From the NCBI GenBank assembly GCA_963847185.1, contig CAWJYV010000008.1, positions 96,001 to 160,000 of the forward strand: a stretch of 64,000 bases of DNA, in the 5' to 3' direction. The DNA comes from an uncultured Methanosarcinaceae archaeon. GTDB lineage: Archaea; Halobacteriota; Methanosarcinia; Methanosarcinales; Methanosarcinaceae. This document shows, piece by piece, positions 1 to 64,000 of this stretch (position 1 is its first letter; each line of letters begins with the position of its first letter). Both the position numbers and the translations under genes were made by a program. The notes beneath the pieces were generated by a model. It had not been told where the DNA came from. It ran no database searches and saw only the letters and a list, made by a program, of their open reading frames with translations.

Positions 1-12
1 GGAATCAAAGCC

Positions 13-414
13 ATGAGTGTTTTGAGTTTTGAGGTAGGGAGTTTGTTTCAGATTATGCGAAAAGCTGGCAGAATCGAAATTCTCCTTGAAGCAAAGCAGA
101 TCGGAGAAGATTACCTGCTAACCCTTACAGGTGGAAGAGAACATGTAGGAGCTGTTGCCATAGGGCTTTTTGATGAAAAAAGCCAGAGGACAAGCTCGTC
201 AGTGATAACATTGCCCGGGCACAGGGAAGAACAACTTGCCCTTCAGGGTGCAAGACAGGTCAGCAAAGCCACGAAGAGAACTACAGTATTTGTTGCAGGC
301 ATCCATCAGGATAATATCAGCCCTGAAGAGATAATGGGTATAGTTTCAGTCTCAGAGGAAATGGTAGCAAGTTTTATTGATTTTTTTGAAAGGCAGAGAA
401 GAAGAAATGAATAA
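13..414 (+). CDS. LpdD-like prenylated-flavin chaperone family protein
   Basis: 133 aa with LTGG..HVGAVA and GHREE motifs typical of the family; overlaps ubiX. Confidence 0.65.
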   Translation: MSVLSFEVGSLFQIMRKAGRIEILLEAKQIGEDYLLTLTGGREHVGAVAIGLFDEKSQRTSSSVITLPGHREEQLALQGARQVSKATKRTTVFVAGIHQDNISPEEIMGIVSVSEEMVASFIDFFERQRRRNE

Positions 415-1027
415 AACAAACGCAGAGTCAGGAAGAAATGAACAAAACAAAGACAGGGTAAGGGAGAGACGAATAATGGAAATAGCGGTAGGCATAAGTG
501 GAGCCTCAGGAGTCCAGTATGGGATTCGCCTTCTTGAGGTGTTTGCGGAAAAAGGAATCAAAACCCATCTGGTTTTGACTGACGCTGCAAAACAGATAAT
601 ACAGATCGAAACCGACTACGCTCCCCTTACAGTAGAAAAAATTGCAACCTGGAGCTATTCCCAGAAAGATTTTTCTGCACCCATTGCAAGCGGATCTTAC
701 AGGACAGCAGGAATGGTTGTTGCTCCCTGCAGCATGAAAACCCTTGCTGCAATTGCAAATGGTGTATCGGACACGCTTCTCACAAGGGCTGCAGACGTAT
801 GCCTGAAAGAGGAGAGAAAACTTATTTTAATGACTCGCGAAACTCCCCTAAACCTCATACACCTTGAAAATATGCTTAAGGCAAAAAAAGCAGGAGCGAG
901 TATTCTTCCGGCATGTCCTGGTTTCTATTCAAAGCCCAAAACTCTGGATGATATCATAAATATTATGGTAGGAAGAGCTCTTGACCTTCTGGGAATCGAA
1001 AATGAAATTTATCAGCGCTGGGATTGA
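407..1027 (+). CDS. ubiX: UbiX family flavin prenyltransferase
   Basis: GISGASG, IASGSY, APCSMKTLAAIANG, RAADVCLKE, RETPL motifs; start may instead be ATG 476. Confidence 0.92.
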   Translation: MNKTNAESGRNEQNKDRVRERRIMEIAVGISGASGVQYGIRLLEVFAEKGIKTHLVLTDAAKQIIQIETDYAPLTVEKIATWSYSQKDFSAPIASGSYRTAGMVVAPCSMKTLAAIANGVSDTLLTRAADVCLKEERKLILMTRETPLNLIHLENMLKAKKAGASILPACPGFYSKPKTLDDIINIMVGRALDLLGIENEIYQRWD

Positions 1028-1171
1028 ATTTAATAAGCTCAGTAAAATAATCTCAACAAAAGCTTCTCGAAAGTACACAGAATAGGAGAAGTTTCTATTC
1101 TTATGAATAACAGGCTCATGTTCTAACGAAACCTATATAAAGGATAATAACCTTTGAGAGGAAGTACCCTT

Positions 1172-1246
1172 GGGATAGTAGGGTAGCTTGGTCCATCCTC
1201 GAGCGTTTGGGACGCTTGGACCGCGGTTCAAATCCGCGCTATCCCA
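1172..1246 (+). tRNA. tRNA-Pro (anticodon TGG), no intron, CCA not encoded
   Basis: Acceptor stem GGGATAG/CTATCCC; anticodon arm GAGCG-TT-TGG-GA-CGCTT; T-arm CGCGG-TTCAAAT-CCGCG; TATA-like CTATATAA near 1133; T-tract downstream. Confidence 0.96.
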
Positions 1247-1838
1247 TCAATTATTTTTCTTTTATATTTAGACAATTTTTTTTCTTAAAGTAAAATTTCT
1301 TCTCTTAAAGTAAAATTACTTTTTCCTTTAATCAACTGCCACTTTTCCATTAAATCAGGTGCTATTTTCTCTTTTATGTCAAGTTTTTCTTTCTCCAGCC
1401 TATTTATTCCTCTTTGATCCTGAATTTTTGACTTAGCTCTTCTGTTTAAATTTTATTTCTCCAGTTTGGTTTTCATCCGGCAGTTACCCCTATCCACACT
1501 AATTTTTTCCATTTTGTCTCTATAATAATTTAATAAATGATAATTCCTCCAAATAAAATAATTTTCTGCCATTTAGTGACCCTTTTTTATTATATTTAGG
1601 CATTATTTTAAAAACCAACATATTTATATTGTTTATCATGTCTATATTATCTTATATTTAATATCCATTCTCGGATGAGATATTGGCCTCAAAGAATTTC
1701 ATATGGGGGAGTAAATTCTTTGATTAAGTATCCGGTTTCACATTTTTATGTTAATGGATATTGAATGTATATTTATATGAAATTGTGAATTGCACAAACT
1801 TTGCTGATAATATGAGTTCCCCCCTCAATTTTTCTTAA

Positions 1839-3782
1839 ATGAACGGAGGAATCAGAATAAGTAAGTTAACAATGTTACTCTTAGCTCTTCTTATTTTAGT
1901 TTCAATTCCAGGACTCGGAAACGCGGCTGAAATTTTTGTTCAGCCAGGAAATTCAATACAAACTGCTGTGAACAATGCAAGTCCTGGTGACATAATTACA
2001 GTAAAAGCAGGTAACTATTCAGAAAATATTAAAATCACTACAGGAAATCTTACGCTCAGATCGGAATCCGGAAACCCTGATAATACCATAATCCAGGCAA
2101 AGAGTTTTGGCAATATATTTCTTTTACAAGGAAACAATATAAAAATCACCGGCTTCAAGATTATTGGCTCAACCAGATTCAGTTGCGTAGGAGTCAATCT
2201 GTCTTCAGCCAGTAACTGTACGGTTGAGAACAACAAATTTTTGAACAATGCGCGTGGAATCTTTCTCCTCAGGTCCAATGGGAATGCGGTATTAAAGAAT
2301 AATATTGCTGATAGTAGAGAATATGGAATTGCACTTCAATATTCTACGAATAATATTGTCTCAGGAAATATTGCTTCTGAAAGTCAAAGAGGAATTTATT
2401 TTGGCACTTCTGATGATAATATCTTCTCACGCAATATTATCCAAAACAATAGTGTCTTCGGTCTTTTTGTCTGTGGCAGAAGTGATAGGAATCTGATTTA
2501 CGATAATTACTTCAATGACACCAGTATGACTATCCGAAATGGAACCGGAAACGTCTATTATATTACAAAAATCGCAGGTACTAACATCGTCGGCGGACCC
2601 AATATAGGAGGCAACTTCTGGGCAAAACCTGACGGAAAAGGATTTTCGCAGACTGCGGTGGATAAAGATGGGGACGGAATTTCCGATTCTGTTTACAAGA
2701 ACTTAATGGGAAGCAAATATACAGACTCCTTCCCTCTCGTTGATCCGAACTCCCCTGAGCCAGTCCTTCCTGTTGCAGCGTTCAGCAGCAATATAAGTTC
2801 AGGAGACTCACCTCTTGTTGTCAGCTTTGCTGATAAAAGCACAGGGACGCCCAGCACATGGAAATGGAATTTTGGAGACGGAACTTATTCGACAGGCAAA
2901 AATCCAGTACATACCTATTCTGCGGCAGGAAATTACACAGTGTCACTTACAGTAAGCAGTAATGCAGGTAGCAATACAACAATTAAATCGAATTATATAA
3001 AAGTGACAGCGAATAATACAACACAAAAACCTGTCGTAAGCTTCTGGGGCTCACGAACTTCAGGGACGGCTCCCCTGATTCTAGGCTTTACTGATGCAAG
3101 CACAGGAACACCAACTGCATGGAACTGGAGTTTTGGAGATGGAACGTACTCAACAGTCCAGGGTCCAAGGCATACTTACTCAAAAGCAGGAAATTATACG
3201 GTAACGCTTACCGCAAGCAATGCAGCCGGAGGCGGGACGAAAACCAGAACTGATTACATAAAGGTAGCGGCGCCTGTACAGAAGCCAGTTGCTGGTTTCA
3301 GCAGCAATGTTACTTCCGGAAACTTACCCTTACATGTGGCTTTCACTGATGCAAGTATAGGAACACCGACGACATGGAACTGGAGCTTTGGAGACAGCAC
3401 GTATTCAACCCAGCAGAATCCTATACACACCTATTCAAAGTCAGGAAGCTACACAATAACACTTACAGCAAGCAATTCTGCAGGCAGTAATACGACAACA
3501 AAGTCCGGTTATATAAAAGTGACAGAAGCCGCACAAAAACCTGTTGTAAGCTTCTGGGGTTCACGAACTTCAGGAACTGCTCCACTGACTATCGGTTTTA
3601 CGGATTCAAGTACAGAGTTCCCAATTGCGTGGAACTGGAGTTTTGGAGATGGAACCTATTCAACAGTCCAAAGCCCAAGACATACTTACTCAAAAGCAGG
3701 AAATTATACGGTAACGCTTACGGCAAGCAATGAAGTCGGAAGCGGGACGAAAACAAGAAGTAACTATATAAAAATAGCATAA
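1839..3782 (+). CDS. Secreted cell-surface protein, NosD/CASH beta-helix plus 4 PKD domains
   Basis: Hydrophobic signal peptide; beta-helix repeats; GGPNIGGNFWAKPDG motif; four W-x-W-x-FGD PKD units. Confidence 0.9.
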   Translation: MNGGIRISKLTMLLLALLILVSIPGLGNAAEIFVQPGNSIQTAVNNASPGDIITVKAGNYSENIKITTGNLTLRSESGNPDNTIIQAKSFGNIFLLQGNNIKITGFKIIGSTRFSCVGVNLSSASNCTVENNKFLNNARGIFLLRSNGNAVLKNNIADSREYGIALQYSTNNIVSGNIASESQRGIYFGTSDDNIFSRNIIQNNSVFGLFVCGRSDRNLIYDNYFNDTSMTIRNGTGNVYYITKIAGTNIVGGPNIGGNFWAKPDGKGFSQTAVDKDGDGISDSVYKNLMGSKYTDSFPLVDPNSPEPVLPVAAFSSNISSGDSPLVVSFADKSTGTPSTWKWNFGDGTYSTGKNPVHTYSAAGNYTVSLTVSSNAGSNTTIKSNYIKVTANNTTQKPVVSFWGSRTSGTAPLILGFTDASTGTPTAWNWSFGDGTYSTVQGPRHTYSKAGNYTVTLTASNAAGGGTKTRTDYIKVAAPVQKPVAGFSSNVTSGNLPLHVAFTDASIGTPTTWNWSFGDSTYSTQQNPIHTYSKSGSYTITLTASNSAGSNTTTKSGYIKVTEAAQKPVVSFWGSRTSGTAPLTIGFTDSSTEFPIAWNWSFGDGTYSTVQSPRHTYSKAGNYTVTLTASNEVGSGTKTRSNYIKIA

Positions 3783-4314
3783 AAGCCTGATTTATACAAT
3801 GTTTACGGATAACATAAGAGACAAATAAACAAAAGTTGCAAATTTCTGGGACTACGGTCCCGGAAAAGTAACTTTGAATAATGTATCACCAGCATAACAC
3901 AAAACCACGTATGGATGAGTTCCCAAATTCGAGCATTATTTCTCAGGCTCAAACAACTTTTATTAACCGGCCAGGCAACCGATTTTTATTCGTGGGGCTT
4001 TTAAATTTTCAATCCCCTTTTACTTTTTTATATAGAGTCCATATCTAACCCAGATTTTTTAGTTTTGTTTTTTACCTCCGGATAAGGACGTGAATGACAA
4101 AAATTACAAGATTAATATTAATAAAAAATTTATATAGTAAGGGATTATAGAATTATAAATATTTGATAACTATCTGATCCAAAAAAATGGTTCTCAGATT
4201 TTCTGTCTATAAAAAACATGGGGATTGGAGTGTAAGTGCCAAGTTTGCTTACTTTAATTACTCGCTATTTTTTCGTTTAATAGAGTAAAATATTGTAGTA
4301 AGTTTAAAGAAATC

Positions 4315-7044
4315 TTGAATAAAATAATGAAGGATGAAAGCGTGAAAAAAAATCCTGATGAAAAAAACGATTCAAGTCTGAAAAAGGTAATAATAACCCT
4401 CAGTGAACTTCTGATTATATTTCTGGTCATAGGTTTAACGTTGGTAATGACAGGTACAGAGATTTCAGAAAACAACAGTACATTAAGTGTCGAGGAAAAT
4501 ACCGTAAACAATGAGACCTCAACCCCAGAAAGAAGCTACCAGCTACCTTTAAATGGAAATCTCACTGATGAAAAAGGCTTGAACATTGAGAATAACTCCG
4601 AAAATCTCGGACTCGCACCAGAAAATCCTGAATTTGTCAAGGAAACAAGGAACAAACTATACACTCAAACAGAACAGCCTGCAGAAGAGAATAAAACAGG
4701 TCTAACACCTGCACCTCTGGACCTTCAGTATCTCAGCGATATTTCTACTGTCGAAACGTCTGCTTCGGACAGTTATGACCCGCGGGATGCAAATTCTATT
4801 GTCCAGGCAGCGGGGAATGAAGTATCTGCTTCAAATAGCTATGATCTACGTGTTCTCAATAAGGTGACAAGTGTAAAAGATCAGGCTGATGCAGGAGTTT
4901 GCTGGACATTTGCAAGTTATGCTTCCTTAGAATCATATTTAAAGCCTGGAGAAAATCGAGATTTTTCTGAAAATCACATGAAAAACCTGCTTTCTTCTGC
5001 ATATGCGGAAGGTTTCGACCGTGGTGCCAATGACGGTGGAAATAGTTTTCAGTCTGCTGCTTATCTTACCCGCTGGGACGGGCCTGTAGATGAAAACGAC
5101 GATCCTTACTCTCCCTACTCAGAAATCTCCTCTGAGAGTTTGCCTTTACAGAAACACGTACAGAACGTACTTTTTATCCCGGATAGGGACAGTCCTCTTG
5201 ATAATGATGAGATTAAGTGGGCAGTCCAGAATTACGGAGCTGTATATACTACAATGTACTATGATAATTTTTATTCCCCTGCTAATTACAGCTATTTCTA
5301 TAATGGGACTTCACGATCTAACCATGCTGTGGCCATTGTAGGCTGGAACGACTCTTTTGACAGAAACAAATTTTCCAGGGTCCCTGCAGGAAATGGGGCA
5401 TTTATAATAAAAAACAGCTGGGGTTCCGGATGGGGTGAAAACGGATATTTCTATGTTTCATATTATGATCCAAGGATAGGAACCTACAATACAGTTATGA
5501 CGGCTGAAAGCCCTGATAATTATAAATCCATCTACCAGTACGATCCCTTTGGCTGGGTTAGCAGTGTGGGATACTCCAACCCCACTTGCTGGTGTGCAAA
5601 TGTCTTTACTGCAAAATCCGACGAAATTCTCAAAGCTGTAAGTTTCTATACAACGGACTCAAATTGCAACTATGAAATTTATATATATACTAATCCGGAG
5701 ACTGGCCCGATAAATCAATCAGGTCCTGTTCTCTCAAAGAGCGGGACAATCTCTGCAGCAGGCTATCACACAGTCCCCCTGGATTCTGATATTGAAATCC
5801 AAAACGGCCAAAAGTTCTCAGTTGTTCTGAAGTTCAACACCCCTGAATACGGTTATCCGGTTGCTATAGAAAAGCCCATTACAGGCTGGAGCAGTAAAGC
5901 AAAAGCAAACGCAGGAGAGAGCTTCATTAGTAGTAGCGGACAAACCTGGATAGACATTACGACTTATTTCTCGAATTCAAACGTATGCATCAAGGCTTTT
6001 ACTGTGCCAGGAACTCTGTCAGGAACTGTTCCTCCTGTAGCAAACTTCTCTGTAACTCCAAACTCAGGAAATGCTCCTCTTCAGATCAGTTTTACTGATA
6101 CCAGTACAGGATCCCCTACTGCCTGGAACTGGAACTTTGGAGACGGAAATACTTCAAGCGAACAGAATCCAAAGCATACTTATTTTGCAGCAGGAAATTA
6201 CACGGTAGCATTTACAGTGAGCAATGCTGCCGGGACAGACACAGTAACAAGGGCAGGTTACATAAATGTAAAAACAGCTCCTCCAAAGTTGCGTGCTGAT
6301 TTCTCTGCCTCTCCGACCTCAGGGAATGCCCCAATGAGAGTTGTTTTTACTGATGCCAGTACAGGGTCTCCAACTTCATGGAGATGGAGTTTTGGAGACG
6401 GGACATATTCAACCTCCAAGAACCCTTCACACACATACAGTAAAGCAGGGAAATATACGATCAGTTTGACAGTAAGAAATACTGCTGGGAGTATTATAGC
6501 AACGAAATCCGGCTATATAAATGTAGGAGCTCCCCTGAAAGCTCCGGTTTCCGCGTTTTCCGCATCTACAACTTCAGGATATGCTCCAATTAAAGTCACG
6601 TTTACAGACAGCAGCGCAAATTCACCGACTTCATGGAGATGGAATTTTGGAGATGGAATTACCTCAACCGAGCAGAATCCGGAGCATACGTACAGTAAAA
6701 CGGGAAGATATACCGTCAGCCTGGTAGTAAGGAATTCTATAGGAAGTAACACAGCAACGAAATCTAGATATATAAATGTCTTAACTCCCTTGAAAGTTCC
6801 GATTGCTTCTCTTTCAGCCTCCCCTACTTCTGGAAAGGCGCCTTTGAGGGTACAGTTTACTGACAGGAGCACAGAATCTCCAATTTCGTGGAGATGGAGT
6901 TTTGGGGACGGGACTTATTCCACATCAAAAAATCCTGCACATACATACAGCAAAGCAGGAAGGTACACTGTTACGCTGACAACAACAAATGCCAGAGGAA
7001 GTAACACTAAAACAGTAGCCGGGTATATTACAGTCTCCAGATAA
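4315..7044 (+). CDS. Papain-like (C1A) cysteine peptidase with lectin-like domain and 4 PKD domains
   Basis: KDQ...GVCWTF (catalytic Gln/Cys), NHAVAIVGW (His), IKNSWG (Asn); N-terminal TM segment; PKD repeats. Confidence 0.9.
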   Translation: MNKIMKDESVKKNPDEKNDSSLKKVIITLSELLIIFLVIGLTLVMTGTEISENNSTLSVEENTVNNETSTPERSYQLPLNGNLTDEKGLNIENNSENLGLAPENPEFVKETRNKLYTQTEQPAEENKTGLTPAPLDLQYLSDISTVETSASDSYDPRDANSIVQAAGNEVSASNSYDLRVLNKVTSVKDQADAGVCWTFASYASLESYLKPGENRDFSENHMKNLLSSAYAEGFDRGANDGGNSFQSAAYLTRWDGPVDENDDPYSPYSEISSESLPLQKHVQNVLFIPDRDSPLDNDEIKWAVQNYGAVYTTMYYDNFYSPANYSYFYNGTSRSNHAVAIVGWNDSFDRNKFSRVPAGNGAFIIKNSWGSGWGENGYFYVSYYDPRIGTYNTVMTAESPDNYKSIYQYDPFGWVSSVGYSNPTCWCANVFTAKSDEILKAVSFYTTDSNCNYEIYIYTNPETGPINQSGPVLSKSGTISAAGYHTVPLDSDIEIQNGQKFSVVLKFNTPEYGYPVAIEKPITGWSSKAKANAGESFISSSGQTWIDITTYFSNSNVCIKAFTVPGTLSGTVPPVANFSVTPNSGNAPLQISFTDTSTGSPTAWNWNFGDGNTSSEQNPKHTYFAAGNYTVAFTVSNAAGTDTVTRAGYINVKTAPPKLRADFSASPTSGNAPMRVVFTDASTGSPTSWRWSFGDGTYSTSKNPSHTYSKAGKYTISLTVRNTAGSIIATKSGYINVGAPLKAPVSAFSASTTSGYAPIKVTFTDSSANSPTSWRWNFGDGITSTEQNPEHTYSKTGRYTVSLVVRNSIGSNTATKSRYINVLTPLKVPIASLSASPTSGKAPLRVQFTDRSTESPISWRWSFGDGTYSTSKNPAHTYSKAGRYTVTLTTTNARGSNTKTVAGYITVSR

Positions 7045-7490
7045 ATCCCGTACTGAAAAGATAAAGGTTAAAGGGAGTGAGCAGGGTTATTGATCAAAGC
7101 CAGAAAAATGACTTTATTAGCCTTTTCCGCTCTCATTAACTTTTTTCGGCAAGATCGGTGAGCCATTTTTTTCGTTAATATTTTTGCACGGTTGTTAAAA
7201 TTTCCCTCTTGTTTGGATTTATTTATTTTTTATACTCTTTTAATTTCCAAAAGTACATTTTCTTATGTCTTTCGCCTAAACTAATTTAATTTTATCAGAT
7301 TCTAATGCATCTGATTCTCGTTCTAAGATAAATCTCTCAAGTTAGAGTGGTTTGAGTCCAGAGTAGTTTGATTCCAGATTTAAAGAAGCAATTTGATTCC
7401 AGATAAGAAACAAATAAAAATCATTAAAGAGTAAACTGTATTAATATTTTGTACTTCGGGAAGTAAATGGAAACAGAGAAGGAATAATTA

Positions 7491-9245
7491 ATGAATAACA
7501 AAGAAATATTTTTTTCAATAGTTTTAATTCTTTTGTCCTTAATTTTCGCATCACCTATGACATCAGCGTCTACTACACAATCTGTAAATGACCAGCTTAC
7601 TATTAATGAAACTCAAATAACTATTAATAAACTGCATCAGAGCAATCCTGCAATCTATGGGGACAGAATAGTGTGGAAGGATGAAAGAAATGGAAACGGT
7701 GATATTTATGTATACAATCTTTCAACTTCCCGAGAAACTCAGATAACTACTGACAAATCAGATCAATATCTGCCTTTTGTTTATGGTGATCGGGTAGTGT
7801 GGGAGGATGAACGAAATGGAAACGTGGATATCTACATGTACAACCTTTCCACTTCGAAGGAAAGCCGGATAACCTCCAATAAGTCAGATCAGCTGTGGGC
7901 TTCAATCTACGGTAACAGAATGGTATGGGTGGACACCCGATATGGAAACTACGATATATTCATGTACGATCTCTCCACTTCAAAAGAAACTCAGATAACC
8001 ACCAGTAAATCAAATAAGCTCTTTCCCAGAATCTACGAGGACAGGATTGTGTGGGAGGATTATCGAAATGGAAAATATGATCTTCGCATGTATAATCTCT
8101 CCACTTCAAAAGAAAACCGGATTGTTGCCAATATATCATATTCTGCAATTGCTTCTATCTATGATGATAAGATAGTATGGTCGGATGACCGCAATGAACC
8201 GCGAAATTACGATATATATCTGTACAATCTTTCCACATCCAGAGAAACCCGGATAACCACCAATAAATCAGACCAGTACTTACCTGTTGTCTCTGAAAGC
8301 AGGATAGTTTGGTACGATTTGAGGAACGGAAACAGGGATATCTACATGTACGACCTTTCAACATCCCGAGAAACTCAGATAAGCAGCGCTGAATCAAATC
8401 AATATAATCCTGCTATTTACGGGAACAGGATAGTGTGGGAAGATGATCGAAATGGAAACTTGGATGTCTATATGTGCACTCTTGGGTCTAACCTTCCTGT
8501 TTCTGCTTTTTCTGCATCCCCTACTTCGGGAAATGCCCCACTGAAAATCTCATTCACTGATGGGAGTACAGGATCACCTACTTCCTGGAACTGGAGTTTT
8601 GGAGACAAAACATATTCAACTTCTAAGAATCCCTCACATACATTCAGTAAAGCAGGGAAGTACACAGTTAGCCTAACCATTAAGAACGCAGCTGGGAGCA
8701 ATGAAGCAACAAAGTTCGGTTATATTGTTGTAAATGCTATGAAAACTCCTGTTACTTCTTTATCCGCCTCTCCACGCTCTGGAAATGCTCCTTTGAAAGT
8801 TAAGTTTGCTGATAAAAGTACCAACAGTCCAACGGCATGGAAATGGAGCTTTGGAGACGGAACTTATTCAACCTCTAAGAACCCTTCACATACGTACAGC
8901 AAAGCCGGAAAATACACGGTCAGTTTAACAGTAAAGAACGCCGCCGGAAGTAACACCAAAACAGTGTCCAAATATATTGTTGTAAACAAGGTTGTGAAAC
9001 CTGTTGCTGCTTTCTTGGCAACCCCTGCCTCAGGAAAATTGCCGTTGAAGGTGCAGTTTACTGACAAGAGTACCAATAGTCCTACATCGTGGAAATGGAG
9101 CTTTGGAGACGGAACATATTCAACCTCCAAAAATCCTTCACACACGTACAGTAAAGCAGGAAGGTACACTGTTTACTTAACAGCAAAGAATTCAGCAGGC
9201 AGCAGCACAAAAACAATGTCTGGATATATTACAGTTTCCAAATGA
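7491..9245 (+). CDS. Cell-surface protein with TolB-like beta-propeller repeats plus 3 PKD domains
   Basis: Repeated P-x-IYGDRIVW-x-D-x-RNGN-x-DIYMY-x-LST units; signal peptide; PKD repeats. Confidence 0.9.
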   Translation: MNNKEIFFSIVLILLSLIFASPMTSASTTQSVNDQLTINETQITINKLHQSNPAIYGDRIVWKDERNGNGDIYVYNLSTSRETQITTDKSDQYLPFVYGDRVVWEDERNGNVDIYMYNLSTSKESRITSNKSDQLWASIYGNRMVWVDTRYGNYDIFMYDLSTSKETQITTSKSNKLFPRIYEDRIVWEDYRNGKYDLRMYNLSTSKENRIVANISYSAIASIYDDKIVWSDDRNEPRNYDIYLYNLSTSRETRITTNKSDQYLPVVSESRIVWYDLRNGNRDIYMYDLSTSRETQISSAESNQYNPAIYGNRIVWEDDRNGNLDVYMCTLGSNLPVSAFSASPTSGNAPLKISFTDGSTGSPTSWNWSFGDKTYSTSKNPSHTFSKAGKYTVSLTIKNAAGSNEATKFGYIVVNAMKTPVTSLSASPRSGNAPLKVKFADKSTNSPTAWKWSFGDGTYSTSKNPSHTYSKAGKYTVSLTVKNAAGSNTKTVSKYIVVNKVVKPVAAFLATPASGKLPLKVQFTDKSTNSPTSWKWSFGDGTYSTSKNPSHTYSKAGRYTVYLTAKNSAGSSTKTMSGYITVSK

Positions 9246-9313
9246 ATGTATTAAATAAAAAATAAGCATGATGGCAGACTGTTTCTCTTTCTGTCTTTAA
9301 TTAAAAGAAGTAG

Positions 9314-9334
9314 CCACCGGAATTTCTCCGGTGG
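9314..9334. terminator. Hairpin between convergent genes
   Basis: CCACCGGA-ATTTC-TCCGGTGG, followed by T-rich sequence. Confidence 0.4.
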
Positions 9335-9409
9335 ATATTTAATTTCTTGTAAGTTTTTTCTTCTAAGTTTTTCTTCTAAATTTCGGACCCAAATATTTCC
9401 TTAATATGA

Positions 9410-11437
9410 TCAGCGGTGCCTGACTACGCAATTTGAAAGCCCGACTATCTCTACGATGTCACTGTTATCAGGAGAATGGATAATCATCTGTCCTTTTTTA
9501 AGATAGGGGATTCTCCGCTCGTATTCCTTCGGAACTTTCAGGGATGTGATAGCTGCGTCGTTGTTAAGGTTAAGGATAAGTTTCGTGTTAATCTGTTTCA
9601 AAACAGTATCATCGATATCCTGAGGGTCCTGCGTAATCAAAAAAAGACCCAGTGCTTCTTTTCTGCCCTGGCGGGCTGCATCTGCAAAACGGGAGATAAT
9701 CAGGCGGGCGTGTTCCCCGTTTGCCTTTGAAAGGTAGCGGTGAGCTTCATCCAGCGCAAGAATGATTGGAGTCTCCTTGATTTCATCTTTCCCGGTTGTA
9801 CTGAGCTTGTTGTCCACTATCAGGCTCATAATTGTAAGCACTATAAGGTCTCGGATTCTGGTATCGCTAATAAATTCAGTTGGGAAAACCGAAATCTGCC
9901 CTGGTTTAAAGATTTTTTCCAGAATGTCGGTAATTGGGGCTGCATCCTGATCAAAGACTTTCGAGAAAGAGGAACTTTTCACTCTCCTGACAATCCCGTC
10001 ATAGGAAGACTCGTGAAGTTTCCCGCTATCAACATAATAAGAACGAGTACCTTCGTTGTTGATATGGGTAATGAAATTGAGATAAGTATGGGGCGTACTT
10101 GACTTGAAGAAGTCTCCAAGAAGAACTTCGAGTCCTATGTACTGGAGTTCTGACATTCCAACTGCTGCAATTATCCAGGGATTATTCTTTACAAAAGAGA
10201 AAGGAATAGTAAACTCGGTTTGTACCGCCCTTGACTTATCTCCTGGGTATCTTTGCCCAGCTACCTTTGCTATAAAAGCTTTTGTAGACTGGATGCGGCC
10301 GTAGTTTACTTTTTCAGACTCGAACCTGAATTTATCTTCTTCTGTCAAGGTCTCGTTATCCTCAAAAAGCTGAGAGTATTCGTCCTGAGGATCCATTATT
10401 ACCAGGCAGGGATTTTTCCTGGCTTTATCAGGGGAACTCCGCAGTTTGTACCTGTTATATTCGGCCATGAACTGGCGGAGGATATTTTTGGAAAGGAAGG
10501 TCTTTCCTGTCCCTGTGCTCCCGCAGATAAGCATGTGCCTGAAAATAAGGGGATCGCCCATAGAATAGTCATTTCTGAGGTAATATGCAACTGTTTCTGG
10601 CTCGGAATGAGTTTTTACGAGTTCTCCCCCGACACTCAAATGCCCGAGGAAAACGCCTTCTTCAGGAATATTGAGCCCTGTCTGGACTTCAAGCCTGTCC
10701 GTAACAGGCAGGATAGGAGTGTTCGGGCGGGGAATTCTGTCTGCCATCCTGCGGGTGAGTACTCCATCCGTTTTCTTATATAAAATACAGAGAGGGTCAA
10801 GACAGGCAAGAAACTTGTAGTCTGCTTCGTTTATAGGGCTTGCACGGGCACTGAGCATTCTTCTTGAATGGATTTCCGTTGCATCGTCCACTGCAAACTC
10901 CTGGCGGTACTGGAGTTTTCCTACCCTGGCAAAGAGTTTTTCTTCACTTTCATAGGGTACAACCACATAAGTTCCAAGCCTGATCTCATTCCTTCTGGCA
11001 GACGTAATGTAGCCTGTAATTACAGCTCCGGAGGGAGTTATTTCCAGAGGTTCTATTCCTGTGGTGACAATCCCGAAGGCTTCTGAAGCCGAAGAAACTT
11101 TTGAGATGCCTTCATCATACCCTGTAAAGTCTTCAAACGGAAGCTCTTCTTCAAAATGCTCAAAAACCGGAGACTCCTGTGAGGTTTCCGGAGATAAAGA
11201 AAAAGATTCGTCAGGTGTAAATGTTTCAGCCTGATCAGTACTGCCTCCAAGGGTATTAACGACTCTATCCCTGGACTTATTTCCAGGATCTTCTTCAGGC
11301 TTTTCTTCTAAATTTTTTCCTTCAGGGGCTTTTTTTAAGTTTACATTTTCTCCTGCTCCCGAATTCATTTGAGGAGCCAGATCTTTTTTCTGTCTGTTTG
11401 CTACAAAAGCCAGAATATCGGCATCTTCATATTTCAT
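9410..11437 (-). CDS. herA: HerA-family helicase/ATPase (DUF87) with acidic N-terminal extension
   Basis: Walker A GSTGTGKT, DPQDEY, Walker B LDEAHRY, ARQGRK and ITQDP motifs; overlaps nurA. Confidence 0.8.
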   Translation of the reverse strand: MKYEDADILAFVANRQKKDLAPQMNSGAGENVNLKKAPEGKNLEEKPEEDPGNKSRDRVVNTLGGSTDQAETFTPDESFSLSPETSQESPVFEHFEEELPFEDFTGYDEGISKVSSASEAFGIVTTGIEPLEITPSGAVITGYITSARRNEIRLGTYVVVPYESEEKLFARVGKLQYRQEFAVDDATEIHSRRMLSARASPINEADYKFLACLDPLCILYKKTDGVLTRRMADRIPRPNTPILPVTDRLEVQTGLNIPEEGVFLGHLSVGGELVKTHSEPETVAYYLRNDYSMGDPLIFRHMLICGSTGTGKTFLSKNILRQFMAEYNRYKLRSSPDKARKNPCLVIMDPQDEYSQLFEDNETLTEEDKFRFESEKVNYGRIQSTKAFIAKVAGQRYPGDKSRAVQTEFTIPFSFVKNNPWIIAAVGMSELQYIGLEVLLGDFFKSSTPHTYLNFITHINNEGTRSYYVDSGKLHESSYDGIVRRVKSSSFSKVFDQDAAPITDILEKIFKPGQISVFPTEFISDTRIRDLIVLTIMSLIVDNKLSTTGKDEIKETPIILALDEAHRYLSKANGEHARLIISRFADAARQGRKEALGLFLITQDPQDIDDTVLKQINTKLILNLNNDAAITSLKVPKEYERRIPYLKKGQMIIHSPDNSDIVEIVGLSNCVVRHR

Positions 11438-12776
11438 TGATCTTACTCCACCGGGTGTCATTATAAGTGATATCTGGGTTCATATTTTCAAAGAATTTGT
11501 CTATTTCTTCCCTTTCTACTTTTCTTATTTTTGCGAGATAATCTGCCTTCGTGAGGGTGAGGGGAAAACCATTTAGAGAGAGGTCAAAAAGCACTTTTTT
11601 GGTAATCTGCATGCGCAGGAAATCATCTTTAATAAGCCCGTAAGGAGCTTCTACCTTAAAAATCACATCTTTTGAAGGCACGTAAAGCATGAAAAAACAG
11701 AGAGCATAATCTTCAGGCGAAAACTTGTGCCTGAGCTTTTGCTGGAGCGTATCCCCGGCTGCAAGAGGGGAAGTTCCGTTGAGCATTCTCTCGTAGAACC
11801 TGTTGGGCTGAATGAACCAGTTAGTATAAGTGATATAGGTATTTCTGGAGCCGTTATATTTGCCGTTTTTCCCGTTATTTTTCGAGTTATTTCCCCCATT
11901 TCCCCCATTTCCATTTCCTGATATGCTGTTAACTTTCTCAGGGGAGAGAAGGTTTCGGAAAAACTGGGCATCAAGCATCCAGGGGAGATCAAAAGCTTCT
12001 TTTTTCTTCCGGACGCTGTCCATGATCTGCATATCAGTGGGGTTTTTTACAAACCCGATTAAAGGCTGCTTCTTTTCCAGAAAATGGTCCATTATATCAA
12101 TGTAGTTCTGGAGGATTTTTCGGGCGTTTTCGTTACGCCGAATTTTGACTTCCTCGTCGTTCAGGACCATCCAGTACATGAGCTGTTTAGGATAAATCGG
12201 TCCGTCCATTATGAAAAAACTTTCAGGCTCTATCATGTCTTTCATGAAAAGAATATGCTCGGACTCTGCCATATACATGGCAAAGCTATGCACCATATCA
12301 GGTGCTTTTCGCTTCAGTTCGTCAGGAGCAATCGTAACCAGCTTTGCCCTTCCGAGTTCTTCGTCAAAGTTTTCCCAGCCTGATGTTGCCTGCATGGCTA
12401 TCCTCTGGGAAGAAGAATAAGCAGCACACACTATTGTCCTGTGCCTCTGGACATCAAGATCAGTAGGTGTTGCAGCCAGCCCGCAGTGGCAAAAATCCAC
12501 AAAAAGTCCGCTGTCATATGTCCTTGGATTTGTACTCCCGCTGTCGCAGGCATAAGTTACAGGATAAGGATCTTCTCCCTGAGCCATTAGCTCGGTCCTG
12601 ACAACCCCTCTAAAGAGCCTGTCCACAGCCTTCAGGATGACCTTCCCGTCGATTTTCAATTCCTCAAGGAGACAATAAATATCCGTTGCCGTTTTTGTCT
12701 CCTCAAGCTCAAATGAACGATCAATCCTCTTTGCAAGCTCAGAGATTTTATGCATATGCACAGGCTCAAGAGTCAT
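11427..12776 (-). CDS. nurA: NurA-family nuclease
   Basis: YACDSGS, FIMDGPIYP, IGFVKNP and GFPLTLTKAD..AKI motifs; start moved to MTLEP. Confidence 0.8.
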   Translation of the reverse strand: MTLEPVHMHKISELAKRIDRSFELEETKTATDIYCLLEELKIDGKVILKAVDRLFRGVVRTELMAQGEDPYPVTYACDSGSTNPRTYDSGLFVDFCHCGLAATPTDLDVQRHRTIVCAAYSSSQRIAMQATSGWENFDEELGRAKLVTIAPDELKRKAPDMVHSFAMYMAESEHILFMKDMIEPESFFIMDGPIYPKQLMYWMVLNDEEVKIRRNENARKILQNYIDIMDHFLEKKQPLIGFVKNPTDMQIMDSVRKKKEAFDLPWMLDAQFFRNLLSPEKVNSISGNGNGGNGGNNSKNNGKNGKYNGSRNTYITYTNWFIQPNRFYERMLNGTSPLAAGDTLQQKLRHKFSPEDYALCFFMLYVPSKDVIFKVEAPYGLIKDDFLRMQITKKVLFDLSLNGFPLTLTKADYLAKIRKVEREEIDKFFENMNPDITYNDTRWSKINEI

Positions 12777-12983
12777 GAATAAAAGATACTTTAAACAGTA
12801 ATATATATTTGTTGAGTGAAAAAGAGAAGATGCAGTACTGTTTGAAAGAGATTGATTAGGACTCCTAAACAGATTACTTACGAAGAAGCAACTAAAAAAT
12901 TGTTTAATCAAATTCAGAATACTAGATTACCTTTTAATCCAAGTTACTGGATTTACTTTTACTTATAATCCACATTGCTCGGT

Positions 12984-13355
12984 CTACTTTTGCTTCTTTT
13001 TACTTTTTATCTCGTCTCTTACCTCTGTCAGTTTACCACGAGCGTGATTATATTCATTTTTTAAATTTCCGATATCTTCCGGCACTGTTTTCATCCTTGC
13101 CTCTACCAGTTCTCTCATCTGTTCATTTTCGATCTCATCAGATAACTTACAGCTTAAATCTTCTTTAATTTGTCCTATTTCTTCAATATATTCATTGAAT
13201 TTATCGACTGAGTCTGTCATCTTTAGTTCTCTAGCCACAGCTTCCAGACTCTCTAATTCATCGATTAGAGCATCTGCGTTCCTATCCAAATCGTTCATTT
13301 TCTGTTCTAACTTAATTAATCTAGACATCATATCCTGTTCAGTTAATTCAGACAA
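12984..13355 (-). CDS. Hypothetical coiled-coil protein
   Basis: 123 aa, heptad-rich; GGGG RBS-like sequence upstream of a TTG start. Confidence 0.6.
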   Translation of the reverse strand: MSELTEQDMMSRLIKLEQKMNDLDRNADALIDELESLEAVARELKMTDSVDKFNEYIEEIGQIKEDLSCKLSDEIENEQMRELVEARMKTVPEDIGNLKNEYNHARGKLTEVRDEIKSKKKQK

Positions 13356-13551
13356 CCCCTTTTCCCCCTTAAATTTTCAATTATATGCTCTGTTCTACGT
13401 TCTCCAAGTGAAAATGAATAGTATGTCCGGTTCATTTCTCAGTATAAGGTTAAGGATTTAATTCCCGTGCTCTTCCCAGAAAGAATCACTTATTAGATTG
13501 AGTTCCCGAGTATTATAATTTAAGGAAAATAAAAAATTAAATTGGAGAAAT

Positions 13552-14049
13552 CTATTTCGGAACTCCACCTTTCCAGGAGAATTTATTTTTAGGTTTTCTC
13601 TCAAACTTTTCAAAAAGCTCTGGGGAAAGCCCAGGGTACTTTGCATCTTCAAGCGGGATGCAGAACATCCTTTTTGGCTTTCTGGCTTTGCCACCGAGCC
13701 CTATTACTACATAAAAGGGGATTCTATTGTCCATTGCAAAAGTTCTGTAGCGGCTCAGCTGTTTTGGGGTTGACCACTGGATTTTGCCTTTAAAAAGCTT
13801 TGACCTGAACTTGCATTCTACACAGAAAATTTCATTGGTACGTCTGTGGCGGAATACAAGGTCCGGGCCGCAGTCGGATTCTACGAATCTGGAGTGTTTT
13901 CTTGCCATATCTGTTGTCCACTGCACAACAGAAAAGTTTTTTTCATCGAAGAGGTCTACCACATACCTTTCGAAATCGTCTCCTTTTTGTTCGGACTCGT
14001 TTTCAAAAATTACACCAATAATTTCTCTCAGCTTTCTGAACAGACCCAT
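13552..14049 (-). CDS. Putative PD-(D/E)XK restriction-endonuclease-fold protein
   Basis: GDDFERYV...PDLVF...VECKFRS motif spacing. Confidence 0.65.
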   Translation of the reverse strand: MGLFRKLREIIGVIFENESEQKGDDFERYVVDLFDEKNFSVVQWTTDMARKHSRFVESDCGPDLVFRHRRTNEIFCVECKFRSKLFKGKIQWSTPKQLSRYRTFAMDNRIPFYVVIGLGGKARKPKRMFCIPLEDAKYPGLSPELFEKFERKPKNKFSWKGGVPK

Positions 14050-14362
14050 AGTTACACCACTATTGTTTTTGTGAAAATAGCGGAATATTACAATATATTT
14101 TATAAATGTGATGGTTTGAATGAGGGTTTGAGTGAGGGTTTGAGTGGAGGAAAAGAAGTGAATTGAGTGTTAAAACATGAAAAAAACCTGAAGGAGTTTT
14201 TCATGAATCAAATATGTTCCAGGCTTTTATATAAGTTTCAAGTTCTGATATGAATTTCTAAGAAAAACTTAATCTAAAAAAAGGGCATACTATATTTGGG
14301 AGAAATATAAGACTTAACTAAAATAATCATAGATATTAAAAAAATCACTGGATTCTACGCCT

Positions 14363-15367
14363 ATGGGGAGATGGCCGAAGAATTATCAGGATAAGCTGAT
14401 AACACCTGAAAGGGCAGCTGAGCTTATAGAAGAAGGCTGGAAGAGAGCAGATTTGCATGTACATACAGCCTGCTCCTTTGATGTGCTTCCTGCAAGAGAA
14501 CTGTGTCCTGAGAGCCTTTATAAAAAATCTCTGGATCTTGGCATGGATTTTGTTACATTTACCGACCATAACACAGTGGAAGCTTACGAAATTCTTGGAT
14601 GGGACCATGAAAAACTTGTCCCTGGGGTTGAAATAAGCATCTATGATGCGGAATTTGCAGGACACTCTCTCCATGTCAATGTTTTCGAGCTTGACAGGGA
14701 GGAGTTTTTAGAACTAAGCGAGATTTCCAAAGTAGAACGTGACCTGAAAGATTTTATCAGATACCTCAAACGGCACAAATTGCCTTTCATTTATAATCAT
14801 CCATTCTGGTTCGAATTCCATAAGGAACCGAATCCTTCTGCAGTACCCAGGCTGGCAAAACTCTTCCCTGTACTGGAGTACAACATGAACGAGCTCAGGC
14901 AAAAAAACGAGGCTACAATAGCTCTTGCAAAGAAATTCGGAAAAGGAATTGTGTCAACCAGTGATACACATACAGGGCAGTTAGGAAAGGTTTATACTCT
15001 GGCAAAGGGAGAGAATTTCAGAGAATTTTTCAGAAACATAGAGAAAGGAAAAAGCTACATCGTTTCTGAAGACCTGACAAGGGAGTTCTTGATCGAAGAA
15101 ATGAATATCTGGATAGATCTTATCTTTGAAAAAAGCCCGAAAAATAAGGATATCAAAACTTTTCTGACAGGAGTAAAATCTCTGGACACAATGGTCAGGA
15201 TCTCCAGAAGCGCCCTTTTAAGTTACTCTCCTAAACTCAACAGAACTGCAATGAATCTGCTCTATATGATCTCAAACACAGGGCTTCCGGCTTCAGTCTA
15301 TCTCTATTCGGAAGAAAACCTGGCAAGAGAGATCGAAAAACAAATAGAAATAGAAAAGGACGGATAG
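14363..15367 (+). CDS. PHP-domain metal-dependent phosphoesterase
   Basis: DLHVHT, FTDHN, PGVE, NHPF and SDTH motifs. Confidence 0.85.
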   Translation: MGRWPKNYQDKLITPERAAELIEEGWKRADLHVHTACSFDVLPARELCPESLYKKSLDLGMDFVTFTDHNTVEAYEILGWDHEKLVPGVEISIYDAEFAGHSLHVNVFELDREEFLELSEISKVERDLKDFIRYLKRHKLPFIYNHPFWFEFHKEPNPSAVPRLAKLFPVLEYNMNELRQKNEATIALAKKFGKGIVSTSDTHTGQLGKVYTLAKGENFREFFRNIEKGKSYIVSEDLTREFLIEEMNIWIDLIFEKSPKNKDIKTFLTGVKSLDTMVRISRSALLSYSPKLNRTAMNLLYMISNTGLPASVYLYSEENLAREIEKQIEIEKDG

Positions 15368-15497
15368 AGAGTAAAAAAGATCTAATAGTAAATAAGGGGT
15401 TTATAATTGCTATTTTGCTACTAAGGCCCTGGGCGAAAAGGAAAAGAATAAAGAAATGATTAAAATTTATATTATGAATTAAAATAAATTTGAAGGA

Positions 15498-16217
15498 TTA
15501 AAAGAAATCCAGAATAGCTTCAGGGCTTTCTAGCACAGTAATTCCCTGCAGCCTTTTTACAATCTCGACATTGCGCATATCCACGTCTCTGACAAGGACT
15601 TCCACAGGTCCTCCTTTGATAGCGCCATAAGGACACAGTTCTTTGCAGATTCCGCAGCCTTTGCATTTCAGGAGTTCTATCTGGTCTGTGAAGCCATTTT
15701 TTTCAGTTATTGCTCTATGAGGGCAATTTTCTCTCGGAGGACAGTCTTCACAGTGCTGACACTGTTTTCTGTCAATATTATAAGGCATTTCCGATACTAT
15801 TGAGCCTTCAATATCCACAGGCACGATATAAACCGGGACTTTACCTTTTACGGCCTGGGCAACAGCGTTGGTTACAAGGGAATCAGCAATTCCGTATGCA
15901 ATTTTCGAAACCGTGTTTGAGGTTGCAGGAGTGACGAAGAGGGCATCATACCTGTCAAGAAGAAAGCGTCCTACTTTTGGAGAACTCGAACCCTGCTCAC
16001 TTTCTCTGAAGATTTCTTCAAGGTAATCTCCTCCTGAGATTTTCACAAGCTTCTGCTCAAGTCCATACATACGCAGTACTTCCTCTGCGGCCCTGGAAAT
16101 ATATGTATTTACGGAAATCTCGGGACTTCTCAGCTTAATTTCCTTAAAAATCTGATAACTGCGGTCCAGAAAGTGACCTGCACCTGTAATACCCCAGGCG
16201 ATTCTATGAAAACTCAT
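15498..16217 (-). CDS. dmrX: Dihydromethanopterin reductase (acceptor), flavoprotein with 2x4Fe-4S
   Basis: IAWGITGAGH, PATSNTVSKIAYGIADSL; CQHCEDC and CKGCGICKELCP motifs. Confidence 0.8.
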   Translation of the reverse strand: MSFHRIAWGITGAGHFLDRSYQIFKEIKLRSPEISVNTYISRAAEEVLRMYGLEQKLVKISGGDYLEEIFRESEQGSSSPKVGRFLLDRYDALFVTPATSNTVSKIAYGIADSLVTNAVAQAVKGKVPVYIVPVDIEGSIVSEMPYNIDRKQCQHCEDCPPRENCPHRAITEKNGFTDQIELLKCKGCGICKELCPYGAIKGGPVEVLVRDVDMRNVEIVKRLQGITVLESPEAILDFF

Positions 16218-16356
16218 GAAAAGAGATCATACCAGAAGAGGATAATATAATTTTCTAAAAAATGGCTCATAATAATGAAAAAAAGAGATTATAAGCTTTA
16301 GTAGTACCTTTAGCCGTAAAGCTGACCAGAACTACAGGGAACCACAGGAAAAGAAT

Positions 16357-17004
16357 TCAAAGCCCCAGCACTTCATAAAGCAACTTCATAGCCTTTTTCT
16401 CACGTTCTCCCCCGCATTTGGAAGAAAGAGTTTCATAGTGTCGGATCAATTCAAGATATTTTTTATCTCCTGAGAGCTGGTAACGGGTTGCATGAACAGT
16501 TGCTTCAAGTACCGCATTAAAACCTCTGTTGGGTACAAGAAGGTCTTTTCGTTTCTCTTCATTGAAACCTGCCTCTATTGGAATAAGATCAGCTACAAGG
16601 GCCTGATCCGTATTCTTAAGATTGACACACTCAAAAATAATCCAGGCTTCAGCCTCTCTGAGGACAGGGAAATCGAATCCGCGCACAGACACATAGTCAA
16701 ACTCGGAAGGTTCAAGGTCGGAAAAAGTTGAACGCACAAAAAGCAAGGGATCGTAAGTTATGTTTGCTGCCAGGTATTTTTCTTTAAGGACATTTGCCCA
16801 GGTATGGCTGCCTTTGAAAAGCCGGACAAAAGGCCTCCCACCCTTTACAATTATTCCTATAGGGGCAGCATTGGGGAATTCCAGGCCTGTGCTTACAATT
16901 GTTTCGGAAATCCCTTCATGGATCCCGAATGAAGAAAGACTAATACGGTTCACAGCAGAAGATTCGGTTTCCTGTTCTGTGCATTCAGAGAAAAGATCGG
17001 TCAA
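16357..17004 (-). CDS. DUF447 family protein
   Basis: ETIVST..PNAAPIGI, GSHT and NRGFNAVLEATVHATR motifs. Confidence 0.8.
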   Translation of the reverse strand: MTDLFSECTEQETESSAVNRISLSSFGIHEGISETIVSTGLEFPNAAPIGIIVKGGRPFVRLFKGSHTWANVLKEKYLAANITYDPLLFVRSTFSDLEPSEFDYVSVRGFDFPVLREAEAWIIFECVNLKNTDQALVADLIPIEAGFNEEKRKDLLVPNRGFNAVLEATVHATRYQLSGDKKYLELIRHYETLSSKCGGEREKKAMKLLYEVLGL

Positions 17005-18029
17005 AAGCGCAGCCCTCCCAGAAGGGCAATGAAAAGTCCGGCGATAATAATATCTGCTGTTGAACCGGGGTTGATCCTCTTTTTAAGAAGTTCATGGTCA
17101 AAGTTCTGCACTGCAGGTAGCAGTAATGCAAATTCTTTAGTTAAACTGCCTGAAGGCCCTTCCCAGGCAGTTAGAATCTCAGCTGCCCTGGAAGAAACAT
17201 AATCTGCAGTATCTTTATCAAACTTCGTCTGAATGAAAGTATCCCTGTATCTTGAGAGCAGTTTCAAAAAAGCGTACACAATAGCTTCATTAATACCTGT
17301 GCCTGAACAGTTCAAAACTGGTTTTTCTGCTTCCGAATTTAGAGTCTGCATGAACTCAGTTATGATTTTTGCTCCTTCAAGGCAGCGTCTAAAGCCAGAT
17401 GTCCACTCATTTGCTATCAGGTCATACCCACTGGAGATCTCCATAAGGTTGTAAAGCGTAATTCCCTTATCCCTTATTTCGGCTGTTGATTCCGGGTCCC
17501 CAAGGCTGAATTCGTCCACGCTGTTAACTCTGACTCCTGCCACGTTAAAAGCTCTGTAAAACTCAACAGCATCCTCACAATCCGTTGCCTGAACAAAAGT
17601 GTGGGCACGGGAAGCAAGCTCTTCAAGTTCATCTGGTGAAAGTTTTAAGCAAGCTTTGCCACGGGAATCGAATAATTCTCCTGCAGCCATTGAAAGAGGA
17701 ATCAGAAGTAAAAAAGCTCCAAAGTGAGTATTTCCTCCCTGCTGCCAGGCAGAGCTCTCGCAGACTGCACTTCTGAGGAGTGATCCTATCCCACTTCTGC
17801 TTCTTGCAGCCAGTTCGAGGACAGGATAAACACTTACTGAAGAAGCCACAAAATGCTCAAAATAGGTATCAGGATAATTGTGTTCTCTATCAACATTTCC
17901 TGGCTTGGGAGACGCGGAAACCTCAAGCAACATAGCTAGCTGGGCACAGCGGGCAATCATACTCGACACCTGTGGGCTTTCTGTCCCTCCGGAGATGGGA
18001 CAGGAATGGCCAATATTAATCAGACTCAT
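17001..18029 (-). CDS. CitG-like triphosphoribosyl-dephospho-CoA synthase family protein
   Basis: LEVSASPKPGNV, GNTHFG and INPGSTADI motifs. Confidence 0.85.
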   Translation of the reverse strand: MSLINIGHSCPISGGTESPQVSSMIARCAQLAMLLEVSASPKPGNVDREHNYPDTYFEHFVASSVSVYPVLELAARSRSGIGSLLRSAVCESSAWQQGGNTHFGAFLLLIPLSMAAGELFDSRGKACLKLSPDELEELASRAHTFVQATDCEDAVEFYRAFNVAGVRVNSVDEFSLGDPESTAEIRDKGITLYNLMEISSGYDLIANEWTSGFRRCLEGAKIITEFMQTLNSEAEKPVLNCSGTGINEAIVYAFLKLLSRYRDTFIQTKFDKDTADYVSSRAAEILTAWEGPSGSLTKEFALLLPAVQNFDHELLKKRINPGSTADIIIAGLFIALLGGLRF

Positions 18030-19155
18030 TTACCGGAATCCTGGCATGATCCAGTACATATTTTGCCAGTTGCTCCTTTAATTTCATATACTCTACATCA
18101 GAAAGGCCGATTGTGTTTAGTGTACCATCCCTGATCCAGCAGGGTTTGGTGATTTTACAGCACCAGACAAGGCTTCCGAAACAGGTATCTGCTCCGTATT
18201 CCAGCATAGTCCCTTTTGCAAATTCGAATTTTGTCTTGGCAAACTCTTCAGCCGTGTAACCCAGTTTTTTGAATTTTTCGTGTACAGGGCAGGGTTTGAC
18301 AGGCAGGCAACAGAAGGCCAGAGCTCTGAAATCCCCCTCGCTGCAAACGTGCTTGGGAGCGTTATACCAGCCTATTGATTCCTGATAGGAATTGACACTT
18401 TCCACGAGTTCATTTATCAATTCAGGGTTTTGCATGGCTCCCCTGGCAACAGACACCATATCGGCACCTCGGGAAAACATATCCTTTGCTGCCTCAAAAT
18501 CCGTAATTGAATTGTTACCTATAAGGAAGAGTCTCGTAGCATTCCTGTAATTAAGAATCGCATCAAGATCAGCTCCGAAGCCTTCCAGTACAGCATCAAC
18601 ATGTATGATGTCTGCGCCCGACTTATCTATAAGTCTGGCAAGTTCGATATCATCAATGATATTTGCCCTTACTTTTACTGAAAGCACTACTCCGGTTTCC
18701 TTTATTGCCTTGATCCAGGCAGAAAGCTTTGGAAGGTCATTGAGAAGGGCTTCTCCTATTCCGGCCTCGAGCATCTCCGGCTGCTTGCAGTGAGCATTCA
18801 ATTCAAGGATTGCCCCTTCTTCTTTGATGATTTTCGCTGCTTCAATGAGAGGTTCAAGTGTAGTACTCCTGACATTTACAGCTACAGCACTTCCGGAAGT
18901 TACTCTCCGGATTTCATTTTTTATAAGTTCTATAGGTTCATCTGAAATGAACTCTTTTCTACCCCGGGCTACAAGTTTTGATGCAACATCAATTGAAGCT
19001 TTATCCAGATTGAAAGCTCCAAGAACTACCAGCCCGGCATTGCCTGCATACTGATTTGCAAAGGCGCTATCGGCTATACCTGCCATCGGTGCCAGTGCAA
19101 TAGGGTTTTTAAAACGAACATATCCAATATGCAGATCGAACAGACAATCACTCAT
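18016..19155 (-). CDS. Methanogenesis marker 9 domain protein (Dus-like TIM barrel plus Cys-rich C-terminal domain)
   Basis: LAPMAGI, ELNAHCKQPE; GDFRALAFCC..KPCP and TCFGSLVWCCK..KPC motifs. Confidence 0.8.
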   Translation of the reverse strand: MSDCLFDLHIGYVRFKNPIALAPMAGIADSAFANQYAGNAGLVVLGAFNLDKASIDVASKLVARGRKEFISDEPIELIKNEIRRVTSGSAVAVNVRSTTLEPLIEAAKIIKEEGAILELNAHCKQPEMLEAGIGEALLNDLPKLSAWIKAIKETGVVLSVKVRANIIDDIELARLIDKSGADIIHVDAVLEGFGADLDAILNYRNATRLFLIGNNSITDFEAAKDMFSRGADMVSVARGAMQNPELINELVESVNSYQESIGWYNAPKHVCSEGDFRALAFCCLPVKPCPVHEKFKKLGYTAEEFAKTKFEFAKGTMLEYGADTCFGSLVWCCKITKPCWIRDGTLNTIGLSDVEYMKLKEQLAKYVLDHARIPVNESD

Positions 19156-19494
19156 GTTTTACCTCTTAAAATAAGCCTGGAAACTGACTGAAAAATGATA
19201 TCTATCGTTAGATATTAAAGTAACGATAATCTTCTTTCGGGTAACCTTTGAAGATGGAAGAGCCATCTATATGTTACGGATTACAGCGCATATATATTAA
19301 TATTTGGACACACCTTCAACAGCCAAACTTTAAATAGAGTCTGCGGAATCGTCATACCTGATAAGTGAACTGGTGTAAAAGTAAAAGTATCACTGCACTC
19401 TTGTAGAAATAACCTGTTTCTTAGCTTTTACAGATGACATTTCCCAAAAGAATATATATTACTAAAAATATCTGTGTCCAGTTAATAAGCAAAT

Positions 19495-19857
19495 TGCGAG
19501 AGAGGCTGGACGGCTGACGGGCCTGATGGTCTGAGGAAAGTCTCCCCACCGCTCCGGACACACGAATATCTGTAAAGGATATCGGGCGAGAGCCCGGGCT
19601 CTGGCACAGAAACGATAACCACTCTCTGAAAATGCGATGATGCAAATGCTGAGGTCTCAGGGAAAATGGATGAAACGGCGAATCCTCGTGGGTGCAAGTT
19701 GGAAATTGGGAATAAGATCAGTCCGGAATCTCCCGATTGATTTTGGAAACGCATAGCCGAATGCCGTCACTGCAAGAGTCCTCCAGGAACGTTTCCTTCA
19801 CTGATATGTGAGGAAATTTTTGCAGGAACAGAAGGGAGCTTACATGCCTCACTCGCA
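19495..19857 (+). ncRNA. rnpB: Ribonuclease P RNA
   Basis: Terminal helix TGCGAG/CTCGCA; GAGGAAAGTCTCCC, ACAGAAA, GGATGAAACGG, GGTGCAAG and AACAGAAGGGAGCTTAC conserved boxes; TATA upstream, T-tract downstream. Confidence 0.93.
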
Positions 19858-19980
19858 TTAATATTCCTTTTTGTTATTTTATTATTTTATGAAAACCCAA
19901 TTCAATATCATTTTGATTTGGTTAACGAATCTTATGCACAACTTCGAATACCACGTATACCAAATGAATTCAATATTGCT

Positions 19981-21168
19981 TTAGCTCCTTCTATTATTCT
20001 TATCCATCTTTTTCTTTTTCAGCGATTTTATTTTGGAAGCAGGCCCAGCCATACAAAAATTCAACAATAACCACTGTACATAATCTTTATGCTTCCTGTT
20101 GATTACTGCTTCATCCAGGTATTTATCCAGAATTTCGCTGTTATTAACAGCAAGTTCAAAAGTAGTTTCCGGAAAACGATGCATTACCCTTTCCAGTTTC
20201 AGGGAACTGGCAATAAAGCTTCCAAACTCCTTCCTGCATCGTGAATCGTATTTTTTAAGGTTACTTATTTTTCTATCGTACATCACAATATCGGAAACAA
20301 TTTCTGCAGCAAGCTGTCCTGACCGAATCGCATAGGCTATGCCCTCTCCGGAAAAAGCATCTACAAATCCTGCAGCATCACCGCTAAGAAGAAGTCTTGA
20401 ATTTACTGTTTCTCTTTTTATGCCACCTAGCGGGATAATGTGTGCACGGATAGGGAAACTACAGGAAAAATCATTTTCTTGCAGAAAATCAAGCATTGTC
20501 TTCTTTGGATGCTCAAGGTACTTGGCAGTTCCAATAACTCCTACAGAATAGTATCCTGCGTGAGGAAAAATCCAGCCGTATCCTCCACGTGTGATCCCGA
20601 AATGAATATCTATAGTCTCCGGAAGCCGACTCCTTATTGTTTCATCCCTGTCAGGTATTTCCGAAACGAGCCCCAGACCGTACTCTGTCCTCTTATCTTT
20701 TGACCTTACTTTATATTTAAGAGTTCCACCTGAGCCTTCGGCAATAAGAACAAATCTGCCCAGATAGGTATTATCCGTGGTTCTGACTTCAACACAATCT
20801 TCTTTTTCAATACAGTCCAGAACCCTTTCTCCGGTATGAACCTCAATTCCGGTTTCTCTTGCTTTTTCAAGTAGAAAATTGTCAAAAACTTTTCTGGAAA
20901 TTAAAAAAGCCAGATTACATTCTTTCTTGCTCTCTACAAAATGGTCCCTGTAATGAATCCTTATCTTTGAGATATTCTTCTCAATCAATGATTGAGGGAG
21001 TTTGAAGTCCAGACAAGATAAGGCATAGGAGGAGAGTGCCCCTCCACAGGGTTTGTACCTTGGAAAGTTTTCTTTCTCAAGCAAAAGGGTTGATAGCCCC
21101 TGTTTTCCGGCTGTTCTTCCTGCCGATGCTCCTGAAGGTCCTCCTCCAACTATTATTAGATCATACAT
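19981..21168 (-). CDS. Geranylgeranyl reductase family FAD-dependent oxidoreductase
   Basis: GGGPSG, RYKPCGG, GYGWIFP and GDAAGFVDAFSGEGIAYA motifs; start moved to MYDLII. Confidence 0.88.
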   Translation of the reverse strand: MYDLIIVGGGPSGASAGRTAGKQGLSTLLLEKENFPRYKPCGGALSSYALSCLDFKLPQSLIEKNISKIRIHYRDHFVESKKECNLAFLISRKVFDNFLLEKARETGIEVHTGERVLDCIEKEDCVEVRTTDNTYLGRFVLIAEGSGGTLKYKVRSKDKRTEYGLGLVSEIPDRDETIRSRLPETIDIHFGITRGGYGWIFPHAGYYSVGVIGTAKYLEHPKKTMLDFLQENDFSCSFPIRAHIIPLGGIKRETVNSRLLLSGDAAGFVDAFSGEGIAYAIRSGQLAAEIVSDIVMYDRKISNLKKYDSRCRKEFGSFIASSLKLERVMHRFPETTFELAVNNSEILDKYLDEAVINRKHKDYVQWLLLNFCMAGPASKIKSLKKKKMDKNNRRS

Positions 21169-21324
21169 ATTAAGACACCTTCTTATCCTTAGTTTGAAAT
21201 TTAAAAGGCACCAGCCCAAGATACTCCTTATAAGTAATCCTCTAATCGATAAGCTCAAGATATTTATCAAGCATTTTGCCGTTTGAAGTAAAAATCTTGA
21301 ATGTGCGATCCGGGAAACGATGAA

Positions 21325-21700
21325 TTATCTTTGAAAACATCCACAAGTGGCGGTATCTCCATCCAAGAATGTTCTCAAGCCAGTAATTTTCCTCTTAACA
21401 CCACCTGTTGGGACTTTTATGTCATGAAGTTTGTAATCCTCAATAAAACCATTATCTTTCAGGAACTTAAGCATTATCTTCTCTGGATGAAAAAAATCCT
21501 TAATAAACCCTCTAGTTTCTGCTGGATAGTGATTACTATTCGGAGGAACCCAATTATATTTGCCGCTTACAGCCCCAAAGTAAGGATCCACATTTTTTCC
21601 AAATCATCATCAATTTCTTTTTCTTTTGCAGGAATAACCATATCAAGAAAGCTTACTTTTTTTCGCAAATCTGCAATACTGATTTTCCTGCTTCTATACA
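21325..21700 (-). pseudogene. Degenerate geranylgeranyl reductase paralog fragment
   Basis: VDPYFG..GKYNWVPP...HPEKIMLKFL..N...VPTGGVKRK...LDGD aligns by eye to the neighbouring GGR (IDIHFG..GGYGWIFP...HPKKTMLDFL..N...IPLGGIKRE...LSGD); frameshift near 21593; upstream end approximate. Confidence 0.65.
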
Positions 21701-21857
21701 GGTTGGCGCTTGAAGAAAAAGTCTTAAAAATCACAGTCAGGGGGTTATATAGGATAAATAAAAAGAACAGCCCTGCTGACCCCTTTAACAGGATAAATCC
21801 TGGGAATCTGGTATCATTTACAGCATAAATTTGATCTTCCAGTATCTTTATCTCAAA

Positions 21858-22886
21858 TTACCTGTAACAAAGATTTAATAGTTTAAGGGGATTCTTACTG
21901 GATGTAACTGCATAATATTTAATGGGGTACATTAGAGGGCCTATCATTTCAGAAATTAGCCTATTTCTTTTTGAATGCTTCATTTTTTTAAGTAAATGTT
22001 CTTTTATCAAATCGTTATATGACTCCTTCTGTATTATGCTTCTTGCAGCAAGATTTGCACTCTGGAAGGCATATCTCATTCCAAATCCCCAGAGATAGTC
22101 CTGAAATCCCCCTGCTTCTCCAATTAACATTGCTCCTTTCTCATCATAATAATTTTTCTTTATTTCAAAATGCCCATAACCACCAAATTTTTTTCCGGCA
22201 GAAATCTCCTTTTCATCAAGAAAATCTGAAAAATAGTTAATTGTATTTTGAAGGAACTCTTCCGAACGAGAAACATCCTTGCGTCCAAAAACAGTTGCAA
22301 TCGTTCCGTGTCCGTTTTTGGTCAGGAGGTAGGAATAGAATCCTCTGGCTATATCCTGGCCAAAAGCCATATGATAACCCCTATCTACACTGGTATTAAA
22401 TTTGATTCCTCTTGCAAGGATATTTGGATTTCTGGGACCTGTTGCATTTACCTGAACAGGCAGTTCCCTCTCCTGCTTGTAACTTAAATGAATTTTCACT
22501 CCCAATTTTTCGGCCTGCTCAAGTAGGGCCTTATCCAGGCAGCCTTCTTTACGTCCCCTTCTCACCAGATAACAGGCATTTTTTCCTCTGATAGTTTTCA
22601 GTTTCCCTGAATAATGCATATCCAATTCCGAAAGTGGTTCATACTCAAAAGACAAATCAATGCCGTATGATTCTATCTGTCTCAGGACATCAACGTTTTC
22701 AGACCAGTTTTCTAACCCCTGCCAATCTTCGTTGAATCTCCTACCAACATAACTGCCCTTTTCATAAACATTAACTTTATAATCATTTTGACGAAGAATT
22801 ATCGCACATGCAAGGCCGCTTATACCTCCACCCATAATATTTATCTCTTCATTCAAATAAACACCTGCAGAGACTGGAGTTCCCAA
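21858..22886 (-). CDS. NAD(P)/FAD-dependent oxidoreductase (GGR-like)
   Basis: GGGISGL FAD motif; GEAGGFQDYLWGFGMRYAFQS; start uncertain. Confidence 0.8.
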   Translation of the reverse strand: MGTPVSAGVYLNEEINIMGGGISGLACAIILRQNDYKVNVYEKGSYVGRRFNEDWQGLENWSENVDVLRQIESYGIDLSFEYEPLSELDMHYSGKLKTIRGKNACYLVRRGRKEGCLDKALLEQAEKLGVKIHLSYKQERELPVQVNATGPRNPNILARGIKFNTSVDRGYHMAFGQDIARGFYSYLLTKNGHGTIATVFGRKDVSRSEEFLQNTINYFSDFLDEKEISAGKKFGGYGHFEIKKNYYDEKGAMLIGEAGGFQDYLWGFGMRYAFQSANLAARSIIQKESYNDLIKEHLLKKMKHSKRNRLISEMIGPLMYPIKYYAVTSSKNPLKLLNLCYR

Positions 22887-23322
22887 ATATTTATATTTTT
22901 CTTTTGTAACCGGTCAGCCTGCAGAAAATTAATTGAACGATGACTATTTTTCGTAATGGACAAGTCTAATTACTTCGAAGAAAAGAGAAAAAACATGATG
23001 AATAGCCAAAATTTGAAGAAAATCAGCTCATAAAAATTTGCTCGTTTGATCTTAATAATGAAGGCAATTTATATTGTTTTATCTAGGCTGAATAGTTACA
23101 CGTGGTCTCCCTATATGTGATTTCTGTTGAGGAAGATAAGGTTCTATGGATTCCCATAGAACGTCATCTACTTCAGAGAAGGATATAAAAGTAAATATAT
23201 AATTTTAACATAATATTACTTTTGGGATGAGCTCTTATTTTATCAAACAATTTATAATACTATTTTTCAGATATAGACCCTTGATATTTGAAAAGTAAAT
23301 AATAAATTCCGAAAAAACGAAT

Positions 23323-23952
23323 TCAGTTATGGGGAGAGTTAAAAGTTTCAAAAGCATTCAAAACCTTCTGGTAATTTACTTCTGTTCCGAAACAGCCGTC
23401 TCTTTCCATAGGAATACCATAGCTTACAATCCCTTTTCCTTTGAGAGCACGCATGACTTTGTTGATTTCATAGTCGCAGGCAATAATAAGAACACCATCC
23501 GAAGCCTCCATTTTGAGTATGTTTTTTACATAGGAGGAGCCTGTAAGAACAAATACTTTGTATCCGTACTTCTCAGCATCTTTTTTTAACTGAGTAAAGA
23601 CACATTTTCCGCAGGATTTACACTGTATTCCTGTCTGAGTAGAATAAGCCGGACAGTCAAGGCTTCGCATACAATGAGGAGCCATTATAATTCTTTTTTT
23701 TGTCTTTGTAAAAGCAGATTTATAAGCTTCGTTTTTTAGAGAAGCCATCCATTTGTCCAGAACACGGGTATCTGAAAATTTAAGGAAAATTTGCCTTAGA
23801 GGCAGATAAAAGAAATCGAGTATATTTGCATAAAATCCTGCCAGATGAACCCTTTGTGTGAGACTTCTTTTGCTAACAATCAGAGCTATGCTTGAGAGAG
23901 TAAGGGATGCGATGATAATAAAGAAAAGTGCTTTCCCAATGACGTTATACAT
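23323..23952 (-). CDS. DUF116 domain membrane protein
   Basis: PHCMRS..CPA, CKSCGKC, IIAC and GCFGT Cys motifs; N-terminal TM. Confidence 0.8.
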   Translation of the reverse strand: MYNVIGKALFFIIIASLTLSSIALIVSKRSLTQRVHLAGFYANILDFFYLPLRQIFLKFSDTRVLDKWMASLKNEAYKSAFTKTKKRIIMAPHCMRSLDCPAYSTQTGIQCKSCGKCVFTQLKKDAEKYGYKVFVLTGSSYVKNILKMEASDGVLIIACDYEINKVMRALKGKGIVSYGIPMERDGCFGTEVNYQKVLNAFETFNSPHN

Positions 23953-24586
23953 TGCACATCTCCATTTTTTGAATTATTTCCTCAACATTAGCTTCAGTAT
24001 TGAAGCAACCGTCTTTGAGAAGAAGAACGCCCTGAACAGGAACGAATGATGCAGCTTGCATATTTTCAGAAAGCTCATTGTAGCAGGCGACTCCCAGACA
24101 GGCTTCAGGCCTGTATTCCTTAAAAATTTTTTTTACGAAACTTCCCCCAGGAACTACGAAAACCTTGAAATTGTATCTGTCCGCAGCCTCAGAGAGTTTT
24201 GAGATATCACAAAGTCCGCAGCGTTTGCATTCATAACCATGAACAGGATCGCACCTTGCCTTACAGCTGGGATGGCGTAAACACTGAGGAAGAAGTAGAA
24301 TTTTCCTGCCTTTGGTATGCAGAAAATCATCGTACATAACAGCATTCCTTACATCAATAAGGATGTCATCAACAAGGGTCTCTCTTATCCTGAAAACCTT
24401 GCAGAGCCACTTTGCAGGGGAATAGAAAAGATAAAGTGTAAACAACACGAATCCCGGAAAAATAATTCTGTGATTTTTAAATGAATAAGCTCCTATGATC
24501 AGTGCAATCCCTGTGCCTGCAAGAGCAAAAAGTAAAAGGTATACGAATACTTTTCCGAGGAATTCGTAAGGGATATACATGTTCAA
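23945..24586 (-). CDS. DUF116 domain membrane protein
   Basis: PQCLRH..CKA, CKRCGLC, GVAC and GCFNT motifs; paralog of the downstream gene. Confidence 0.8.
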   Translation of the reverse strand: MNMYIPYEFLGKVFVYLLLFALAGTGIALIIGAYSFKNHRIIFPGFVLFTLYLFYSPAKWLCKVFRIRETLVDDILIDVRNAVMYDDFLHTKGRKILLLPQCLRHPSCKARCDPVHGYECKRCGLCDISKLSEAADRYNFKVFVVPGGSFVKKIFKEYRPEACLGVACYNELSENMQAASFVPVQGVLLLKDGCFNTEANVEEIIQKMEMCNV

Positions 24587-24773
24587 GGGGAGGGAAGTTT
24601 CAGTATTTAAGTTTTACTATAAAATCGTGTAAATAAAGGATCCATGATATGAGACCAAAAATCAAGAATAAAAAATCAAAAATCAGAAACAATAATAAAA
24701 AATCAAGAAATAATATTAAAAATCGAAAATAAAGAAATGGGAAAGCTGGAAAAGCCAGCTTTATTTTTTTTGG

Positions 24774-26003
24774 TTATTTAGTCTCAAGACCTAAGCCTTC
24801 TGCAACCAGCTCAATGACGTCCTCGACAACGAGGTCAACTTTGAGTGCATCTCTGCCATCCATCAGGTTTCTCTTACAGAATGGGCAGCAACTGGACACT
24901 ATATCTGCATCTGTTGCAACGGCGTCCTTAACTCTGGACTCTGCGACTGCCAGAGCAAGATCAGGAATACCTGCCTTTACACCACCGCCTGCTCCACAGC
25001 AGCGCTGGAATTCTTTTACTCTGTCCATTTCGACGAACTTGACGCCAGGAATGTGGGATAGCACATATCTGGGGGCATCAAAGACACCAACATGGCGGCC
25101 CAGGTGGCAGGGGTCGTGGTAAGTAACTGTCTTGTTAATAGGCTTTACCCATTTAATTTTGTCTTCCTTTATCAAACCTGCAAGGAACTCTGAAACGTGG
25201 ACAACCTCAAACGGCAGATCCTGACCGAGAAGTCTTGGCCAGTCCACTTTTGCGGCACGGAAACAGCCTGCACACGCAAAGAGGACTTTTTTGGCACCTT
25301 TCTTCTTGATTGCTTCGACATTATGTCTTGCAACCTCACGGGGTACATCATTGATATGCGCCTGGCCTGTCCTGATAAGGGCTGAACCACAGCACCATTC
25401 TTCTTCTCCAAGCATGGAGAACTTAATTCCTAGCTTGTTGAGTACACGTGAGGTTGCAAAGGCTAAAGCGAGTTGATTGTACCCTGCAGTGCAACCAGTG
25501 AAATAGACTATATCTGCTTTGTCTTCAATTTTCACGTCTGGGGGAACCCAGGCAAGCCTGTCTTTCTGGTCCTTCAGGTAAGGGTTATGGTACTGGCCAA
25601 TAAGTTTTGGGAACATGTTCTGCTTCCCATAAGGACCTATACCTTTCTTTACAAGGTTTGCCCTCAGGGCTTCCCATAGTTCCACGGTGTTGATTCCCGA
25701 TTCACAAACAGTTGCACAGATACCACAGGTGGTACAGCCGTGTACATCGTCTTTGAATTCTTCGAGTTGTGACTGAGGGATTTCCTCCGGACCAAAAAGC
25801 TTTGCTTTAACGCCGTAGGATTTGTTCATGTACTGCCTCCAGCGCAGGATCTTGTCTCTTGGAGCTAATCCTGGTTTCTGGCCGGAAGCGGCATAAGTCG
25901 GACACCATTTTACACATTCACCGCAGCGCGTGCAGGAGTCAAGCTCCATAAGCTGGACTGCGGTAAGATTCTTTGTATCGATTGAGGGGGTACGTTTTGC
26001 CAT
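24774..26003 (-). CDS. hdrD: Dihydromethanophenazine:CoB-CoM heterodisulfide reductase subunit D
   Basis: Two 4Fe-4S motifs (CTRCGEC, CTTCGIC) plus two CCG domains; start MAKRTP with GGAGG RBS. Confidence 0.93.
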
Positions 26004-26007
26004 GTGT

Positions 26008-26787
26008 TTATTCGCCTCCTTTATTTGCAAGGATTGCAAGAGGTGTGGCGATTACGTGAATATATTTGCTATATGGGATATATGCGATACAGAAGAACAG
26101 GGAGATTACTGAGTGGAAGAGAGCTGCTGGTGGTGCAGTTGCTGGGTCAAGCCCAAAGCCCCAGATAAATCCGGTCCTGATTCCATCGGCAACAAAACCT
26201 GAAATCGTGACCAAGAAAACTCCTCCAAGCAGGATCCAGTCATACATAATGGAAACTTCCCTGACTTCGGAAACAAACAGTCTTCTAACTAATGCAATGA
26301 GGACTCCTATAAGCAGGACGTATCCAAAGATATAGTTAGGGATGGAGAGTATTTCTCTAAATTCGGCAGGGGTAAACGGAAGTTCAATTCCGATCTTTTC
26401 AGTCATTTCGACTGCAAACATCATTCCTGAAAGAGCAAAAAGGGTCATCCAGCCTGCGAAGATAGTGAAGTGCATGAACCAGCGAAGAGGGCTTCTTTTG
26501 AGAATTCTTCTCTGGAAGAGAATGTCAAGAATGAGAACCTCTAAAATGGGCTTTCCATGATGATGAGATTCTTCTGTGACCTGTGCCCACCAGGTTTTAA
26601 GGAACCTGATAGCACTTCCCTTTTTTCCTTCCTGGGGCTCAAGGCCGTAACCTGTTACTCCTGATCCCCACTTCTGGAAGTTAATAATCATACCATATAA
26701 AAAGACCACAATGGCTATTGTGCTGAGTATCATTATCTGAACAAACGTAATTCTCAGTGCATCCGTGAGTCCAGAGAAATATGCCAT
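26008..26787 (-). CDS. hdrE: Heterodisulfide reductase cytochrome b subunit E
   Basis: Multi-TM; RWFMHFTIF and FHSVISL..KYIHV heme-ligand histidines; directly upstream of hdrD. Confidence 0.93.
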
Positions 26788-27356
26788 TTCGCTGCTAATA
26801 ATTTCTTCCTCCTTTTATAGATAGGTCAAAAATTGAGAATTAATACTGCTTTAGGATTGTCATATTAGTTACAGAACATCAATAACAGTAAAGACAGAAT
26901 GATAACCGTAGCGACTGTCTGTATAAGGTTTGAATAGTCTGTTAGTCTTTGTATCTATTATATTTAAACATTATCATTAATAATCAGTACATTGAAAAGC
27001 TCGCAAGAGCCGTTAAAATCACAGGCTTGTAAGTGATCGAGCATAAAAAGAAACTTTGAATTCAATAAATATAATGATATAATTATAATACACAGCTTAT
27101 AAATAAATCTTGTGGAAATGTTTTCAAAGGAATAGTAGAGAATTCAGCTGCAGAATAATGAAATGTGAATTCTTGAAATGAATAAGATTGATTTACAAAA
27201 ATAAATTAAATAAAACTAAGTAAATATAAAAAAGAAAATCTGGAAAAATTCTTTGATTCTGGATATTCTATTCTGGATATTCTATAAAGCTCTATCCAAA
27301 AATCCAATTTTTCCTAAGTTAATTTATTCTCAAATTAATCTGTCTAACAACGTAGG

Positions 27357-28034
27357 TTACAGTCCGACCTCGGCTTTAAATTTCTCAATTCCTATTTCGT
27401 CCAGTACTTCCCCAATTCTTCTCTTTTTTCCGTATCCCTTATAGAAGGTAATTATCTTATCAACAAGATCCAGTACCCGCTCTTCGGAAAGATCCTTCGC
27501 TACTATATCTCCGAGCCTTGGACGTGGTCCTGCACTTCCTCCAACTGACAGAGTATATCCTTTGGGAGTGCCCATGATTCCTATGTCTTTTATGCTCGGT
27601 TCGGAACAGGAATTCGGACAACCCGAAACCGCCATCTTGAATTTAGAAGGAAGCTGCATTCCATGGTATTTTTCATCAAGTTTCAGGCCAAGCCCTACTG
27701 CATCCTGCTTTCCTCTTTTACAGAAGGTGGTTCCAGGACAGATTTTTACGCTGCGAACGCAGAGTCCTATAGCAGCTCCTGGCTTCAGACCCAGCTCTCC
27801 CCAGGCAGCATCCAGATCCTCTTCTTTTAGCCCCACAATTGCAATTCTCTGGGCAGAGGTAATTTTGAGGGCTGCAGCCCCATATTTCTCTGCAATATCA
27901 GCTATCTTTCTCAGAGTCTCTGGATATACAATTCCCCCGGGAATATGTGGAGCAATTGCGTAGGTCTCTCCATCTCTTTGCAAAATTGCAGCCTTCTCAG
28001 GAAGGTCCCCCTTAACGTATTCTTTGCTTACCAT
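27357..28034 (-). CDS. Small nitrite/sulfite reductase-like siroheme 4Fe-4S protein
   Basis: CPGTTFCKRG and SGCPNSC motifs. Confidence 0.85.
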   Translation of the reverse strand: MVSKEYVKGDLPEKAAILQRDGETYAIAPHIPGGIVYPETLRKIADIAEKYGAAALKITSAQRIAIVGLKEEDLDAAWGELGLKPGAAIGLCVRSVKICPGTTFCKRGKQDAVGLGLKLDEKYHGMQLPSKFKMAVSGCPNSCSEPSIKDIGIMGTPKGYTLSVGGSAGPRPRLGDIVAKDLSEERVLDLVDKIITFYKGYGKKRRIGEVLDEIGIEKFKAEVGL

Positions 28035-28929
28035 ACTTTTACACTCTCCTGTATAGCATTCATTTTCGTTTCAGAACTTAATTGATTTAACTGCTATTTT
28101 TTATTCAGGACCTTATCTATCCTAAAACAATATAGAAATTGGAAGTTTCTGTCATTCTTCCGCATTCTGAAGATATATTTTCAAATTACGGAAATATATC
28201 TTAGATCCTGAGTGGATATTTGCTTGAACCAATATAAGTTAAATGTCCAATATAAATTTGATGTTTACAATTACATGTCTAGCGAAGAATAGTATAAAAA
28301 GAAGTATAGACAAATAAATTAGGCTAGATCGGTTTATGATCTCAATAGTATAAAAAGCGGGCCAGAAAAGAGCAGACCAGAATCAGGACTTTAAATTAAG
28401 CAAGACCTAAAATATTAAAACAGATCAAGAGACATGTTCTTTTTATTTTCATCGAAGATGCTCGCTTTTTTCTTTCTGTAACTAATATAGCGTCAGCGAT
28501 AAAATATCGTATAAATTCGATTACAACCATTCAGAGTTTTTCAATTCTTGATGATTGAAGAGACAATAATTCTCCCCCGAGTAATTGACTTACCGGTCTC
28601 CTTCAAAAATTGCTGGATTTTAAAATCGTTTTTATGAATTGATTGTTAGAGACTGTGGACATAAGGAATAATAAGGGTGTCTAAAAGTTATAATGTTTGG
28701 AACTCAATCAGATCCAAAAGAGGCGATTGGGGTCAAAAATTTAAATCGTCCAAAAGACGATTGAATTTCGCAGTAAAAGTATGCTAAAAAAGAACTAAAA
28801 AAGAAGGTTCTGTGCAATCTTTGGAAGTTGAACAACTATCTTGGTCTGATACTAAGTAAAAAACACTCAAATCTATAAATTTATTTTTATAATATTCTCA
28901 AGAATGGACACAGTAAAAAATCTCTAAAT

Positions 28930-29056
28930 CGGAATTACGCGGTTGAAGGATGAAATCAATTACAAGCAACCTCATCGAAAAACATCATCTGAATCCTTAG
29001 ATTTTAACAGTTATGTCTCTATTGTTGCTGTTTTTCATTTCGACTGTGTAAGTCCT
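28930..29056. mobile_element. Degenerate MITE-like element
   Basis: Imperfect inverted ends CGGAATTACGCGGTTGAA / reverse complement AGGACTTACACAGTCGAA (13/18 match); no ORF. Confidence 0.45.
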
Positions 29057-29109
29057 ACTTATAATATTTCACGATCCAGCTATTTCAATTAATAAATTAA
29101 AATCATTTC

Positions 29110-29733
29110 ATGAGGGGTTCTACTTTGACCGAAATAGATGTAATCTTAGACGATTATCGCAGCAGCTACGGGAAAACGGCTGAAGAAATCCGCGAAGGCA
29201 TGGATGAAGGCTTCAGCGAAGGGTATAGAGAAGGTATAAAGCAGGGATTCATAGACGGCGTAAAAGAGTGCATGGCTACGGGCTTTAACAACATCGAAGT
29301 GAAAAGTACAGAAGAGACTCTTAAATGTGCCTTTGAGACAGCCTCAGATGAGGCTGTAAATGTCTCGATTACTCAGGCTGTCAGTAGAAAATACAGGGAG
29401 AAAATTGGTCCTTCTTTTAAGAAGAAAATGGAAGAGGCATGTAATAACGTAGTCGAAGATATAAGAAAGGCTGATTTCGAGATGGAGAAAATTTATGCTT
29501 CCGAATTAAAAATTTGTGTTGATGCTTCAGTTAAAAAGATTAAGGAGTGCATCGACAGTGCATTTGAAGGTATAAAAGAAAATCTCCCGGAAAATTTGGT
29601 ATTCGGGAGCATTTTCAACGGCTTGCAGGATGGTTTTGATAACGACCTTGAGGAAAAATTGAAAGCTTGCGAGATAAGGATCTGCAAAGAGATTGACAAC
29701 AAAATCTGCAACAGACAGGTGGATTATGAGTGA
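29110..29733 (+). CDS. Hypothetical helical protein with FliH-like GxxxG repeats
   Basis: EGMDEGFSEGYREGIKQGFIDG repeat; stop overlaps the next start. Confidence 0.7.
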   Translation: MRGSTLTEIDVILDDYRSSYGKTAEEIREGMDEGFSEGYREGIKQGFIDGVKECMATGFNNIEVKSTEETLKCAFETASDEAVNVSITQAVSRKYREKIGPSFKKKMEEACNNVVEDIRKADFEMEKIYASELKICVDASVKKIKECIDSAFEGIKENLPENLVFGSIFNGLQDGFDNDLEEKLKACEIRICKEIDNKICNRQVDYE

Positions 29734-31792
29734 TATTAAATCGGATGTAAAGGAAACTGTAAAGGCTTTCATTCAGACACTTGTCAGTATCCTGGTCAGG
29801 GAAGCTACTAAGACGATGATTAAAAACCTGACTGAACGACAAAAAAAGAGATTTGAAGACAAGATTAAAGATATGTCGGATGATCAACTCTCACAATATT
29901 TAGATGAAAATCCTTATTTCAAAAATTCACTGGAAGATGCTCTAAAGTCATTGGGTAGTACCCACTCATCAAAAGAAACAGTATCTTTAATGGATAAATT
30001 ACAGTCAGTTTATGAAGGCACTTCTATCAAGAAACCGATAAGCTCCTTTATCTGGCCAGCTCCTAAAATAATTCTTGTGACAGTAGTCGGAATAGCGTTA
30101 TTGTCCTCATTTGCCGTTCAAGCATTCTCGGAAAACCGGGATAATAACACCTCCCTCCCCGGTAATAATTCCACCCTCCTTTTCGATAATAATACCACTT
30201 CCACACAATCACCCATAGCAAATTTCACTACCAACGTCACTAATGGTAGCTCACCCCTTACTGTTCAGTTTTCAGATTTGTCAGAAAATACAAAAGAAAG
30301 GAGCTGGGACTTTGGAGATGGAAATAATTCTAAAGAGTTGAATCCTGTACATACTTACTTTGCAAAAGGAAACTATACAGTTAACCTTACCGCAATCAAT
30401 GGAACAAAGACAAATTCAATAATTGCAACAATAACAGTTCTGGAAATGCCAGTACAATCAATATCTGGAGGGTCGATGTCTGGTTCATCAAAGCCAGCAA
30501 AATCAACGGATTCAGGGGATGGTACACTTCCTGTAGCAAATTTCAGTACCAATATCACATCTGGTTATGCTCCCCTTACTGTACAATTTAACGACAGTTC
30601 TCAAAATGCGACTTCCTGGAGCTGGGCCTTTGGAGATGGTCAGATATCTTCAGCTCAGAATCCAATTAATACGTATTATTCTGCTGGAACTTATACAGTT
30701 AGCTTGACTGCAAGTAACGCTAACGGTTCCAATATCTCGACAAAATCAAATTTGGTTACAGTTGATAAAACAACTCAAATACTTAACTGGAATAACCCAG
30801 CTGACATAACCTTTGGAACAGCACTTAGCACAACGCAGTTAAACGCATTTTCTTCGGTCCCTGGAACCTTTGCTTATACTCCATCTTCAGGAACTGTATT
30901 GAATGCAGGTTCCCATATATTGCACGTAGCTTTTACACCTAATGATGCTGTAAATTTCCCCAATGCATCAAAGGATGTTACAATCAATGTCAAGCCAGTT
31001 GCTCCTACAATTAACTGGAGCGATCCTGATGACAGAATCTACGGGGAATCAATAGAGGAATGGAACGTATATGATGGGGAAGTAGTACGAGGGGTATTAA
31101 ACGCGGAATTCCTGGGTATAGATGGAAATCCGTTACCTGGAAACCATACCTATACGCCAGCAACAGGAACTGTACTGAGTGCAGGTACACATACATTGCA
31201 TGTTGATTTCACACCTGCTGATACTGCAAATTACACCAATGCATCAAAGGATGTTCAAATCAATATCCTGCAAGCAACTCCAGTTATTTACTGGACATAT
31301 CCTGGAGCCATAAAATATGGAGAATCAATAATGGAACCTGAAGTGGGTGACGTACTACCAGGGGTATTAGATGCGGAATTCATAGGCATGGATGGAAATC
31401 CGTTACCTGGAAATTATTCCTATACTCCAGCAGCAGGAACTGTATTGAGTGCGGATACACATACATTGCATGTTGATTTCACACCCACTGATGCAGCGAA
31501 CTACACCAATGCATCAAAGAATGTTACAATCAATGTCATGCAAGCGACTCCTGAGATTACATGGAATATCCCGAATGAAATATACGACAACGAAAAACTG
31601 CTTTCTCAGGTATATGCACAGGCTAATGTAGCTGGAACTTTTGTCTATTTAGCTGATGGAATTCCAGTAGAAGTAGATACAAACCTGAGTGAAGGCGATC
31701 ATACATTGACCGTTACATTCACACCCACTGATACAAACTACACTACAAAAACCGAGATTATTGATATCAATGTTAAGATGTATATTAATTAA
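29726..31792 (+). CDS. Membrane-anchored surface protein: soluble N-terminal domain, TM, 2 PKD and Ig-like repeats
   Basis: TM IILVTVVGIALLSSFAVQA; WDFGDG/WAFGDG PKD units; repeated I-x-W..P...YTP..GTVL..G.HTLHVDFTP units; GGTGG RBS before ATG 29726. Confidence 0.8.
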   Translation: MSDIKSDVKETVKAFIQTLVSILVREATKTMIKNLTERQKKRFEDKIKDMSDDQLSQYLDENPYFKNSLEDALKSLGSTHSSKETVSLMDKLQSVYEGTSIKKPISSFIWPAPKIILVTVVGIALLSSFAVQAFSENRDNNTSLPGNNSTLLFDNNTTSTQSPIANFTTNVTNGSSPLTVQFSDLSENTKERSWDFGDGNNSKELNPVHTYFAKGNYTVNLTAINGTKTNSIIATITVLEMPVQSISGGSMSGSSKPAKSTDSGDGTLPVANFSTNITSGYAPLTVQFNDSSQNATSWSWAFGDGQISSAQNPINTYYSAGTYTVSLTASNANGSNISTKSNLVTVDKTTQILNWNNPADITFGTALSTTQLNAFSSVPGTFAYTPSSGTVLNAGSHILHVAFTPNDAVNFPNASKDVTINVKPVAPTINWSDPDDRIYGESIEEWNVYDGEVVRGVLNAEFLGIDGNPLPGNHTYTPATGTVLSAGTHTLHVDFTPADTANYTNASKDVQINILQATPVIYWTYPGAIKYGESIMEPEVGDVLPGVLDAEFIGMDGNPLPGNYSYTPAAGTVLSADTHTLHVDFTPTDAANYTNASKNVTINVMQATPEITWNIPNEIYDNEKLLSQVYAQANVAGTFVYLADGIPVEVDTNLSEGDHTLTVTFTPTDTNYTTKTEIIDINVKMYIN

Positions 31793-32030
31793 CCGCGCGT
31801 CGGCTATAGAGAAAGTGGTTATCCGCTTTCCCTTTCCTTCAAACTATAACGCGAATGTTATCAAGTGGTAAGTTCACATGTTAGAGAACTTCTGACAGGC
31901 TCTTAAATAAAGAATACTTTCATAAATGCACTAAACAAAGAATAATTTCTATGTGATTATCTAATAAGAATAGCGCCGAGTTGGATTTTCATAAAAGTAA
32001 AAGGCGGATCAGAAGATCCGTTTCCTCTTC

Positions 32031-32414
32031 TTACTTCTGTTCTTTCAGCCTTTTTATAAAACCTTGAAGTCCTGCTTTATGCCTGGCTTCGTCAAGAGAA
32101 GCTCTCTCAAAGAAAAGGGCAGCTCTTGTATTGCCTTCTTTTCTGGCCAGTTCGGCAGCCTGGGCTTTTTCAACTTCGGCTTTGCTTTCCCCTTCCAGCA
32201 TCATCTCCAGATTTTCAAGGGTTGATTCTTTAACAAGTCCGAGGATTTCAGCCACTTCGGTAGCATGCCAGGCCTCGTCCATAGCAATCTGGCGGAGGTA
32301 AACTGCTACATCAGCAAGCCCTTCTCTCTCGGCAACCTTTGACATTGCAAGATACCATCCAACTTCAGTGGTTTCTCCTCTAAAATTGTCTTTTAAGATC
32401 TGTTCAAGACTCAC
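32031..32414 (-). CDS. Rubrerythrin/ferritin-like protein
   Basis: GE..E, DEAWH, GE..AE and DEARH diiron motifs; GTG start with GGTGA RBS. Confidence 0.85.
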   Translation of the reverse strand: MSLEQILKDNFRGETTEVGWYLAMSKVAEREGLADVAVYLRQIAMDEAWHATEVAEILGLVKESTLENLEMMLEGESKAEVEKAQAAELARKEGNTRAALFFERASLDEARHKAGLQGFIKRLKEQK

Positions 32415-32735
32415 AAAATCACCTTTTCTCTTTAAAATCGATTTATATATTAACATAGATTGGATTTAGAAACTAAGATTTGGCTGCATTTACGAGATAC
32501 AAAATATGGGTCATGAAGCTCAAAATATCTTCCCAACAACTCAAAACTAATACATTTAAGGATAAATAAGGGTTCTGAACACAAATAGAGAAGGTATTTT
32601 AAAGGAAAGAAGGTATTTTCAAGGAAAAGAGGATATTTTCAAGGAAGAAGCTTTCAGAAAGTAAAAATTAAAACCAGAAAAGGGATTTATAAGGAAGTCA
32701 TTATAAAATGTTATAACATATGGAAAATAATCAAT

Positions 32736-32931
32736 ATGAAAATTTATATTGATGAGAAGAAATGTACAGGCTGTGGAAATGTAAAGCTGCCTGTCCGAAA
32801 GGTCCGAGGATTTATTCCATTGAAGAAAAAAATGGGAAAAAGTCTGTATTTTGTAGGACCCTTCATACTTTCTTGGTTGCAGGATGTGCGTAACTGTCTG
32901 TATGGAAGGTGCTATTACCCTTGAGAACTGA
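32736..32931 (+). pseudogene. Frameshifted 2x4Fe-4S ferredoxin
   Basis: Pieces in different frames: MKIYIDEKKCTGCG / CKAACPKGPRIY / DPSYFLGCRMCVTVCMEGAITLEN*. Confidence 0.75.
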
Positions 32932-32948
32932 TTTTAAAAAACGCAGGA

Positions 32949-33716
32949 TTGAGAAATTTGTCACTTGATATTCGTATAGTGCTTGTTGAACCCATGTACC
33001 AGGGAAATGTCGGATCAGTAGCAAGAGTTATGAAGAATTTTGGGTATACAGACCTGGTGCTGGTAAACCCCTGCGAACTCGAAGGACAGGCAAGAGCAAT
33101 GGCTTCCCATGCCCGGGATGTGCTTGAAGGAGCAGGGATTGCTTCAACTCTTGAAGAGGCCGTAGAAGGCGCGAATCTACTTGTTGGGACCACAGGAGTT
33201 GGAAGTTTGAAGACCGGAGAACATATCCGCCTTCCTCTTTATACGGCAAGAGACCTTAAAGAGAGACTCAAAGGATACAGCGGAACGGTTGCGATCCTGT
33301 TTGGGCGTGAGGATAATGGTTTTCGAAACGATGAGCTTAAAAGCTTTGATATGCTGATTACAGTTCCAACCTCTGAAGTATATCCTATCATGAATCTTTC
33401 TCATGCAGTTGCAGTGGTACTCTACGAACTTGCTGAATTGGAAGGAGGAAACAATCCGCTTGCAGAGGGATTTGACCTGCAGCTCCTGTATGGGCATCTG
33501 GAGAAATTTCTGGAGAAAATAGATTATCCTCCACACAAAAAAGATAAAACTTTTCTGATGCTGCGGAGGATACTCGGAAGGGCTGGACTGACTCCAAGAG
33601 AGGTTCAGACTTTGCGAGGTATAATAAGGAAAACAGAGAGAAAAATGGGGTACGCGGCAAAAGACTCTGAAAGCTCTGAGACGGAAGACCCGGAAAGCAT
33701 GGAAAAGTTCATATGA
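32949..33716 (+). CDS. trmJ: tRNA (cytidine/uridine-2'-O)-methyltransferase, TrmJ/SPOUT family
   Basis: GNVGSVARVMKNFG, FGREDNG and YPIMNLSHAV motifs. Confidence 0.88.
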   Translation: MRNLSLDIRIVLVEPMYQGNVGSVARVMKNFGYTDLVLVNPCELEGQARAMASHARDVLEGAGIASTLEEAVEGANLLVGTTGVGSLKTGEHIRLPLYTARDLKERLKGYSGTVAILFGREDNGFRNDELKSFDMLITVPTSEVYPIMNLSHAVAVVLYELAELEGGNNPLAEGFDLQLLYGHLEKFLEKIDYPPHKKDKTFLMLRRILGRAGLTPREVQTLRGIIRKTERKMGYAAKDSESSETEDPESMEKFI

Positions 33717-33859
33717 GAATAAGCCTGTAATAGGAGAATAAGTCTGTTCTTATATCAGAATTTATCGTACATTTTTCAACTTTTTTTTGAGTTATTTTAT
33801 GCAAAAATTAGCTTGAAGAAAATAAGAATTTTACATAAAGCCAAATTTTCGAGAATGAT

Positions 33860-35962
33860 ATGACTGAAACAGAAAGCAAGTGGGATGAGAAACTAAAAAA
33901 ATTTTTTAAAGATTATTACTGGAATGAAATTCTCCAGCTTGCAAATGAGTATCCAGATCAGCGAAGTCTTGTAGTGGATTTCACGGATATTGAGAAATTT
34001 GATAGAGAGCTTTCAAAAGAGTTCCTCGAACATCCCGGAGAACTCATAGAAGCAGCTGAAGCTGCACTTAAAGAAATCGACCTTCCTGTGGAAAAGAGTT
34101 TTGAAGAGGCTCATGTAAGGATTATAAAAATTCCCAATAGAATCCCTATAAGAGAGCTGAGAAGCAAGCACCTTGCACGTTTCGTTGCAATTGAAGGCAT
34201 GATCAGAAAGGCTACCGAGGTCAGACCAAGAATCACGAAAGCCGCTTTCAAGTGCCTGAGATGCGGTCACCTGACCATTGTTGAGCAAAATAGTTTCAAA
34301 TTCGAAGAACCTTTTGCAGGGTGTGAAGATGAGACATGCGGGAAGAAAGGGCCTTTTAAGGTCATGATAGAAGACTCTACTTTTATTGATGCTCAGAAAC
34401 TCCAGATTCAGGAATCCCCCGAAAACCTAAAAGGAGGTTCCCAGCCCCAGAGCCTGGAGGTGGATGCTTCAGATGACCTGACAGGAAATGTCACCCCTGG
34501 AGATAGAGTAATAGCTAACGGAATTCTGAAATCCGTCCAGCGTACTCTAAAAGATGGAAAATCTACCTTCTATGACCTTGTACTCGAAGCAAATTCGATT
34601 GAACGCCTTGATAGGGACTTTGACGAACTTGAAATAACTCCTGAAGACGAAGAAAAAATCCTTGAACTTTCCCGTGACCCGGCAATTTACGAAAAAATTG
34701 TTGGTTCTGTTGCTCCTTCAATTTACGGGTATGAGGACATAAAGGAAGCCCTTGCTCTCCAGCTGTTTTCAGGCGTGGTAAAAAATCTTCCTGACGGGGC
34801 AAGAATTAGGGGAGATATCCATATTATGCTTGTAGGAGACCCTGGGATTGCAAAAAGCCAGCTTCTGCGTTATGTGATCAAACTCTCTCCAAGAGGTGTC
34901 TTTACATCAGGGCGGAGTGCATCTGCAAGCGGTTTGACTGCAGCTGCCGTAAAAGACGATCTCAATGACGGGAGATGGACAATAGAAGGTGGAGCTCTTG
35001 TCATGGCAGATATGGGTATTGCTGCAGTTGACGAGATGGACAAGATGAAGACAGAGGATAAGAGTGCTCTACATGAGGCAATGGAGCAGCAAACTATTAG
35101 TATTGCTAAAGCAGGCATAATTGCTACTCTTAAATCTCGTTGCGCCCTTCTGGGGGCTGCAAACCCAAAATACGGGCGCTTTGACCGGTACGAAGGTCTC
35201 GCAGAACAAATAAGCATGCCTCCCGCGCTGCTTTCTCGTTTTGATCTCATCTTTGTTCTATTAGATACCCCTAACCACGCCCTGGACAACAGGATTGCAA
35301 ATCATATCTTACAGTCTCATTATGCAGGAGAACTTTTCGAGCAGAGGCAAAAACTTCCTGGTTCCCATATTACGGAAGATTTTGTTGAAGCTGAACTGGA
35401 AGTTATAGAACCTGTTATAGAAGCCGAACTGATGCGAAAATACGTTGCATATGCCCGGAAAAACGTTTATCCTGTTATGGAAAGCGATGCAAGAGCATAT
35501 CTTATAAACTTCTATACGGATCTTCGAAAAACAGGCGAAGGGAAGAACACACCTGTACCTGTAACGGCAAGGCAGCTTGAAGCACTTGTCCGCCTCTCGG
35601 AAGCAAGCTCAAGAGTCCGCCTGAGCAATATAGTCACGCTCGAAGATGCAAAACGGACTGTAAAAATTGTAATGAATTGCCTGAAAAATGTAGGTGTTGA
35701 TCCTGAAACAGGCGCTCTTGACGCAGATATACTCGCATCTGGTACCAGCATGAGCCAGAGAAACAAGATAAAAGTCCTCAAAGATATAATTAAGAAAGTA
35801 AGTGAAAGGCATCCAGGTGCTAAAGCTCCTCTTGAAGAGGTATATGCTGAAGCTAACGAACAGGGTATAGATAGGACTCATGCAGAAGAGAATATCAGGA
35901 AAATGAAACAGAGAGGAGATCTCCTTTCCCCAGATCAAAGTCATATAAGGCTTGTAAATTAA
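33860..35962 (+). CDS. mcm: Replicative DNA helicase MCM
   Basis: Zn finger, GDPGIAKSQ, GLTAA, DEMDKM, HEAMEQQ, SRFD, TARQLE; no intein. Confidence 0.97.
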   Translation: MTETESKWDEKLKKFFKDYYWNEILQLANEYPDQRSLVVDFTDIEKFDRELSKEFLEHPGELIEAAEAALKEIDLPVEKSFEEAHVRIIKIPNRIPIRELRSKHLARFVAIEGMIRKATEVRPRITKAAFKCLRCGHLTIVEQNSFKFEEPFAGCEDETCGKKGPFKVMIEDSTFIDAQKLQIQESPENLKGGSQPQSLEVDASDDLTGNVTPGDRVIANGILKSVQRTLKDGKSTFYDLVLEANSIERLDRDFDELEITPEDEEKILELSRDPAIYEKIVGSVAPSIYGYEDIKEALALQLFSGVVKNLPDGARIRGDIHIMLVGDPGIAKSQLLRYVIKLSPRGVFTSGRSASASGLTAAAVKDDLNDGRWTIEGGALVMADMGIAAVDEMDKMKTEDKSALHEAMEQQTISIAKAGIIATLKSRCALLGAANPKYGRFDRYEGLAEQISMPPALLSRFDLIFVLLDTPNHALDNRIANHILQSHYAGELFEQRQKLPGSHITEDFVEAELEVIEPVIEAELMRKYVAYARKNVYPVMESDARAYLINFYTDLRKTGEGKNTPVPVTARQLEALVRLSEASSRVRLSNIVTLEDAKRTVKIVMNCLKNVGVDPETGALDADILASGTSMSQRNKIKVLKDIIKKVSERHPGAKAPLEEVYAEANEQGIDRTHAEENIRKMKQRGDLLSPDQSHIRLVN

Positions 35963-36102
35963 ATTAGATTTGAATTAAATGTTTTAATTCTAAAATAAGC
36001 CTGTTTAATTCCCGCGAGTAAAAAATCGCACACATAAAAACTATATGAAGACTGTTAAGCTGTAAATACTAAAAGGGCAAAATATTATCAGGAAGGGAGA
36101 AT

Positions 36103-36393
36103 ATGTATCTAAAAATTTATAAAAATGGAGAGCATGTTCTTGTTGCAGCCTGTGATGAGGAAGTTCTCGGAAAAACCCTGAAGCACGGCAATGCCGTGGT
36201 GGAGATCAGCAGGGGCTTTTATGAAGGAGAAGACGTCTCCGAAGAAGAACTTCAAAAAGCCCTTCAAGGAGCAACTATCGCAAATCTCTTTGGGGAAAAA
36301 ACTATCAAATGCGCTATCAAGTGCAGGCTGATTGATCCGGATTCCGTGATAATTATTGACTGTGTGCCTCATGCCCAGATCTTCAGGATTTAA
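36103..36393 (+). CDS. DUF424 family protein
   Basis: LVAACDEEVLGK, FYEG, ANLFG and VPHAQ motifs. Confidence 0.85.
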   Translation: MYLKIYKNGEHVLVAACDEEVLGKTLKHGNAVVEISRGFYEGEDVSEEELQKALQGATIANLFGEKTIKCAIKCRLIDPDSVIIIDCVPHAQIFRI

Positions 36394-36516
36394 TCCTGGA
36401 CTTTCGGATTAACTCTAAGAAAGTAAAGTAAGGCACAAAAGCCTGGTTTAATGTACCGGGCTGGCTATGAATCTGATAGAATAATATATTTATAAAATAC
36501 AAATACAGATTGTGAT

Positions 36517-37143
36517 ATGGTGAATGGAAATATCGAAGAAGCCGGGATCAGAATGTATACGGAAGGGGAGCTGATCTCCGCAGTTGTGGAAAAACACAGA
36601 CAGTTTCTGGAAGTAGACAGAAAGGAACTGGAAGAGCTGGACAGCAGGCTGAGCCAGGTTGAAGAAGACGTAAAAAACACAAAGAATTCCAGAATCCGAA
36701 TTGCGGAAAGAAAAGAAGTGCTGAAGGAGAAAAGGCAACAATTTTATCACCAGGCAGAAGCACTGCTCGAAAGAGATCCCTTCCCTAAACTGGACCCGAT
36801 AACTGCCAATAAGTTTAAGGAGGAAATTAAAAAACTTAAAGGCCAGATAGAACCCGAAGAAGAGCAAAAGCTTAAAGACTCGTTTATGGAAAATTTGCGA
36901 GAGACTGTTCGGGCTGCAGGGCTTGAAGAAAACATTCTTCTGCAAATTCAGGCCAGAATAGAGGAAGCCAGAAATTCAAATCTGGAACTAAAAGACTTAA
37001 TAGAGTCTGAAAAACAGTTTGAAGTGGATGATGGCAGCAAGGATGAAGAAATTTCTAAAAGTAAATCCCAGCATAAATGGCTCATTACCAAAATTAAAAA
37101 CCATGAAGAAGCCCTTAATTACTGGGGAAAATTGAAAGTATAA
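36517..37143 (+). CDS. Hypothetical coiled-coil protein
   Basis: Charged heptad-rich 208 aa; C-terminal HEEALNYW. Confidence 0.75.
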   Translation: MVNGNIEEAGIRMYTEGELISAVVEKHRQFLEVDRKELEELDSRLSQVEEDVKNTKNSRIRIAERKEVLKEKRQQFYHQAEALLERDPFPKLDPITANKFKEEIKKLKGQIEPEEEQKLKDSFMENLRETVRAAGLEENILLQIQARIEEARNSNLELKDLIESEKQFEVDDGSKDEEISKSKSQHKWLITKIKNHEEALNYWGKLKV

Positions 37144-37187
37144 ATCCTTAAATTTAAATTCTTTTTCAAACACGCGGGTGGTAGTAC

Positions 37188-38150
37188 ATGAACAACGACG
37201 TTTCAACTACAGGAATTGCAACGGCCGACCTTTCAAACCTTAACGAACGGGAGCTGAAAGATAAGGTAAACGAGCTCAGGAGCAGAGTAGAGAAGAGTGA
37301 AAGACAGTTGGCTTCGATTTTCAAGGAACTGAAAATAAACAGGACCGATATCGATGAACTGAAAGAAAAGAGAGACTCCCTGAATCAGCATGTTAAGGAA
37401 AAGGTTGCAAAAGCACAGGAATTGAGAGATAAAAGGGACGAGATTAACAGGGCGATTGGTGAGTACAAAGGAAAAAGGAGTGACGTGAATTCCAAAACAC
37501 AGGAGCTGTTTTCAGGGATTGCGGAGCTCAAGGACCAGCGGGATGGGTGCAACAAACTTTCCCATGGAAGTGTGGAATCTCTCTCTAAGGCATATGAAGC
37601 AGAACTGGATTCCTTCCTCAATAAAGATTTGCCTCTCGCAGTTGAGATAAAAATATTTCAGAAATTGAATGATCTCAATAAACGCCTGCAAGCTGCAAAA
37701 AAGGCAAATGAATTACACGCTCAGATCCAGGACAGGTATAAAGAATCAAAAGGAATTCATAAAGAGGGCGATGAGTTCCATGAAAAAATCCAGGTACTTT
37801 CAGATGAGTCTCAGGCCTGCCACCTGGAAATGCTCGAAAATTTCAAATCAGCTGATGAGATCCGAAAAGAAGCAAATATTTATCATGCCCAGCTTACGGA
37901 TAAAATCACAAATATAAATATTATCAAGGAAAAAATTGACCCCCTTAAGAACAGCATTGCTAATTCCCGGAAGGATCTCTCCTTATACCTTGAAAGATTA
38001 AAAGACGTGCAGCTTACTAAAGACGAGAACAAGGTAAACCAGAAACACAGCGATGCCCGCGAAAAGCTCCAGAAAAACGCTCGTCTGAGCCTGGAAGACC
38101 TTAAGCTTCTTATTGAAAAAGGGGACGTGAAATTCTCCACAAACGAGTAA
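37188..38150 (+). CDS. Archaeal long coiled-coil protein
   Basis: KRDSLN/KRDEIN repeats; C-terminal LSLEDL. Confidence 0.8.
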   Translation: MNNDVSTTGIATADLSNLNERELKDKVNELRSRVEKSERQLASIFKELKINRTDIDELKEKRDSLNQHVKEKVAKAQELRDKRDEINRAIGEYKGKRSDVNSKTQELFSGIAELKDQRDGCNKLSHGSVESLSKAYEAELDSFLNKDLPLAVEIKIFQKLNDLNKRLQAAKKANELHAQIQDRYKESKGIHKEGDEFHEKIQVLSDESQACHLEMLENFKSADEIRKEANIYHAQLTDKITNINIIKEKIDPLKNSIANSRKDLSLYLERLKDVQLTKDENKVNQKHSDAREKLQKNARLSLEDLKLLIEKGDVKFSTNE

Positions 38151-38457
38151 AAAACTCAAAAACTTAATTGAAGCCGGCGGCAGAAAATTTATTTTTAGCT
38201 ATCTTCGGCTTTTTCAGATTTTGAAATTATATCCCAAATTTGACAGAAGCATATATTGTATAATGTCTAAATGTGCTTCATGCTTCTGTTTTCTTTTTCT
38301 GTTTTCTGTATACAATTCAAAGTTTTGTTTTGTATCTTCTGATTTTTTGACATTTTCCATTTTACAAAAATGTAACATGTCGATGCAACGTGTTTTGTGT
38401 AAGAAAAATACTGTATTGATTAGTAGAATCTGTCAAATTAGGGTTATATCACTAAGT

Positions 38458-39096
38458 TTATTTTCTCTTCATCTTTCCTGCAAAAAGACTTGTAACCAGA
38501 ATTACAGCTCCCAGACTCAGGAGGAAGAAAGGCATACTAAATCCTTCTGCTTGATTTTCTAGTTCCGGAAACTCAGAAGAGGTATTTTCTGAATAATTGT
38601 TGGAAGATCCATTCTGTGTTTGAGGCATAGGGAGTTTGGGATTAAGGTACTGATATACAGGTGAGAACTTGACCAATACACCGTCTGCTCCTTCATATAT
38701 GGTGCTGACAGTGAGATTAAAAACTTCGGTAGAGTTTTGAGTATATACAAACTGAGATCCTTCGGTAGCAATACCATCCTGAAGGGAAATCCCTTCTCTG
38801 CGGAGCTCAAGCCATATCCTTTTTCCATCGATATCCGCACCTTTTACATAAAGTTGATAATCCTGTAAAAAGGTGTGACATTGACCTGACCGTATGTAAA
38901 TGTCGTCTCCATTGATCAGAATAATTTGAAGTTCTTCTTCGCTGTCGGCAGCTAATGCAAATGACATGGAGTAAAAAAGGACTGAACTGAATAAAGCTAC
39001 AAGAAGAAAAAAGGAAAATGCAGAAAGAAAATTTGCTTTCCTATTTTCCTTTTTTCCAGGTTTATCTTGGACGTGCATAAATGCATCTGCCTGCAA
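38458..39096 (-). CDS. S-layer-domain-like exported protein with C-terminal membrane anchor
   Basis: Signal peptide; YQLYVKGADIDGKRIWLEL motif; EGF-hydrophobic-basic tail; start uncertain. Confidence 0.65.
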   Translation of the reverse strand: MQADAFMHVQDKPGKKENRKANFLSAFSFFLLVALFSSVLFYSMSFALAADSEEELQIILINGDDIYIRSGQCHTFLQDYQLYVKGADIDGKRIWLELRREGISLQDGIATEGSQFVYTQNSTEVFNLTVSTIYEGADGVLVKFSPVYQYLNPKLPMPQTQNGSSNNYSENTSSEFPELENQAEGFSMPFFLLSLGAVILVTSLFAGKMKRK

Positions 39097-40039
39097 TAAT
39101 TTCCTCTTTAGTATTGTCTGCTTTTCTTATTATGAGGGCTCCGTCCGGGGTTACTCCTACAGCTTTGCCTTCTATAATTCTTGAAGGCGTTGTAACTTTT
39201 ACTTCCTTTCCAATAGTATCGGAAAGGGTAAGCCAGTCATTCAGGATATGTGAGAATGGCTGGGTCTTGAAATTTATATACTGCTGCTCAAGTTCGAAGA
39301 GAAAGTCCTGCAGGAACGAAACTCTTTTTATGTGCCTTCCAAGCTCGACTTTCAGAGTTGTAGAACCTGCACGGAAAGAATCGGGAATATCTTTTAAGTC
39401 CATATTTACATTGATTCCTATTCCCAGCACAACATAATCTACTCTGTCTACTTCAGCCTTTGCTTCGGTTAGGATTCCGCAGACTTTCTTTCCGTTGATG
39501 CGGACATCATTCGGCCATTTAATGCGGGCATCAAGTCCCATATCCCTAATGACGTTTGCAACCGCAAGCCCGGCAACAAGAGTAAGCCTGGAAGCGTGCC
39601 TGAGAGGAATTCCAGGTTTAAGGATTACAGACATCCATATGCCGCCATGAGGGGAAACCCATTCCCTGCCCATACGGCCTCTGCCTCCTTTCTGCACTTC
39701 AGCGATTACAAGCGCTCCTTCATCTTCAGAAGCAGCAATATCCTTTGCAATACTGTTTGTAGAGCTTACTTCTTCGAAATAATGAATCTTCTGCCCTAGA
39801 AGAGTTGTTTTGAGTCCCATCTGGATTTCTTCCGGGTACAGGAGTTGAGGCACTGATTTCAGGACGTAACCTCTTTTTGGAGATGATTCTATCTCATAAC
39901 CATCAGCCTGGAGGGACTTGACATACTTCCAGACCATTGTTCTGGAGATCCCTAACTTGAGCCCTAATTCTTCTCCTGAAACAGGGCTTTTCTGTGCATC
40001 CTTAAGTGCTTTGATAATTCGAGACCTTTTATCTCCCAT
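39062..40039 (-). CDS. birA: Bifunctional biotin ligase/repressor BirA
   Basis: N-terminal HTH (SGEELG..LGISRTMVWK); Q..GRGRMGR.W, KWPND and KKVCGIL motifs. Confidence 0.93.
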   Translation of the reverse strand: MGDKRSRIIKALKDAQKSPVSGEELGLKLGISRTMVWKYVKSLQADGYEIESSPKRGYVLKSVPQLLYPEEIQMGLKTTLLGQKIHYFEEVSSTNSIAKDIAASEDEGALVIAEVQKGGRGRMGREWVSPHGGIWMSVILKPGIPLRHASRLTLVAGLAVANVIRDMGLDARIKWPNDVRINGKKVCGILTEAKAEVDRVDYVVLGIGINVNMDLKDIPDSFRAGSTTLKVELGRHIKRVSFLQDFLFELEQQYINFKTQPFSHILNDWLTLSDTIGKEVKVTTPSRIIEGKAVGVTPDGALIIRKADNTKEEIIAGRCIYARPR

Positions 40040-40150
40040 CCGTGCATCCCATACCAGTGTATATGTTCCACAGTATATATTATTTTAGCTTAAACTGTTC
40101 CATGACAAGCTGACCAGAACCTCTGGTCCCTACCCTCAGAATCTCTCACG

Positions 40151-41632
40151 TCACCGCTGAGTTTTCTGGGCCATGCTCACATAGGCATGTACGGCAGCTG
40201 TGATAGCTGCAACCTTCTTGTCTTTTGCTTCCAGTGCTGAAGCCAGAGTAGCCCCTTTTTCTGCATCTGCTTTGACAACCTCTTCAACAGCTTCCAGAAT
40301 ATTATGATCTTCAATAAAAGCAGTTGTAAGATCCCCTTTGCGAAATACAGGGTTGCGCATAACTGCTTTGTGGAAGGGTATATTTGTCTTTACTCCAACG
40401 ACAACGTATTCGTAGAGGGCTCTATCCATCCTGGCAATAGCTACATCTCTTGTCTGTGCCCATACACAAAGTTTGGAGATCATTGAGTCATAATACGGAG
40501 AAATCGTATACCCTGTGTGTACCCCACTGTCAACTCTTACTCCAGGTCCGCCTGCAGACCGATATCTCCTTATCTTTCCGGGAGAAGGAGCGAAGTCGTT
40601 TAGCGGGTCCTCCGCATTAATCCTGCACTCAATAGCATGCCCGTTGATTATTATGTCTTCCTGGCTAAGTTCGAGTTTTTCTCCCCAGGCTATCCTGAGC
40701 TGTTCCCTTACAATATCAATACCCGTAACCATCTCAGTGATTCCATGTTCGACCTGCAAACGAGCATTGACCTCAAGGAAATAGAAATTACCCTTCGAAT
40801 AAAGAAACTCCACTGTTCCTGCGTTCACGTAACCGATAGATTTTGCTACTCTTACAGCGGCTCCTCCCATCTGTGCCCTGAGTTCGGGAGTCATGATAGG
40901 AGAAGGAGCCTCTTCAATAAGCTTCTGGTGTCTTCTCTGGATGGAGCATTCCCTGTCAGAGATATAAAGAGTATTTCCATAGGAGTCGGCAAGGATCTGA
41001 ATCTCTATGTGTCTGGGTTCCTCTACATATTTTTCAATGAAAACCGAAGAGTCTCCAAAAGCCGAACCTGCCATCTGTCTTGTGGAATTAAGTGCAGTAG
41101 CAAGCTCTTCTTTGCAGTGGACTACCTTCATTCCAATTCCCCCGCCTCCTGCAGAAGCTTTTATCAGAACAGGGTAGCCTATATTTTCTGCTATTTTTAG
41201 AGCTTCATCCACATCCTCAACTGCATCCTTAGTACCTGGCACTACAGGTACCCCTGCTTTCATCATGAGGTTCCTGGCTCTGATCTTGCTTCCCATTTCA
41301 GCAATCACATGGCTTGGAGGGCCTATGAAAATGATCCCTTCATCCTCGCAGCGCTTTGCAAAAGCAGGATTTTCTGAAAGGAACCCGTACCCTGGATGAA
41401 TCGCCTCGGCCCCTGTTTTCTTTGCAACCTCAAGGATGGCGTCCATATTCAGGTAGCTCTGGCTGGAAGGAGCAGGGCCTATGAGGTAGGCTTCATCTGC
41501 ATATTTGGCAAAAAGGGCGTTTTTGTCAGCTTCCGAGCAAACAGCTACGGTGGAGATTCCAAGCTCTCGGCAAGCACGCATAACTCTTATTGCAATTTCC
41601 CCGCGGTTTGCAACGAGTACTTTTTTGAACAT
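40151..41632 (-). CDS. pycA: Pyruvate carboxylase subunit A (biotin carboxylase)
   Basis: [34 protein letters not shown] and RINAED motifs. Confidence 0.93.
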
Positions 41633-41651
41633 ATACTTTCCACCCGCTTAT

Positions 41652-43373
41652 TTACTCAATTGACATTATTATGTCACCAGGAGCTAACGTATCCCCTTCG
41701 GCAACAAAGATTTCCTTTACAGTACCTGAATGAGGAGCATGGACAGAGTTTTCCATCTTCATAGCTTCAATGACAGCAACTGTATCTCCTTCGGAAACAA
41801 TGTCCTCAACCTTAACCTTAAGAGAAAGAACCATGCCCTGCATTGAACTGCTAACAGCTCCTTTAACGGACTCAGCAGTCGGCTTTTTGGGGGATGCTTC
41901 GGATATAGAAACTCCGCCGCCTAGAGGTTCGATTTTGACTTCATAGATTTCATCATCTACCTCTACCTTGAAATGAGTTGGAATTGTATATTCCTGCTTG
42001 AACGAAGGGGTAGGGGCAACTACTGCGAGAGCTTCTTCTTCCATTTCTCCTTTCAGGAATTTGGGGGCGATGGCTGGGTAGAGAATATAGGTAAGAATAT
42101 CTTCTTCGGATTTGGCAATGCCCATTTCCTCTGCTTCCTTTTTCCTTTTCTCGTATTCAGGTTTCAGGAGATCTGCAGGACGGCAGTGAATGGGTTCTTC
42201 GTCTCCGATAATCTTGCCTACTATTTCAGGGCTTATAGGAGCAGGAGACCGTCCGTAAAGTCCGCGGACATAATCCTTTACTTCCTTAGGAATGACCTTG
42301 TAGCGTTCGCCCATGAGCACATTGAGAACTGCCTGAGTACCCACTATCTGGCTTGTGGGGGTAACAAGAGGCGGATATCCGAGTTCCTTTCTAACTTTTG
42401 GCATTTCACTTAGAACAGCACGGTACTTGTCAAGAGCATTCTGCTCTTTTAATTGAGAAACCAGATTTGAGAGCATTCCGCCAGGAATCTGGTATATAAG
42501 AACGTTAGTATCGATTTGTTCGGAAATTGGGTCAAGAATCCCTCTGTATTTTTCTTTTAAATCTTTAAAATATGCGACAACTTCCTCTAAAGCTCCAAGA
42601 TCCAGGCCAGTGTCGTAAGGCGTGCCTTTTAGGGCTGCTATAACGGTCTCGGTCGGAGGTTGAGAAGTTCCCCAGGCAAGGGGAGAAAGTGCAGTATCAA
42701 GGATGTCCACTCCTGCTCCACAGGCTGCCATGTAACTCATAGGAGCCATTCCTGAGGTGCAGTGGCAGTGGAGGGAAATAGGAATAGAGATTTCCTTCTT
42801 CATGGCGGTAATTATATCTATAGCTTCATGAGGTGAAAGAAGGCCTGCCATATCCTTGATGCAAAGAGAGTCACACTCAAGCTCTTCAAGCTGTTTTGCA
42901 AGCTCTACATACTTTTCAACTGTATGTACCGGACTTATGGTATAACAAACAGTACCCTGTACATGGGCGCCAAGTTTTTTTGCAACTTTAATAGAGCATT
43001 CCATGTTCCTGATATCGTTTACAGCATCAAAGACCCGGAAAATGTCAATTCCGTTTTCATAAGATTTGGTAACGAACTTCTCAACTACATCATCTGAATA
43101 ATGTCTGTATCCTACAAGGTTCTGGCCCCGGAGTAACATCTGGGTGTAGGTATTGTCCATTTTTTTCTTGATGTCCCTCAGACGATGCCAGGGGTCTTCG
43201 TTCAGGTAACGAATACAGCTGTCAAAGGTTGCGCCTCCCCACATCTCAAGGGAGAAATACCCGATCTGGTCCAATTGTTCAACCACTTCGAGCATGTCTC
43301 TTGTCCGCATTCTTGTTGCCAGGAGGGACTGGTGTGCATCCCGGAGGATGGTTTCAGTAATTTTTACACTCAT
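41652..43373 (-). CDS. pycB: Pyruvate carboxylase subunit B
   Basis: RDAHQSL, WGGATFD, KDMAG, HCH motifs; biotinylation site EAMKM. Confidence 0.93.
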   Translation of the reverse strand: MSVKITETILRDAHQSLLATRMRTRDMLEVVEQLDQIGYFSLEMWGGATFDSCIRYLNEDPWHRLRDIKKKMDNTYTQMLLRGQNLVGYRHYSDDVVEKFVTKSYENGIDIFRVFDAVNDIRNMECSIKVAKKLGAHVQGTVCYTISPVHTVEKYVELAKQLEELECDSLCIKDMAGLLSPHEAIDIITAMKKEISIPISLHCHCTSGMAPMSYMAACGAGVDILDTALSPLAWGTSQPPTETVIAALKGTPYDTGLDLGALEEVVAYFKDLKEKYRGILDPISEQIDTNVLIYQIPGGMLSNLVSQLKEQNALDKYRAVLSEMPKVRKELGYPPLVTPTSQIVGTQAVLNVLMGERYKVIPKEVKDYVRGLYGRSPAPISPEIVGKIIGDEEPIHCRPADLLKPEYEKRKKEAEEMGIAKSEEDILTYILYPAIAPKFLKGEMEEEALAVVAPTPSFKQEYTIPTHFKVEVDDEIYEVKIEPLGGGVSISEASPKKPTAESVKGAVSSSMQGMVLSLKVKVEDIVSEGDTVAVIEAMKMENSVHAPHSGTVKEIFVAEGDTLAPGDIIMSIE

Positions 43374-43845
43374 GGATGAACCTCTTAAAATCGAATCAAA
43401 ATAATATTTCTATTCTTAATAGCGATTTAATCGATATCTTTCCGGGAATTCATCTATAATTTCCGGATCTATTGGAGGTTAATATTTTGATTCGGTTTGA
43501 GTAAAGCGTATAAATCCCCTGATTGCTATTTTTGCTGCAGTTTCCTGCGATTTTACTGGAGAAAGGGTTTCCCAGATTAGAAGTAATCGGGTCTCCGAAA
43601 TCGCAAACAGGAGAAAATAAATTTTACAAATCTAAACGCAATGCTCGATCGGTATTGCGTTTAGAAGAATTCTTTAATATACAATTGTTAACAAGTATAT
43701 ACTTTTCGCCTCGTTAACATTAAAAAAGTATGGTTTCTCGGGAAAACTCCGGTTTGAATAAAGCTAAAAATCTGAAAAGAACCTTTAGTCTCTAGCAATC
43801 CCTTTTAATCTCTAGATATAAGCTTTTAAACTCACATTTCGCAAA

Positions 43846-44802
43846 TTAAGTTTTTTGCTTTTTTCCCACAAAAAACCATTGATCATAAGTTCCTTCTGAG
43901 TCCGTATTATCTATAATTTCCCCTTTGATCCCTGTCCTGCGCAAGGCATCGGCGAGTATTTCAATTTCAGGCTTGCTACTAACCGTAAATAGCAAAAGAG
44001 CGTTTTCACGTGCAACCTTGACAGCCTCCCTCATAATTCCTGTCCAGAGTTCTTTATTAAACTCATAGACAAGCCCAAGCATAAATCCCATTACCGCATC
44101 AAAGCTCTCAGGCTCAAAGTATTTTGAAAGAACAGTTGCATCCATCACAGTGACTTTTTGCGGGTTAAGAACTCCCTGTTCAAGTCCCTGACAGACCGCA
44201 CATTTGTTAATCTCCACTGCCAGAGGATCCAGTCCAAGCCTGTACAGGGCAAGTGTGGACATCCCATTCCCGCAGCAAACTTCAAGCAGCCTACCTTCAG
44301 GGTAAAGACCCTTTTTTTGAAGAAAATCAAAGATCTCTGCTACCCTCCGTACACGGTTTTCTGAGAAAACATTTCCATATGATTCAGGTCTGACAGTGCA
44401 TCCAGTACAGAGATTCCTACTTACAAGCATCAGTGAATAGTACTCATTCACCGCATCGTGCCAGTGTTCAGAAGAAAGTTCAATGTCCTTTTCAGGAGGA
44501 TTGAAAACAAGAATAGAATCTACCGCCGCCTCAAACTTTTTCTTCAATGGAGCTGTCGCAAAAAATCCCGTAAAAACCGACCAGAAATCCACAGGAACAT
44601 CCTCATCTGCCGGATTGAATAACGCTAGCCCTATTGTATGATCCCCTTCCCTAACCCTGAGAAGCCGCATTCGCCCTTCCTCCGAAAAGTTCCTGATACC
44701 TTCAAGATACTGAAGCGTACGCTGAATAGTTCTCTGGGCGAGATAACTCTCCTCAACGAAGTAGATCTCTTCATCAATGCCTAGGAGTTCCTGTAAAAGC
44801 AT
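43846..44802 (-). CDS. Class I SAM-dependent methyltransferase
   Basis: LLEVCCGNG motif I; VMDA; FDAV. Confidence 0.75.
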   Translation of the reverse strand: MLLQELLGIDEEIYFVEESYLAQRTIQRTLQYLEGIRNFSEEGRMRLLRVREGDHTIGLALFNPADEDVPVDFWSVFTGFFATAPLKKKFEAAVDSILVFNPPEKDIELSSEHWHDAVNEYYSLMLVSRNLCTGCTVRPESYGNVFSENRVRRVAEIFDFLQKKGLYPEGRLLEVCCGNGMSTLALYRLGLDPLAVEINKCAVCQGLEQGVLNPQKVTVMDATVLSKYFEPESFDAVMGFMLGLVYEFNKELWTGIMREAVKVARENALLLFTVSSKPEIEILADALRRTGIKGEIIDNTDSEGTYDQWFFVGKKQKT

Positions 44803-44841
44803 ATTTGTGTAGATCAGGATAATCTCATATCAAGATTTCGA

Positions 44842-45060
44842 AATTCTAAACCATGAATTAGTCTTCTTGAGCGCAGTGAAAAGGACCGCGTACTGTTGCG
44901 ATTACATCGCAGCTCCCAGAAAATCTCTGATTTTCTGCGATCCCAAGGCGCAATTTGGAAAGCTGAACTCGTAATTCTAATTCATAAATTCGTCCTCTTG
45001 AGCTAGCGAAAAGGACCTCGTGCTCCCGATGCGAAACTCGGGATGCTCAACTCGGAATTT
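44842..45060 (+). repeat. Two tandem copies (long and short) of a structured intergenic repeat
   Basis: AATTCTAA..CATRAATT.GTC..CTTGAGC..AG.GAAAAGGACC core repeated at about 44842 and 44973; multiple hairpins. Confidence 0.8.
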
Positions 45061-45250
45061 ATAAAAATATTTATAGATAAACAAAGAGATAAATAAGCAC
45101 TAAAAGATAAATAAAGGGGAAAATGGGCATTAAAAGCTGAATAAGAGGAAAAAGGAGCCTAGCATAAGCAAAGTTATTTATAGGATCTAATTACAAAATC
45201 AAGGATTAAAAGGAATTAATATCAATAAAAAAAGTAGAATGGAGGATAAT

Positions 45251-45460
45251 ATGGCAAAAGTAATACCATTCGCACCAATAGAACGTTTAATAAGAACAGC
45301 AGGTGCTCACAGGGTAAGTGAAAGTGCAGGAATGGCTCTTACAGAAATTCTTGAAGAGTACGGACTTGATATTTCAAGGGAAGCAATAAAACTCGCAGAG
45401 CATGCAGGCAGAAAAACCGTAAAAGCTGAAGACATTAAATTAGCAAAAGAGATGCTTTGA
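45251..45460 (+). CDS. Archaeal histone
   Basis: IPFAPIERLIR..GA.RVS...A.HAGRKTVKAEDI histone fold; GGAGG RBS. Confidence 0.95.
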   Translation: MAKVIPFAPIERLIRTAGAHRVSESAGMALTEILEEYGLDISREAIKLAEHAGRKTVKAEDIKLAKEML

Positions 45461-45612
45461 GTTAAGAAAGATTCCCTAAAGGTAAATTTCATTAAGATCA
45501 GCCTTTAGGAAAAACAGAAAATGAAATGCTGAAAAACAGCATTTTTCCTATTTTTACTGTTTTGAAAGCTATAATCTGTACAAATTTTGTTATATGCCAG
45601 GTCTTCACTTCA

Positions 45613-46260
45613 TCATGCGCTTTTTGGATCACGCTTGCTCTGAATATATGCGATAATGCCTGGAAGTAATGAAACAATAATTATCCCAAGTATTACAAAG
45701 CTGAAGTTATCTTTTACAACTGGCAAGTTCCCAAAAAAGTATCCTCCTAAAAGGAATGACACTACCCATGCAACTCCCCCAATGACATTATAGCTAATGA
45801 ATGTCGAATAGGGCATTATTCCAATTCCTGCTACAAACGGTGCAAAGGTACGGATAATAGGGACAAATCGGGCTATAATTATCGTTTTTATCCCATGTTT
45901 CTCAAAGAATGCATGTGTACGGTCAAGATGTTCCTGTTTAATAAACCGTATATTTTCACGATTTGCTACTCTATCTCTAAATAAATGACCTATTTGATAA
46001 TTGACAGTATCTCCTGCAATAGCTGCGATACATAGAACAACTAATATGGTAAATAAGTCGAGTGAACCACTCGCAGCCAGAGCTCCAGTTGCGAAGATGA
46101 GAGAATCGCCCGGTAAGAAGGGAGTTATCACCAGCCCTGTCTCACAAAAGACAATAACAAATAACAGTAAATATGTTAATAGACCATACTCACTTGTTAT
46201 TGCACTTAAGTGGGTGTCAAGATGCAAAAATAAATCAATAAAATAACCTGGATCTGTCAT
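45613..46260 (-). CDS. DedA family membrane protein
   Basis: ETGL..PFLPGDSL and RFVPIIRTFAPF motifs. Confidence 0.92.
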   Translation of the reverse strand: MTDPGYFIDLFLHLDTHLSAITSEYGLLTYLLLFVIVFCETGLVITPFLPGDSLIFATGALAASGSLDLFTILVVLCIAAIAGDTVNYQIGHLFRDRVANRENIRFIKQEHLDRTHAFFEKHGIKTIIIARFVPIIRTFAPFVAGIGIMPYSTFISYNVIGGVAWVVSFLLGGYFFGNLPVVKDNFSFVILGIIIVSLLPGIIAYIQSKRDPKSA

Positions 46261-46346
46261 ATGAACACTTCGATAATAAAATATGTTATTTATATTATTG
46301 GCTGAAAGATTTTCTTATTTCGATTTTTCTTTTCTTAGCATATACT

Positions 46347-46479
46347 GGAACTCATCCCAAAACCAGTATTATTCTCAAAATCGATAAGAGTTTTAGAACT
46401 ATTTTCCATGATGGAAAACTTATTGATTATCCCTAATTTGAGATTTGGAGACGCAGTTTTGAGTTATGAGATAGGCTCT
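46347..46479. mobile_element. MITE-like element with imperfect TIRs and target-site duplication
   Basis: Left end GGAACTCATCCCAAAAC; right end reverse complement AGAGCCTATCTCATAAC; flanked on both sides by (T)ATACT. Confidence 0.7.
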
Positions 46480-46587
46480 ATACTAATTCCGTATACTTTA
46501 TTTGTATAAAAAATATAATACAGTGAGGTGTATTTCAATCTTTCCTCAGAGATCTGATATAAGGTCATGTTTGAAGCTCATTGAATA

Positions 46588-47604
46588 TTAATCTGAGTTA
46601 GTAAGTGCAAAATGCGCAAGCAGGGCTTCCAGCTGGATCTTTTCACTAGCTCCCTCAGTGAGCCTGAAATCTATCTCTCCGATTATATCTACAAGTTCTA
46701 CAATTTGCTTTTCGGAGAGCCCCAGGTCCAGCACTAAACTCTTATCCATCTCGGAAACTGCTCTATAAATCTGTCCGATTATATCCTCTCCGGAGAGCCC
46801 TTCTTCGTAGAGCAGTCTGTTGAGTTCCTTCCTGGCAGCTCTAAAGTTTCCAAGTAACGCAGTTTCGATAAGTCTCTTGATTTCTTCAGGGTTTGCGGTT
46901 GCAGTAGTCCTGTAGATGGTTTCTCTGGATATGGGTTTTTCCGGATCGATAAAAGCTGCAGCCTGAAGAGAATTTACGGCTTTTCTCATATCTCCCTGAG
47001 CCACGTAGACAAGAGCTTCATATCCGTCTTCAGTGATTGACAAATCCTGGTCCTGAGCGATATATTCAAGGCGTTTTCGGACTGCGTCACCAGAAAGTCT
47101 CCTGAACCTGTAGACTGCACAGCGAGATTGAATAGGCTCAATTATCTTGGAGGAGTAGTTGCAGGAAAGGATGAAACGACAGTTACTGCTGAAGCGCTCC
47201 ATAGTCCTTCTTAGTGCTGATTGGGCATCCGAGGTCAGTGCATCGGCTTCATCCAGGAAAATTATCTTGAACCCGGCTCCGCCTATAGGAGCAGTTTTCG
47301 CAAAATTTTTAATTTTAGTTCGAACAACATCGATACCTCTCTCATCTGATGCATTGAGTTCGGTAAAGTTTTCACGCCAGAGATCCTCTCCGAAAATCTC
47401 TCTTGCAATAGAAACTGCAGAAGCAGTTTTCCCTACCCCCGGAGGCCCGGAAAAGAGTAGATGAGGGAGATTTTTCGTTGCAACATAGGACTTCAGACGT
47501 TCGATGGTTTCCTCCTGCCCTGCCACCTGGTCCAGCCTGACAGGCCTGTATTTTTCGATCCAGATCTCTTCTTTAATCGTATAGCCCTCCATTAGTGCTT
47601 GCAC
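46588..47604 (-). CDS. rfcS: Replication factor C small subunit
   Basis: [28 protein letters not shown] and SRC motifs. Confidence 0.96.
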
Positions 47605-48103
47605 CTTAATTAGAGAATATAATATTTAAACTTTCGAATGTTTACGCTTTTTGCTGTACATCGACTGCATTTCGAAGAACAAAGGATCTGCGAAATTATG
47701 TCAGATAAATTTACAGGAAGCAGTTTCCAGGCAAAAATGAAATCCACAGATAAAAAGGTATGGGACTAAAATCGAAAATCAATTAAAAATGTCGGTCAAT
47801 TAACTTGAGCTCTCAGGGTTATTTGCTTACGTTAACTGAGAATTATTGTTATATTTATTATACTTTTATTATACTTTTTATATTTATTATATTTTATTAT
47901 ATTTTTCCATTATTATCCTGCGGTTTTTCGATCGAACATTTCGGATTTCCGAAAAACATGTGAAACTTAATTCAGAAAGGTTACTCGACTATAGTTTTAT
48001 CAATTTAGTACATTTGAATGCCGATCAAGAATATAGCGGTTATCTTACATAAATTAATTACCTTGAAATCAGTATATTTTAAAATTTTATTTGAGGAGTA
48101 GCT

Positions 48104-49165
48104 ATGGACAAATTAACTGAAGAACTCAAAGAAATGGCTTTAACTCTTGGAGCTTTCAAAGTAGGAATTGTAACTAAAGAAACACTCTCAGGGGGCCCTC
48201 CTTCTGCAGACCTGACTTATGTGCTACCAGAGGCAAAATCAGCTGTTTGCTTTGCACTGGCTTTTGATCAGAGCCTTATCGATCCTTACTTTAAGAAAGA
48301 GGATCATAGGTCCCTCGAAACTAATAAGGTTCGAACCACCACCCTTGCCAACGGGATTGCTCTTGAAATGGCAGGGTTCTTGCAGCAGTATGGATACAAT
48401 GCTGTCCCTCTGGCTGCAAATTTCGTGTATCGGCAGGATACGGAAAACTGGCTGCTGGATATGCACCCTCCTATTTCCCACAGGTATCTTGCGGTCCGCT
48501 CAGGTATAGGGCATTTCGGATATTCAGGAAACGTTATTACAAAGGAATACGGGTCCGCGATTGTCCTGGCGTCTGTCGTTACGGATGCGGAACTAACTCC
48601 AACGGACCCTCTTCCTGAAGAAGAAAACTACTGTGACGAATGTAAACTCTGCCTTTCAGTCTGTTCCTCCGGATATGTGGATCCTGTTGAAAAAGTTACT
48701 GTAACCCTTGGAGGAAAAGAGTTTAGCTACGGAAAGCGAAGAAGCAATAGCCGCTGTTTCCTTGTCTGCGGGGGACTTACAGGCTTGAATTCTTCAGGAA
48801 AGTGGTCCACATGGTCTCCGGCGCGCTTTAAAATCCCCGAAAAAGATGAAGATTTCATTGCTGCACTACCCGGAACTATAGAAGCTTACCTTAAAAGACC
48901 GAAGATAAATGGCGGATTTTTTATATGTCTTATTCCTGGGTCCAGGATGGAATATACCTGTTCTAACTGTCATTTCGTTTGTCATCCTAAAAAAGAAGTC
49001 CGAAAGGCTCGATACAGGATGCTTACGGAAAGCGGTGTGGTTATACAGGAACCTGATGGAACCCGCAGAGCGGTACCTCCTGAAGAGGCAAAAGAATACC
49101 TCAAATCTATGTCTCCGGAAAGAAGAAAGTTATATGAGTCTATTCCAGAAGAAGAGACAGTTTAA
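48104..49165 (+). CDS. Epoxyqueuosine-reductase/reductive-dehalogenase-like Fe-S protein
   Basis: ISHRYLAVRSGIG.FG, CDECKLCLSVC and CSNCHFVC motifs. Confidence 0.75.
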   Translation: MDKLTEELKEMALTLGAFKVGIVTKETLSGGPPSADLTYVLPEAKSAVCFALAFDQSLIDPYFKKEDHRSLETNKVRTTTLANGIALEMAGFLQQYGYNAVPLAANFVYRQDTENWLLDMHPPISHRYLAVRSGIGHFGYSGNVITKEYGSAIVLASVVTDAELTPTDPLPEEENYCDECKLCLSVCSSGYVDPVEKVTVTLGGKEFSYGKRRSNSRCFLVCGGLTGLNSSGKWSTWSPARFKIPEKDEDFIAALPGTIEAYLKRPKINGGFFICLIPGSRMEYTCSNCHFVCHPKKEVRKARYRMLTESGVVIQEPDGTRRAVPPEEAKEYLKSMSPERRKLYESIPEEETV

Positions 49166-49264
49166 AAAGTAGAATTAATTCAAAAAAGGGCAGAACCGAA
49201 AAATGCATGAGTAATTCAAAAAACGTAAATTGCCCTTCTTCAGGAAAATGATCTCTACAAAGGC

Positions 49265-49822
49265 TTAGTCCAGATATACCGTATGCAGGGTTTCATAGAT
49301 AGGACCCTCTGGAGTCAGCGTACTTTTTTTTAATAGCACTTTATCTACTCTCATGCTTCCGAGTTCCACATCTTTGATCTCTTTAATTATATTTATTAAA
49401 TTATTTTTCTGGTCTTTATTGAGGAATTTTATCCTGGCAAGAGTCGCATGAGCGGTAAACTCCCTGTAATCTTTCTCAAATTTAAAAGGCTTAAGCAAAT
49501 TCTCAACATCGCCATGTAAAGCCCTGAAATTTCCGGTTGCACCCAGCCAGAGAACTTTAGGATTTGAGGGTTTTGGGAAAACTCCTATTCCTCCTACCCT
49601 GGCCTCAAAAGGCTCACACATAATAGAGTCAAGAGCTGCAGAAAGAGCTGGAATTCTTGATTCGTCAACATCTCCCAGAAACTTCAATGTTATATGGACA
49701 AGTTCAGGATCAACAAATTTTAGATTAAAATCAAAGAATCTACTCTGAAGTTCCTGAATTTTCTCCCTGAACCCTGGATCTAACTCCACCGCTATAAAAG
49801 TCCTGATCAAAACTTTCACCAA
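49265..49822 (-). CDS. thpR: RNA 2',3'-cyclic phosphodiesterase (2H family)
   Basis: RTFIA, HITLKFLG, HATLAR and STLTPEGPIY motifs. Confidence 0.92.
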   Translation of the reverse strand: MVKVLIRTFIAVELDPGFREKIQELQSRFFDFNLKFVDPELVHITLKFLGDVDESRIPALSAALDSIMCEPFEARVGGIGVFPKPSNPKVLWLGATGNFRALHGDVENLLKPFKFEKDYREFTAHATLARIKFLNKDQKNNLINIIKEIKDVELGSMRVDKVLLKKSTLTPEGPIYETLHTVYLD

Positions 49823-50239
49823 TATGAATTAAAAAAATAACCAGAAAAATCTTCCTATAAGTGTCTTTCCAAAATAGTTATGTTTACTTTTTGTTTTAGT
49901 AGGGATTACAAACCAGGGCATGTATACTTTGAAAAAAATTTGTACAAAATAGATGTTAAAAGGCTTGAAAAAAGAACAATCCGAACTCAAAGCGATTACA
50001 GAGTAATTATAATATATCAGATCTAACGTACAGAAGAATAAATAAGCGTAACTATATATAAAGTAATTACTAATGTTAACCTAAGGAGAATGACGTTAAC
50101 CAAAAATATACAAATTTAAAAAATACAAATTCAAAAATAATCACGTAAAATTAACAAAGCAATATTGGACCAAAAAATAATATTAATTTCAAGAACAAAG
50201 AGGAGAACCGCAAATAAATTGCTGTTATAATAAAAAGCG

Positions 50240-51124
50240 GTGGATCAAATGGAGAAAGCACGTATTATTGCAGAAACGGCAGCCCGGATTTCCATAGAAC
50301 TTAATGCTGCCGCAATCATGGTTTCCGGGGACCTGAGCTTTGAAGGGATCGAAACTGGGGGAGTTCCGGTCTACTATATTTCCCTGCGCCCGAAAAGCAT
50401 GATAGACCATCTGGTATCCACGGGCAAAGATGGAATAAATCCTGTAAAGGAGCTCGGTGACCAGATAAGCCGGGAAGCCTCAAGTAATGCTGATCACCTG
50501 CAACAGGCTGCGGCTATGGAATACGTGCTTGAAGAAGTAAAAAGTGGAGTTGTTATAGGTGTCGTCGAGACTCGTGGCTCCAGTTCGATTATTGTGCATA
50601 ACATCGATGAAAACCCTCTTGTGAAGGCCATGAAGGAATGTCAGGAAAGAATAAAGCCTGAAGTTATGAGTGCAATTATGAAAATCTCTTTTGACATTGC
50701 TCTGGCGGGCAGAGAAGGAAAAAAAATAGGATCTGCCTTTATTGTCGGTGACTCCGAAGAAGTCTTGAAGCGTTCTCACCAGATAATACTTAATCCTTAT
50801 GAAGGTCATGAAAGATCTTATCGGGATGTTCTTGACAAAAGAAATTGGGAGTCGATAAAGGAATTTGCCCAGCTTGATGGAGTTTTCGTGATAGACGAGA
50901 CAGGCTTTATTCATGCGGCAGGGCGCTATCTTGATGTTGATGGGAGAAATGTGGATATTGAAAAAGGGCTAGGTGGAAGGCATGTTTCAGCAGCCGCGAT
51001 CAGCAGAGATACTGTTGCTATTGCTGTCACGATATCCGAGTCAGGTGGAGTGCTTAGAATTTATAAAGATGCAAAAGAAACAATCTGCATGGAAGCATTA
51101 AAAGCTTCGATGAAATACTTTTGA
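50240..51124 (+). CDS. dacZ: Diadenylate cyclase
   Basis: GREGKKIG, KEFAQLDGVF, GLGGRH and SESGG DAC-domain motifs. Confidence 0.85.
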   Translation: MDQMEKARIIAETAARISIELNAAAIMVSGDLSFEGIETGGVPVYYISLRPKSMIDHLVSTGKDGINPVKELGDQISREASSNADHLQQAAAMEYVLEEVKSGVVIGVVETRGSSSIIVHNIDENPLVKAMKECQERIKPEVMSAIMKISFDIALAGREGKKIGSAFIVGDSEEVLKRSHQIILNPYEGHERSYRDVLDKRNWESIKEFAQLDGVFVIDETGFIHAAGRYLDVDGRNVDIEKGLGGRHVSAAAISRDTVAIAVTISESGGVLRIYKDAKETICMEALKASMKYF

Positions 51125-51296
51125 GTTCTTTAAACCTCATAATTTTTAGTTTTGAGTTCAAAAATCTTTAATTTAGAATATCAAATGACGAACATTTTAA
51201 ATAAAAAAAGAATGATAAACTGTCACATATGTTCGTAAATAACGAAAAATATGTGATTTATAATACTCCTAAAACTGAAGAAAAAAGAGTGATCCC

Positions 51297-52016
51297 ATGA
51301 GAAGGCAACTTTTTTATGTTCCTTTTAGCCTGACATTCTTCCTGCTCTTAATTATTATTATAATTTTCGGACTTGCTTTTCTTTTTTTTGGAGTTATAAT
51401 TTCCGCTTTTATGAAAATTGGATTCTCTCTTGGAGACGCACTTCTCATCCTTTTGTTATCCCTTGTTGGAAGCAGCATCAATATTCCTCTAACAACCCTC
51501 AGATCCGATACTCCTGTGGTTCAGGATAATTATGTCCGCGCTTTTGGCGTTTCTTACAGAGTTCCAATCCGGAAAATCACGAGAAATGGCACAGTACTTG
51601 CCATCAATGTTGGAGGAGCAATAATTCCTGTCCTTATTTCCGCATATCTCCTTACAAGATTCCCTTCGTCTCTTGTTATTGCAGGGACTGGAGTCTTAAT
51701 AGTCGCAGTTATTACATATTCCGTAGCAAGACCAATTAGAGGGATTGGTATAGCAACTCCAGCTCTGATTCCTCCGCTGGCCGCTGCCGTTGTTGCAATA
51801 GTACTGAGCTGGGCCTTTCCGATTCCTGGCTGTCCGGTTGAGCAGTGCCGTGTTGTCACAGCTTACACGGCAGGAGTGCTCGGAACCCTTCTCGGAGCCG
51901 ATATTCTCAATTTGGGAAAAATTAAGAACCTGGGAGCTCCAGTCGCAAGCATAGGGGGAGCAGGAACTTTTGATGGAATATTTTTAAGCGGGTTTATTGC
52001 TCTGCTCCTGATCTAA
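51297..52016 (+). CDS. DUF1614 membrane protein
   Basis: GS.INIP, INVGGAIIP and SIGGAGTFDGIFL motifs. Confidence 0.88.
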   Translation: MRRQLFYVPFSLTFFLLLIIIIIFGLAFLFFGVIISAFMKIGFSLGDALLILLLSLVGSSINIPLTTLRSDTPVVQDNYVRAFGVSYRVPIRKITRNGTVLAINVGGAIIPVLISAYLLTRFPSSLVIAGTGVLIVAVITYSVARPIRGIGIATPALIPPLAAAVVAIVLSWAFPIPGCPVEQCRVVTAYTAGVLGTLLGADILNLGKIKNLGAPVASIGGAGTFDGIFLSGFIALLLI

Positions 52017-52157
52017 CAAAAATCATTATCTACAAAAAGAGGAAAAAGAAAAGAGTTAAGTTAGTTAAATCAAAATCCATGGGGTTATATCTCAATTCTA
52101 AAAGGAAAGAATAATTTCCAATAAGAGTTAAAAAGTTAGGGGTTAAAGGGGAACCGC

Positions 52158-53210
52158 TTAACCCCTTACCTTGAAACGGAGTAGAGCTGCGATTCCCCCC
52201 AGTTTGTGAAGCTTTTCCCCTGGTTCAAAAGTTGTGCTGAAAACAACAACATTTCCCTGGGCCTGTTCAACTTCCATGAGGAGTTTGTCAATATCTTCCC
52301 CTTTTTCTCGTCCTTCCCTCAAGGTTTCGTCAGCAATCAGCAGAGTTTCGACAGCTCCGTATCCAAGGGCGTTTTTTACATCTGCAAAACCATATGCTGC
52401 TTTACCGTCCATTGATATTTCCCGGATAAGGTCTTCCATCAGGGCTGATTCTCGGGCTATTCTGGATTCCTGCATAATCCTGTCAACAGCTCCCCTGCGG
52501 AGAACTTCCTGAAAACCGGACATTCCAATCATGGAAGTGTCTTCCGTAAGGGCCCTTGAAGCCATATCAGGCTCAGTTTGCTGGAAATACTTCAGAAAAT
52601 CTTCTTTGGTAAACCCGGGTCCTGCAATAACTATAGATGCCTCCTCGGGAACAGCATGTCTTAGCTGTTCAACAATCTCGCTGAAAAATTCATTCCTCAG
52701 GCTTGTTTCCCTTTTTCCCGATGACTGCCTGATATGGGAATAAATTTCAATTCCGTAATGGTGCACAAAACCAATATCAGCATCTCCTTCCTCTACTGCC
52801 ACCATAACAACTTTAGGGCGTTTGGAAGCCTCTTCAGCGTCCTGAATTCTCTGCAGCTGGTCATTTTTCCAGTGTTCTTTGATGATAGAAAGATTTGTCC
52901 CTATCTCAACGTTAAGAGTATGATAGGAGCCGGCATCCATCCCATGCTCAATAGGCCCATGAATTCGCAGCCTGTTTGCAAATTTATGAAACTCCATTTC
53001 TTCAACCCTGATTCCAAGCCTCACTTTCACTTTCTCGACTTTTTCAGGGCGGATTTTGTCACTTGAAGTATCAGCTTTTCTTTTTGTAAGAGCAAAAACC
53101 ATATCTCCTTTTTCAATTATGTATTTCAGGTGCCAGAGGTCATCAAGGGTCTCAACAGCTACTGCAATTTCCCCTTCTCTCCCTTTAAGAGAACGATTTG
53201 TAACTCTCAT
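52158..53210 (-). CDS. pelA: mRNA surveillance protein Pelota
   Basis: DDLWHL, RLRIHG, YHTL, AGPGFTK and LGGIAALLRF motifs. Confidence 0.95.
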   Translation of the reverse strand: MRVTNRSLKGREGEIAVAVETLDDLWHLKYIIEKGDMVFALTKRKADTSSDKIRPEKVEKVKVRLGIRVEEMEFHKFANRLRIHGPIEHGMDAGSYHTLNVEIGTNLSIIKEHWKNDQLQRIQDAEEASKRPKVVMVAVEEGDADIGFVHHYGIEIYSHIRQSSGKRETSLRNEFFSEIVEQLRHAVPEEASIVIAGPGFTKEDFLKYFQQTEPDMASRALTEDTSMIGMSGFQEVLRRGAVDRIMQESRIARESALMEDLIREISMDGKAAYGFADVKNALGYGAVETLLIADETLREGREKGEDIDKLLMEVEQAQGNVVVFSTTFEPGEKLHKLGGIAALLRFKVRG

Positions 53211-55611
53211 ACCTTTTTCACTCCACTTATTTCAATCTCCTTTTCACTCTCTCTGGCATTCTTTTCCTTCTTCTGTTGAATACTGCTCTTCTATTTCTTC
53301 TCCAAATTCCTTTTCAGCTTCTTCCCAGCCCCCTTCAAGTTTGTCTTCTATTCCTCCTACTCCTTCTTCTACTTCCTCTTCTACACCGAAGTTTCATATT
53401 CACTGCCTTCAGGCTCGATTCTCTGGCCTTTTCTTTCAGGCTTCTGGCTCTTTAAATCCGATTCTCCAGGGGGGACCATCATGGCAATCAGGTCAGGAGA
53501 AGCTATTTGTTTTACGAAACGAGGATCTCCGAGTTCATCAGAGTAAATTCTGTATATTTTCTTTGAAATGTCGTTCTGGTTGAAAGCGCCAGGCCCTAAT
53601 TCCAGGATGTAATCCCCGTGTTTCCGGACAGCAGAAGCAGGCCCGCCTATTACCCTGGTCTCACCTTTAAGTTCAAGCCCGACTGCAATTCCAAGAGGCA
53701 CATCCTTGAAGTAATTGCGATCTCCTCTTATGATGAAGGCTCCTTTCTTTACGTATTCTCCAGACTCGGGAGTCTTTGTCACCTGCTCGGCCTTAACCCA
53801 GTAGCAGTCTCCACTGAAATGTCCGGCTTTCCAGAGGCTGGAATAAGATACTGCAAACTGCGCAACTTCCTGGAGAGTAGATTCGGGAACCTCTTCTCCT
53901 CCGGTCTTGACAACAGTCAGGGGAGCTCCTGGAGTCTGGGTATGGAAGACAATATCTCTTTTTTCCATATATTTTTTGAAAACTTCCTCATTAGTATCGG
54001 CATCTCTGCCTCCTACAACAAGGAAACCATCTGAAGATACAAACCACCTGAACCTGTCATACCAGTGCTTTTTCCTGGAAGCCTGCAGTTTTCTTCCTGC
54101 TTTTGCAGCCTTTGCTGCAGCCTTTTTCTCCACAGCTTTTTTTGTATCCTCGATAGCCCTGATAGCTCCATCTTTCTTCTTGGTGAACTTCTTAACTTTC
54201 TCGTAATATTCCTGAGCGTTCTGAGGCACTGTCTTCCGGATATCGAGATTAGCGCTCTTTCCATCCAGATCCACAGTTACGGTCCCTGTTTTCTGGTCAA
54301 TGTTTGTGATCTTTTGAGCTGCAGGTGCGGTTTTTTTGGCCTGTTTCAGGATAGATCGGATCTCGTCCCAGGAATACCCTTTCGCTCTTGCGCCGTTGAG
54401 TACGGAAAAAAGCTCTTCTATAAGCTGGTAATTGGCATAAATTATTTCTGCAAGGGTATTATTTTTCTCAATTTCCTTCTCGAATTTTTTAAGGCTCTCT
54501 TCCTGCTGAAGAAGCCTTCTTTCGAAAACGCCAAGGGTTTTTTCCTTTTTTTCAGCCGCTTTTACCTCTGCAACCTGTTCCAGAGCCTTTTTTCCGAAAA
54601 ACTCGTCAAGTGCCGTATTAAAGGAGTCAAAATACTCTTTTTCGTATTCTGAATAACGAATAAGATCAAAAGGCAGTACATCGAAAGTTTCCAGCTTTCC
54701 GTTAATTTCTTTTTTGACGTGCTGGGGCTTTAATTTCGGAGCTTCAGCTTCAGCCCCAGTTTCTGGTTTTAATTTCAATTCAGCTTCAATTCCAGCTTCC
54801 AGTTTCAGTTTCAGTTTCAATCTCAGTCTGCGGTTTAATTCCGGATTTTGATTCTATTTCACCCTCTATCTTTTCTTCAGCCTCGACGGTAGTTCTTCCG
54901 GCTAAATAGAGGGAAAAATAGATCCTGCATTGCACTGCAGAGCTTTGAGGCATCTTCCTCAGATACTTCCTTTGCGGGCTTTGATTTCTCGATTCCTGCC
55001 CTGGCACAGACTTCTTCTGCCAGAACTCCTCCAAGATTGAACCTTGTGGCAATTGTCCGGACAACATCAGCCGTAGATTTCGACAAAGCCTCCATAAGAT
55101 CCGAAACTTTAGCACTTATCGGACTCAACTGCGCTTCAGGCAGTTCGTAAATTTCCCCGCTCCTGAGCCGGCGGTCCTTCAGAGTCACAGGATTCATAGG
55201 CAGAATGATTTTGTTTTCAGTATCAACGATAAGCACGTTCCCCCGAGCAAAAAGCTCAACAATAAGAGTGTTTCTGACCCCTGCTCTCTCAATCCCTATT
55301 TTTACAACCCTGTCAAAATCGTGCTGCTCAAAAGAAACAATCCTGCCTCCCGTCAGGTATTTTCTAAGCAGCATTGGAAAAGCCTGAGGAAGTTCAGGAC
55401 TTGCCCTGAAGTGTTTACTTAAATGGATGCGCTTCCCGGCTTCAATAACCAGGTTGTCCCTTCCCTGGTGAAAAACGTAAAGATTGATGCGGATCTCCTC
55501 ACTTGTAGTCTGGTAAATCTTCCCTACCTTCGCATCAATAATGGACTTCGGCCCAGCTGACAGCTCGGCAACAACTGCAGCAACGTCGGCACTTGACATA
55601 TCCTGTTTCAT
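53207..55611 (-). pseudogene. rqcH: Ribosome quality-control factor RqcH (NFACT), split by frameshifts as sequenced
   Basis: N-half 55611-54877 (MKQDMSSAD, FDR, ELF..GN); C-half from about 54800 (NAQ.YY, W..RFRWF.SSDG, GGRDA..NE, PESGEY..KGAF); about four indels in Glu-rich linkers; restored tail ends in an ATGA overlap with pelota. Confidence 0.8.
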
Positions 55612-55680
55612 AAAGTGGATATAAGAGAGGCTTTTCGTATAAGTGTTACTGTTGAATTTTTTTAGAGTAAGGTCATACCT

Positions 55681-55810
55681 CCATAGCTGAGCCACCCGAA
55701 TTGCGATTCGGGATCGCAGGAAATCCAAGATTTCCTGGGAGTTGCACTGTAAGTGCAACAGTCCGCTGTCCTTTTCACTCGCTGCGCTCGCTCAAGCAGA
55801 CTAATTTATG
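55681..55810 (-). repeat. Third copy of the structured intergenic repeat
   Basis: Reverse complement reads CATAAATTAGTCTGCTTGAGCG...GTGAAAAGGAC...GTTGCACTTACAGTGCAAC..CAGGAAATC/GATTTCCTG..CCCGAAT-CGCA-ATTCGGG. Confidence 0.8.
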
Positions 55811-55949
55811 GCGGCAATTATTGAGGAAACTTTGAACACGATTAAGGAGAAAAGAAAAAAGATCGAACCGAAGCATCTGGAAACTCCATCTTTAATCTGT
55901 TTTACCTCCGCATTTTCGTTGCGGCTTTTTCGCAGGGATAGAAAAAAGT

Positions 55950-56552
55950 TTAGAGTTCCCTCAAGAGGCGAAAGCCTAAGCAGTCATTGCAGTTTTTGGG
56001 GCCGACTCTGTCGCGAGACGCTGAACGGCAATCTCTAGCACTGCGGATCCAGCTACCGCCCCGATATACTGGATACGAGTCGCCTCCGTCTTCCCAGACA
56101 CTATCATCTGAAGGAGAACCATTGTAGTTCTCATGCCATTCGTCCTGAACCCATTCCCAGACATTCCCATACATATCATAAAGACCCCAGGAGTTGGGTT
56201 TCTTCTGGCCAACTGAATGAGTTTCAGAACCTGAATTTTCATCATACCATGCGTAATTATTAAGCTTTGAGTCATCTTCACCAAAGGAATACCTGTGTTT
56301 GTGTACCAGCTCTACAGGCATATTCCCATTCAGCTTCTGACGGTAAACGATATTTATCGGTGCCTTCCTTTTCATTCAGTTTTTTAACAAATTCTTGAAT
56401 CATCATTCCCACGAAACACATTCTACAGGCCGATCTTCACCCTTGAAATTAGATGGATTATTTCCCATAATCGTTTCCCACTGTTTTTGAGTACCGGATA
56501 TTTACCCATGTAAAAAGAGTTTTGAATTGTTACTTTATGAGCTGGGAGTTCG
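55950..56552 (-). pseudogene. FGE-sulfatase (CLec-fold) C-terminal domain of the caspase gene, frameshifted
   Basis: Fragments [64 protein letters not shown] and GFRL lie in alternating frames. Confidence 0.8.
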
Positions 56553-57689
56553 TTAGATATAACTATCCTTCTCTTCCAGAGGTGAGCCCATCATGAATTT
56601 TCCGGCTGGGATAAGTATGAATTCAATACCTGTAGAAGGATAGGTGAAAGTTTTGGAGGTTTTTTCATCTTTGAAGATTTTTGAAACATCTAGGTTTCTA
56701 AACCTTGCCAGAATATGTGAATCTTCAATTTCTTCATTTTCCAGGTAGCATTGAACTGTGTGAATATATGTTTTAACACTAATTTTGCCTTCCAGAAGAT
56801 CCTCCAGAGAAGTTCTTATTTCCTCGTCGGTTTCAGTTAGTTCCTCTGATTTTTCATAGGCATCAACAAGGACAATCATAGAGATATCGTAAATAGAGGC
56901 TGGAAGTTCCTTTCGGATATTTTTAACCAATTTGTTTTTCTTTCTTATGAACTCTTTTTCTTTAACTTTTAAGGGGTTCTTTGCAATGAGAAGTTTTCCT
57001 TCGATCTGAGTTTTCATAACTGGAGATTGAGAACTCCTTTTTATTGTTCTGCTGCGGGCATATTCGTACAAATCATTTACGTATATGAGGCCATCTTCGT
57101 CTTCATCTGCACTGCCATCTTCCAGACCTTCCAGCAAGTATTTAGTAAAAACGCCGTGTTTGAGTTCTGTATCCTCTTTGGCTTTCGGTGACCCAATCAG
57201 ACCCGTAGACGTTAGAATAACCGTACCTGAGCCAGAGGAGTAATTAGAAAGTGTTTCTTCTAAATCGTCTCCTTTTATTCCGGCAGCACCACTATAGCAG
57301 CAATCGAGCACAATAATTACTGACTTAAGTGACGGATATGTCATGCATCTGTTGATGTAGTCAAAGTTAAGTGAAGTTGCAAGAGGATAATCTTCTTTAG
57401 TATCCCTGAATAGCAGGCGAAGTCCGTTATCTAAATGCTTTTTACCGTGACCGGAAAAATAGATCAAAATAAGATCGTCACGATTTGCATTTTTCAGCAA
57501 TTTTTCTATTTTGATTCTTGCATCTAAAAAGGTTTCATCTATTGATTCTTCAACCTCATCAAACCCGCAAATATCTTTATTCAGGAGGACCTCTTTCATT
57601 GCGAGAGCATCAGCTACAGCAAATTTCAGTTCTTTATCCGAGCTCGGATAATTATTTCCAATAACAAGCCCTACTTTTTTGCCAGTCAT
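56553..57689 (-). CDS. Caspase-like (peptidase C14) protein, N-terminal part of a caspase-FGE fusion
   Basis: GLVIGNNY, LKFAVADA, YFSGHG (His), LDCCYSG (Cys), HGVFT; ends in the FGE-domain start IEFILIPAGKFMMGS. Confidence 0.88.
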   Translation of the reverse strand: MTGKKVGLVIGNNYPSSDKELKFAVADALAMKEVLLNKDICGFDEVEESIDETFLDARIKIEKLLKNANRDDLILIYFSGHGKKHLDNGLRLLFRDTKEDYPLATSLNFDYINRCMTYPSLKSVIIVLDCCYSGAAGIKGDDLEETLSNYSSGSGTVILTSTGLIGSPKAKEDTELKHGVFTKYLLEGLEDGSADEDEDGLIYVNDLYEYARSRTIKRSSQSPVMKTQIEGKLLIAKNPLKVKEKEFIRKKNKLVKNIRKELPASIYDISMIVLVDAYEKSEELTETDEEIRTSLEDLLEGKISVKTYIHTVQCYLENEEIEDSHILARFRNLDVSKIFKDEKTSKTFTYPSTGIEFILIPAGKFMMGSPLEEKDSYI

Positions 57690-57729
57690 GAAGCTAACAC
57701 ACGAATCTGTTATCGAATATATCGAATAT

Positions 57730-58155
57730 TCACTCTTCTGAACTCATGAAACAATTAAGACCTTGACAGACTGATAGTTGCGGGTTTTCTTCAAAAAACT
57801 TAGATAACTTTTCAAGTGGCAGTTTTGAAATTTTAATCACGACTCCGTCAGGGCATTTCAGCTCGATTTCAGCAGTTGGCCTGTACTCAAGCCACGTTTT
57901 CATTGCTTCAAGAATTATGGCGAAAATTTTTCCTGTTATACCGTAAGCTGCAAGCGTACTGAAAAGATGTATTAAATCGACCTTTTCTCCTTCAAGACCC
58001 TTAAGCTCTAAAGGTTCTATCCAGCCATCAGGCATACTCTTGCAAATTGAGCAATATAACTGACAGCACTGCTCTTGCCAGTACTCAGAAGAATCTTCAA
58101 CGCCTTCGGATTTCAGTATGATAGAGAAATTAGACGTATCAAGAACTTGCTGCAC
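57730..58155 (-). CDS. EACC1-like (effector-associated constant component) small protein
   Basis: G..GEK turn, hydrophobic hairpin, then I.EA.KTWL..RP...IEL..PDG..I.I pattern; directly upstream of the caspase gene. Confidence 0.6.
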   Translation of the reverse strand: MQQVLDTSNFSIILKSEGVEDSSEYWQEQCCQLYCSICKSMPDGWIEPLELKGLEGEKVDLIHLFSTLAAYGITGKIFAIILEAMKTWLEYRPTAEIELKCPDGVVIKISKLPLEKLSKFFEENPQLSVCQGLNCFMSSEE

Positions 58156-58512
58156 TTTGTCACCAGCTAATATACAATTAAAAACTTAAATTTTATTTAG
58201 GAGAATATATCATTTACGATTAATACTCGCTTCAGGACTATTTTTTAGAAAATAAATATAAATTTCCTCTACATTAGACTCACAATAATTTTTCAAAAAA
58301 TGCGGTAGGAATTAAATCAATAATGTCTCTTCTTATCAAAAAGGTCTTATCCTAAAAAACTTTCGAATAAAGCTTACACTAATAGATGACCAATAGATAA
58401 CCAAAAGTAAAATATGAGATGATTTATTTTAGGAAAAACCCAAACTAAATCCTAATTAAATCCATACACTAAATCTCTCGTAAGATCCAATAATCCAAAA
58501 AGCCCTGAAACC

Positions 58513-59757
58513 ATGGACAGTCGAACCGCCCGTTTTTTGAAATCTCGCTTTCAGAATTATTACAAAAATGCCGAAATAGGTCTGCCTGACCACCTGCATA
58601 ACAGGGAATGGGCTTTTATCTTCTATGATGATATGCCTGAAAAAATGATGCACAGGCACAAGTCCTTCGGCTCGCCAGGAGAAACTCTTGATTATCTTTA
58701 TGGGATGGCTCCGGCGCACGTTTACAATTCGGTTGCTTATTATGAATATCCTGACGCAAAGAAAATGAATGAAAAAAACTGGCTTGGGGCAGAACTGATT
58801 TTTGACCTTGATGCAGACCACCTGCCAAATGCTCCGAGAAACTATGCAGATATGCTGGAGCTTGTAAAGAAGGAAACTTTCAAGCTCATGGATTTTCTAC
58901 TAGACGATTTCGGGTTTTCGGAGCAGGAAGTTGAGCTGGTCTTTTCCGGGGGAAGAGGATATCATTTCCACATCAGAAGTCCGAAGGTACTGGCTCTTGG
59001 AAGTGCTGAGAGACGGGAAATCGTAAATTATGTCAGCGGAAAAGATATTGATTTCAAACATTTTTTCAGGGAAGTCGCAATGGATGGAGATTTTGGAGCA
59101 GGGTCAAGGACTTTCAAAGGAATAAAAAATGTGCCTGTAAAGTGCACGCTTGTTGGTTATGATTCAGGATGGGGGAAGAGAATTGCGTTTTATCTTACGG
59201 ATTACATGAAGACAGAATGTGAAAAAAAATACAAGAAGGATATGTTCCCTGAGCTCCGCAGGCATGAGAAAATTGGAAGTACTACAATAAAAAAACTGAT
59301 AAATATTACCAATAGCGAAAATGGCCTAAAGGATATACTGGAGAAAGGAAGGCTGGACTTTGATGTCAGAAACTTTAAGGATATTGCTGCCTATTTTATG
59401 CATGAATCAGTAGAGAATTTTCTGCACAGATTCGGGGCCAGTGTCGATGAACCTGTGACTGCGGATATCAAACGTCTTATCCGGGTTCCGGGGTCTTTGC
59501 ATGGCGGGTCCGGGATGCTTGTAAAGAAACTTGCTTTCTCCGAGCTGGAGAAGTTTGATCCACTTAACGATGCTATTGTCTTTGGTGAAAGGTTGGTAAA
59601 GATATCCGTCTCAAAGCCTTTCTCGGTACAGATGAAGGGTAAGGATTTAAAAATTGAAGAGGGCATACAGGAAGTTCCGGAGTATGCGGCAGTATATCTG
59701 ATTTGTAGAGGTGTTGCAGAATATGGATATAGAAGAAATCAGCCAGACCCTGTATAA
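58513..59757 (+). CDS. priS: DNA primase small subunit
   Basis: REWAF, ELIFDLDADH, FSGGRGYH and DE.VT.DIKRLIR.PGSLH motifs. Confidence 0.95.
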   Translation: MDSRTARFLKSRFQNYYKNAEIGLPDHLHNREWAFIFYDDMPEKMMHRHKSFGSPGETLDYLYGMAPAHVYNSVAYYEYPDAKKMNEKNWLGAELIFDLDADHLPNAPRNYADMLELVKKETFKLMDFLLDDFGFSEQEVELVFSGGRGYHFHIRSPKVLALGSAERREIVNYVSGKDIDFKHFFREVAMDGDFGAGSRTFKGIKNVPVKCTLVGYDSGWGKRIAFYLTDYMKTECEKKYKKDMFPELRRHEKIGSTTIKKLINITNSENGLKDILEKGRLDFDVRNFKDIAAYFMHESVENFLHRFGASVDEPVTADIKRLIRVPGSLHGGSGMLVKKLAFSELEKFDPLNDAIVFGERLVKISVSKPFSVQMKGKDLKIEEGIQEVPEYAAVYLICRGVAEYGYRRNQPDPV

Positions 59758-60445
59758 GGAAAAAGGGCAGGCATTAAAGACGATTCCGGCTGATTTTTAC
59801 CTGGAAGCTGAAAAATACATCCGGGAGCTTGAAGAAGATATCAAGAAAGTACATAATTCTCGGTCTCCGGAGTCCAGGATGCTCAACGACGAGCATGAAA
59901 GGGCGCTTTCAGACCTTGAGACTATCTTTATGAAGCGGATGGGAAAGGTTATTACCAGGGCAACTATTCAGTCTCATGCAGACAAACCTATATCAAAAGA
60001 TATCGAAAAACTGCTTCCTGCAGAAAAAAGGCTTTATGACCTTGTGCTGCAGGGAATCGAAGCCGCAAAAATAGAACTTCTGGGCCAGATTCTGTTCCCT
60101 GATTCCGGAAAAGTTGCAGTCTGGCCTGAACTGGGGGGAAGAAAGCAGTTTTCTGCCTTTACTCAGGTCCAGGGGGAAGTTCAGATCGGAAAGGGGATTG
60201 TTGTGACTGCAATCGGAAATGAAACTGGGGGAGAACAAGACAAAAATATTATAAATGAAGGGTATGTTGTTGTCCGAATCTTGAAGGACCTGCCGACTTT
60301 CACAGGAGCAGACGGCCGTAATTATACGGTGCGTGCCGAAGATGTTGCTGTTTTGCCGCAACTCAACGCAGCAGGTCTGATCAAAAGAAATGCAGCTATG
60401 CTAATTGCAGGATCGGAAAACTCCGAGAAAAAATTAACTCCCTGA
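59723..60445 (+). CDS. GINS family (Gins51-like) replication protein
   Basis: DFY, KRMGK, C-terminal VVRILKDLPTFTGADGRNY...EDVAVLP..NA B-domain; overlaps priS. Confidence 0.8.
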   Translation: MDIEEISQTLYKEKGQALKTIPADFYLEAEKYIRELEEDIKKVHNSRSPESRMLNDEHERALSDLETIFMKRMGKVITRATIQSHADKPISKDIEKLLPAEKRLYDLVLQGIEAAKIELLGQILFPDSGKVAVWPELGGRKQFSAFTQVQGEVQIGKGIVVTAIGNETGGEQDKNIINEGYVVVRILKDLPTFTGADGRNYTVRAEDVAVLPQLNAAGLIKRNAAMLIAGSENSEKKLTP

Positions 60446-60874
60446 GCTTTGCAGCATTTTCTGGCGTAGATAAAATAAATCAGAAAGTTTGGTCATGTGA
60501 ACGCTGAATTCAGGCATGCTAAGGCATGATTCATAAAGTCTATGTCTATCAGGTATAATGTGACATCAGGCAATAGTATGGTTTCAGTCAATAGTATGAG
60601 TTATATATGTGTAGCTATATCTGTGTAGCAATCTTGTTAGCATGCTCTAACCTTGTCTTCGATACAGGACTATTTATAGATGATATCGAATGAAGATAGG
60701 TTTGAAAACTTCAAGTTCATCTAATCAAAGGCTTCCCAAATAATGCTTCCCAGAAAATGAAACGCCGTACGCAAACGCCATGCGTACATTCAAAACTATA
60801 TTACAAAATGCTCTTCCCGCAAAAGCCGGAGAAGGCAAACTACAATACCAATAATCATCAAAAAGGTGTAATGA

Positions 60875-61348
<474 letters not shown>

Positions 61349-61419
61349 CCTGATCGGTAAAGGCACTTTACAGGAGTGAGCATCTATTAATAAAAGACAA
61401 AAATTGAGAAGTGGTACGA

Positions 61420-62226
61420 ATGGGAAACGATAACTGGCCCGAAGTCGGAGAGTTTGTTGTCTGCACTGTAAAGAATGTAACGGATTTCGGAGCCTATGTC
61501 GAGCTTGAGGAATTCGGAGGAAGGGAAGGTTTCATCCATATCTCTGAAATTAAAGCAGGCTGGGTCAAGTACGTCAGAGACTACATAAGAGAAGGACAGA
61601 AAGTTGTCTGCAAGGTTCTGAACGTGGACCCCTCCCGCGGCCACATCGACCTTTCATTGAAAGACGTGAACGAGCACCAGCGGCGTGCTAAGATCCAGGA
61701 ATGGAAAAATGAGCAAAAAGCCGCAAAGTGGCTCCAGTTCGTAGCTGAAGAGACTAAGACCGATGACGGTAACCTGGAATCTCTGCATGAAAAACTCGTA
61801 GAGGAATTCGGAAGTGCATATTCAGCTTTTGAAGAAGCGGCTATCGAAGGGGAAAAAGCCTTTAAAGGGCTCAAAGTCAATAAAAAATACTTAAAGAGCA
61901 TAATCAAGATAGCAGGCGAAAATATCAAACTTCCCTTTGTAGATATTGCAGGGTATGTAGACCTGACATGCAACCTTCCAAACGGTGTAGAGGTCATAAA
62001 ACAGGCTCTCAGTGCTGCAAACTCTATCAGTGAAGTAGATGGAAAAGATGTCAGGCTCGAAATCAGTTATGTAGGAGCTCCTAGATACAGAATCAAGGTA
62101 ATTGCTCCTGATTATAAGAAAGCCGAGTCAGTCCTGAAGAAATCCGGTCAGACAGCAGTGGATTCCATTGCCAAGATTGGAGGACATGGGACTTTCAAGA
62201 GGCACATCGAATCAGCAAAGGCGTGA
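61420..62226 (+). CDS. eif2a: Translation initiation factor aIF-2 alpha
   Basis: WPEVGE S1 domain, GFIHISE, GHIDLSLK and GAPRY motifs. Confidence 0.95.
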   Translation: MGNDNWPEVGEFVVCTVKNVTDFGAYVELEEFGGREGFIHISEIKAGWVKYVRDYIREGQKVVCKVLNVDPSRGHIDLSLKDVNEHQRRAKIQEWKNEQKAAKWLQFVAEETKTDDGNLESLHEKLVEEFGSAYSAFEEAAIEGEKAFKGLKVNKKYLKSIIKIAGENIKLPFVDIAGYVDLTCNLPNGVEVIKQALSAANSISEVDGKDVRLEISYVGAPRYRIKVIAPDYKKAESVLKKSGQTAVDSIAKIGGHGTFKRHIESAKA

Positions 62227-62232
62227 TGCCCT

Positions 62233-62388
62233 TTGGGACAAAAGATCCGCAAATGCAAAAATTGCGGCAGGTACACCTTAAGGGAAAAATGTCCGGTCTG
62301 CGGGGAACAAGCTTTACCTGCGGTTCCGGCCCGCTTTTCTCCTCAGGACCCTTATGGTAGGTACCGCAGACTGGCAAAGAAAAGATAA
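62233..62388 (+). CDS. nop10: H/ACA RNP protein Nop10 (not in the ORF track)
   Basis: Own translation from TTG: MGQKIRKCKNCGRYTLREKCPVCG...PARFSPQDPYGRYRR. Confidence 0.92.
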   Translation: MGQKIRKCKNCGRYTLREKCPVCGEQALPAVPARFSPQDPYGRYRRLAKKR

Positions 62389-62397
62389 GGAATTGTT

Positions 62398-63168
62398 ATG
62401 CAGCAAAGTACACTTGTCCGCCTGAAAGAAGATCTTGAGCTTAGCAAACCCATATTTGTAGTCGGACTTCCAGGAGTCGGGCTCGTAGGCAAGCTGGTGG
62501 CAGAGCACCTTATAGATGAACTTAAGGCTGAAAAGATAATGGAAGTTTATTCTCCCCATTTTCCCCCTCAGGTTCTTGTCAATAAAGATTGTACTGTACG
62601 GCCGGTAAGCAATACAGTATATTATGGAAAAGTAAACGGAAGTGACATCCTTTTCCTTGTTGGAGACCATCAAAGCACTACTTCGCAGGGGCATTATGAA
62701 CTCTGTTCTCTTTACCTTGATATTGCAGAGGAGTTTGGAGTGCCCAGAATTTACACTCTGGGAGGTTATCCCACAGGTAAATTGACGTACGAAGAAACAG
62801 TTCTTGGGGTTGCAAATAATATTAAACTGATCGAAGAGATCAAGAACTACGGGGTAGAATTCAGGGAATCCGAACCAAGCGGAGGAATTGTAGGGGCTTC
62901 AGGATTGCTTGTAGCTTTCAGCCAGATGCGGGGTATTGATGCCGTCTGCCTTATGGGTATGACACCCGGTTATCTGATGGACCCTAAAAGCGCCCAGTTT
63001 CTTCTCAGAGTAATCTGTAAGATTTTCAATATTGAAGTAAACATGGACTCTCTTGAGAAAAAAGTCGAGGAAATGGAAAGTATTCTGGAAAAGCTGAAGG
63101 AAAAAGAAGAACAGCAAAATTTCCCGGAGATAAAACCAACTGATGAAGATCTGCGTTACATAGGTTGA
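62398..63168 (+). CDS. Proteasome assembly chaperone (PAC2) family protein
   Basis: GLPGVGLVGK, HFPPQV, GDHQ, TLGG, GGIVGASG and DPKSA motifs. Confidence 0.9.
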   Translation: MQQSTLVRLKEDLELSKPIFVVGLPGVGLVGKLVAEHLIDELKAEKIMEVYSPHFPPQVLVNKDCTVRPVSNTVYYGKVNGSDILFLVGDHQSTTSQGHYELCSLYLDIAEEFGVPRIYTLGGYPTGKLTYEETVLGVANNIKLIEEIKNYGVEFRESEPSGGIVGASGLLVAFSQMRGIDAVCLMGMTPGYLMDPKSAQFLLRVICKIFNIEVNMDSLEKKVEEMESILEKLKEKEEQQNFPEIKPTDEDLRYIG

Positions 63169-63251
63169 ATAGTGCATTAACAGGGTATAACTCATTAAAT
63201 ACTAAGGTAATGAAACTCTAAAAACTGGAAATTCCTGGTAAAGGGACGGAA

Positions 63252-64000
63252 ATGAAAGTCAATACAGACCTCCATCTCCATTCAAAATACTCCATGGCGT
63301 CTTCCAGGCAGATGGAACTGCCACTGATTGCCAGAGAGGCTTCAAAAAAAGGGATGGAGCTTATTGGTACTGCGGATTGTACTCATCCGAAGTGGCTCGA
63401 AGAAATCAAAAAAGCATCCATTTCAGATGAAGAAATCCGAATAGAAGACATTTATTTTATCCCTACTACCGAGATAGAAGACAGCAAACGAGTACATCAC
63501 CTTCTTATTTTACCTTCGATTTCAAAGGCTGAAGAGCTTGCAGAGCGCATTGCTCCTTTCGGAAACCTGGAAGCCGATGGTCGCCCTACTATCAGGCTGG
63601 AAGGACGTGAAATTGCAGAAATCGCCAAGGATCTTGGGGCCCTTATTGGTCCCTGCCATGCTTTCACTCCCTGGACAGCCCTTTATGGCTATCATGACAA
63701 CCTTGAGAGCTGTTATGGGGATATGACAGATTACATTTCTTTTCTTGAACTTGGCCTGAGTGCGGACAGCGATTACGCAGACAGGATAAAAGAACTTCAT
63801 CGTTTGACTTTTCTCTCAAATTCTGATGCTCATTCTCCCTATGCTAACAAACTGGCCAGGGAGTTTACTCAGTTTGAAGTTCCTGAGATCACCTTTGACG
63901 GCTTAAAAAAAGCTATCCTTAGAGAGCAGGGATATAAGGCTACTCTTAATGTGGGTTTCTTTCCTCAAGAAGGCAAATATAATCAATCAGCCTGTATTAA
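63252..64000 (+). CDS. PHP-domain protein (TIGR00375-like), truncated at window edge
   Basis: MKVNTDLHLHSKYS, GTADCTHP, HHL, PCHAFTPW, ELGLSAD and SNSDAHS motifs; open to the end of the window. Confidence 0.85.
   Translation, partial: MKVNTDLHLHSKYSMASSRQMELPLIAREASKKGMELIGTADCTHPKWLEEIKKASISDEEIRIEDIYFIPTTEIEDSKRVHHLLILPSISKAEELAERIAPFGNLEADGRPTIRLEGREIAEIAKDLGALIGPCHAFTPWTALYGYHDNLESCYGDMTDYISFLELGLSADSDYADRIKELHRLTFLSNSDAHSPYANKLAREFTQFEVPEITFDGLKKAILREQGYKATLNVGFFPQEGKYNQSACI

Follow-up and report, generated by a model that had tools for sequence, protein, structure and literature searches.

Three copies (A, B and C) of a non-coding repeat in the 64,000-nt stretch of Methanosarcinaceae DNA analysed here (the window) belong to a dispersed family with 91 matches at 58 sites in the 4.04-Mb source genome (nhmmer, E<=0.01), whose predicted fold, a head hairpin followed by an H-type pseudoknot, is what evolution demonstrably conserves. 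The two window loci contribute 3 of the 91 matches, and a family is thus at hand rather than a chance occurrence. The reading that we favour, at roughly an even chance, is that of a structure-dependent selfish, non-autonomous repeat resembling the bacterial REP and BIME sequences; its main rival, which we rate as possible but well short of probable, is a structured RNA with a role in the host. This many-copy repeat is apparently undescribed, as no description of it was found in full-text literature searches or in Rfam. At gathering score, the sole match of Rfam release 15 in the whole window is RNase P (19498-19854), and over 44780-45120 there are no matches at E<=10; the suggestion that the repeat might prove to be a described Rfam family therefore finds no match there.

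Crude ORF calls place 55 of the 58 sites outside ORFs, with both orientations found, in intergenic regions that are convergent (12), divergent (13) or tandem (33). Units in tandem contexts are co-oriented with their neighbours in 22 instances and not in 11, a weak orientation bias. The hits within each of the 58 clusters lie on one strand, head to tail, with no mixed clusters, and the array periods in the genome are 15, 37 and 71-77 nt. Runs of orientation on contigs C8, C7 and C10, counted by hand for a replication-strand or regional bias, were no different from chance. GC skew tracks gene strand. The family was found only in Methanosarcina-type methanogens: units are present in 17/18 other genomes of the genus and in 0/12 genomes of the order's other families, and the family-level range is g1 8/8, g22 6/6 and g11 1/2, with none or single weak matches elsewhere. 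Named matches are to Methanosarcina or to higher ranks that contain it, with the one exception of a MAG labelled Methanobacterium sp.

Units A and B lie between a methyltransferase-like gene (43846-44802, minus strand) and an archaeal histone gene (45239-45460, plus strand; PF00808, E 3.6e-16), and unit C is upstream of an NFACT-family gene (PF05833). Their parts, as read from the sequence, are the following:

44843-44971, plus strand: unit A with its trailing microrepeat
44843-44860, plus strand: leader of unit A, ATTCTAAACCATGAATTA, a 5' part of weak conservation or a spacer between units
44861-44886, plus strand: head hairpin of unit A, GTCTT..AGGAC (helix 1)
44887-44894, plus strand: linker of unit A, CGCGTACT, whose positions 2-5 (GCGT) are the 5' strand of the pseudoknot
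44895-44913, plus strand: hairpin M1 of unit A, GTTGCGAT-TAC-ATCGCAGC (helix 3)
44917-44937, plus strand: hairpin M2 of unit A, CAGAAAATC-TCT-GATTTTCTG (helix 4)
44942-44958, plus strand: tail hairpin of unit A, CCCAA-GGCGCAA-TTTGG (helix 5), with loop GCGC as the 3' strand of the pseudoknot
44959-44971, plus strand: degenerate 3' microrepeat after unit A, AAAGCTGAACTCG
44972-45055, plus strand: unit B with its trailing microrepeat
44972-44991, plus strand: leader of unit B, TAATTCTAATTCATAAATTC
44992-45016, plus strand: head hairpin of unit B, GTCCT..AGGAC
45017-45042, plus strand: linker of unit B, CTCGTGCT, joined directly to the tail hairpin CCCGA-TGCGAAAC-TCGGG (short form)
45043-45055, plus strand: degenerate microrepeat after unit B, ATGCTCAACTCGG
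55695-55814, minus strand: unit C, long form, with the leader reaching to 55802
55801-55768, minus strand: head of unit C
55767-55760, minus strand: linker of unit C, AGCGGACT
55759-55741, minus strand: M1 of unit C
55737-55717, minus strand: M2 of unit C
55712-55695, minus strand: tail of unit C, with loop ATCGCAAT

The hairpins and the terminal stem that the first-pass annotation had described in copy A are present as given above, the terminal stem being CCCAA/TTTGG, as are GTTGCACT-TAC-AGTGCAAC and CAGGAAATC-TTG-GATTTCCTG in the copy that it had placed at 55681-55810, which is on the minus strand; copy B indeed keeps the GTCCT/AGGAC and CCCGA/TCGGG stems and has no middle hairpins. A repeat search of the window pairs A with C as a 95-nt inverted repeat that is 79% complementary.

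Across the family, a unit is 70-130 nt long, with 2-4 hairpins and the pseudoknot, and consists in order of a weakly conserved leader, the head hairpin, an 8-nt linker, an optional two-hairpin cassette (M1-M2) and the tail hairpin, which is often trailed by 15-nt microrepeats, (AAGCGAAACTCGGG)n, seen after many copies. The head stem has the family consensus GTCCT/AGGAC and a variant GTCTG/CAGAC. Readings of the unit as a self-cleaving ribozyme, a C/D box or a K-turn, judged by eye, were set aside; apart from what may be a tandem G.A within the stem of the head hairpin, nothing speaks for them. In alignment A1, leader columns 9-18 are partly conserved, the leader differing even among near-identical copies, and the four bases 5' of the head vary (TTAG, GTAG, ATAG, TCAG, TAAG), with no conserved tag of the GTAG or CGTC type before the head hairpin. 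In a minority form, seen at C8:848990-849189 and at C8:855800-855997, tandem 37-nt repeats each make up one minimal pseudoknot unit. Copies that are "truncated" at the 5' side start at a common motif, GCGAAAAGGAC, and appear to have arisen by recombination. Similarity ends at the unit borders, and the flanks hold no conserved promoter or terminator. The absence of terminal inverted repeats, remarked on from the window alone, was borne out: the leader and head are not complementary to the tail TCGGG, and no such repeats were seen when six pairs of near-identical copies were aligned together with the flanking sequence. The same six pairs show no regular target-site duplication. At a second repeat, one comparison of filled with empty sites gave a duplication of ~22-27 nt, although these filled sites hold paralogous copies, which may go back to a single event.

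Selection on secondary structure, first proposed from the window copies, is supported by covariation among 85 long copies from many Methanosarcina genomes, aligned with MAFFT blind to structure and compared with shuffled and slid controls. Cells of the predicted helices are paired in 93.9% of instances, against 88.5 +/- 0.3 in shuffles, and 150 cells are changed on both sides, against 55 +/- 5 in shuffles (0/500 of which reach 150) and 14-37 in the slid controls. Head helix 1 has seven pairs, four of them changed on both sides (for instance, pair 23-50 is UA in 51 copies and GC in 23), and helix 3 in M1 has double compensations at pair 68-77 (GC 45, AU 28, GU 6) and pair 70-76 (AU 50, CG 27). 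The claim of the first-pass annotation that both middle stems carry paired substitutions between A and C is clear for M1 and needs refining for M2, where position 89-104 of helix 4 is AC in 49, AU in 31 and GC in 3 of the 85 copies; most copies have an A.C mismatch, and because A and C each repair this consensus mismatch in a different way, the stem shows two single-sided departures from the consensus in place of one double change.

A fifth covarying helix was missed by that first reading. The loop of the tail hairpin pairs outside its own segment, with the linker, and the pairing covaries (G-C 34, U-A 21, C-G 16), which places the predicted structure in the H-type pseudoknot class. In this helix 2, columns 56-59 pair with 118-121, each of the four pairs shows double-sided changes, and pairing holds in 89.1% of cells. 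At the junctions of short forms, the bases at position 2 of the linker and position 5 of the loop make a Watson-Crick pair in 60/64, a wobble in 2 and a mismatch in 2, and unit B is predicted to be a compact H-type pseudoknot in which TCGT pairs with GCGA. A further pair, joining position 6 of the linker to position 8 of the loop, was rejected, having a mutual information of 0.09 bits and a geometry incompatible with the helix. Mutual information is 0.85 bits for M1, 0.67 for the head, and 0.80 and 0.47 for pseudoknot pairs 56-121 and 59-118, the latter two values each being reached by 0/5000 permutations, whereas between different helices it is <=0.2 bits even though M1 sits between the pseudoknot strands. 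Paired columns at 0.47-0.85 bits and inter-helix values this low therefore point to structural constraint and not to subfamily descent.

The same data bear on whether the units could instead be sites in double-stranded DNA, either arrays of a protein-binding motif (a repeated GCGAAA, for example) or recombination hot-spots, with the palindromes incidental. Units often lie just upstream of promoters (histone, NFACT, NOB1), GAAGCGAAA is found repeatedly in the head and tail loops, and the regular array periods would suit such sites; however, a binding site predicts neither Watson-Crick covariation between columns separated by 65 nt, which holds regardless of the polymorphisms in between, nor the exchange of one wobble for another (U.G to G.U), and the units are spread over convergent, divergent and tandem regions alike. 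We consider this explanation improbable.

What the covariation leaves to be weighed is chiefly whether the fold serves the repeat or the host. A host-functional module, acting in cis as a UTR or upstream element or bound by protein as a small RNA, would be kept by the host beside many genes, with the hairpins and pseudoknot as its working fold and dispersal a historical by-product. It would account for the covariation, pseudoknot included, and for pair 59-118 (U.G 66, G.U 8, U-A 4, C-G 1), which is standard only as forward-strand RNA or single-stranded DNA. The M2 position 89-104, read on the opposite strand, is also RNA-like (G.U 49, A-U 31, G-C 3), but the two strand-specific signals then favour opposite strands. 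Furthermore, among the sporadic non-Watson-Crick cells of single copies, G.U is no more frequent than A.C (71 against 84), as neutral decay would predict and as if selection acted on propagating lineages and not on each resident copy. Contigs with family units in a sludge metatranscriptome reach a k-mer depth of <=5956, compared with 15-20 for the histone contig, but such contigs show neither strand nor transcript ends and do not prove transcription; these units come from loci other than the window, and other RNA contigs cover the histone gene. Against a host RNA stand the M. mazei unit inside a spurious ORF, at an RNA baseMean of 6.3 (the sole M. mazei unit with expression figures), the weak orientation bias and the lack of conserved flanking promoters or terminators. 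No promoter of the units' own was seen in the sequence, and the available part of the Ribo-seq supplements of PMC11456600, which list ORFs only, has no sRNA entry at two M. mazei unit coordinates.

Orthologous sites cut both ways. A unit stands in the same orientation upstream of the NFACT promoter in 15/29 other species, units occur in the same place and orientation at the histone site in 10/18, and one lies upstream of the NOB1 gene both in the source genome and in M. mazei (NC_003901.1). Copies thus persist at orthologous sites across species, and units fixed in place and orientation near the same promoter fit a host function as well as they fit an ancient insertion; yet the NFACT site is without a unit in 12-14/29 species, and even genomes that are 95% identical carry different modules at an orthologous site. 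In comparison with a 92-98%-identical relative, modules were turned over at 2/4 loci, with a difference either in the M1-M2 cassette or in the entire 3' part, and the linker and loop change together where modules differ between close relatives. Among the source genome's own copies, the best pair is 90% identical and the median is 70%, and by this measure those copies are old. Several other species have copies, chosen by an exact 26-nt pattern, that are 98-99% identical at unrelated loci of one genome and have sharp ends, which reads as recent spread or homogenisation; gene conversion instead of transposition could produce such near-identity.

Under the selfish-repeat reading, A, B and C would be old members of a modular, non-coding, intergenic family restricted to Methanosarcina, analogous in function to bacterial REP/BIME or to non-canonical MITEs. 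The single-stranded unit would fold into the head hairpin and an H-type pseudoknot, formed by four linker nucleotides with the tail-hairpin loop, and the optional M1-M2 cassette would sit in loop 1 of that pseudoknot. The folded form, as single-stranded DNA or RNA, may be the substrate of a putative trans-acting enzyme that copies the unit to new intergenic sites, after which copies would drift neutrally while their modules are reshuffled by ectopic recombination or gene conversion and by slippage; individual copies may stay long at one site. A and B would lie upstream of the histone promoter in a hot-spot that is variable, and no sign that either regulates the histone gene was seen.

Such an enzyme was sought among Y1 HUH transposases, following the proposal in the first-pass annotation of a REP/REPIN or IS200/IS605-derived palindrome mobilised as single-stranded DNA in trans by a RAYT or TnpA protein. 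The units are hairpin-rich and intergenic, form BIME-like mosaic arrays, apparently without terminal inverted repeats or target-site duplications, and reach folding z-scores of -5.5 with DNA parameters; moreover, the source genome has six Y1_Tnp matches, two of them intact, and Y1 genes occur in 38/41 genomes of the genus. Nevertheless, around 12 Y1 loci from seven genomes, and around the single TnpB gene, no unit-like sequence was found out to ~1-1.5 kb (nhmmer E<=10), so that the expected copies flanking tnpA or tnpB did not appear. The elements at Y1 loci are ~730-nt IS200-type copies with different ends, the units have no similarity to resident IS200/IS605 ends or the tnpB 3' flank (nhmmer E<=10), and motif scans against those ends yielded one chance 8-mer. 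Counts of Y1 and of units are unlinked across genomes: those richest in Y1 (G018, G043, G045 and G047, with 37-68 matches) have 0-1 weak unit matches, and the complete genome G040 has six units and no Y1 match. Given also the missing tag, the absence of inverted doublets and a length of 70-130 nt plus pseudoknot as against 20-40-nt palindromes, a Y1-driven mechanism appears very improbable. Two other ideas were discarded on the content of the 99.8%-complete genome: a retro-element, suggested by the 3' microrepeats and 5'-truncated copies, as there is no RVT_1 match, and an IS110 element with bridge RNA, as there is no DEDD (IS110) transposase match. No transposase-like neighbour recurs within 3 kb of the 58 sites; one surface-protein-like family occurs near 6/58, and no other protein family recurs beside units.

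The units might also be left-over ends of a larger element, such as a casposon, a plasmid or virus that had integrated, or an IS whose ends are long and structured. The units at C8:1653-2792 have behind them duplicated 3' fragments of a tRNA gene, identified by eye as tRNA-Leu; integrative elements that target tRNA genes leave this pattern, and Methanosarcina casposons are described in the available text of PMC4779613 as targeting tRNA-Leu; some units, moreover, lie inside bigger repeats. But the tRNA link holds at 1/58 loci, every head in the source genome has its own tail within ~200 nt (20/20 doubtful cases checked) with no layout of head, genes and tail, no neighbouring gene recurs, and phage and plasmid collections and a pattern scan of viral contigs gave no unit match. 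We regard this origin as the most improbable of those considered.

Returning to the repeat as a fold-dependent element, we would tentatively suggest that it represents a new kind in archaea, which would be either mobile by way of an enzyme that reads the fold (and is not a Y1 HUH, a DDE transposase with terminal inverted repeats, an IS110 or a resident reverse transcriptase) or a domesticated pseudoknotted module of RNA or single-stranded DNA, read by a Methanosarcina protein at dozens of promoter-proximal sites. If either form is true, recognition would centre on the covarying pseudoknot of linker and loop, whose loop 1 can take up the two-hairpin cassette. Among methanogens, Methanosarcina species serve as the principal genetic models, and there are ~58 of these intergenic sites per genome, often adjoining promoters. 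Errors in the M. mazei reference annotation can already be traced to the repeat: the start given for the NOB1 gene MM_2036 falls within a unit, and MM_RS15430, listed as a "hypothetical protein", consists of a unit with its microrepeats. The repeat offers a practical marker for strain typing, and it confounds work on sRNAs, small ORFs and assemblies in the genus.

Several known systems share features with these units. The antitoxin RNAs of type III toxin-antitoxin systems are ToxI-like tandem pseudoknot repeats directly upstream of a toxN-family gene, and some loci of the present family likewise carry tandem 37-nt minimal pseudoknot repeats; in contrast, the array at C8:849050 lies between convergent genes and that at C8:855860 between tandem genes, with no toxN-like context seen at either. 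IS200/IS605 elements have palindromic sub-terminal hairpins and rely on base pairing between guide and cleavage sites, and the units resemble them in the apparent absence of terminal inverted repeats and target-site duplications, in sub-terminal hairpins and in a short covarying pairing to a distant tetranucleotide. However, the pairing partner in the unit is the loop of the tail hairpin and not a flanking cleavage site, no fixed target tetranucleotide lies 5' of the unit, and there is no likeness to the IS200-type ends of Methanosarcina. With MITEs, as far as the available text of PMC11602168 describes them, the units have in common that they are small, non-coding, intergenic, genus-specific and many-copy, with near-identical copies at unrelated loci, but they are without terminal inverted repeats, and neither a regular target-site duplication nor, among the resident neighbours examined, a parent IS sharing their ends was seen.

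A further set of parallels is bacterial. In the portions of the sources available, REP sequences are short imperfect palindromes of 20-40 nt with a GTAG- or CGTC-type tetranucleotide at one end (PMC3733652), and BIMEs arrange them as inverted doublets or in alternating orientation (PMC2817692). As characterised there and in the available text of bioRxiv 10.1101/2022.05.22.493013, REP/BIME and REPIN-RAYT systems share with the Methanosarcina family a high copy number, an intergenic location, hairpin formation, restriction to a lineage, mosaic arrays of modules, vertical persistence and a structure conserved over sequence. The Methanosarcina units differ in being archaeal, in their length and pseudoknot, and in having no GTAG/CGTC tag, no alternating doublets and no associated Y1 (RAYT) gene. 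The family is thus a rare archaeal counterpart of REP/BIME with an evolutionarily supported pseudoknot, and it poses a testable question, namely what reads the fold.

Copies A, B and C are units of a real, lineage-restricted and modular repeat family whose helices, including a pseudoknot, are upheld by compensatory base change. The first-pass description of the two plus-strand copies and of the minus-strand copy was borne out on re-reading the sequence, with the following layout.

Family units in the window
44843-44971, plus strand: copy A, with leader, head, linker, M1, M2, tail and a degenerate short repeat
5' end of copy A, plus strand: leader, 18 nt
44861-44886, plus strand: head hairpin of copy A
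44887-44894, plus strand: linker of copy A, 8 nt
44895-44913, plus strand: hairpin M1 of copy A
44917-44937, plus strand: hairpin M2 of copy A
44942-44958, plus strand: tail hairpin of copy A, followed by the degenerate short repeat
44972-45055, plus strand: copy B, with leader, head, linker and tail, without M1 and M2
55695-55814, minus strand: copy C, a full long unit

A repeat search of the window paired 95 nt of copies A and C at 79% complementarity. The neighbours of copies A and B are a methyltransferase-like gene on one side and an archaeal histone gene on the other; copy C sits on the upstream side of an NFACT-family gene and on the downstream side of an FGE-sulfatase-like gene. Elsewhere in the window, long runs of tandem coding repeats of ~252-276 nt (families D1-D6) occupy 2761-9265 and 30300-31735, each with a GGAnnTGGnnnTTTGGAGAnGG core that we take to mark PKD-like (WxFGDG) surface-protein domains, and the archaeal RNase P RNA lies at 19498-19854 on the plus strand (RF00373, 198.6 bits).

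The proposal that selection acts on secondary structure was upheld by an alignment (A1) of 85 distinct long copies, made with MAFFT without regard to structure. The window's genome supplied 29 of the copies; the other 56, taken from named Methanosarcina-type records, were picked by an exact 26-nt M2 pattern, so that most of M2 is fixed in them. Over five helices and 34 pairs, 93.9% of cells are paired, compared with 88.5 +/- 0.3% in 500 column shuffles (none reaching the observed value) and 33-48% in slid structures. Cells changed on both sides number 150 (shuffles 55.0 +/- 5.3, 0/500 reaching; slid 14-37), 15 pairs show a double-sided change (shuffles 9.7 +/- 1.7, 2/500 reaching), and the covariation score is 0.175 (shuffles 0.085; slid 0.027-0.070), where the structure was taken from the same sequences, which alone favours it over its slid versions. 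Individual pairs, numbered by A1 column, illustrate the exchange: M1 pair 68-77 is GC in 45 copies, AU in 28 and GU in 6, M1 pair 70-76 is AU in 50 and CG in 27, head pair 23-50 is UA in 51 and GC in 23, and in a few copies the tail stem changes from CCCGA/TCGGG to GCAGA/TCTGC.

Foremost among the new results is a fifth helix, a pseudoknot that joins linker positions 2-5 (N-C-G-U) to tail-loop positions 5-2 (G-C-G-N'). Its pair 56-121 is G-C in 34 copies of A1, U-A in 21, C-G in 16 and other in 14, and its pair 59-118 is U.G in 66, G.U in 8, U-A in 4 and C-G in 1. Among 64 short-form junctions, gathered with a pattern that leaves the tested positions free, 60 have a Watson-Crick variable pair (G-C 32, U-A 20, C-G 8), two a wobble and two a mismatch. 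Mutual information tells structure apart from descent: it reaches 0.80 bits at 56-121, 0.47 at 59-118, 0.85 at M1 pair 70-76 and 0.67 at head pair 23-50, values that none of 5000 permutations attains, and only 0.02-0.20 bits for any column pair across different helices, including linker or loop against M1, though M1 sits between both. Matched paired columns with such low values between helices indicate that the modules recombine freely. By its geometry the short form is a compact H-type pseudoknot (in order, a 4-bp stem 1, a 3-nt loop, a 5-6-bp stem 2, a 1-nt loop and a 3-nt loop), and the long form places M1-M2 in pseudoknot loop 1.

A family profile made from 22 long copies returned 97 matches at E<=1 from the window's genome (4.04 Mb, 10 contigs), 91 of them at E<=0.01 and grouped in 58 clusters. 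Against a crude set of ATG-ORFs of >=90 aa, 55 of the 58 clusters lie outside called ORFs and the other three overlap a putative call. Of the sites, 33 lie between tandem genes, 13 between divergent and 12 between convergent ones, and in tandem contexts units are co-oriented with the genes in 22 cases and opposed in 11. The family is modular in build: 29 units of this genome are long, carrying M1-M2, short units join the tail straight to the linker, 1-5 microrepeats of 15 nt, (A/G)AGCGNAA(C/T)TCGGG, follow many tails, and every head has a tail within ~200 nt. Head-to-tail arrays with a period of ~71-77 nt consist of whole short units, and those with a 37-nt period of half-head, linker and tail. 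A GAAGCGAAA motif common to head loop and tail loop would provide a substrate for recombination and slippage.

Several units are housed at one fixed position of a second, palindromic repeat family (...AACCGCGGAAAACG..GGAAAGCGCTGAAAAACTGTGCC..TTATTCCGCGTTTTCCGCG...), with a direct duplication of 22-27 nt flanking them on both sides.

Copies of the second repeat in the window's genome (C, contig)
C8:912735-912933, filled
C7:718254-718446, filled
C8:872334-872682, filled
C6:80031-80407, filled
C1:329841-330076, filled
C7:926936-927133, filled
C10:396151-396309, paralogous empty copy, without unit and without duplication

Because the filled copies are paralogues, the duplication may have arisen only once. 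The same genome has four BLAST copies of a G-rich element (GGGTATTGGGGAGTTGGGG...TATATATAATTAAAG) at C9:2085-2142, C9:2359-2542, C9:4291-4560 and C1:152723-152885, all 35-222 nt from units, and the pairing recurs at locus L069 of Methanosarcina sp. Ant1 and at L221 of the relative G009. At C8:1653-2792 a tRNA gene, by eye tRNA-Leu, is followed by two partial 3'-end duplicates, each preceded by a unit, a layout that is a trace typical of tRNA-targeting integrative elements.

Some sites are long held. The window's genome and 15 of 29 other species (nhmmer E<=0.01) share an identically oriented unit upstream of the NFACT gene; of these 16 units, 4 are long and 12 short. The left junction, judged by eye, is conserved in a subset of these species, so the insertion is old there. 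The histone site carries units in 10 of 18 other species, nearly all on the plus strand and with differing module content; one species carries a minus-strand unit as well, and in two further species remnants resembling a tail can be made out by eye. The window's genome and M. mazei (NC_003901.1) both have a unit upstream of the NOB1 gene. Where the unit is absent in other species, at least two further repeat families fill the histone and NFACT hot-spots, one built of CAACCGTTGCGCCGGTTGATCACGCC... and the other of GCGAAGCCCGAAGGCTCGAAGCGTGCGAAGCCGCCGAGCCTGAG (read in loci L014, L025, L031 and L022, and L199, L194, L200, L195, L192 and L189). Such fixed orientation and long stay beside the same promoters speak for a host-functional structured RNA or single-stranded DNA module, the main rival explanation and a possible though less probable one, as do RNA-like wobble patterns. 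The signals of strand point both ways. The wobble-for-wobble swap at pair 59-118 favours the forward strand, on which the head mismatch can, by eye, give way to a bulged C plus tandem G.A pairs. The reverse strand is favoured by M2 position 89-104 (forward A.C 49, A-U 31, G-C 3), which becomes G.U, A-U and G-C there, and by the head's conserved C.A (78/85), which becomes U.G. Consensus folding energy is -63.3 reverse versus -55.7 forward, and single-copy z-scores are -1.5 to -3.1 with RNA and -1.8 to -5.5 with DNA parameters. Against the host-module explanation, sporadic non-Watson-Crick cells at the other 33 pairs number G.U 71, A.C 84 and other 84, so individual resident copies show no strand-specific purifying selection.

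Turnover is visible against the closest of the relatives compared, G009, whose flanks are 92-98% identical and whose assembly is fragmentary. Its NFACT site holds the short form and that of the window's genome the long form, the two differing by a 47-nt M1-M2 cassette, set precisely at the junction of ...ACT and CCCGA..., and by a linker/loop exchange that preserves complementarity (GCGT/GCGC versus GCGG/TCGC). At C1:152590, G009 has a long unit and the window's genome another arrangement with a short unit, common to a paralogous locus on C2; two further sites are alike in both. Within the window's genome, long copies are at most 90% identical to one another (median 70%), and several other genomes hold copies at unrelated loci that are 98-99% identical, picked by a pattern that biases towards intact copies. 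In six such pairs, similarity begins ~0-20 nt from the head stem and ends at TCGGG or the microrepeats, and no TIR or TSD was seen.

One sludge metatranscriptome holds contigs with family units from other loci at depth 20-5956, and a histone gene contig at 15-20; strand and ends are not readable in these contigs, and DNA may occur in such libraries. In M. mazei, MM_RS15430 (3581225-3581539, plus strand), a 105-aa 'hypothetical protein', is a spurious ORF consisting largely of a unit and its microrepeats, with very low counts in Ribo-seq data (RNA baseMean 6.3, RIBO baseMean 7.6; PMC11456600), and the annotated GTG start of the NOB1 gene MM_2036 (2434009-2434578, minus strand) lies inside a unit's linker and tail, with an in-frame ATG 63 nt downstream (coordinates from supplement file 6 of PMC11456600). 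Both the ORF and the start are probably annotation artefacts of the repeat.

Of 18 other genomes in the genus, 17 contain a match to copy A, as against none of 12 genomes from the order's other families. When genomes were sampled across the family, long copy L151 matched genera g1 (8/8), g22 (6/6) and g11 (1/2); g17 and g19 yielded only single weak matches (E about 1e-4), and no match came from elsewhere. The M2 pattern occurs at at least 80 named loci, and among the matches listed the titles are Methanosarcina or higher-rank labels containing it (Methanosarcinaceae, Methanosarcinales, Methanobacteriota), with the exception of one MAG labelled Methanobacterium sp.; the viral contigs, phages and plasmids searched gave no family match. 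Four genomes of the genus (G018, G043, G045 and G047) have 0-1 weak unit matches and may form a separate clade. Each also has 37-68 Y1_Tnp matches, many with internal stops, which represent a large IS200-type expansion and decay.

The suggestion that an HUH transposase moves the units in trans did not hold up. The window's genome has six Y1_Tnp matches (two intact) and one TnpB gene, with no RVT_1 or IS110 DEDD match, and no unit-like sequence lies near its Y1 or TnpB genes. Six further genomes contributed 10 Y1 loci, again with no unit-like sequence nearby; these loci are IS200-type copies of ~730 nt with ends unrelated to the units. Y1 and unit abundance do not track each other across the genus, and no recurrent transposase-like neighbour of units was found. 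The membership tests run came out against specific HUH/RAYT mobilisation.

No description of the family was found in the literature searched or in Rfam, nor in passages of PMC3432209, PMC4152357, PMC4779613, PMC3733652, PMC11602168 and bioRxiv 10.1101/2020.05.06.080432; 'undescribed' is provisional, ISfinder, Dfam and the 2009 M. mazei sRNA catalogue lying outside this search. From the neutral-looking decay, module shuffling and frequent loss, we infer that the fold serves propagation of the family rather than each resident copy. Because the fold would matter in this way, a selfish, non-autonomous element with a putative reader enzyme is the favoured reading, held with moderate confidence, and in its behaviour the family would then resemble REP/BIME.

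Follow-up and report, generated by a model that had tools for sequence, protein, structure and literature searches.

The locus described here lies on the minus strand of the window, by which we mean the whole stretch of 64,000 nucleotides that was analysed, from an uncultured Methanosarcinaceae archaeon. It carries a gene introduced in the preliminary description as a caspase-FGE gene whose 3' end resembles the target of a diversity-generating retroelement (DGR). The following features were assigned in window coordinates.

57730..58155, minus strand: upstream ORF of 141 aa with no family match, a possible partner gene; it is conserved beside the intact ortholog of the sister species G042 (142 aa there).
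55950..57689, minus strand: gene for an orthocaspase (Peptidase_C14) with an FGE-sulfatase/C-type-lectin domain, read as a pseudogene here from Pfam, a three-frame read and the alignment to an intact ortholog.
56553..57689, minus strand: N-terminal ORF of 378 aa that is still open and holds the caspase domain, a helical linker and the first FGE residues; it ends at a TAA derived from an insertion.
56295..56583, minus strand: zone of four frame-breaking lesions relative to the G042 ortholog (MAFFT pair alignment and three-frame read).
55950..56375, minus strand: remnant C-terminal ORF of 141 aa, FGE-sulfatase profile positions 152-255 (Pfam).
55959..56063, minus strand: probable relic variable region (VR) of 35 codons, colinear with the template repeat of the congeneric genome G017; the 11 columns that are AAY in this template are all NNY here.
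55942..55947, minus strand: T6 tract two bases past the stop, a likely archaeal termination signal, conserved in the flank of the G042 ortholog.
55908..55924, minus strand: hairpin CCGCA-N7-TGCGG, which looks like a weakened copy of the 7-bp stem in the syntenic flanks of G042 and G024.

The identity of the gene as a fusion of Peptidase_C14 and FGE-sulfatase was confirmed with Pfam. The caspase profile matches residues 5-227 of the 378-aa ORF (E 2e-13), and the FGE-sulfatase profile matches the 141-aa C-terminal ORF with positions 152-255 of 255 (E 1.6e-24). The 378-aa ORF contains a GHG and a DCC..SG stretch, which we take to be the caspase catalytic dyad (His, Cys). With 113.8 bits the caspase stays below the cut-off of 140 for the NCBIfam model 'caspase, EACC1-associated type'. 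The last position of the FGE-sulfatase profile (255/255) falls three residues ahead of the stop codon, a TAA at 55952-55950 on the minus strand, which places the VR at the 3' end of the domain. Among solved structures, the intact ortholog matches PvdO best (E 3.5e-34) and the DGR variable protein TvpA (2y3c) second (E 2.1e-32), and true FGEs score far weaker than TvpA (about E 4e-15). Judged by these scores, the FGE domain of the window gene is of the TvpA kind. Oligo-T tracts terminate transcription in archaea, and the T6 tract at 55942-55947 is likely such a signal. No partner gene of the vWA, MoxR or STAND type was found beside the caspase-FGE gene. Its sole neighbour is the 141-aa ORF upstream, for which no match was obtained in Pfam, NCBIfam (E<=10) or PADLOC.

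Overlooked in the preliminary description was that the gene is not intact; the reading frame is broken four times from 56583 to 56295. The closest relative, the sister Methanosarcina species G042, has an intact caspase-FGE ORF of 564 aa (L083, 3261-4955), with which the window gene aligns along its length; a single ORF across caspase and FGE is present there and absent from the window gene. The first lesion consists of insertions of 6 nt (56583-56578) and 10 nt (56565-56556), a net gain of 16 nt, followed by an in-frame TAA at 56555-56553. The second is a loss of 1 nt between 56493 and 56492, the third a gain of 2 nt at 56405-56404 and the fourth a gain of 1 nt at 56295. In the three-frame read the FGE domain runs through three frames, so that the two ORFs are pieces of one gene. 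The syntenic ortholog in G016 has independently been cut down to a 3' fragment with an in-frame stop. On the strength of this alignment the caspase-FGE gene is a pseudogene in this genome, and the hypervariable sensor fused to a caspase that had been proposed for the locus is not to be expected in this organism.

The codons of the presumed variable segment are present on the minus strand with exactly the letters quoted in the preliminary description, and the segment comprises 35 codons from CGG to AGG at 56063-55959. A BLASTN search with the gene against 41 relatives gave two matches in contig C2 of the congeneric genome G017. One of them is an FGE gene. The other is a separate match of 104 nt to exactly window positions 56063-55960 (71%, E 4.5e-7), which adjoins an RVT_1 match. 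On a single strand, this locus (L049) carries a KAP_NTPase gene, a target of 480 aa with an FGE domain, an HRDC gene (E 1.5e-20), bAvd (E 6.2e-18), an RVT_1 reverse transcriptase (RT) and a non-coding template of 124 nt. In the RT the YMDD box is present, together with one in-frame TAG. The template differs from its own VR by 25 mismatches and one 3-nt gap; 24 of the mismatches are located at template adenines (A>G 15, A>T 5, A>C 4) and the remaining one is C>G. By the usual criterion this locus is a genuine DGR. It had been stated beforehand that the lack of a template repeat and a DGR RT in this and related genomes would speak against a DGR origin, and one related genome, G017, has both.

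Matches to the G017 RT at E<=1e-10 were obtained in 19 of the 59 species genomes of the genus, and only G017 and G068 stand out. The G068 RT was considered as a source and rejected; it belongs to a real DGR of another kind, unrelated to the window gene, which adjoins an integrase and pairs a single template with two VRs located outside FGE genes. The three matches that rank next, two places in G056 and one in G008, proved to be maturases of group II introns (TIGR04416 at 310-330 bits, cut-off 300), and the RT of G042 is of the retron type. Among the matches classified, a matching DGR that targets an FGE gene is kept in only 1 of 59 species genomes (G017). Outside the genus, the nearest relatives of the G017 RT are bacterial, the best being 57% identical and found in a Synergistia MAG. 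In the accessible literature linking DGRs and Methanosarcina no description of a Methanosarcina DGR was found, and the supplementary tables of large surveys may list such elements; in Roux et al. 2021 (PMC8144416), no word starting with 'Methano' occurs in the main text as far as accessible.

Read in frame from the RGG motif up to where the homology stops, the G017 template comprises 35 codons, of which 11 are AAY. The window segment has equal length and aligns to it with no gap over the 35 codons. At the template-AAY columns the window codon is NNY in 11 of 11 cases, and the residue is the same in 21 of the 24 other (scaffold) columns. Mismatches at codon positions 1, 2 and 3 amount to 7, 6 and 4 of 11 at the AAY columns, compared with 3, 2 and 9 of 24 at the scaffold columns. 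For positions 1 and 2 together this gives 13/22 against 5/48 (Fisher p = 4e-5). This distribution of mismatches is the reverse of the one that normal divergence leaves. The scaffold itself diverges from the G017 template in an ordinary and mostly synonymous way. Counted per nucleotide, 14 of 28 template-A sites differ, as do 17 of 77 non-A sites; since so many non-A sites differ, the G017 template is heterologous to the window VR and not cognate. The remark that most non-scaffold codons of the segment end in C or T was reproduced, with 11/11 at the AAY columns against a C/T fraction of 0.529 at third positions of the genome (binomial p = 9e-4). Residues with two-fold degenerate codons (Y, C, N, D, F, H) force NNY by the residue itself, and only 3 of the 11 codons at the AAY columns of the window are four-fold degenerate. 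With so few four-fold codons in a single VR, the strongest codon test rests on the gene family and not on the window.

Relatives of the 141-aa C-terminal ORF were found in 54 of the 59 genomes of the genus at E<=1e-15. Homologues were sampled from 40 of the best-scoring places and from those in five loci, and tblastn yielded 47 matches that reach the C-terminus. Five of these were dropped: two lack an RGG-type motif (a G016 fragment and a gene with an in-frame TAG), and three are not colinear, with 37 or 39 codons in place of 38, including the VR of G017 itself. Judged by C-terminal signature, 13 of the 42 sequences kept are 'long' genes, which are multi-domain and include the window gene, and the other 29 are 'short' genes of about 280 aa. 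All these sequences are related, and the counts given for them are descriptive, not independent trials.

At the 11 AAY columns, NNY codons account for 136/143 cells in the long class and 310/319 in the short class (95-97%). At interior scaffold columns the corresponding counts are 100/169 and 228/377, and in upstream FGE codons the NNY fraction is 0.62 and 0.58. The residues K, E, Q, M and W occupy 5/143 (long) and 3/319 (short) cells at the AAY columns, and 13/169 and 77/377 at interior scaffold columns. The cleanest test is provided by four-fold degenerate codons, as the residue does not force the third base there. Such codons end in C or T at the AAY columns in 42/43 cases of the long class (32 with C) and 93/97 of the short class (73 with C). 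In the upstream FGE part the values are 272/396 for the long class, with T over C, and 521/870 for the short class, mostly T overall. A third FGE class with the same segment length, represented by 20 genes from 20 genomes, served as control and remained at background level (NNY 135/220, 61%; four-fold codons ending in C/T 36/73). Comparison with the 3' ends of paralogous FGE genes had been suggested as a check on the DGR reading and was carried out; the paralog in the same genome has NNY in just 7/11 columns, against the 95-97% of the classes with the footprint. As would be looked for in a relic or orphan target, the window segment is homologous to a DGR target family which carries the footprint, and the control family is without it. 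The mean entropy at the AAY columns is 2.67 bits in the long class and 0.90 bits in the short class, and at the other columns 0.71 and 0.68 bits. The short class combines low entropy with the footprint, so the footprint may be very old and silent on the recent history of a gene.

The window had been described as having no RT or template, which is correct and extends to the whole genome (G000; 4,039,532 bases in 10 contigs, 99.83% complete by markers). An RVT_1 search of this genome gave 0 matches, with a positive control in 3 of 14 genomes, and a homolog of the G017 RT is absent at E<=1. The bAvd profile PF22296 also gave 0 matches, a weak blank given that the control was positive in just 1 of 14 genomes and below the cut-off. 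The proposed BLASTN search of the segment against its own genome (191-nt query) returned itself and 9 chance matches of 14-17 nt, with no second copy. An ungapped scan of both strands for a template repeat that forgives mismatches at template adenines detected only A-rich low-complexity places, the best non-self place having 19 non-A mismatches of 126. The VR as an IUPAC pattern with N at the variable positions had 0 matches in genome_contigs and viral_contigs; this pattern requires exact scaffold identity, and a diverged template would escape it. Apart from the window gene, the only FGE-sulfatase locus in the genome is the paralog of 241 aa on contig C4.

The state of the VR was assessed by comparison with orthologs. 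The G042 ortholog departs from the window at a single AAY column (of 11) and a single scaffold column (of 24), and the upstream FGE DNA is 85% identical. Judged by these few differences, conservation of the VR is no lower than in the remainder of the gene. In all other colinear homologues 9-11 of the 11 AAY columns are unlike those of the window, and this includes the caspase-FGE genes of G022 and G023, whose caspase DNA is 83-84% identical to that of the window. A second template-like copy was searched for in G042 as well, and none was found. A second VR-like copy in G016 was considered as a possible template and rejected; it belongs to a long-class gene of which a 3' fragment is left, contains an in-frame stop, has a VR of its own that differs, and is followed directly by the same flank. 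From this comparison we conclude that the VR is frozen and not diversifying. Of the two possibilities raised in the preliminary description, that of a remote target which is currently served is not supported: RT, Avd and template are missing from a genome that is 99.83% complete, and the nearest species has a nearly identical VR (1 of 11 variable columns differs).

The hairpin was located where the preliminary description had placed it, with CCGCA at 55924-55920, a loop of 7 nt and TGCGG at 55912-55908, beginning 25 nt past the stop. Its use as a sign of a DGR was not supported. The fold of the 61-nt flank has a z value of -0.52, and 58 of 200 shuffled sequences are at least as stable. Eight syntenic sequences share a consensus of 5 pairs (-3.9 kcal/mol) with one-sided changes and some broken pairs, and 0 pairs were kept through changes on both sides. 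An Rfam family at E<=1 was not detected within 55600-56100. At the same place G042 has a GC-rich stem of 7 bp with a 3-nt loop and a second hairpin ahead of it, in a flank that is more stable than shuffled sequences (z -2.0, 7 of 200), and judging by this likeness the window hairpin looks like a decayed version of the G042 stem. The hairpin may be part of the FGE 3' end or of the intergenic region upstream of the NFACT gene; it follows an FGE gene of either class in all 8 aligned syntenic loci and is missing from G009, which has no FGE neighbour at this place. An inverted repeat a short way downstream of the variable segment is also present in the Mtd target site of Bordetella phage BPP-1 (IMH and hairpin/cruciform; Guo et al. 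2011, PMC3240598). According to the accessible part of that paper, DGR cruciforms share a GC-rich stem of 7-10 bp and a GRNA loop of 4 nt, at a distance of 4-34 bp from the VR. In the window the stem measures 5 bp and the loop 7 nt, and the hairpin stands about 35 nt beyond the point where the template homology stops. In the G017 DGR target, the first 90 nt of the 3' flank contain no perfect stem of 5 bp or more. The hairpin is no evidence for a DGR, being no more stable than expected by chance, no fit to the cruciform consensus and devoid of pairs kept through changes on both sides.

The other possibility raised in the preliminary description, that of a former DGR target, is supported: the segment is colinear with a genuine congeneric template, all 11 codons are NNY, 21/24 scaffold residues are kept and the footprint is found across the family. 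What characterises an active DGR target (template, RT, Avd, a hairpin of the cruciform type, ongoing variation) was not found, and what would be left in a relic (position, fold, footprint, family) was found. From the observed anatomy, the absence of machinery, the template colinearity, the codon footprint of the family, the frozen state of the VR and the broken state of the gene, the last 35 codons of the pseudogenised orthocaspase-FGE gene are probably the fossil of a DGR variable region. We infer that retrohoming made this particular VR, and the step stays an inference because its cognate template was found nowhere and the G017 template is heterologous. In an ancestor or donor lineage, a template repeat with the same scaffold and about 11 Asn (AAY) codons would have been transcribed, and the DGR RT would have copied it with adenine errors. 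The cDNA would then have replaced the 3' end of the FGE/C-type-lectin domain, by which AAY codons on the ligand-binding face would have been rewritten to NNY. By analogy with caspase-FGS conflict proteins, the N-terminal orthocaspase would be the output module of the sensor, and the intact protein would couple ligand sensing to a protease. Later the retroelement would have been lost and the VR have frozen, before the gene decayed here through the four frame-breaking indels, so that nothing would be diversified now.

An ordinary FGE C-terminus without DGR history would have to be explained by point mutation and selection at ligand-contact positions, with the template being merely a copy of a gene 3' end. 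Such a history fits a genome without template, RT and Avd and a VR that is stable between the two closest species, and it is in line with a heterologous template that differs at 17/77 non-A sites; binding-site residues such as Y, N, D, S and C use NNY codons anyway. It does not account for the four-fold codons, which end in C or T in 42/43 and 93/97 cases at the 11 columns and prefer C, when the same genes prefer T elsewhere. Nor does it account for an FGE class of equal length at background in both codon counts (135/220 and 36/73), or for the scarcity of K, E, Q, M and W at the AAY columns (5/143 and 3/319) relative to the scaffold (13/169 and 77/377). We consider this explanation unlikely. 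A G017-type template could nevertheless descend from a gene end whose variable positions already varied.

The two remaining alternatives retain a living gene, either intact or still diversified, and each has to deal with the four breaks of the frame. If these were errors of assembly or sequencing, the gene would be intact in the organism, which we regard as very improbable. The pseudogene call does rest on one assembly; four public sequencing runs (shares of 0.05-0.07 of the sampled words, no RNA run among them) are without coverage of 55900-56082, and none of the public runs found covers the lesion region. The neighbouring NFACT gene is split as well, by two frame changes in an acidic repeat, giving six frame changes within about 1.7 kb. 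However, 0 of the 4 lesions is located inside a homopolymer run and one is a net insertion of 16 nt of unrelated sequence. In addition, other genes of the window are unbroken (the primase of 414 aa and ORFs of 350 and 271 aa), and the independent decay of the G016 ortholog implies that decay of this gene recurs in the genus. That the VR is a live remote target, still rewritten by a DGR that sits on a plasmid, on a virus or in genome sequence missing from the assembly, seems to us hardly credible. The assembly is in 10 contigs, and remote targets are known for other DGRs according to the accessible parts of PMC7517822 and 10.1101/2023.09.22.558884. Against this possibility stand a completeness of 99.83% with no RVT_1, bAvd or template, the 0 matches of the VR pattern in genome_contigs and viral_contigs and a gene broken four times, as well as the sister species G042, which keeps nearly the same VR and whose only RT is the retron-type one (NF038233, 258.5 bits against a cut-off of 235).

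A fossil variable region can be compared with several described systems. TvpA of Treponema denticola (2y3c) and the window gene share an FGE-sulfatase-type domain that has its variable segment at the very C-terminal end, and in both cases NNY codons stand where the template has AAY. The window differs in that its genome is without RT, Avd and template, its VR is frozen and its gene is broken. TvpA has a lipoprotein context, and the window gene has an N-terminal caspase instead. The DGR of G017 belongs to the same genus. The FGE domain of its target shares 63% protein identity with the C-terminal ORF of the window, and its template is colinear with the window VR. The G017 target has a KAP_NTPase neighbour and no caspase, whereas the window gene has an N-terminal caspase, and the 3' flanks are unlike.

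In cyanobacteria, DGR variable proteins and paralogs with an N-terminal orthocaspase and a C-terminal CLec/FGE domain have been described (Vallota-Eastman et al. 2020, PMC7517822, accessible part). The paralog all3226 of Nostoc PCC 7120 has remnant TR-VR homology and no RT (PMC7517822). The window gene shares with these orthocaspase-CLec proteins the architecture and, as in the copies described there, the retention of a VR footprint after loss of diversification components. It differs in its archaeal host (Methanosarcina), in that no template is left and in being a pseudogene. The accessible part of the same paper recognises remote targets by a VR identity of 50% or more to a DGR in the genome concerned, which is impossible here, as the genome is without a DGR. 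A further parallel is given by FGS-domain effectors of NTPase-centred conflict systems, in which FGS/FGE is always C-terminal to a variable N-terminal module, caspases included (Kaur, Burroughs, Iyer, Aravind 2020, PMC7159879). According to the accessible text, they are frequently linked to DGRs, and the few archaeal cases are in Methanosarcina mazei. The G017 DGR target resembles them in adjoining a KAP_NTPase gene, but the window gene differs from them in having no vWA, MoxR or STAND partner nearby. Contexts with KAP NTPases and peptidases were added in a preprint (10.1101/2023.09.22.558884, accessible part).

For the annotation of this genome, the result means that the locus is a dead gene and not an active hypervariable sensor. 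The part worth following is the codon footprint of FGE genes across the genus, in which 1 of 59 species genomes still has the retroelement. We tentatively propose, as a reading about as open to doubt as to belief, that the two Methanosarcina FGE classes (42 colinear genes, stand-alone in the 'short' class and fused to caspase or NTPase in the 'long' class) record a past burst or repeated rounds of retroelement-driven diversification of putative sensors, after which variants became fixed, the element disappeared and gene decay followed, one lineage at a time. Bacteria may have supplied the retroelement, a possibility suggested by the G017 RT, whose nearest relatives are bacterial. DPANN lineages hold most of the known archaeal DGRs, and Methanosarcina is an aggregate-forming methanogen outside DPANN. 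If the proposal is true, there was a burst of diversification in a non-DPANN archaeal genus. DGR targets without a retroelement are seldom recognised, because standard detection needs an RT and a template. The codon footprint (NNY/NNC at fixed columns, with the four-fold test against a control paralog class) can identify such fossils, and in Methanosarcina it points to past targeted hypermutation of caspase- and NTPase-linked lectin sensors.

In the window, the NFACT-type gene that adjoins the caspase-FGE gene is split by two frame changes into two open reading frames of 293 and 479 aa. Both frame changes fall within an acidic, Glu-rich repeat. The same gene is a single 805-aa open reading frame in the sister species G042 and one of at least 716 aa in the genus genome G016. 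The features in the immediate neighborhood of the caspase-FGE gene are:

Window 54786-55250, minus strand: break region of the NFACT-type gene
Window 55780-55811: short dispersed repeat, about 32 nt
Window 57730-58155 and L083 4973-5401 (G042): conserved 141/142-aa open reading frame, directly upstream of the caspase-FGE gene

The short repeat has 19 matches in the source genome and many in most Methanosarcina genomes; it may be a MITE- or REP-like element. The interval between the NFACT-type and primase genes is an island in flux. In G016 (contig C20, L050 2304-3735) it contains a short FGE gene, a gene of 186 aa and the 3' fragment of a long-class (multi-domain) FGE gene, together with duplicated fragments of the primase gene 5' end, which are 71-85% identical. 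The short-class (stand-alone) FGE gene is altogether absent from the window.

Reverse-transcriptase loci in the genus and the conserved long-class flank are located as follows:

L049 495-1541 (G017 contig C2): reverse transcriptase (RT) of the FGE-targeting DGR
L049 2442-2565 and the 3' flanks of L112, L116, L085, L100, L105, L107, L051, L099 and L095: conserved 3' flank
L123 6276-13538 (G068 contig C31): second DGR of the genus, adjoining an integrase
L155 1334-3058 (G042 contig C111): retron St85-family RT, 574 aa

In the RT of the G017 DGR, a single in-frame TAG separates the N-terminal part from the palm domain, and the terminal codon is also TAG. Since Methanosarcina is a pyrrolysine-decoding genus, the in-frame TAG could be read through; or else the RT may be dying. 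Against its own template, the G017 variable region has, in addition, an indel of 3 nt and a single mismatch that is not at an A. The G068 DGR is unrelated to that of G017 and probably proviral. It consists of a 373-aa RT, one 117-nt template and two variable regions, which lie at the C-termini of a 129-aa and a 227-aa protein. The retron assignment in G042 is based on a score of 258.5 bits (cut-off 235), and RVT_1 open reading frames of about 570-580 aa resembling this RT were found in G004 and G009.

Ten FGE genes of the long class, taken from different species, have a conserved 3' flank in common with the G017 DGR target; the RT is present in G017 only. In this flank, repeats of the CCACTTT/ACTTTACC motif precede a GC-rich CGAAG-repeat element, and the flank may be a cis element or a scar left by a mobile element. 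The product of the 141/142-aa open reading frame, which gave no match in Pfam, NCBIfam or PADLOC, is possibly a partner or adaptor protein.

Follow-up and report, generated by a model that had tools for sequence, protein, structure and literature searches.

A divergent EACC1-caspase module with a probably decayed caspase gene between rqcH and priS in a Methanosarcinaceae archaeon

Gene content of the rqcH-priS gap

The stretch of DNA analyzed here, 64,000 nucleotides in total and in the following called the window, carries a pair of ORFs in the gap between rqcH and priS, with the gene of a small protein placed first and a caspase gene placed second (Table 1). The start of the caspase ORF lies 40 nt past the stop codon of the small ORF. 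An earlier reading made from the letters of the DNA (hereafter the sequence-only reading) had described two same-strand genes at this position, which agrees with the ORF map.

Table 1. Positions of the genes and gene remnants at the locus, numbered within the window.
Feature	Position	Strand	Description
rqcH	53381-55758	minus	flanking core gene
FGE-sulfatase (C-type-lectin-fold) remnant	55950-56590	minus	broken at four frameshift sites; last 141 codons (55950-56375) in caspase frame
Caspase ORF	56553-57689	minus	Peptidase_C14 domain ~1-237; helical linker ~239-341; first FGE strands; 378 aa
EACC1-like small protein gene	57730-58155	minus	141 aa; GTG start; GGTGA 5 nt upstream; open, apparently intact
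priS	58513-59757	plus	flanking gene

The small protein contains a hydrophobic segment at residues 61-85, with a maximum of 1.69 on the Kyte-Doolittle scale (19-residue window, residues 64-82), followed by the motif WLEYRP at residues 88-93. Both correspond to the central hydrophobic region and the W-L-x-x-R-P motif noticed in the sequence-only reading. Homology searches yielded 70 homologues at E≤0.01, mostly of about 142 aa and named “hypothetical protein” only in the databases. At least 90% conservation was found for G72, T74, and G75 within the family, and the same applies to W88 and G104 in the wider family of small proteins. The conserved hydrophobic helix given as an EACC1 feature by Kaur et al. 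(2020), with small residues and glycines forming a patch in its center, is also present in the small protein. In the AlphaFold2 monomer model (mean pLDDT 86.2) the N-terminal part is followed by an exposed loop and then by the hydrophobic segment, which is predicted to be packed within a soluble alpha+beta fold. A Foldseek search with this model against the PDB yielded nothing at E≤0.001 and only weak, generic alpha+beta matches.

The caspase ORF matches Peptidase_C14 (PF00656) with 51 bits, at a cut-off of 21.4. Across 25 caspase homologues H81 is invariant, and C130/C131 are conserved to at least 90%. According to the AlphaFold2 model (mean pLDDT 80.9), a caspase-like alpha/beta core extends to about residue 237 and is followed by a helical linker (239-341). 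A complex prediction combining caspase residues 1-245 with the small protein returned a score of 0.00 and hence no answer; it was given no weight either way. The earlier description of a caspase with a catalytic dyad, a helical linker, and an FGE domain is supported as far as dyad, core, linker, and the FGE match are concerned, but these elements do not form one open gene.

Relationship to the EACC1-caspase systems

A two-gene EACC1-caspase conflict system (“System 4”) was defined by Kaur, Burroughs, Iyer, and Aravind (Kaur et al., 2020, eLife, PMC7159879), who describe it as widespread among actinobacteria and of scattered occurrence in proteobacteria. The proposal that the gene pair of the window represents a new candidate system can not be upheld, since systems of this kind have been described since 2020 and were tested in 2025, and public databases already label caspase homologues from Methanosarcina as “caspase, EACC1-associated type”.

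The assignment of the small protein to EACC1 had been made by eye in the sequence-only reading, together with the suggestion of a direct profile search. The Pfam model for EACC1 (PF19953) comprises 107 positions and has a gathering score of 23.6 bits. Searches of the small ORF against Pfam yielded no match at E≤1 or E≤10, EACC1 included, and searches against NCBIfam and PADLOC yielded no match. The same applies when PF19953 was searched against the entire genome (E≤10). A profile built from the family of the small ORF, on the other hand, retrieved 50 representatives at E≤0.001 from 1.84 billion proteins. It reaches P0209 (E 1.1e-14) and P0216 (E 2.8e-12; both values library-wide), and these two proteins score above the gathering threshold of PF19953, with 26.4 bits (model positions 6-101) and 25.1 bits (4-102), respectively. 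Furthermore, 19 of the 34 aligned family members match PF19953 at E≤1, and an hhalign comparison of the Methanosarcinales family with the relatives passing PF19953 gave a probability of 99.8% (E 6.8e-30) over 116 columns. Judged from these sequence comparisons, the small protein can be regarded as a divergent EACC1 homologue, an assignment which holds indirectly: since PF19953 misses the window protein itself, membership rests on a transitive link through the relatives that pass the model. The assignment made by eye is thus borne out by the family profile and by hhalign, but not by a direct Pfam match.

A comparable result was obtained for the caspase. Its best NCBIfam family is NF047832 (caspase_w_EACC1, “caspase, EACC1-associated type”; E 2.5e-35), but with 121.9 bits the protein stays below the curated cut-off of 140. 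Among the homologues, P0090 passes this cut-off with 151.8 bits, and P0128 (132.6), P0124 (126.2), P0150 (119.6), and P0074 (114) fall below it.

Like the system of Kaur et al. (2020), the locus consists of a 5′ gene for a small protein containing a hydrophobic helix with a patch of glycines and small residues, and a same-strand caspase gene with a variable C-terminal domain. In contrast to the system as described there, the small protein of the window is archaeal (Methanosarcinales); with 141 aa it exceeds the 107 positions of PF19953 and escapes this model, relative to which it shows an additional N-terminal strand and an additional C-terminal helix. The module is a new, divergent archaeal member of the known EACC1-caspase system, which is hereby extended to an effector subfamily of the Methanosarcinales missed by the current Pfam model. 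No archaeal EACC1 turned up in a literature search on this protein (effector-associated constant component), and Evans et al. (bioRxiv 10.1101/2025.11.14.688446) do not use the word “archaea” in their main text; the supplementary tables of this study and of Kaur et al. (2020) may list some archaeal members.

The interrupted FGE-sulfatase domain

The caspase-FGE gene had been taken as intact in the sequence-only reading. As assembled, four frameshift sites remove the putative sensor domain, and the caspase ORF ends after 378 aa due to the first of them, whereas intact caspase-FGE fusions in relatives comprise 564-593 aa. The last 141 codons still match FGE-sulfatase (PF03781) with 87.4 bits, and in a three-frame translation compared with intact P0074 from Methanosarcina sp. 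DH1 the FGE homology crosses frames in the order 1>2>1>0>1. The N-terminal half of the domain is therefore spread over three frames, and a complete FGE domain in one frame with the caspase was not encountered. A DNA alignment with the intact 564-aa orthologue from L012, a genome of Methanosarcina sp. Z-7115, placed the indels at 56583-56548 (net +16 nt), 56492 (-1), 56405/56400 (+1 and +1), and 56295 (+1). These changes sum up to +18 nt, which returns the end of the domain to the caspase frame. A search for sequencing runs containing this DNA listed none that shares half or more of its sequence words, and no RNA run. In short contigs from four sequencing runs, which stem from relatives mostly 88-95% alike and not from the window strain and are silent on expression, one extra base is found at 56491/56492 and two bases fewer at 56400/56405.

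In the caspase frame, six stops occur between 56553 and 56375, namely three TAA and three TGA but no TAG. Given this set of stops and the change of frame in the homology, read-through by pyrrolysine insertion and a non-standard genetic code were both rejected. Involvement of a diversity-generating retroelement was considered as well and appears unlikely. The last ~40 FGE residues of the window hardly differ from those of L012, and the rqcH-priS gap is devoid of a reverse-transcriptase gene.

It has to be considered whether the frameshifts are errors of the assembly or the consensus, in which case the organism would possess an intact and functional module of EACC1 and caspase-linker-FGE as its relatives do. 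Such errors would be in line with the indels totaling +18 nt, which leaves the final 141 codons in the caspase frame, and with a dN/dS of the FGE domain that is still 0.27. Additionally, the adjacent core gene rqcH contains two frameshifts inside ~130 nt, while it forms one open frame of 757-869 codons in all five relatives searched; such clustering of frameshifts in rqcH and FGE would be in keeping with poor assembly quality in this part of the contig. However, 35 of the 36 G012 reading frames matching the window (16360-64000) map in a single frame, with rqcH as the exception, which indicates that the assembly is not generally indel-prone. Moreover, none of the indels that can be placed to the base falls in a long homopolymer, the closest database proteins are short as well (363, 453, 250, and 274 aa), and copies broken independently are found in several species, suggesting that decay of the caspase gene is common. 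Taken together, errors of this kind appear unlikely as the explanation. Since the rest of the window is nearly frame-clean in comparison to G012, the damage to the caspase-FGE gene is probably real.

With the putative sensor domain severed by the frameshifts, the copy of the module in the window is likely to be inactive. In comparison to the intact L012 orthologue, dN/dS amounts to 0.09 (caspase domain), 0.18 (linker), and 0.27 (FGE domain), and these low values make the decay look recent. In the annotation, the caspase-FGE gene should be marked as probable pseudogene, and the small ORF should be labeled EACC1-like.

Occurrence, turnover and proposed function

Within the class, the small ORF was found in 24 of 301 genomes, the window's own counted, and, among the genomes searched, in 18 of 39 species representatives of Methanosarcina, or about half of these. 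In other genomes it occupies 26 loci, with a full caspase domain directly downstream in 18 cases, a truncated remnant in five, none in two, and a contig end in one. Of the 25 assessable loci, 23 thus carry a caspase or its remnant directly 3′ of the small gene, which confirms the pairing assumed in the sequence-only reading and shows that linkage to caspases recurs elsewhere in addition to the similarity to EACC1. The C-terminal domains in the caspases of the Methanosarcinales family are of several types, including FGE-sulfatase, TPR, TIR, S-layer, PKD, and others. Truncated caspases are cut at about residue 125 (L040, L041), 87 (L045), 64 (L046), and 61 (L047), and in L038 the caspase is absent. 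In all six of these genomes the EACC1-like ORF is open without an internal stop. Counting the window's genome, the small ORF has outlasted the protease in seven genomes.

A bacterial pair of this kind is known from Ktedonobacter racemifer. According to Evans et al., its caspase-like domain cuts EACC1, toxicity is confined to the C-terminal fragment of EACC1, which forms membrane pores, cleaved EACC1 permeabilizes liposomes, and a trigger-bound sensor is required for toxicity. The mechanism proposed in the sequence-only reading, in which the protease cleaves its small partner and thereby releases a membrane-active fragment, matches what is reported for this pair and is supported by analogy to it. 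By homology, an intact archaeal copy would sense a ligand, probably virus-derived, through its FGE-sulfatase/C-type-lectin-fold domain, upon which the caspase (His81/Cys130) would be activated and cut the small EACC1 protein. The likely site of this cut is the exposed loop 53-60, ahead of the hydrophobic segment 61-85 rich in glycines and small residues. The freed C-terminal fragment of ~9 kDa would then be expected to oligomerize and to form membrane pores, leading to the death of the infected cell. The locus of the window is, in our opinion, fairly probably a Methanosarcina copy of this system, in its intact state presumably a protease-gated pore former, which is decaying and most likely inactive here: with the frame shifted at four sites within the first half of its FGE domain, the caspase gene would yield a 378-aa caspase-plus-linker protein without the putative sensor, next to an open EACC1 gene.

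The module logic is the same as that of EACC1-KrAvs12 from K. racemifer, and the layout of the AlphaFold2 model would allow for autoinhibition by the N-terminal part and for activation by one cut. The cleavage site in the K. racemifer protein is reported as Asp49; in the window protein, the loop 53-60 is the candidate. The sensors differ: KrAvs12 is described as an Avs12 STAND NTPase that responds to tail connector proteins of phages, and the putative sensor here is an FGE-sulfatase/C-type-lectin-fold domain. Unlike the described EACC1-caspase systems, the window copy is, as assembled, broken. Bacterial gasdermins show no relationship to the small protein in sequence or fold; still, a gasdermin and its caspase-like protease also represent an adjacent, protease-gated pore former acting in abortive infection, an analogy drawn by Evans et al.

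A different mechanism was stated by Kaur et al. (2020), according to which a membrane-embedded EACC1 acts as sensor and activates the caspase, and autoproteolysis frees the C-terminal domain, here FGE, as effector. The hydrophobic segment with its patch of glycines and small residues would suit a membrane-embedded protein. On the other hand, EACC1 was found by Evans et al. to be the substrate, with its C-terminal fragment being toxic and permeabilizing liposomes, the FGE/C-type-lectin fold is a binding module in which a killing activity is not evident, and the hydrophobic segment is predicted to be buried in a soluble fold in the monomer. This mechanism is therefore considered very improbable for the present locus.

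It is also conceivable that the 378-aa caspase lacking the sensor still cooperates with EACC1, for example via the linker, oligomerization or a factor acting in trans, or that EACC1 is retained because it serves some purpose without the protease. The catalytic dyad and the whole caspase domain are intact, the latter being 89% identical to the L012 orthologue at the low dN/dS given above, the EACC1-like ORF is open in the six other genomes with a truncated or missing caspase, and many caspase-only homologues of ~240-275 aa (lengths as deposited) are present in the database. Nevertheless, a small ORF stays open by chance for much longer than a large one, a low pairwise dN/dS mostly reflects the history preceding the breaks, and toxicity of the bacterial system needed the trigger-bound sensor (Evans et al.). 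Continued function of the pair or of EACC1 on its own consequently appears improbable, and we retain the reading of a decaying, most likely inactive copy.

If this reading is extended to the intact relatives, they could constitute the first case in archaea of abortive infection by a protease-gated pore former, with an EACC1 subfamily adapted to ether-lipid membranes, a lectin-fold sensor for Methanosarcina viruses, and the rqcH-priS gap as a genus-wide hotspot of module gain, breakage, and overwriting. The persistence of the small gene beyond its protease in seven genomes would then hint at a possible role of EACC1 that is independent of the protease. This more far-reaching idea is put forward as a tentative one, on balance rather doubtful. 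The window copy itself would represent one stage of a recurrent gain and loss at rqcH-priS across the genus. Among the relatives, intact, truncated, insertion-disrupted, and deleted states of the locus were observed. This full range of states, from an intact module to its deletion, makes the rqcH-priS locus a useful place to follow how costly suicide systems turn over in archaea.

A divergent EACC1 family and its caspase partner

The window (G000:C8:96001-160000) derives from a genome of 4.04 Mb in 10 contigs (99.83% complete), whose genus, judging by named homologues, is Methanosarcina. The small gene and the EACC1-type caspase gene each occur once in this genome. Searches with the small protein against Pfam (E ≤ 1 and E ≤ 10), NCBIfam and PADLOC yielded no direct match, and neither did the EACC1 model PF19953 when run over the whole genome. 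The EACC1 assignment made by eye in the sequence-only reading is therefore not supported by a direct HMM match, and stands by way of a family profile reaching proteins above the PF19953 gathering score. At E ≤ 0.01, 70 homologues were found, mostly 141-143 aa long and 50-97% identical, with Methanosarcina and Methanomethylovorans as named sources; those that are descriptively named are all called "hypothetical protein." Their alignment contains 23 invariant columns, including W26, Q27, C30, W88, R92, P93, and G104. The family profile, searched against 1.84 billion representatives, retrieved 50 proteins at E ≤ 0.001, and 19 of the 34 aligned members matched PF19953 at E ≤ 1. When ten relatives were scanned singly, P0209 (26.4 bits) and P0216 (25.1 bits) passed the gathering score of 23.6 bits with nearly the whole model covered, five scored 16.9-22.4 bits, and three had no PF19953 match. 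Alignment of the Methanosarcinales family to 14 distant relatives with hhalign gave a probability of 99.8% (E 6.8e-30, 116 columns), a comparison not fully independent since these relatives had themselves been retrieved with the family profile. From these profile comparisons, the small protein appears to be a divergent EACC1 belonging to a well-conserved family.

The EACC1 region covers approximately residues 27-122, and the N-terminal strand and C-terminal helix beyond it are particular to the Methanosarcinales family. The W-L-x-x-R-P motif noted earlier is indeed present as WLEYRP (residues 88-93). It follows a hydrophobic segment (residues 61-85, Kyte-Doolittle 19-residue maximum 1.69) that contains a Gly/small-residue patch, as does the EACC1 of Kaur et al. 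The AlphaFold2 monomer model shows a compact alpha+beta fold (mean pLDDT 86.2), whose sole internal low-confidence loop (residues 53-60) directly precedes the hydrophobic segment; comparison of the model with the PDB gave no match at E ≤ 0.001.

Features of the rqcH-priS region in the window and linker-FGE open frames in relatives without the small gene
Feature	Source	Coordinates	Strand	Remark
rqcH	window	53381-55758	minus	
Open stretch, 141 codons	window	55950-56375	minus	frame as in 378-aa ORF
Frameshift site	window	56295		+1 nt (DNA alignment to L012)
Frameshift site	window	56405 and 56400		+1 and +1 nt (DNA alignment to L012)
Frameshift site	window	56492		-1 nt (DNA alignment to L012)
Frameshift site	window	56583-56548		net +16 nt (DNA alignment to L012)
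Caspase ORF, 378 aa	window	56553-57689	minus	
Small ORF, 141 aa	window	57730-58155	minus	
priS	window	58513-59757	plus	divergently transcribed
Linker-FGE frame	L029 (G006)	2495-3409		
Linker-FGE frame	L030 (G012)	4244-5089		
Linker-FGE frame	L031 (G014)	1782-2693		
Linker-FGE frame	L032 (G013)	2746-3585		

The 378-aa product of the caspase ORF matched Peptidase_C14 with 51 bits (cut-off 21.4), and its best NCBIfam family was NF047832, "caspase, EACC1-associated type," where its 121.9 bits (E 2.5e-35) fall short of the curated cut-off of 140. Some homologues, e.g., P0090 (151.8 bits, above this cut-off) and P0099, already carry this name publicly. Across 25 aligned caspase homologues, His81 does not vary, and conservation of Cys130/Cys131 is at least 90%. 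In the AlphaFold2 model (mean pLDDT 80.9), a caspase-like core ends near residue 237 and is followed by a helical linker (239-341), after which the next domain begins with its first strands. Among Methanosarcinales homologues, the full-length proteins have about 565-593 residues and an FGE-sulfatase (C-type-lectin-fold) domain at the C-terminus; in other members of the family TPR, TIR, S-layer, PKD, PF16640 or DUF1566 domains take its place.

Including the own genome, the small gene occurs in 24 of 301 genomes drawn from the class. Leaving the own genome out, it was found in 18 of 39 genomes of the same genus and in 3 of 6 of a second genus of the family, next to two weak matches among 105 genomes of another family. 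Of 26 loci outside the own genome, 18 have a complete caspase domain, aligned over 231 residues or more, directly downstream on the same strand, and five others (L040, L041, L045, L046, and L047) retain a truncated remnant; two (L038 and L059) have no caspase and one (L062) is cut off by the end of its contig. Sixteen named contigs, which overlap with these loci, gave a matching result: eight with a full caspase, three with a truncated one, three without any, and two that were not assessable. The proposed linkage of the small gene to caspases is thus also found elsewhere. On one of the three caspase-less named contigs, that of a MAG (L002, 1306-2367), the small gene is followed in the caspase's place by a frame of 354 codons, in which a hydrophobic N-terminal (transmembrane) segment is fused to an FGE domain.

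The interrupted caspase-FGE gene

The sequence-only reading took the caspase-FGE gene as intact. It is broken: in a three-frame translation compared with the intact 589-aa Methanosarcina sp. DH1 protein P0074, the FGE homology follows the path of frames 1>2>1>0>1, and six stops fall in the caspase frame within the interval separating the two ORFs that share it. These are three TAA and three TGA with no TAG, so that stop-codon recoding was rejected as an explanation of the break. DNA alignment to the 564-aa ORF in the Methanosarcina sp. Z-7115 locus L012, the closest intact orthologue found, placed the frameshifts and additionally revealed 27 nt inserted in frame within the linker. Among public sequencing runs, none shared half or more of the sequence words of this stretch. 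Public-run contigs of relatives, not of the own strain, are one base longer at 56491/56492 and two bases shorter at 56400/56405, which agrees with the direction of the indel changes there. Elsewhere in the own genome, a second FGE-sulfatase-domain locus (G000:C4:264479-265030) shares 67% DNA identity with the FGE part of the module; an EACC1-type caspase was not found at it.

The neighboring rqcH is also interrupted, being split at 54780-54910 (minus strand) into ORFs of 293 and 479 aa; the two frameshifts responsible, separated by about 130 nt, fall in its low-complexity acidic linker. In all five relatives searched, rqcH is one open frame of 757-869 codons, and its break in the window is either genuine (a split gene or a pseudogene) or due to a local fault of the assembly. 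Together, rqcH and the caspase-FGE gene contain six frameshifts within about 1.8 kb, a cluster that fits local decay and, equally, a locally poor stretch of assembly. All 63 ORFs with 150 or more codons in about 52 kb of the relative G012 were compared with the window. Thirty-six matched at 60% identity or more, spanning 16360-64000; rqcH alone did not map in a single frame, so indels are not a general problem of this assembly. Since those indels whose position could be fixed to one base lie outside long homopolymers, the nearest proteins in the databases are short as well (363, 453, 250, and 274 aa), and independent breaks of the caspase gene are common in the genus, we consider the breaks in the caspase-FGE gene to be probably real. 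Pairwise dN/dS values against L012 (caspase 0.09, linker 0.18, FGE domain 0.27) suggest that the decay, if real, is recent.

Proposed mode of action of intact modules

The EACC1-caspase system is of an already known kind, with a tested mechanism and a caspase partner already named in databases. The two-gene system was defined by Kaur et al. 2020 (PMC7159879), who proposed EACC1 to be a membrane sensor, unlike Evans et al. (bioRxiv 10.1101/2025.11.14.688446). For a bacterial system, the latter report that the caspase-like domain of KrAvs12 cuts EACC1 at a predicted Asp49 into fragments of 5.7 and 7.1 kDa, that mutation of the catalytic Cys abolishes this cleavage, that only the C-terminal fragment is toxic and that only cleaved EACC1 permeabilises liposomes. 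For Methanosarcina modules that are intact, we infer by homology that a ligand would be sensed by the lectin-fold FGE domain, the caspase would cut the small protein within loop 53-60, and the C-terminal fragment of about 9 kDa would form pores. The module in the window is most likely inert, because its sensor domain appears to be lost. A description of an archaeal EACC1 was not found in the literature searched, and the supplements of Kaur et al. and Evans et al. may list some. The new elements are modest: an EACC1 subfamily of the Methanosarcinales, missed by the Pfam model and "hypothetical" in databases, and a hotspot between rqcH and priS with graded states of decay.

Turnover between rqcH and priS

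The usual order in module-bearing relatives is priS, a linker-FGE open frame, the small gene, the caspase-linker-FGE gene and rqcH. Four relatives without the small gene contain only the linker-FGE frame between priS and rqcH; it has 275-305 codons, keeps the end of the helical linker, lacks a conserved start and resembles what is left of the 3′ part of an older caspase-FGE gene. The same frame (275-289 codons) lies upstream of the small gene at five module loci (L003, L006, L007, L012, and L028). The priS-side frame is absent in the window and in its closest relative L014 (priS 98% identical).

Further states of the locus were observed. In G004 (L028, 4213-7224) about 3 kb interrupt the caspase after residue 125, and the FGE domain is also frameshifted. 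The insert contains two genes (387 and 289 aa) whose N-terminal hydrophobic segments point to possibly secreted or membrane proteins; a transposase-like ORF was not evident in it. The same breakpoint recurs in L004, L005, and L040. At L013, inverted copies of one ORF (3134-3732 and 5640-5999) surround a linker-FGE frame, the small gene and a caspase stump cut at residue 61; they may be insertion-sequence (IS) copies in a composite-transposon-like arrangement. In L038 (the same locus as L003) and L016 the small gene directly adjoins rqcH. Besides the own genome, six genomes have a truncated or missing caspase, and in all six the small ORF is open without an internal stop. The rqcH-priS locus is thus a turnover hotspot with a graded series of decay states. 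At L007, the stretch between the caspase-FGE gene and rqcH contains another piece similar to the beginning of the small gene (6669-6800; residues 1-44, 41% identity), possibly left over from an additional tandem module.
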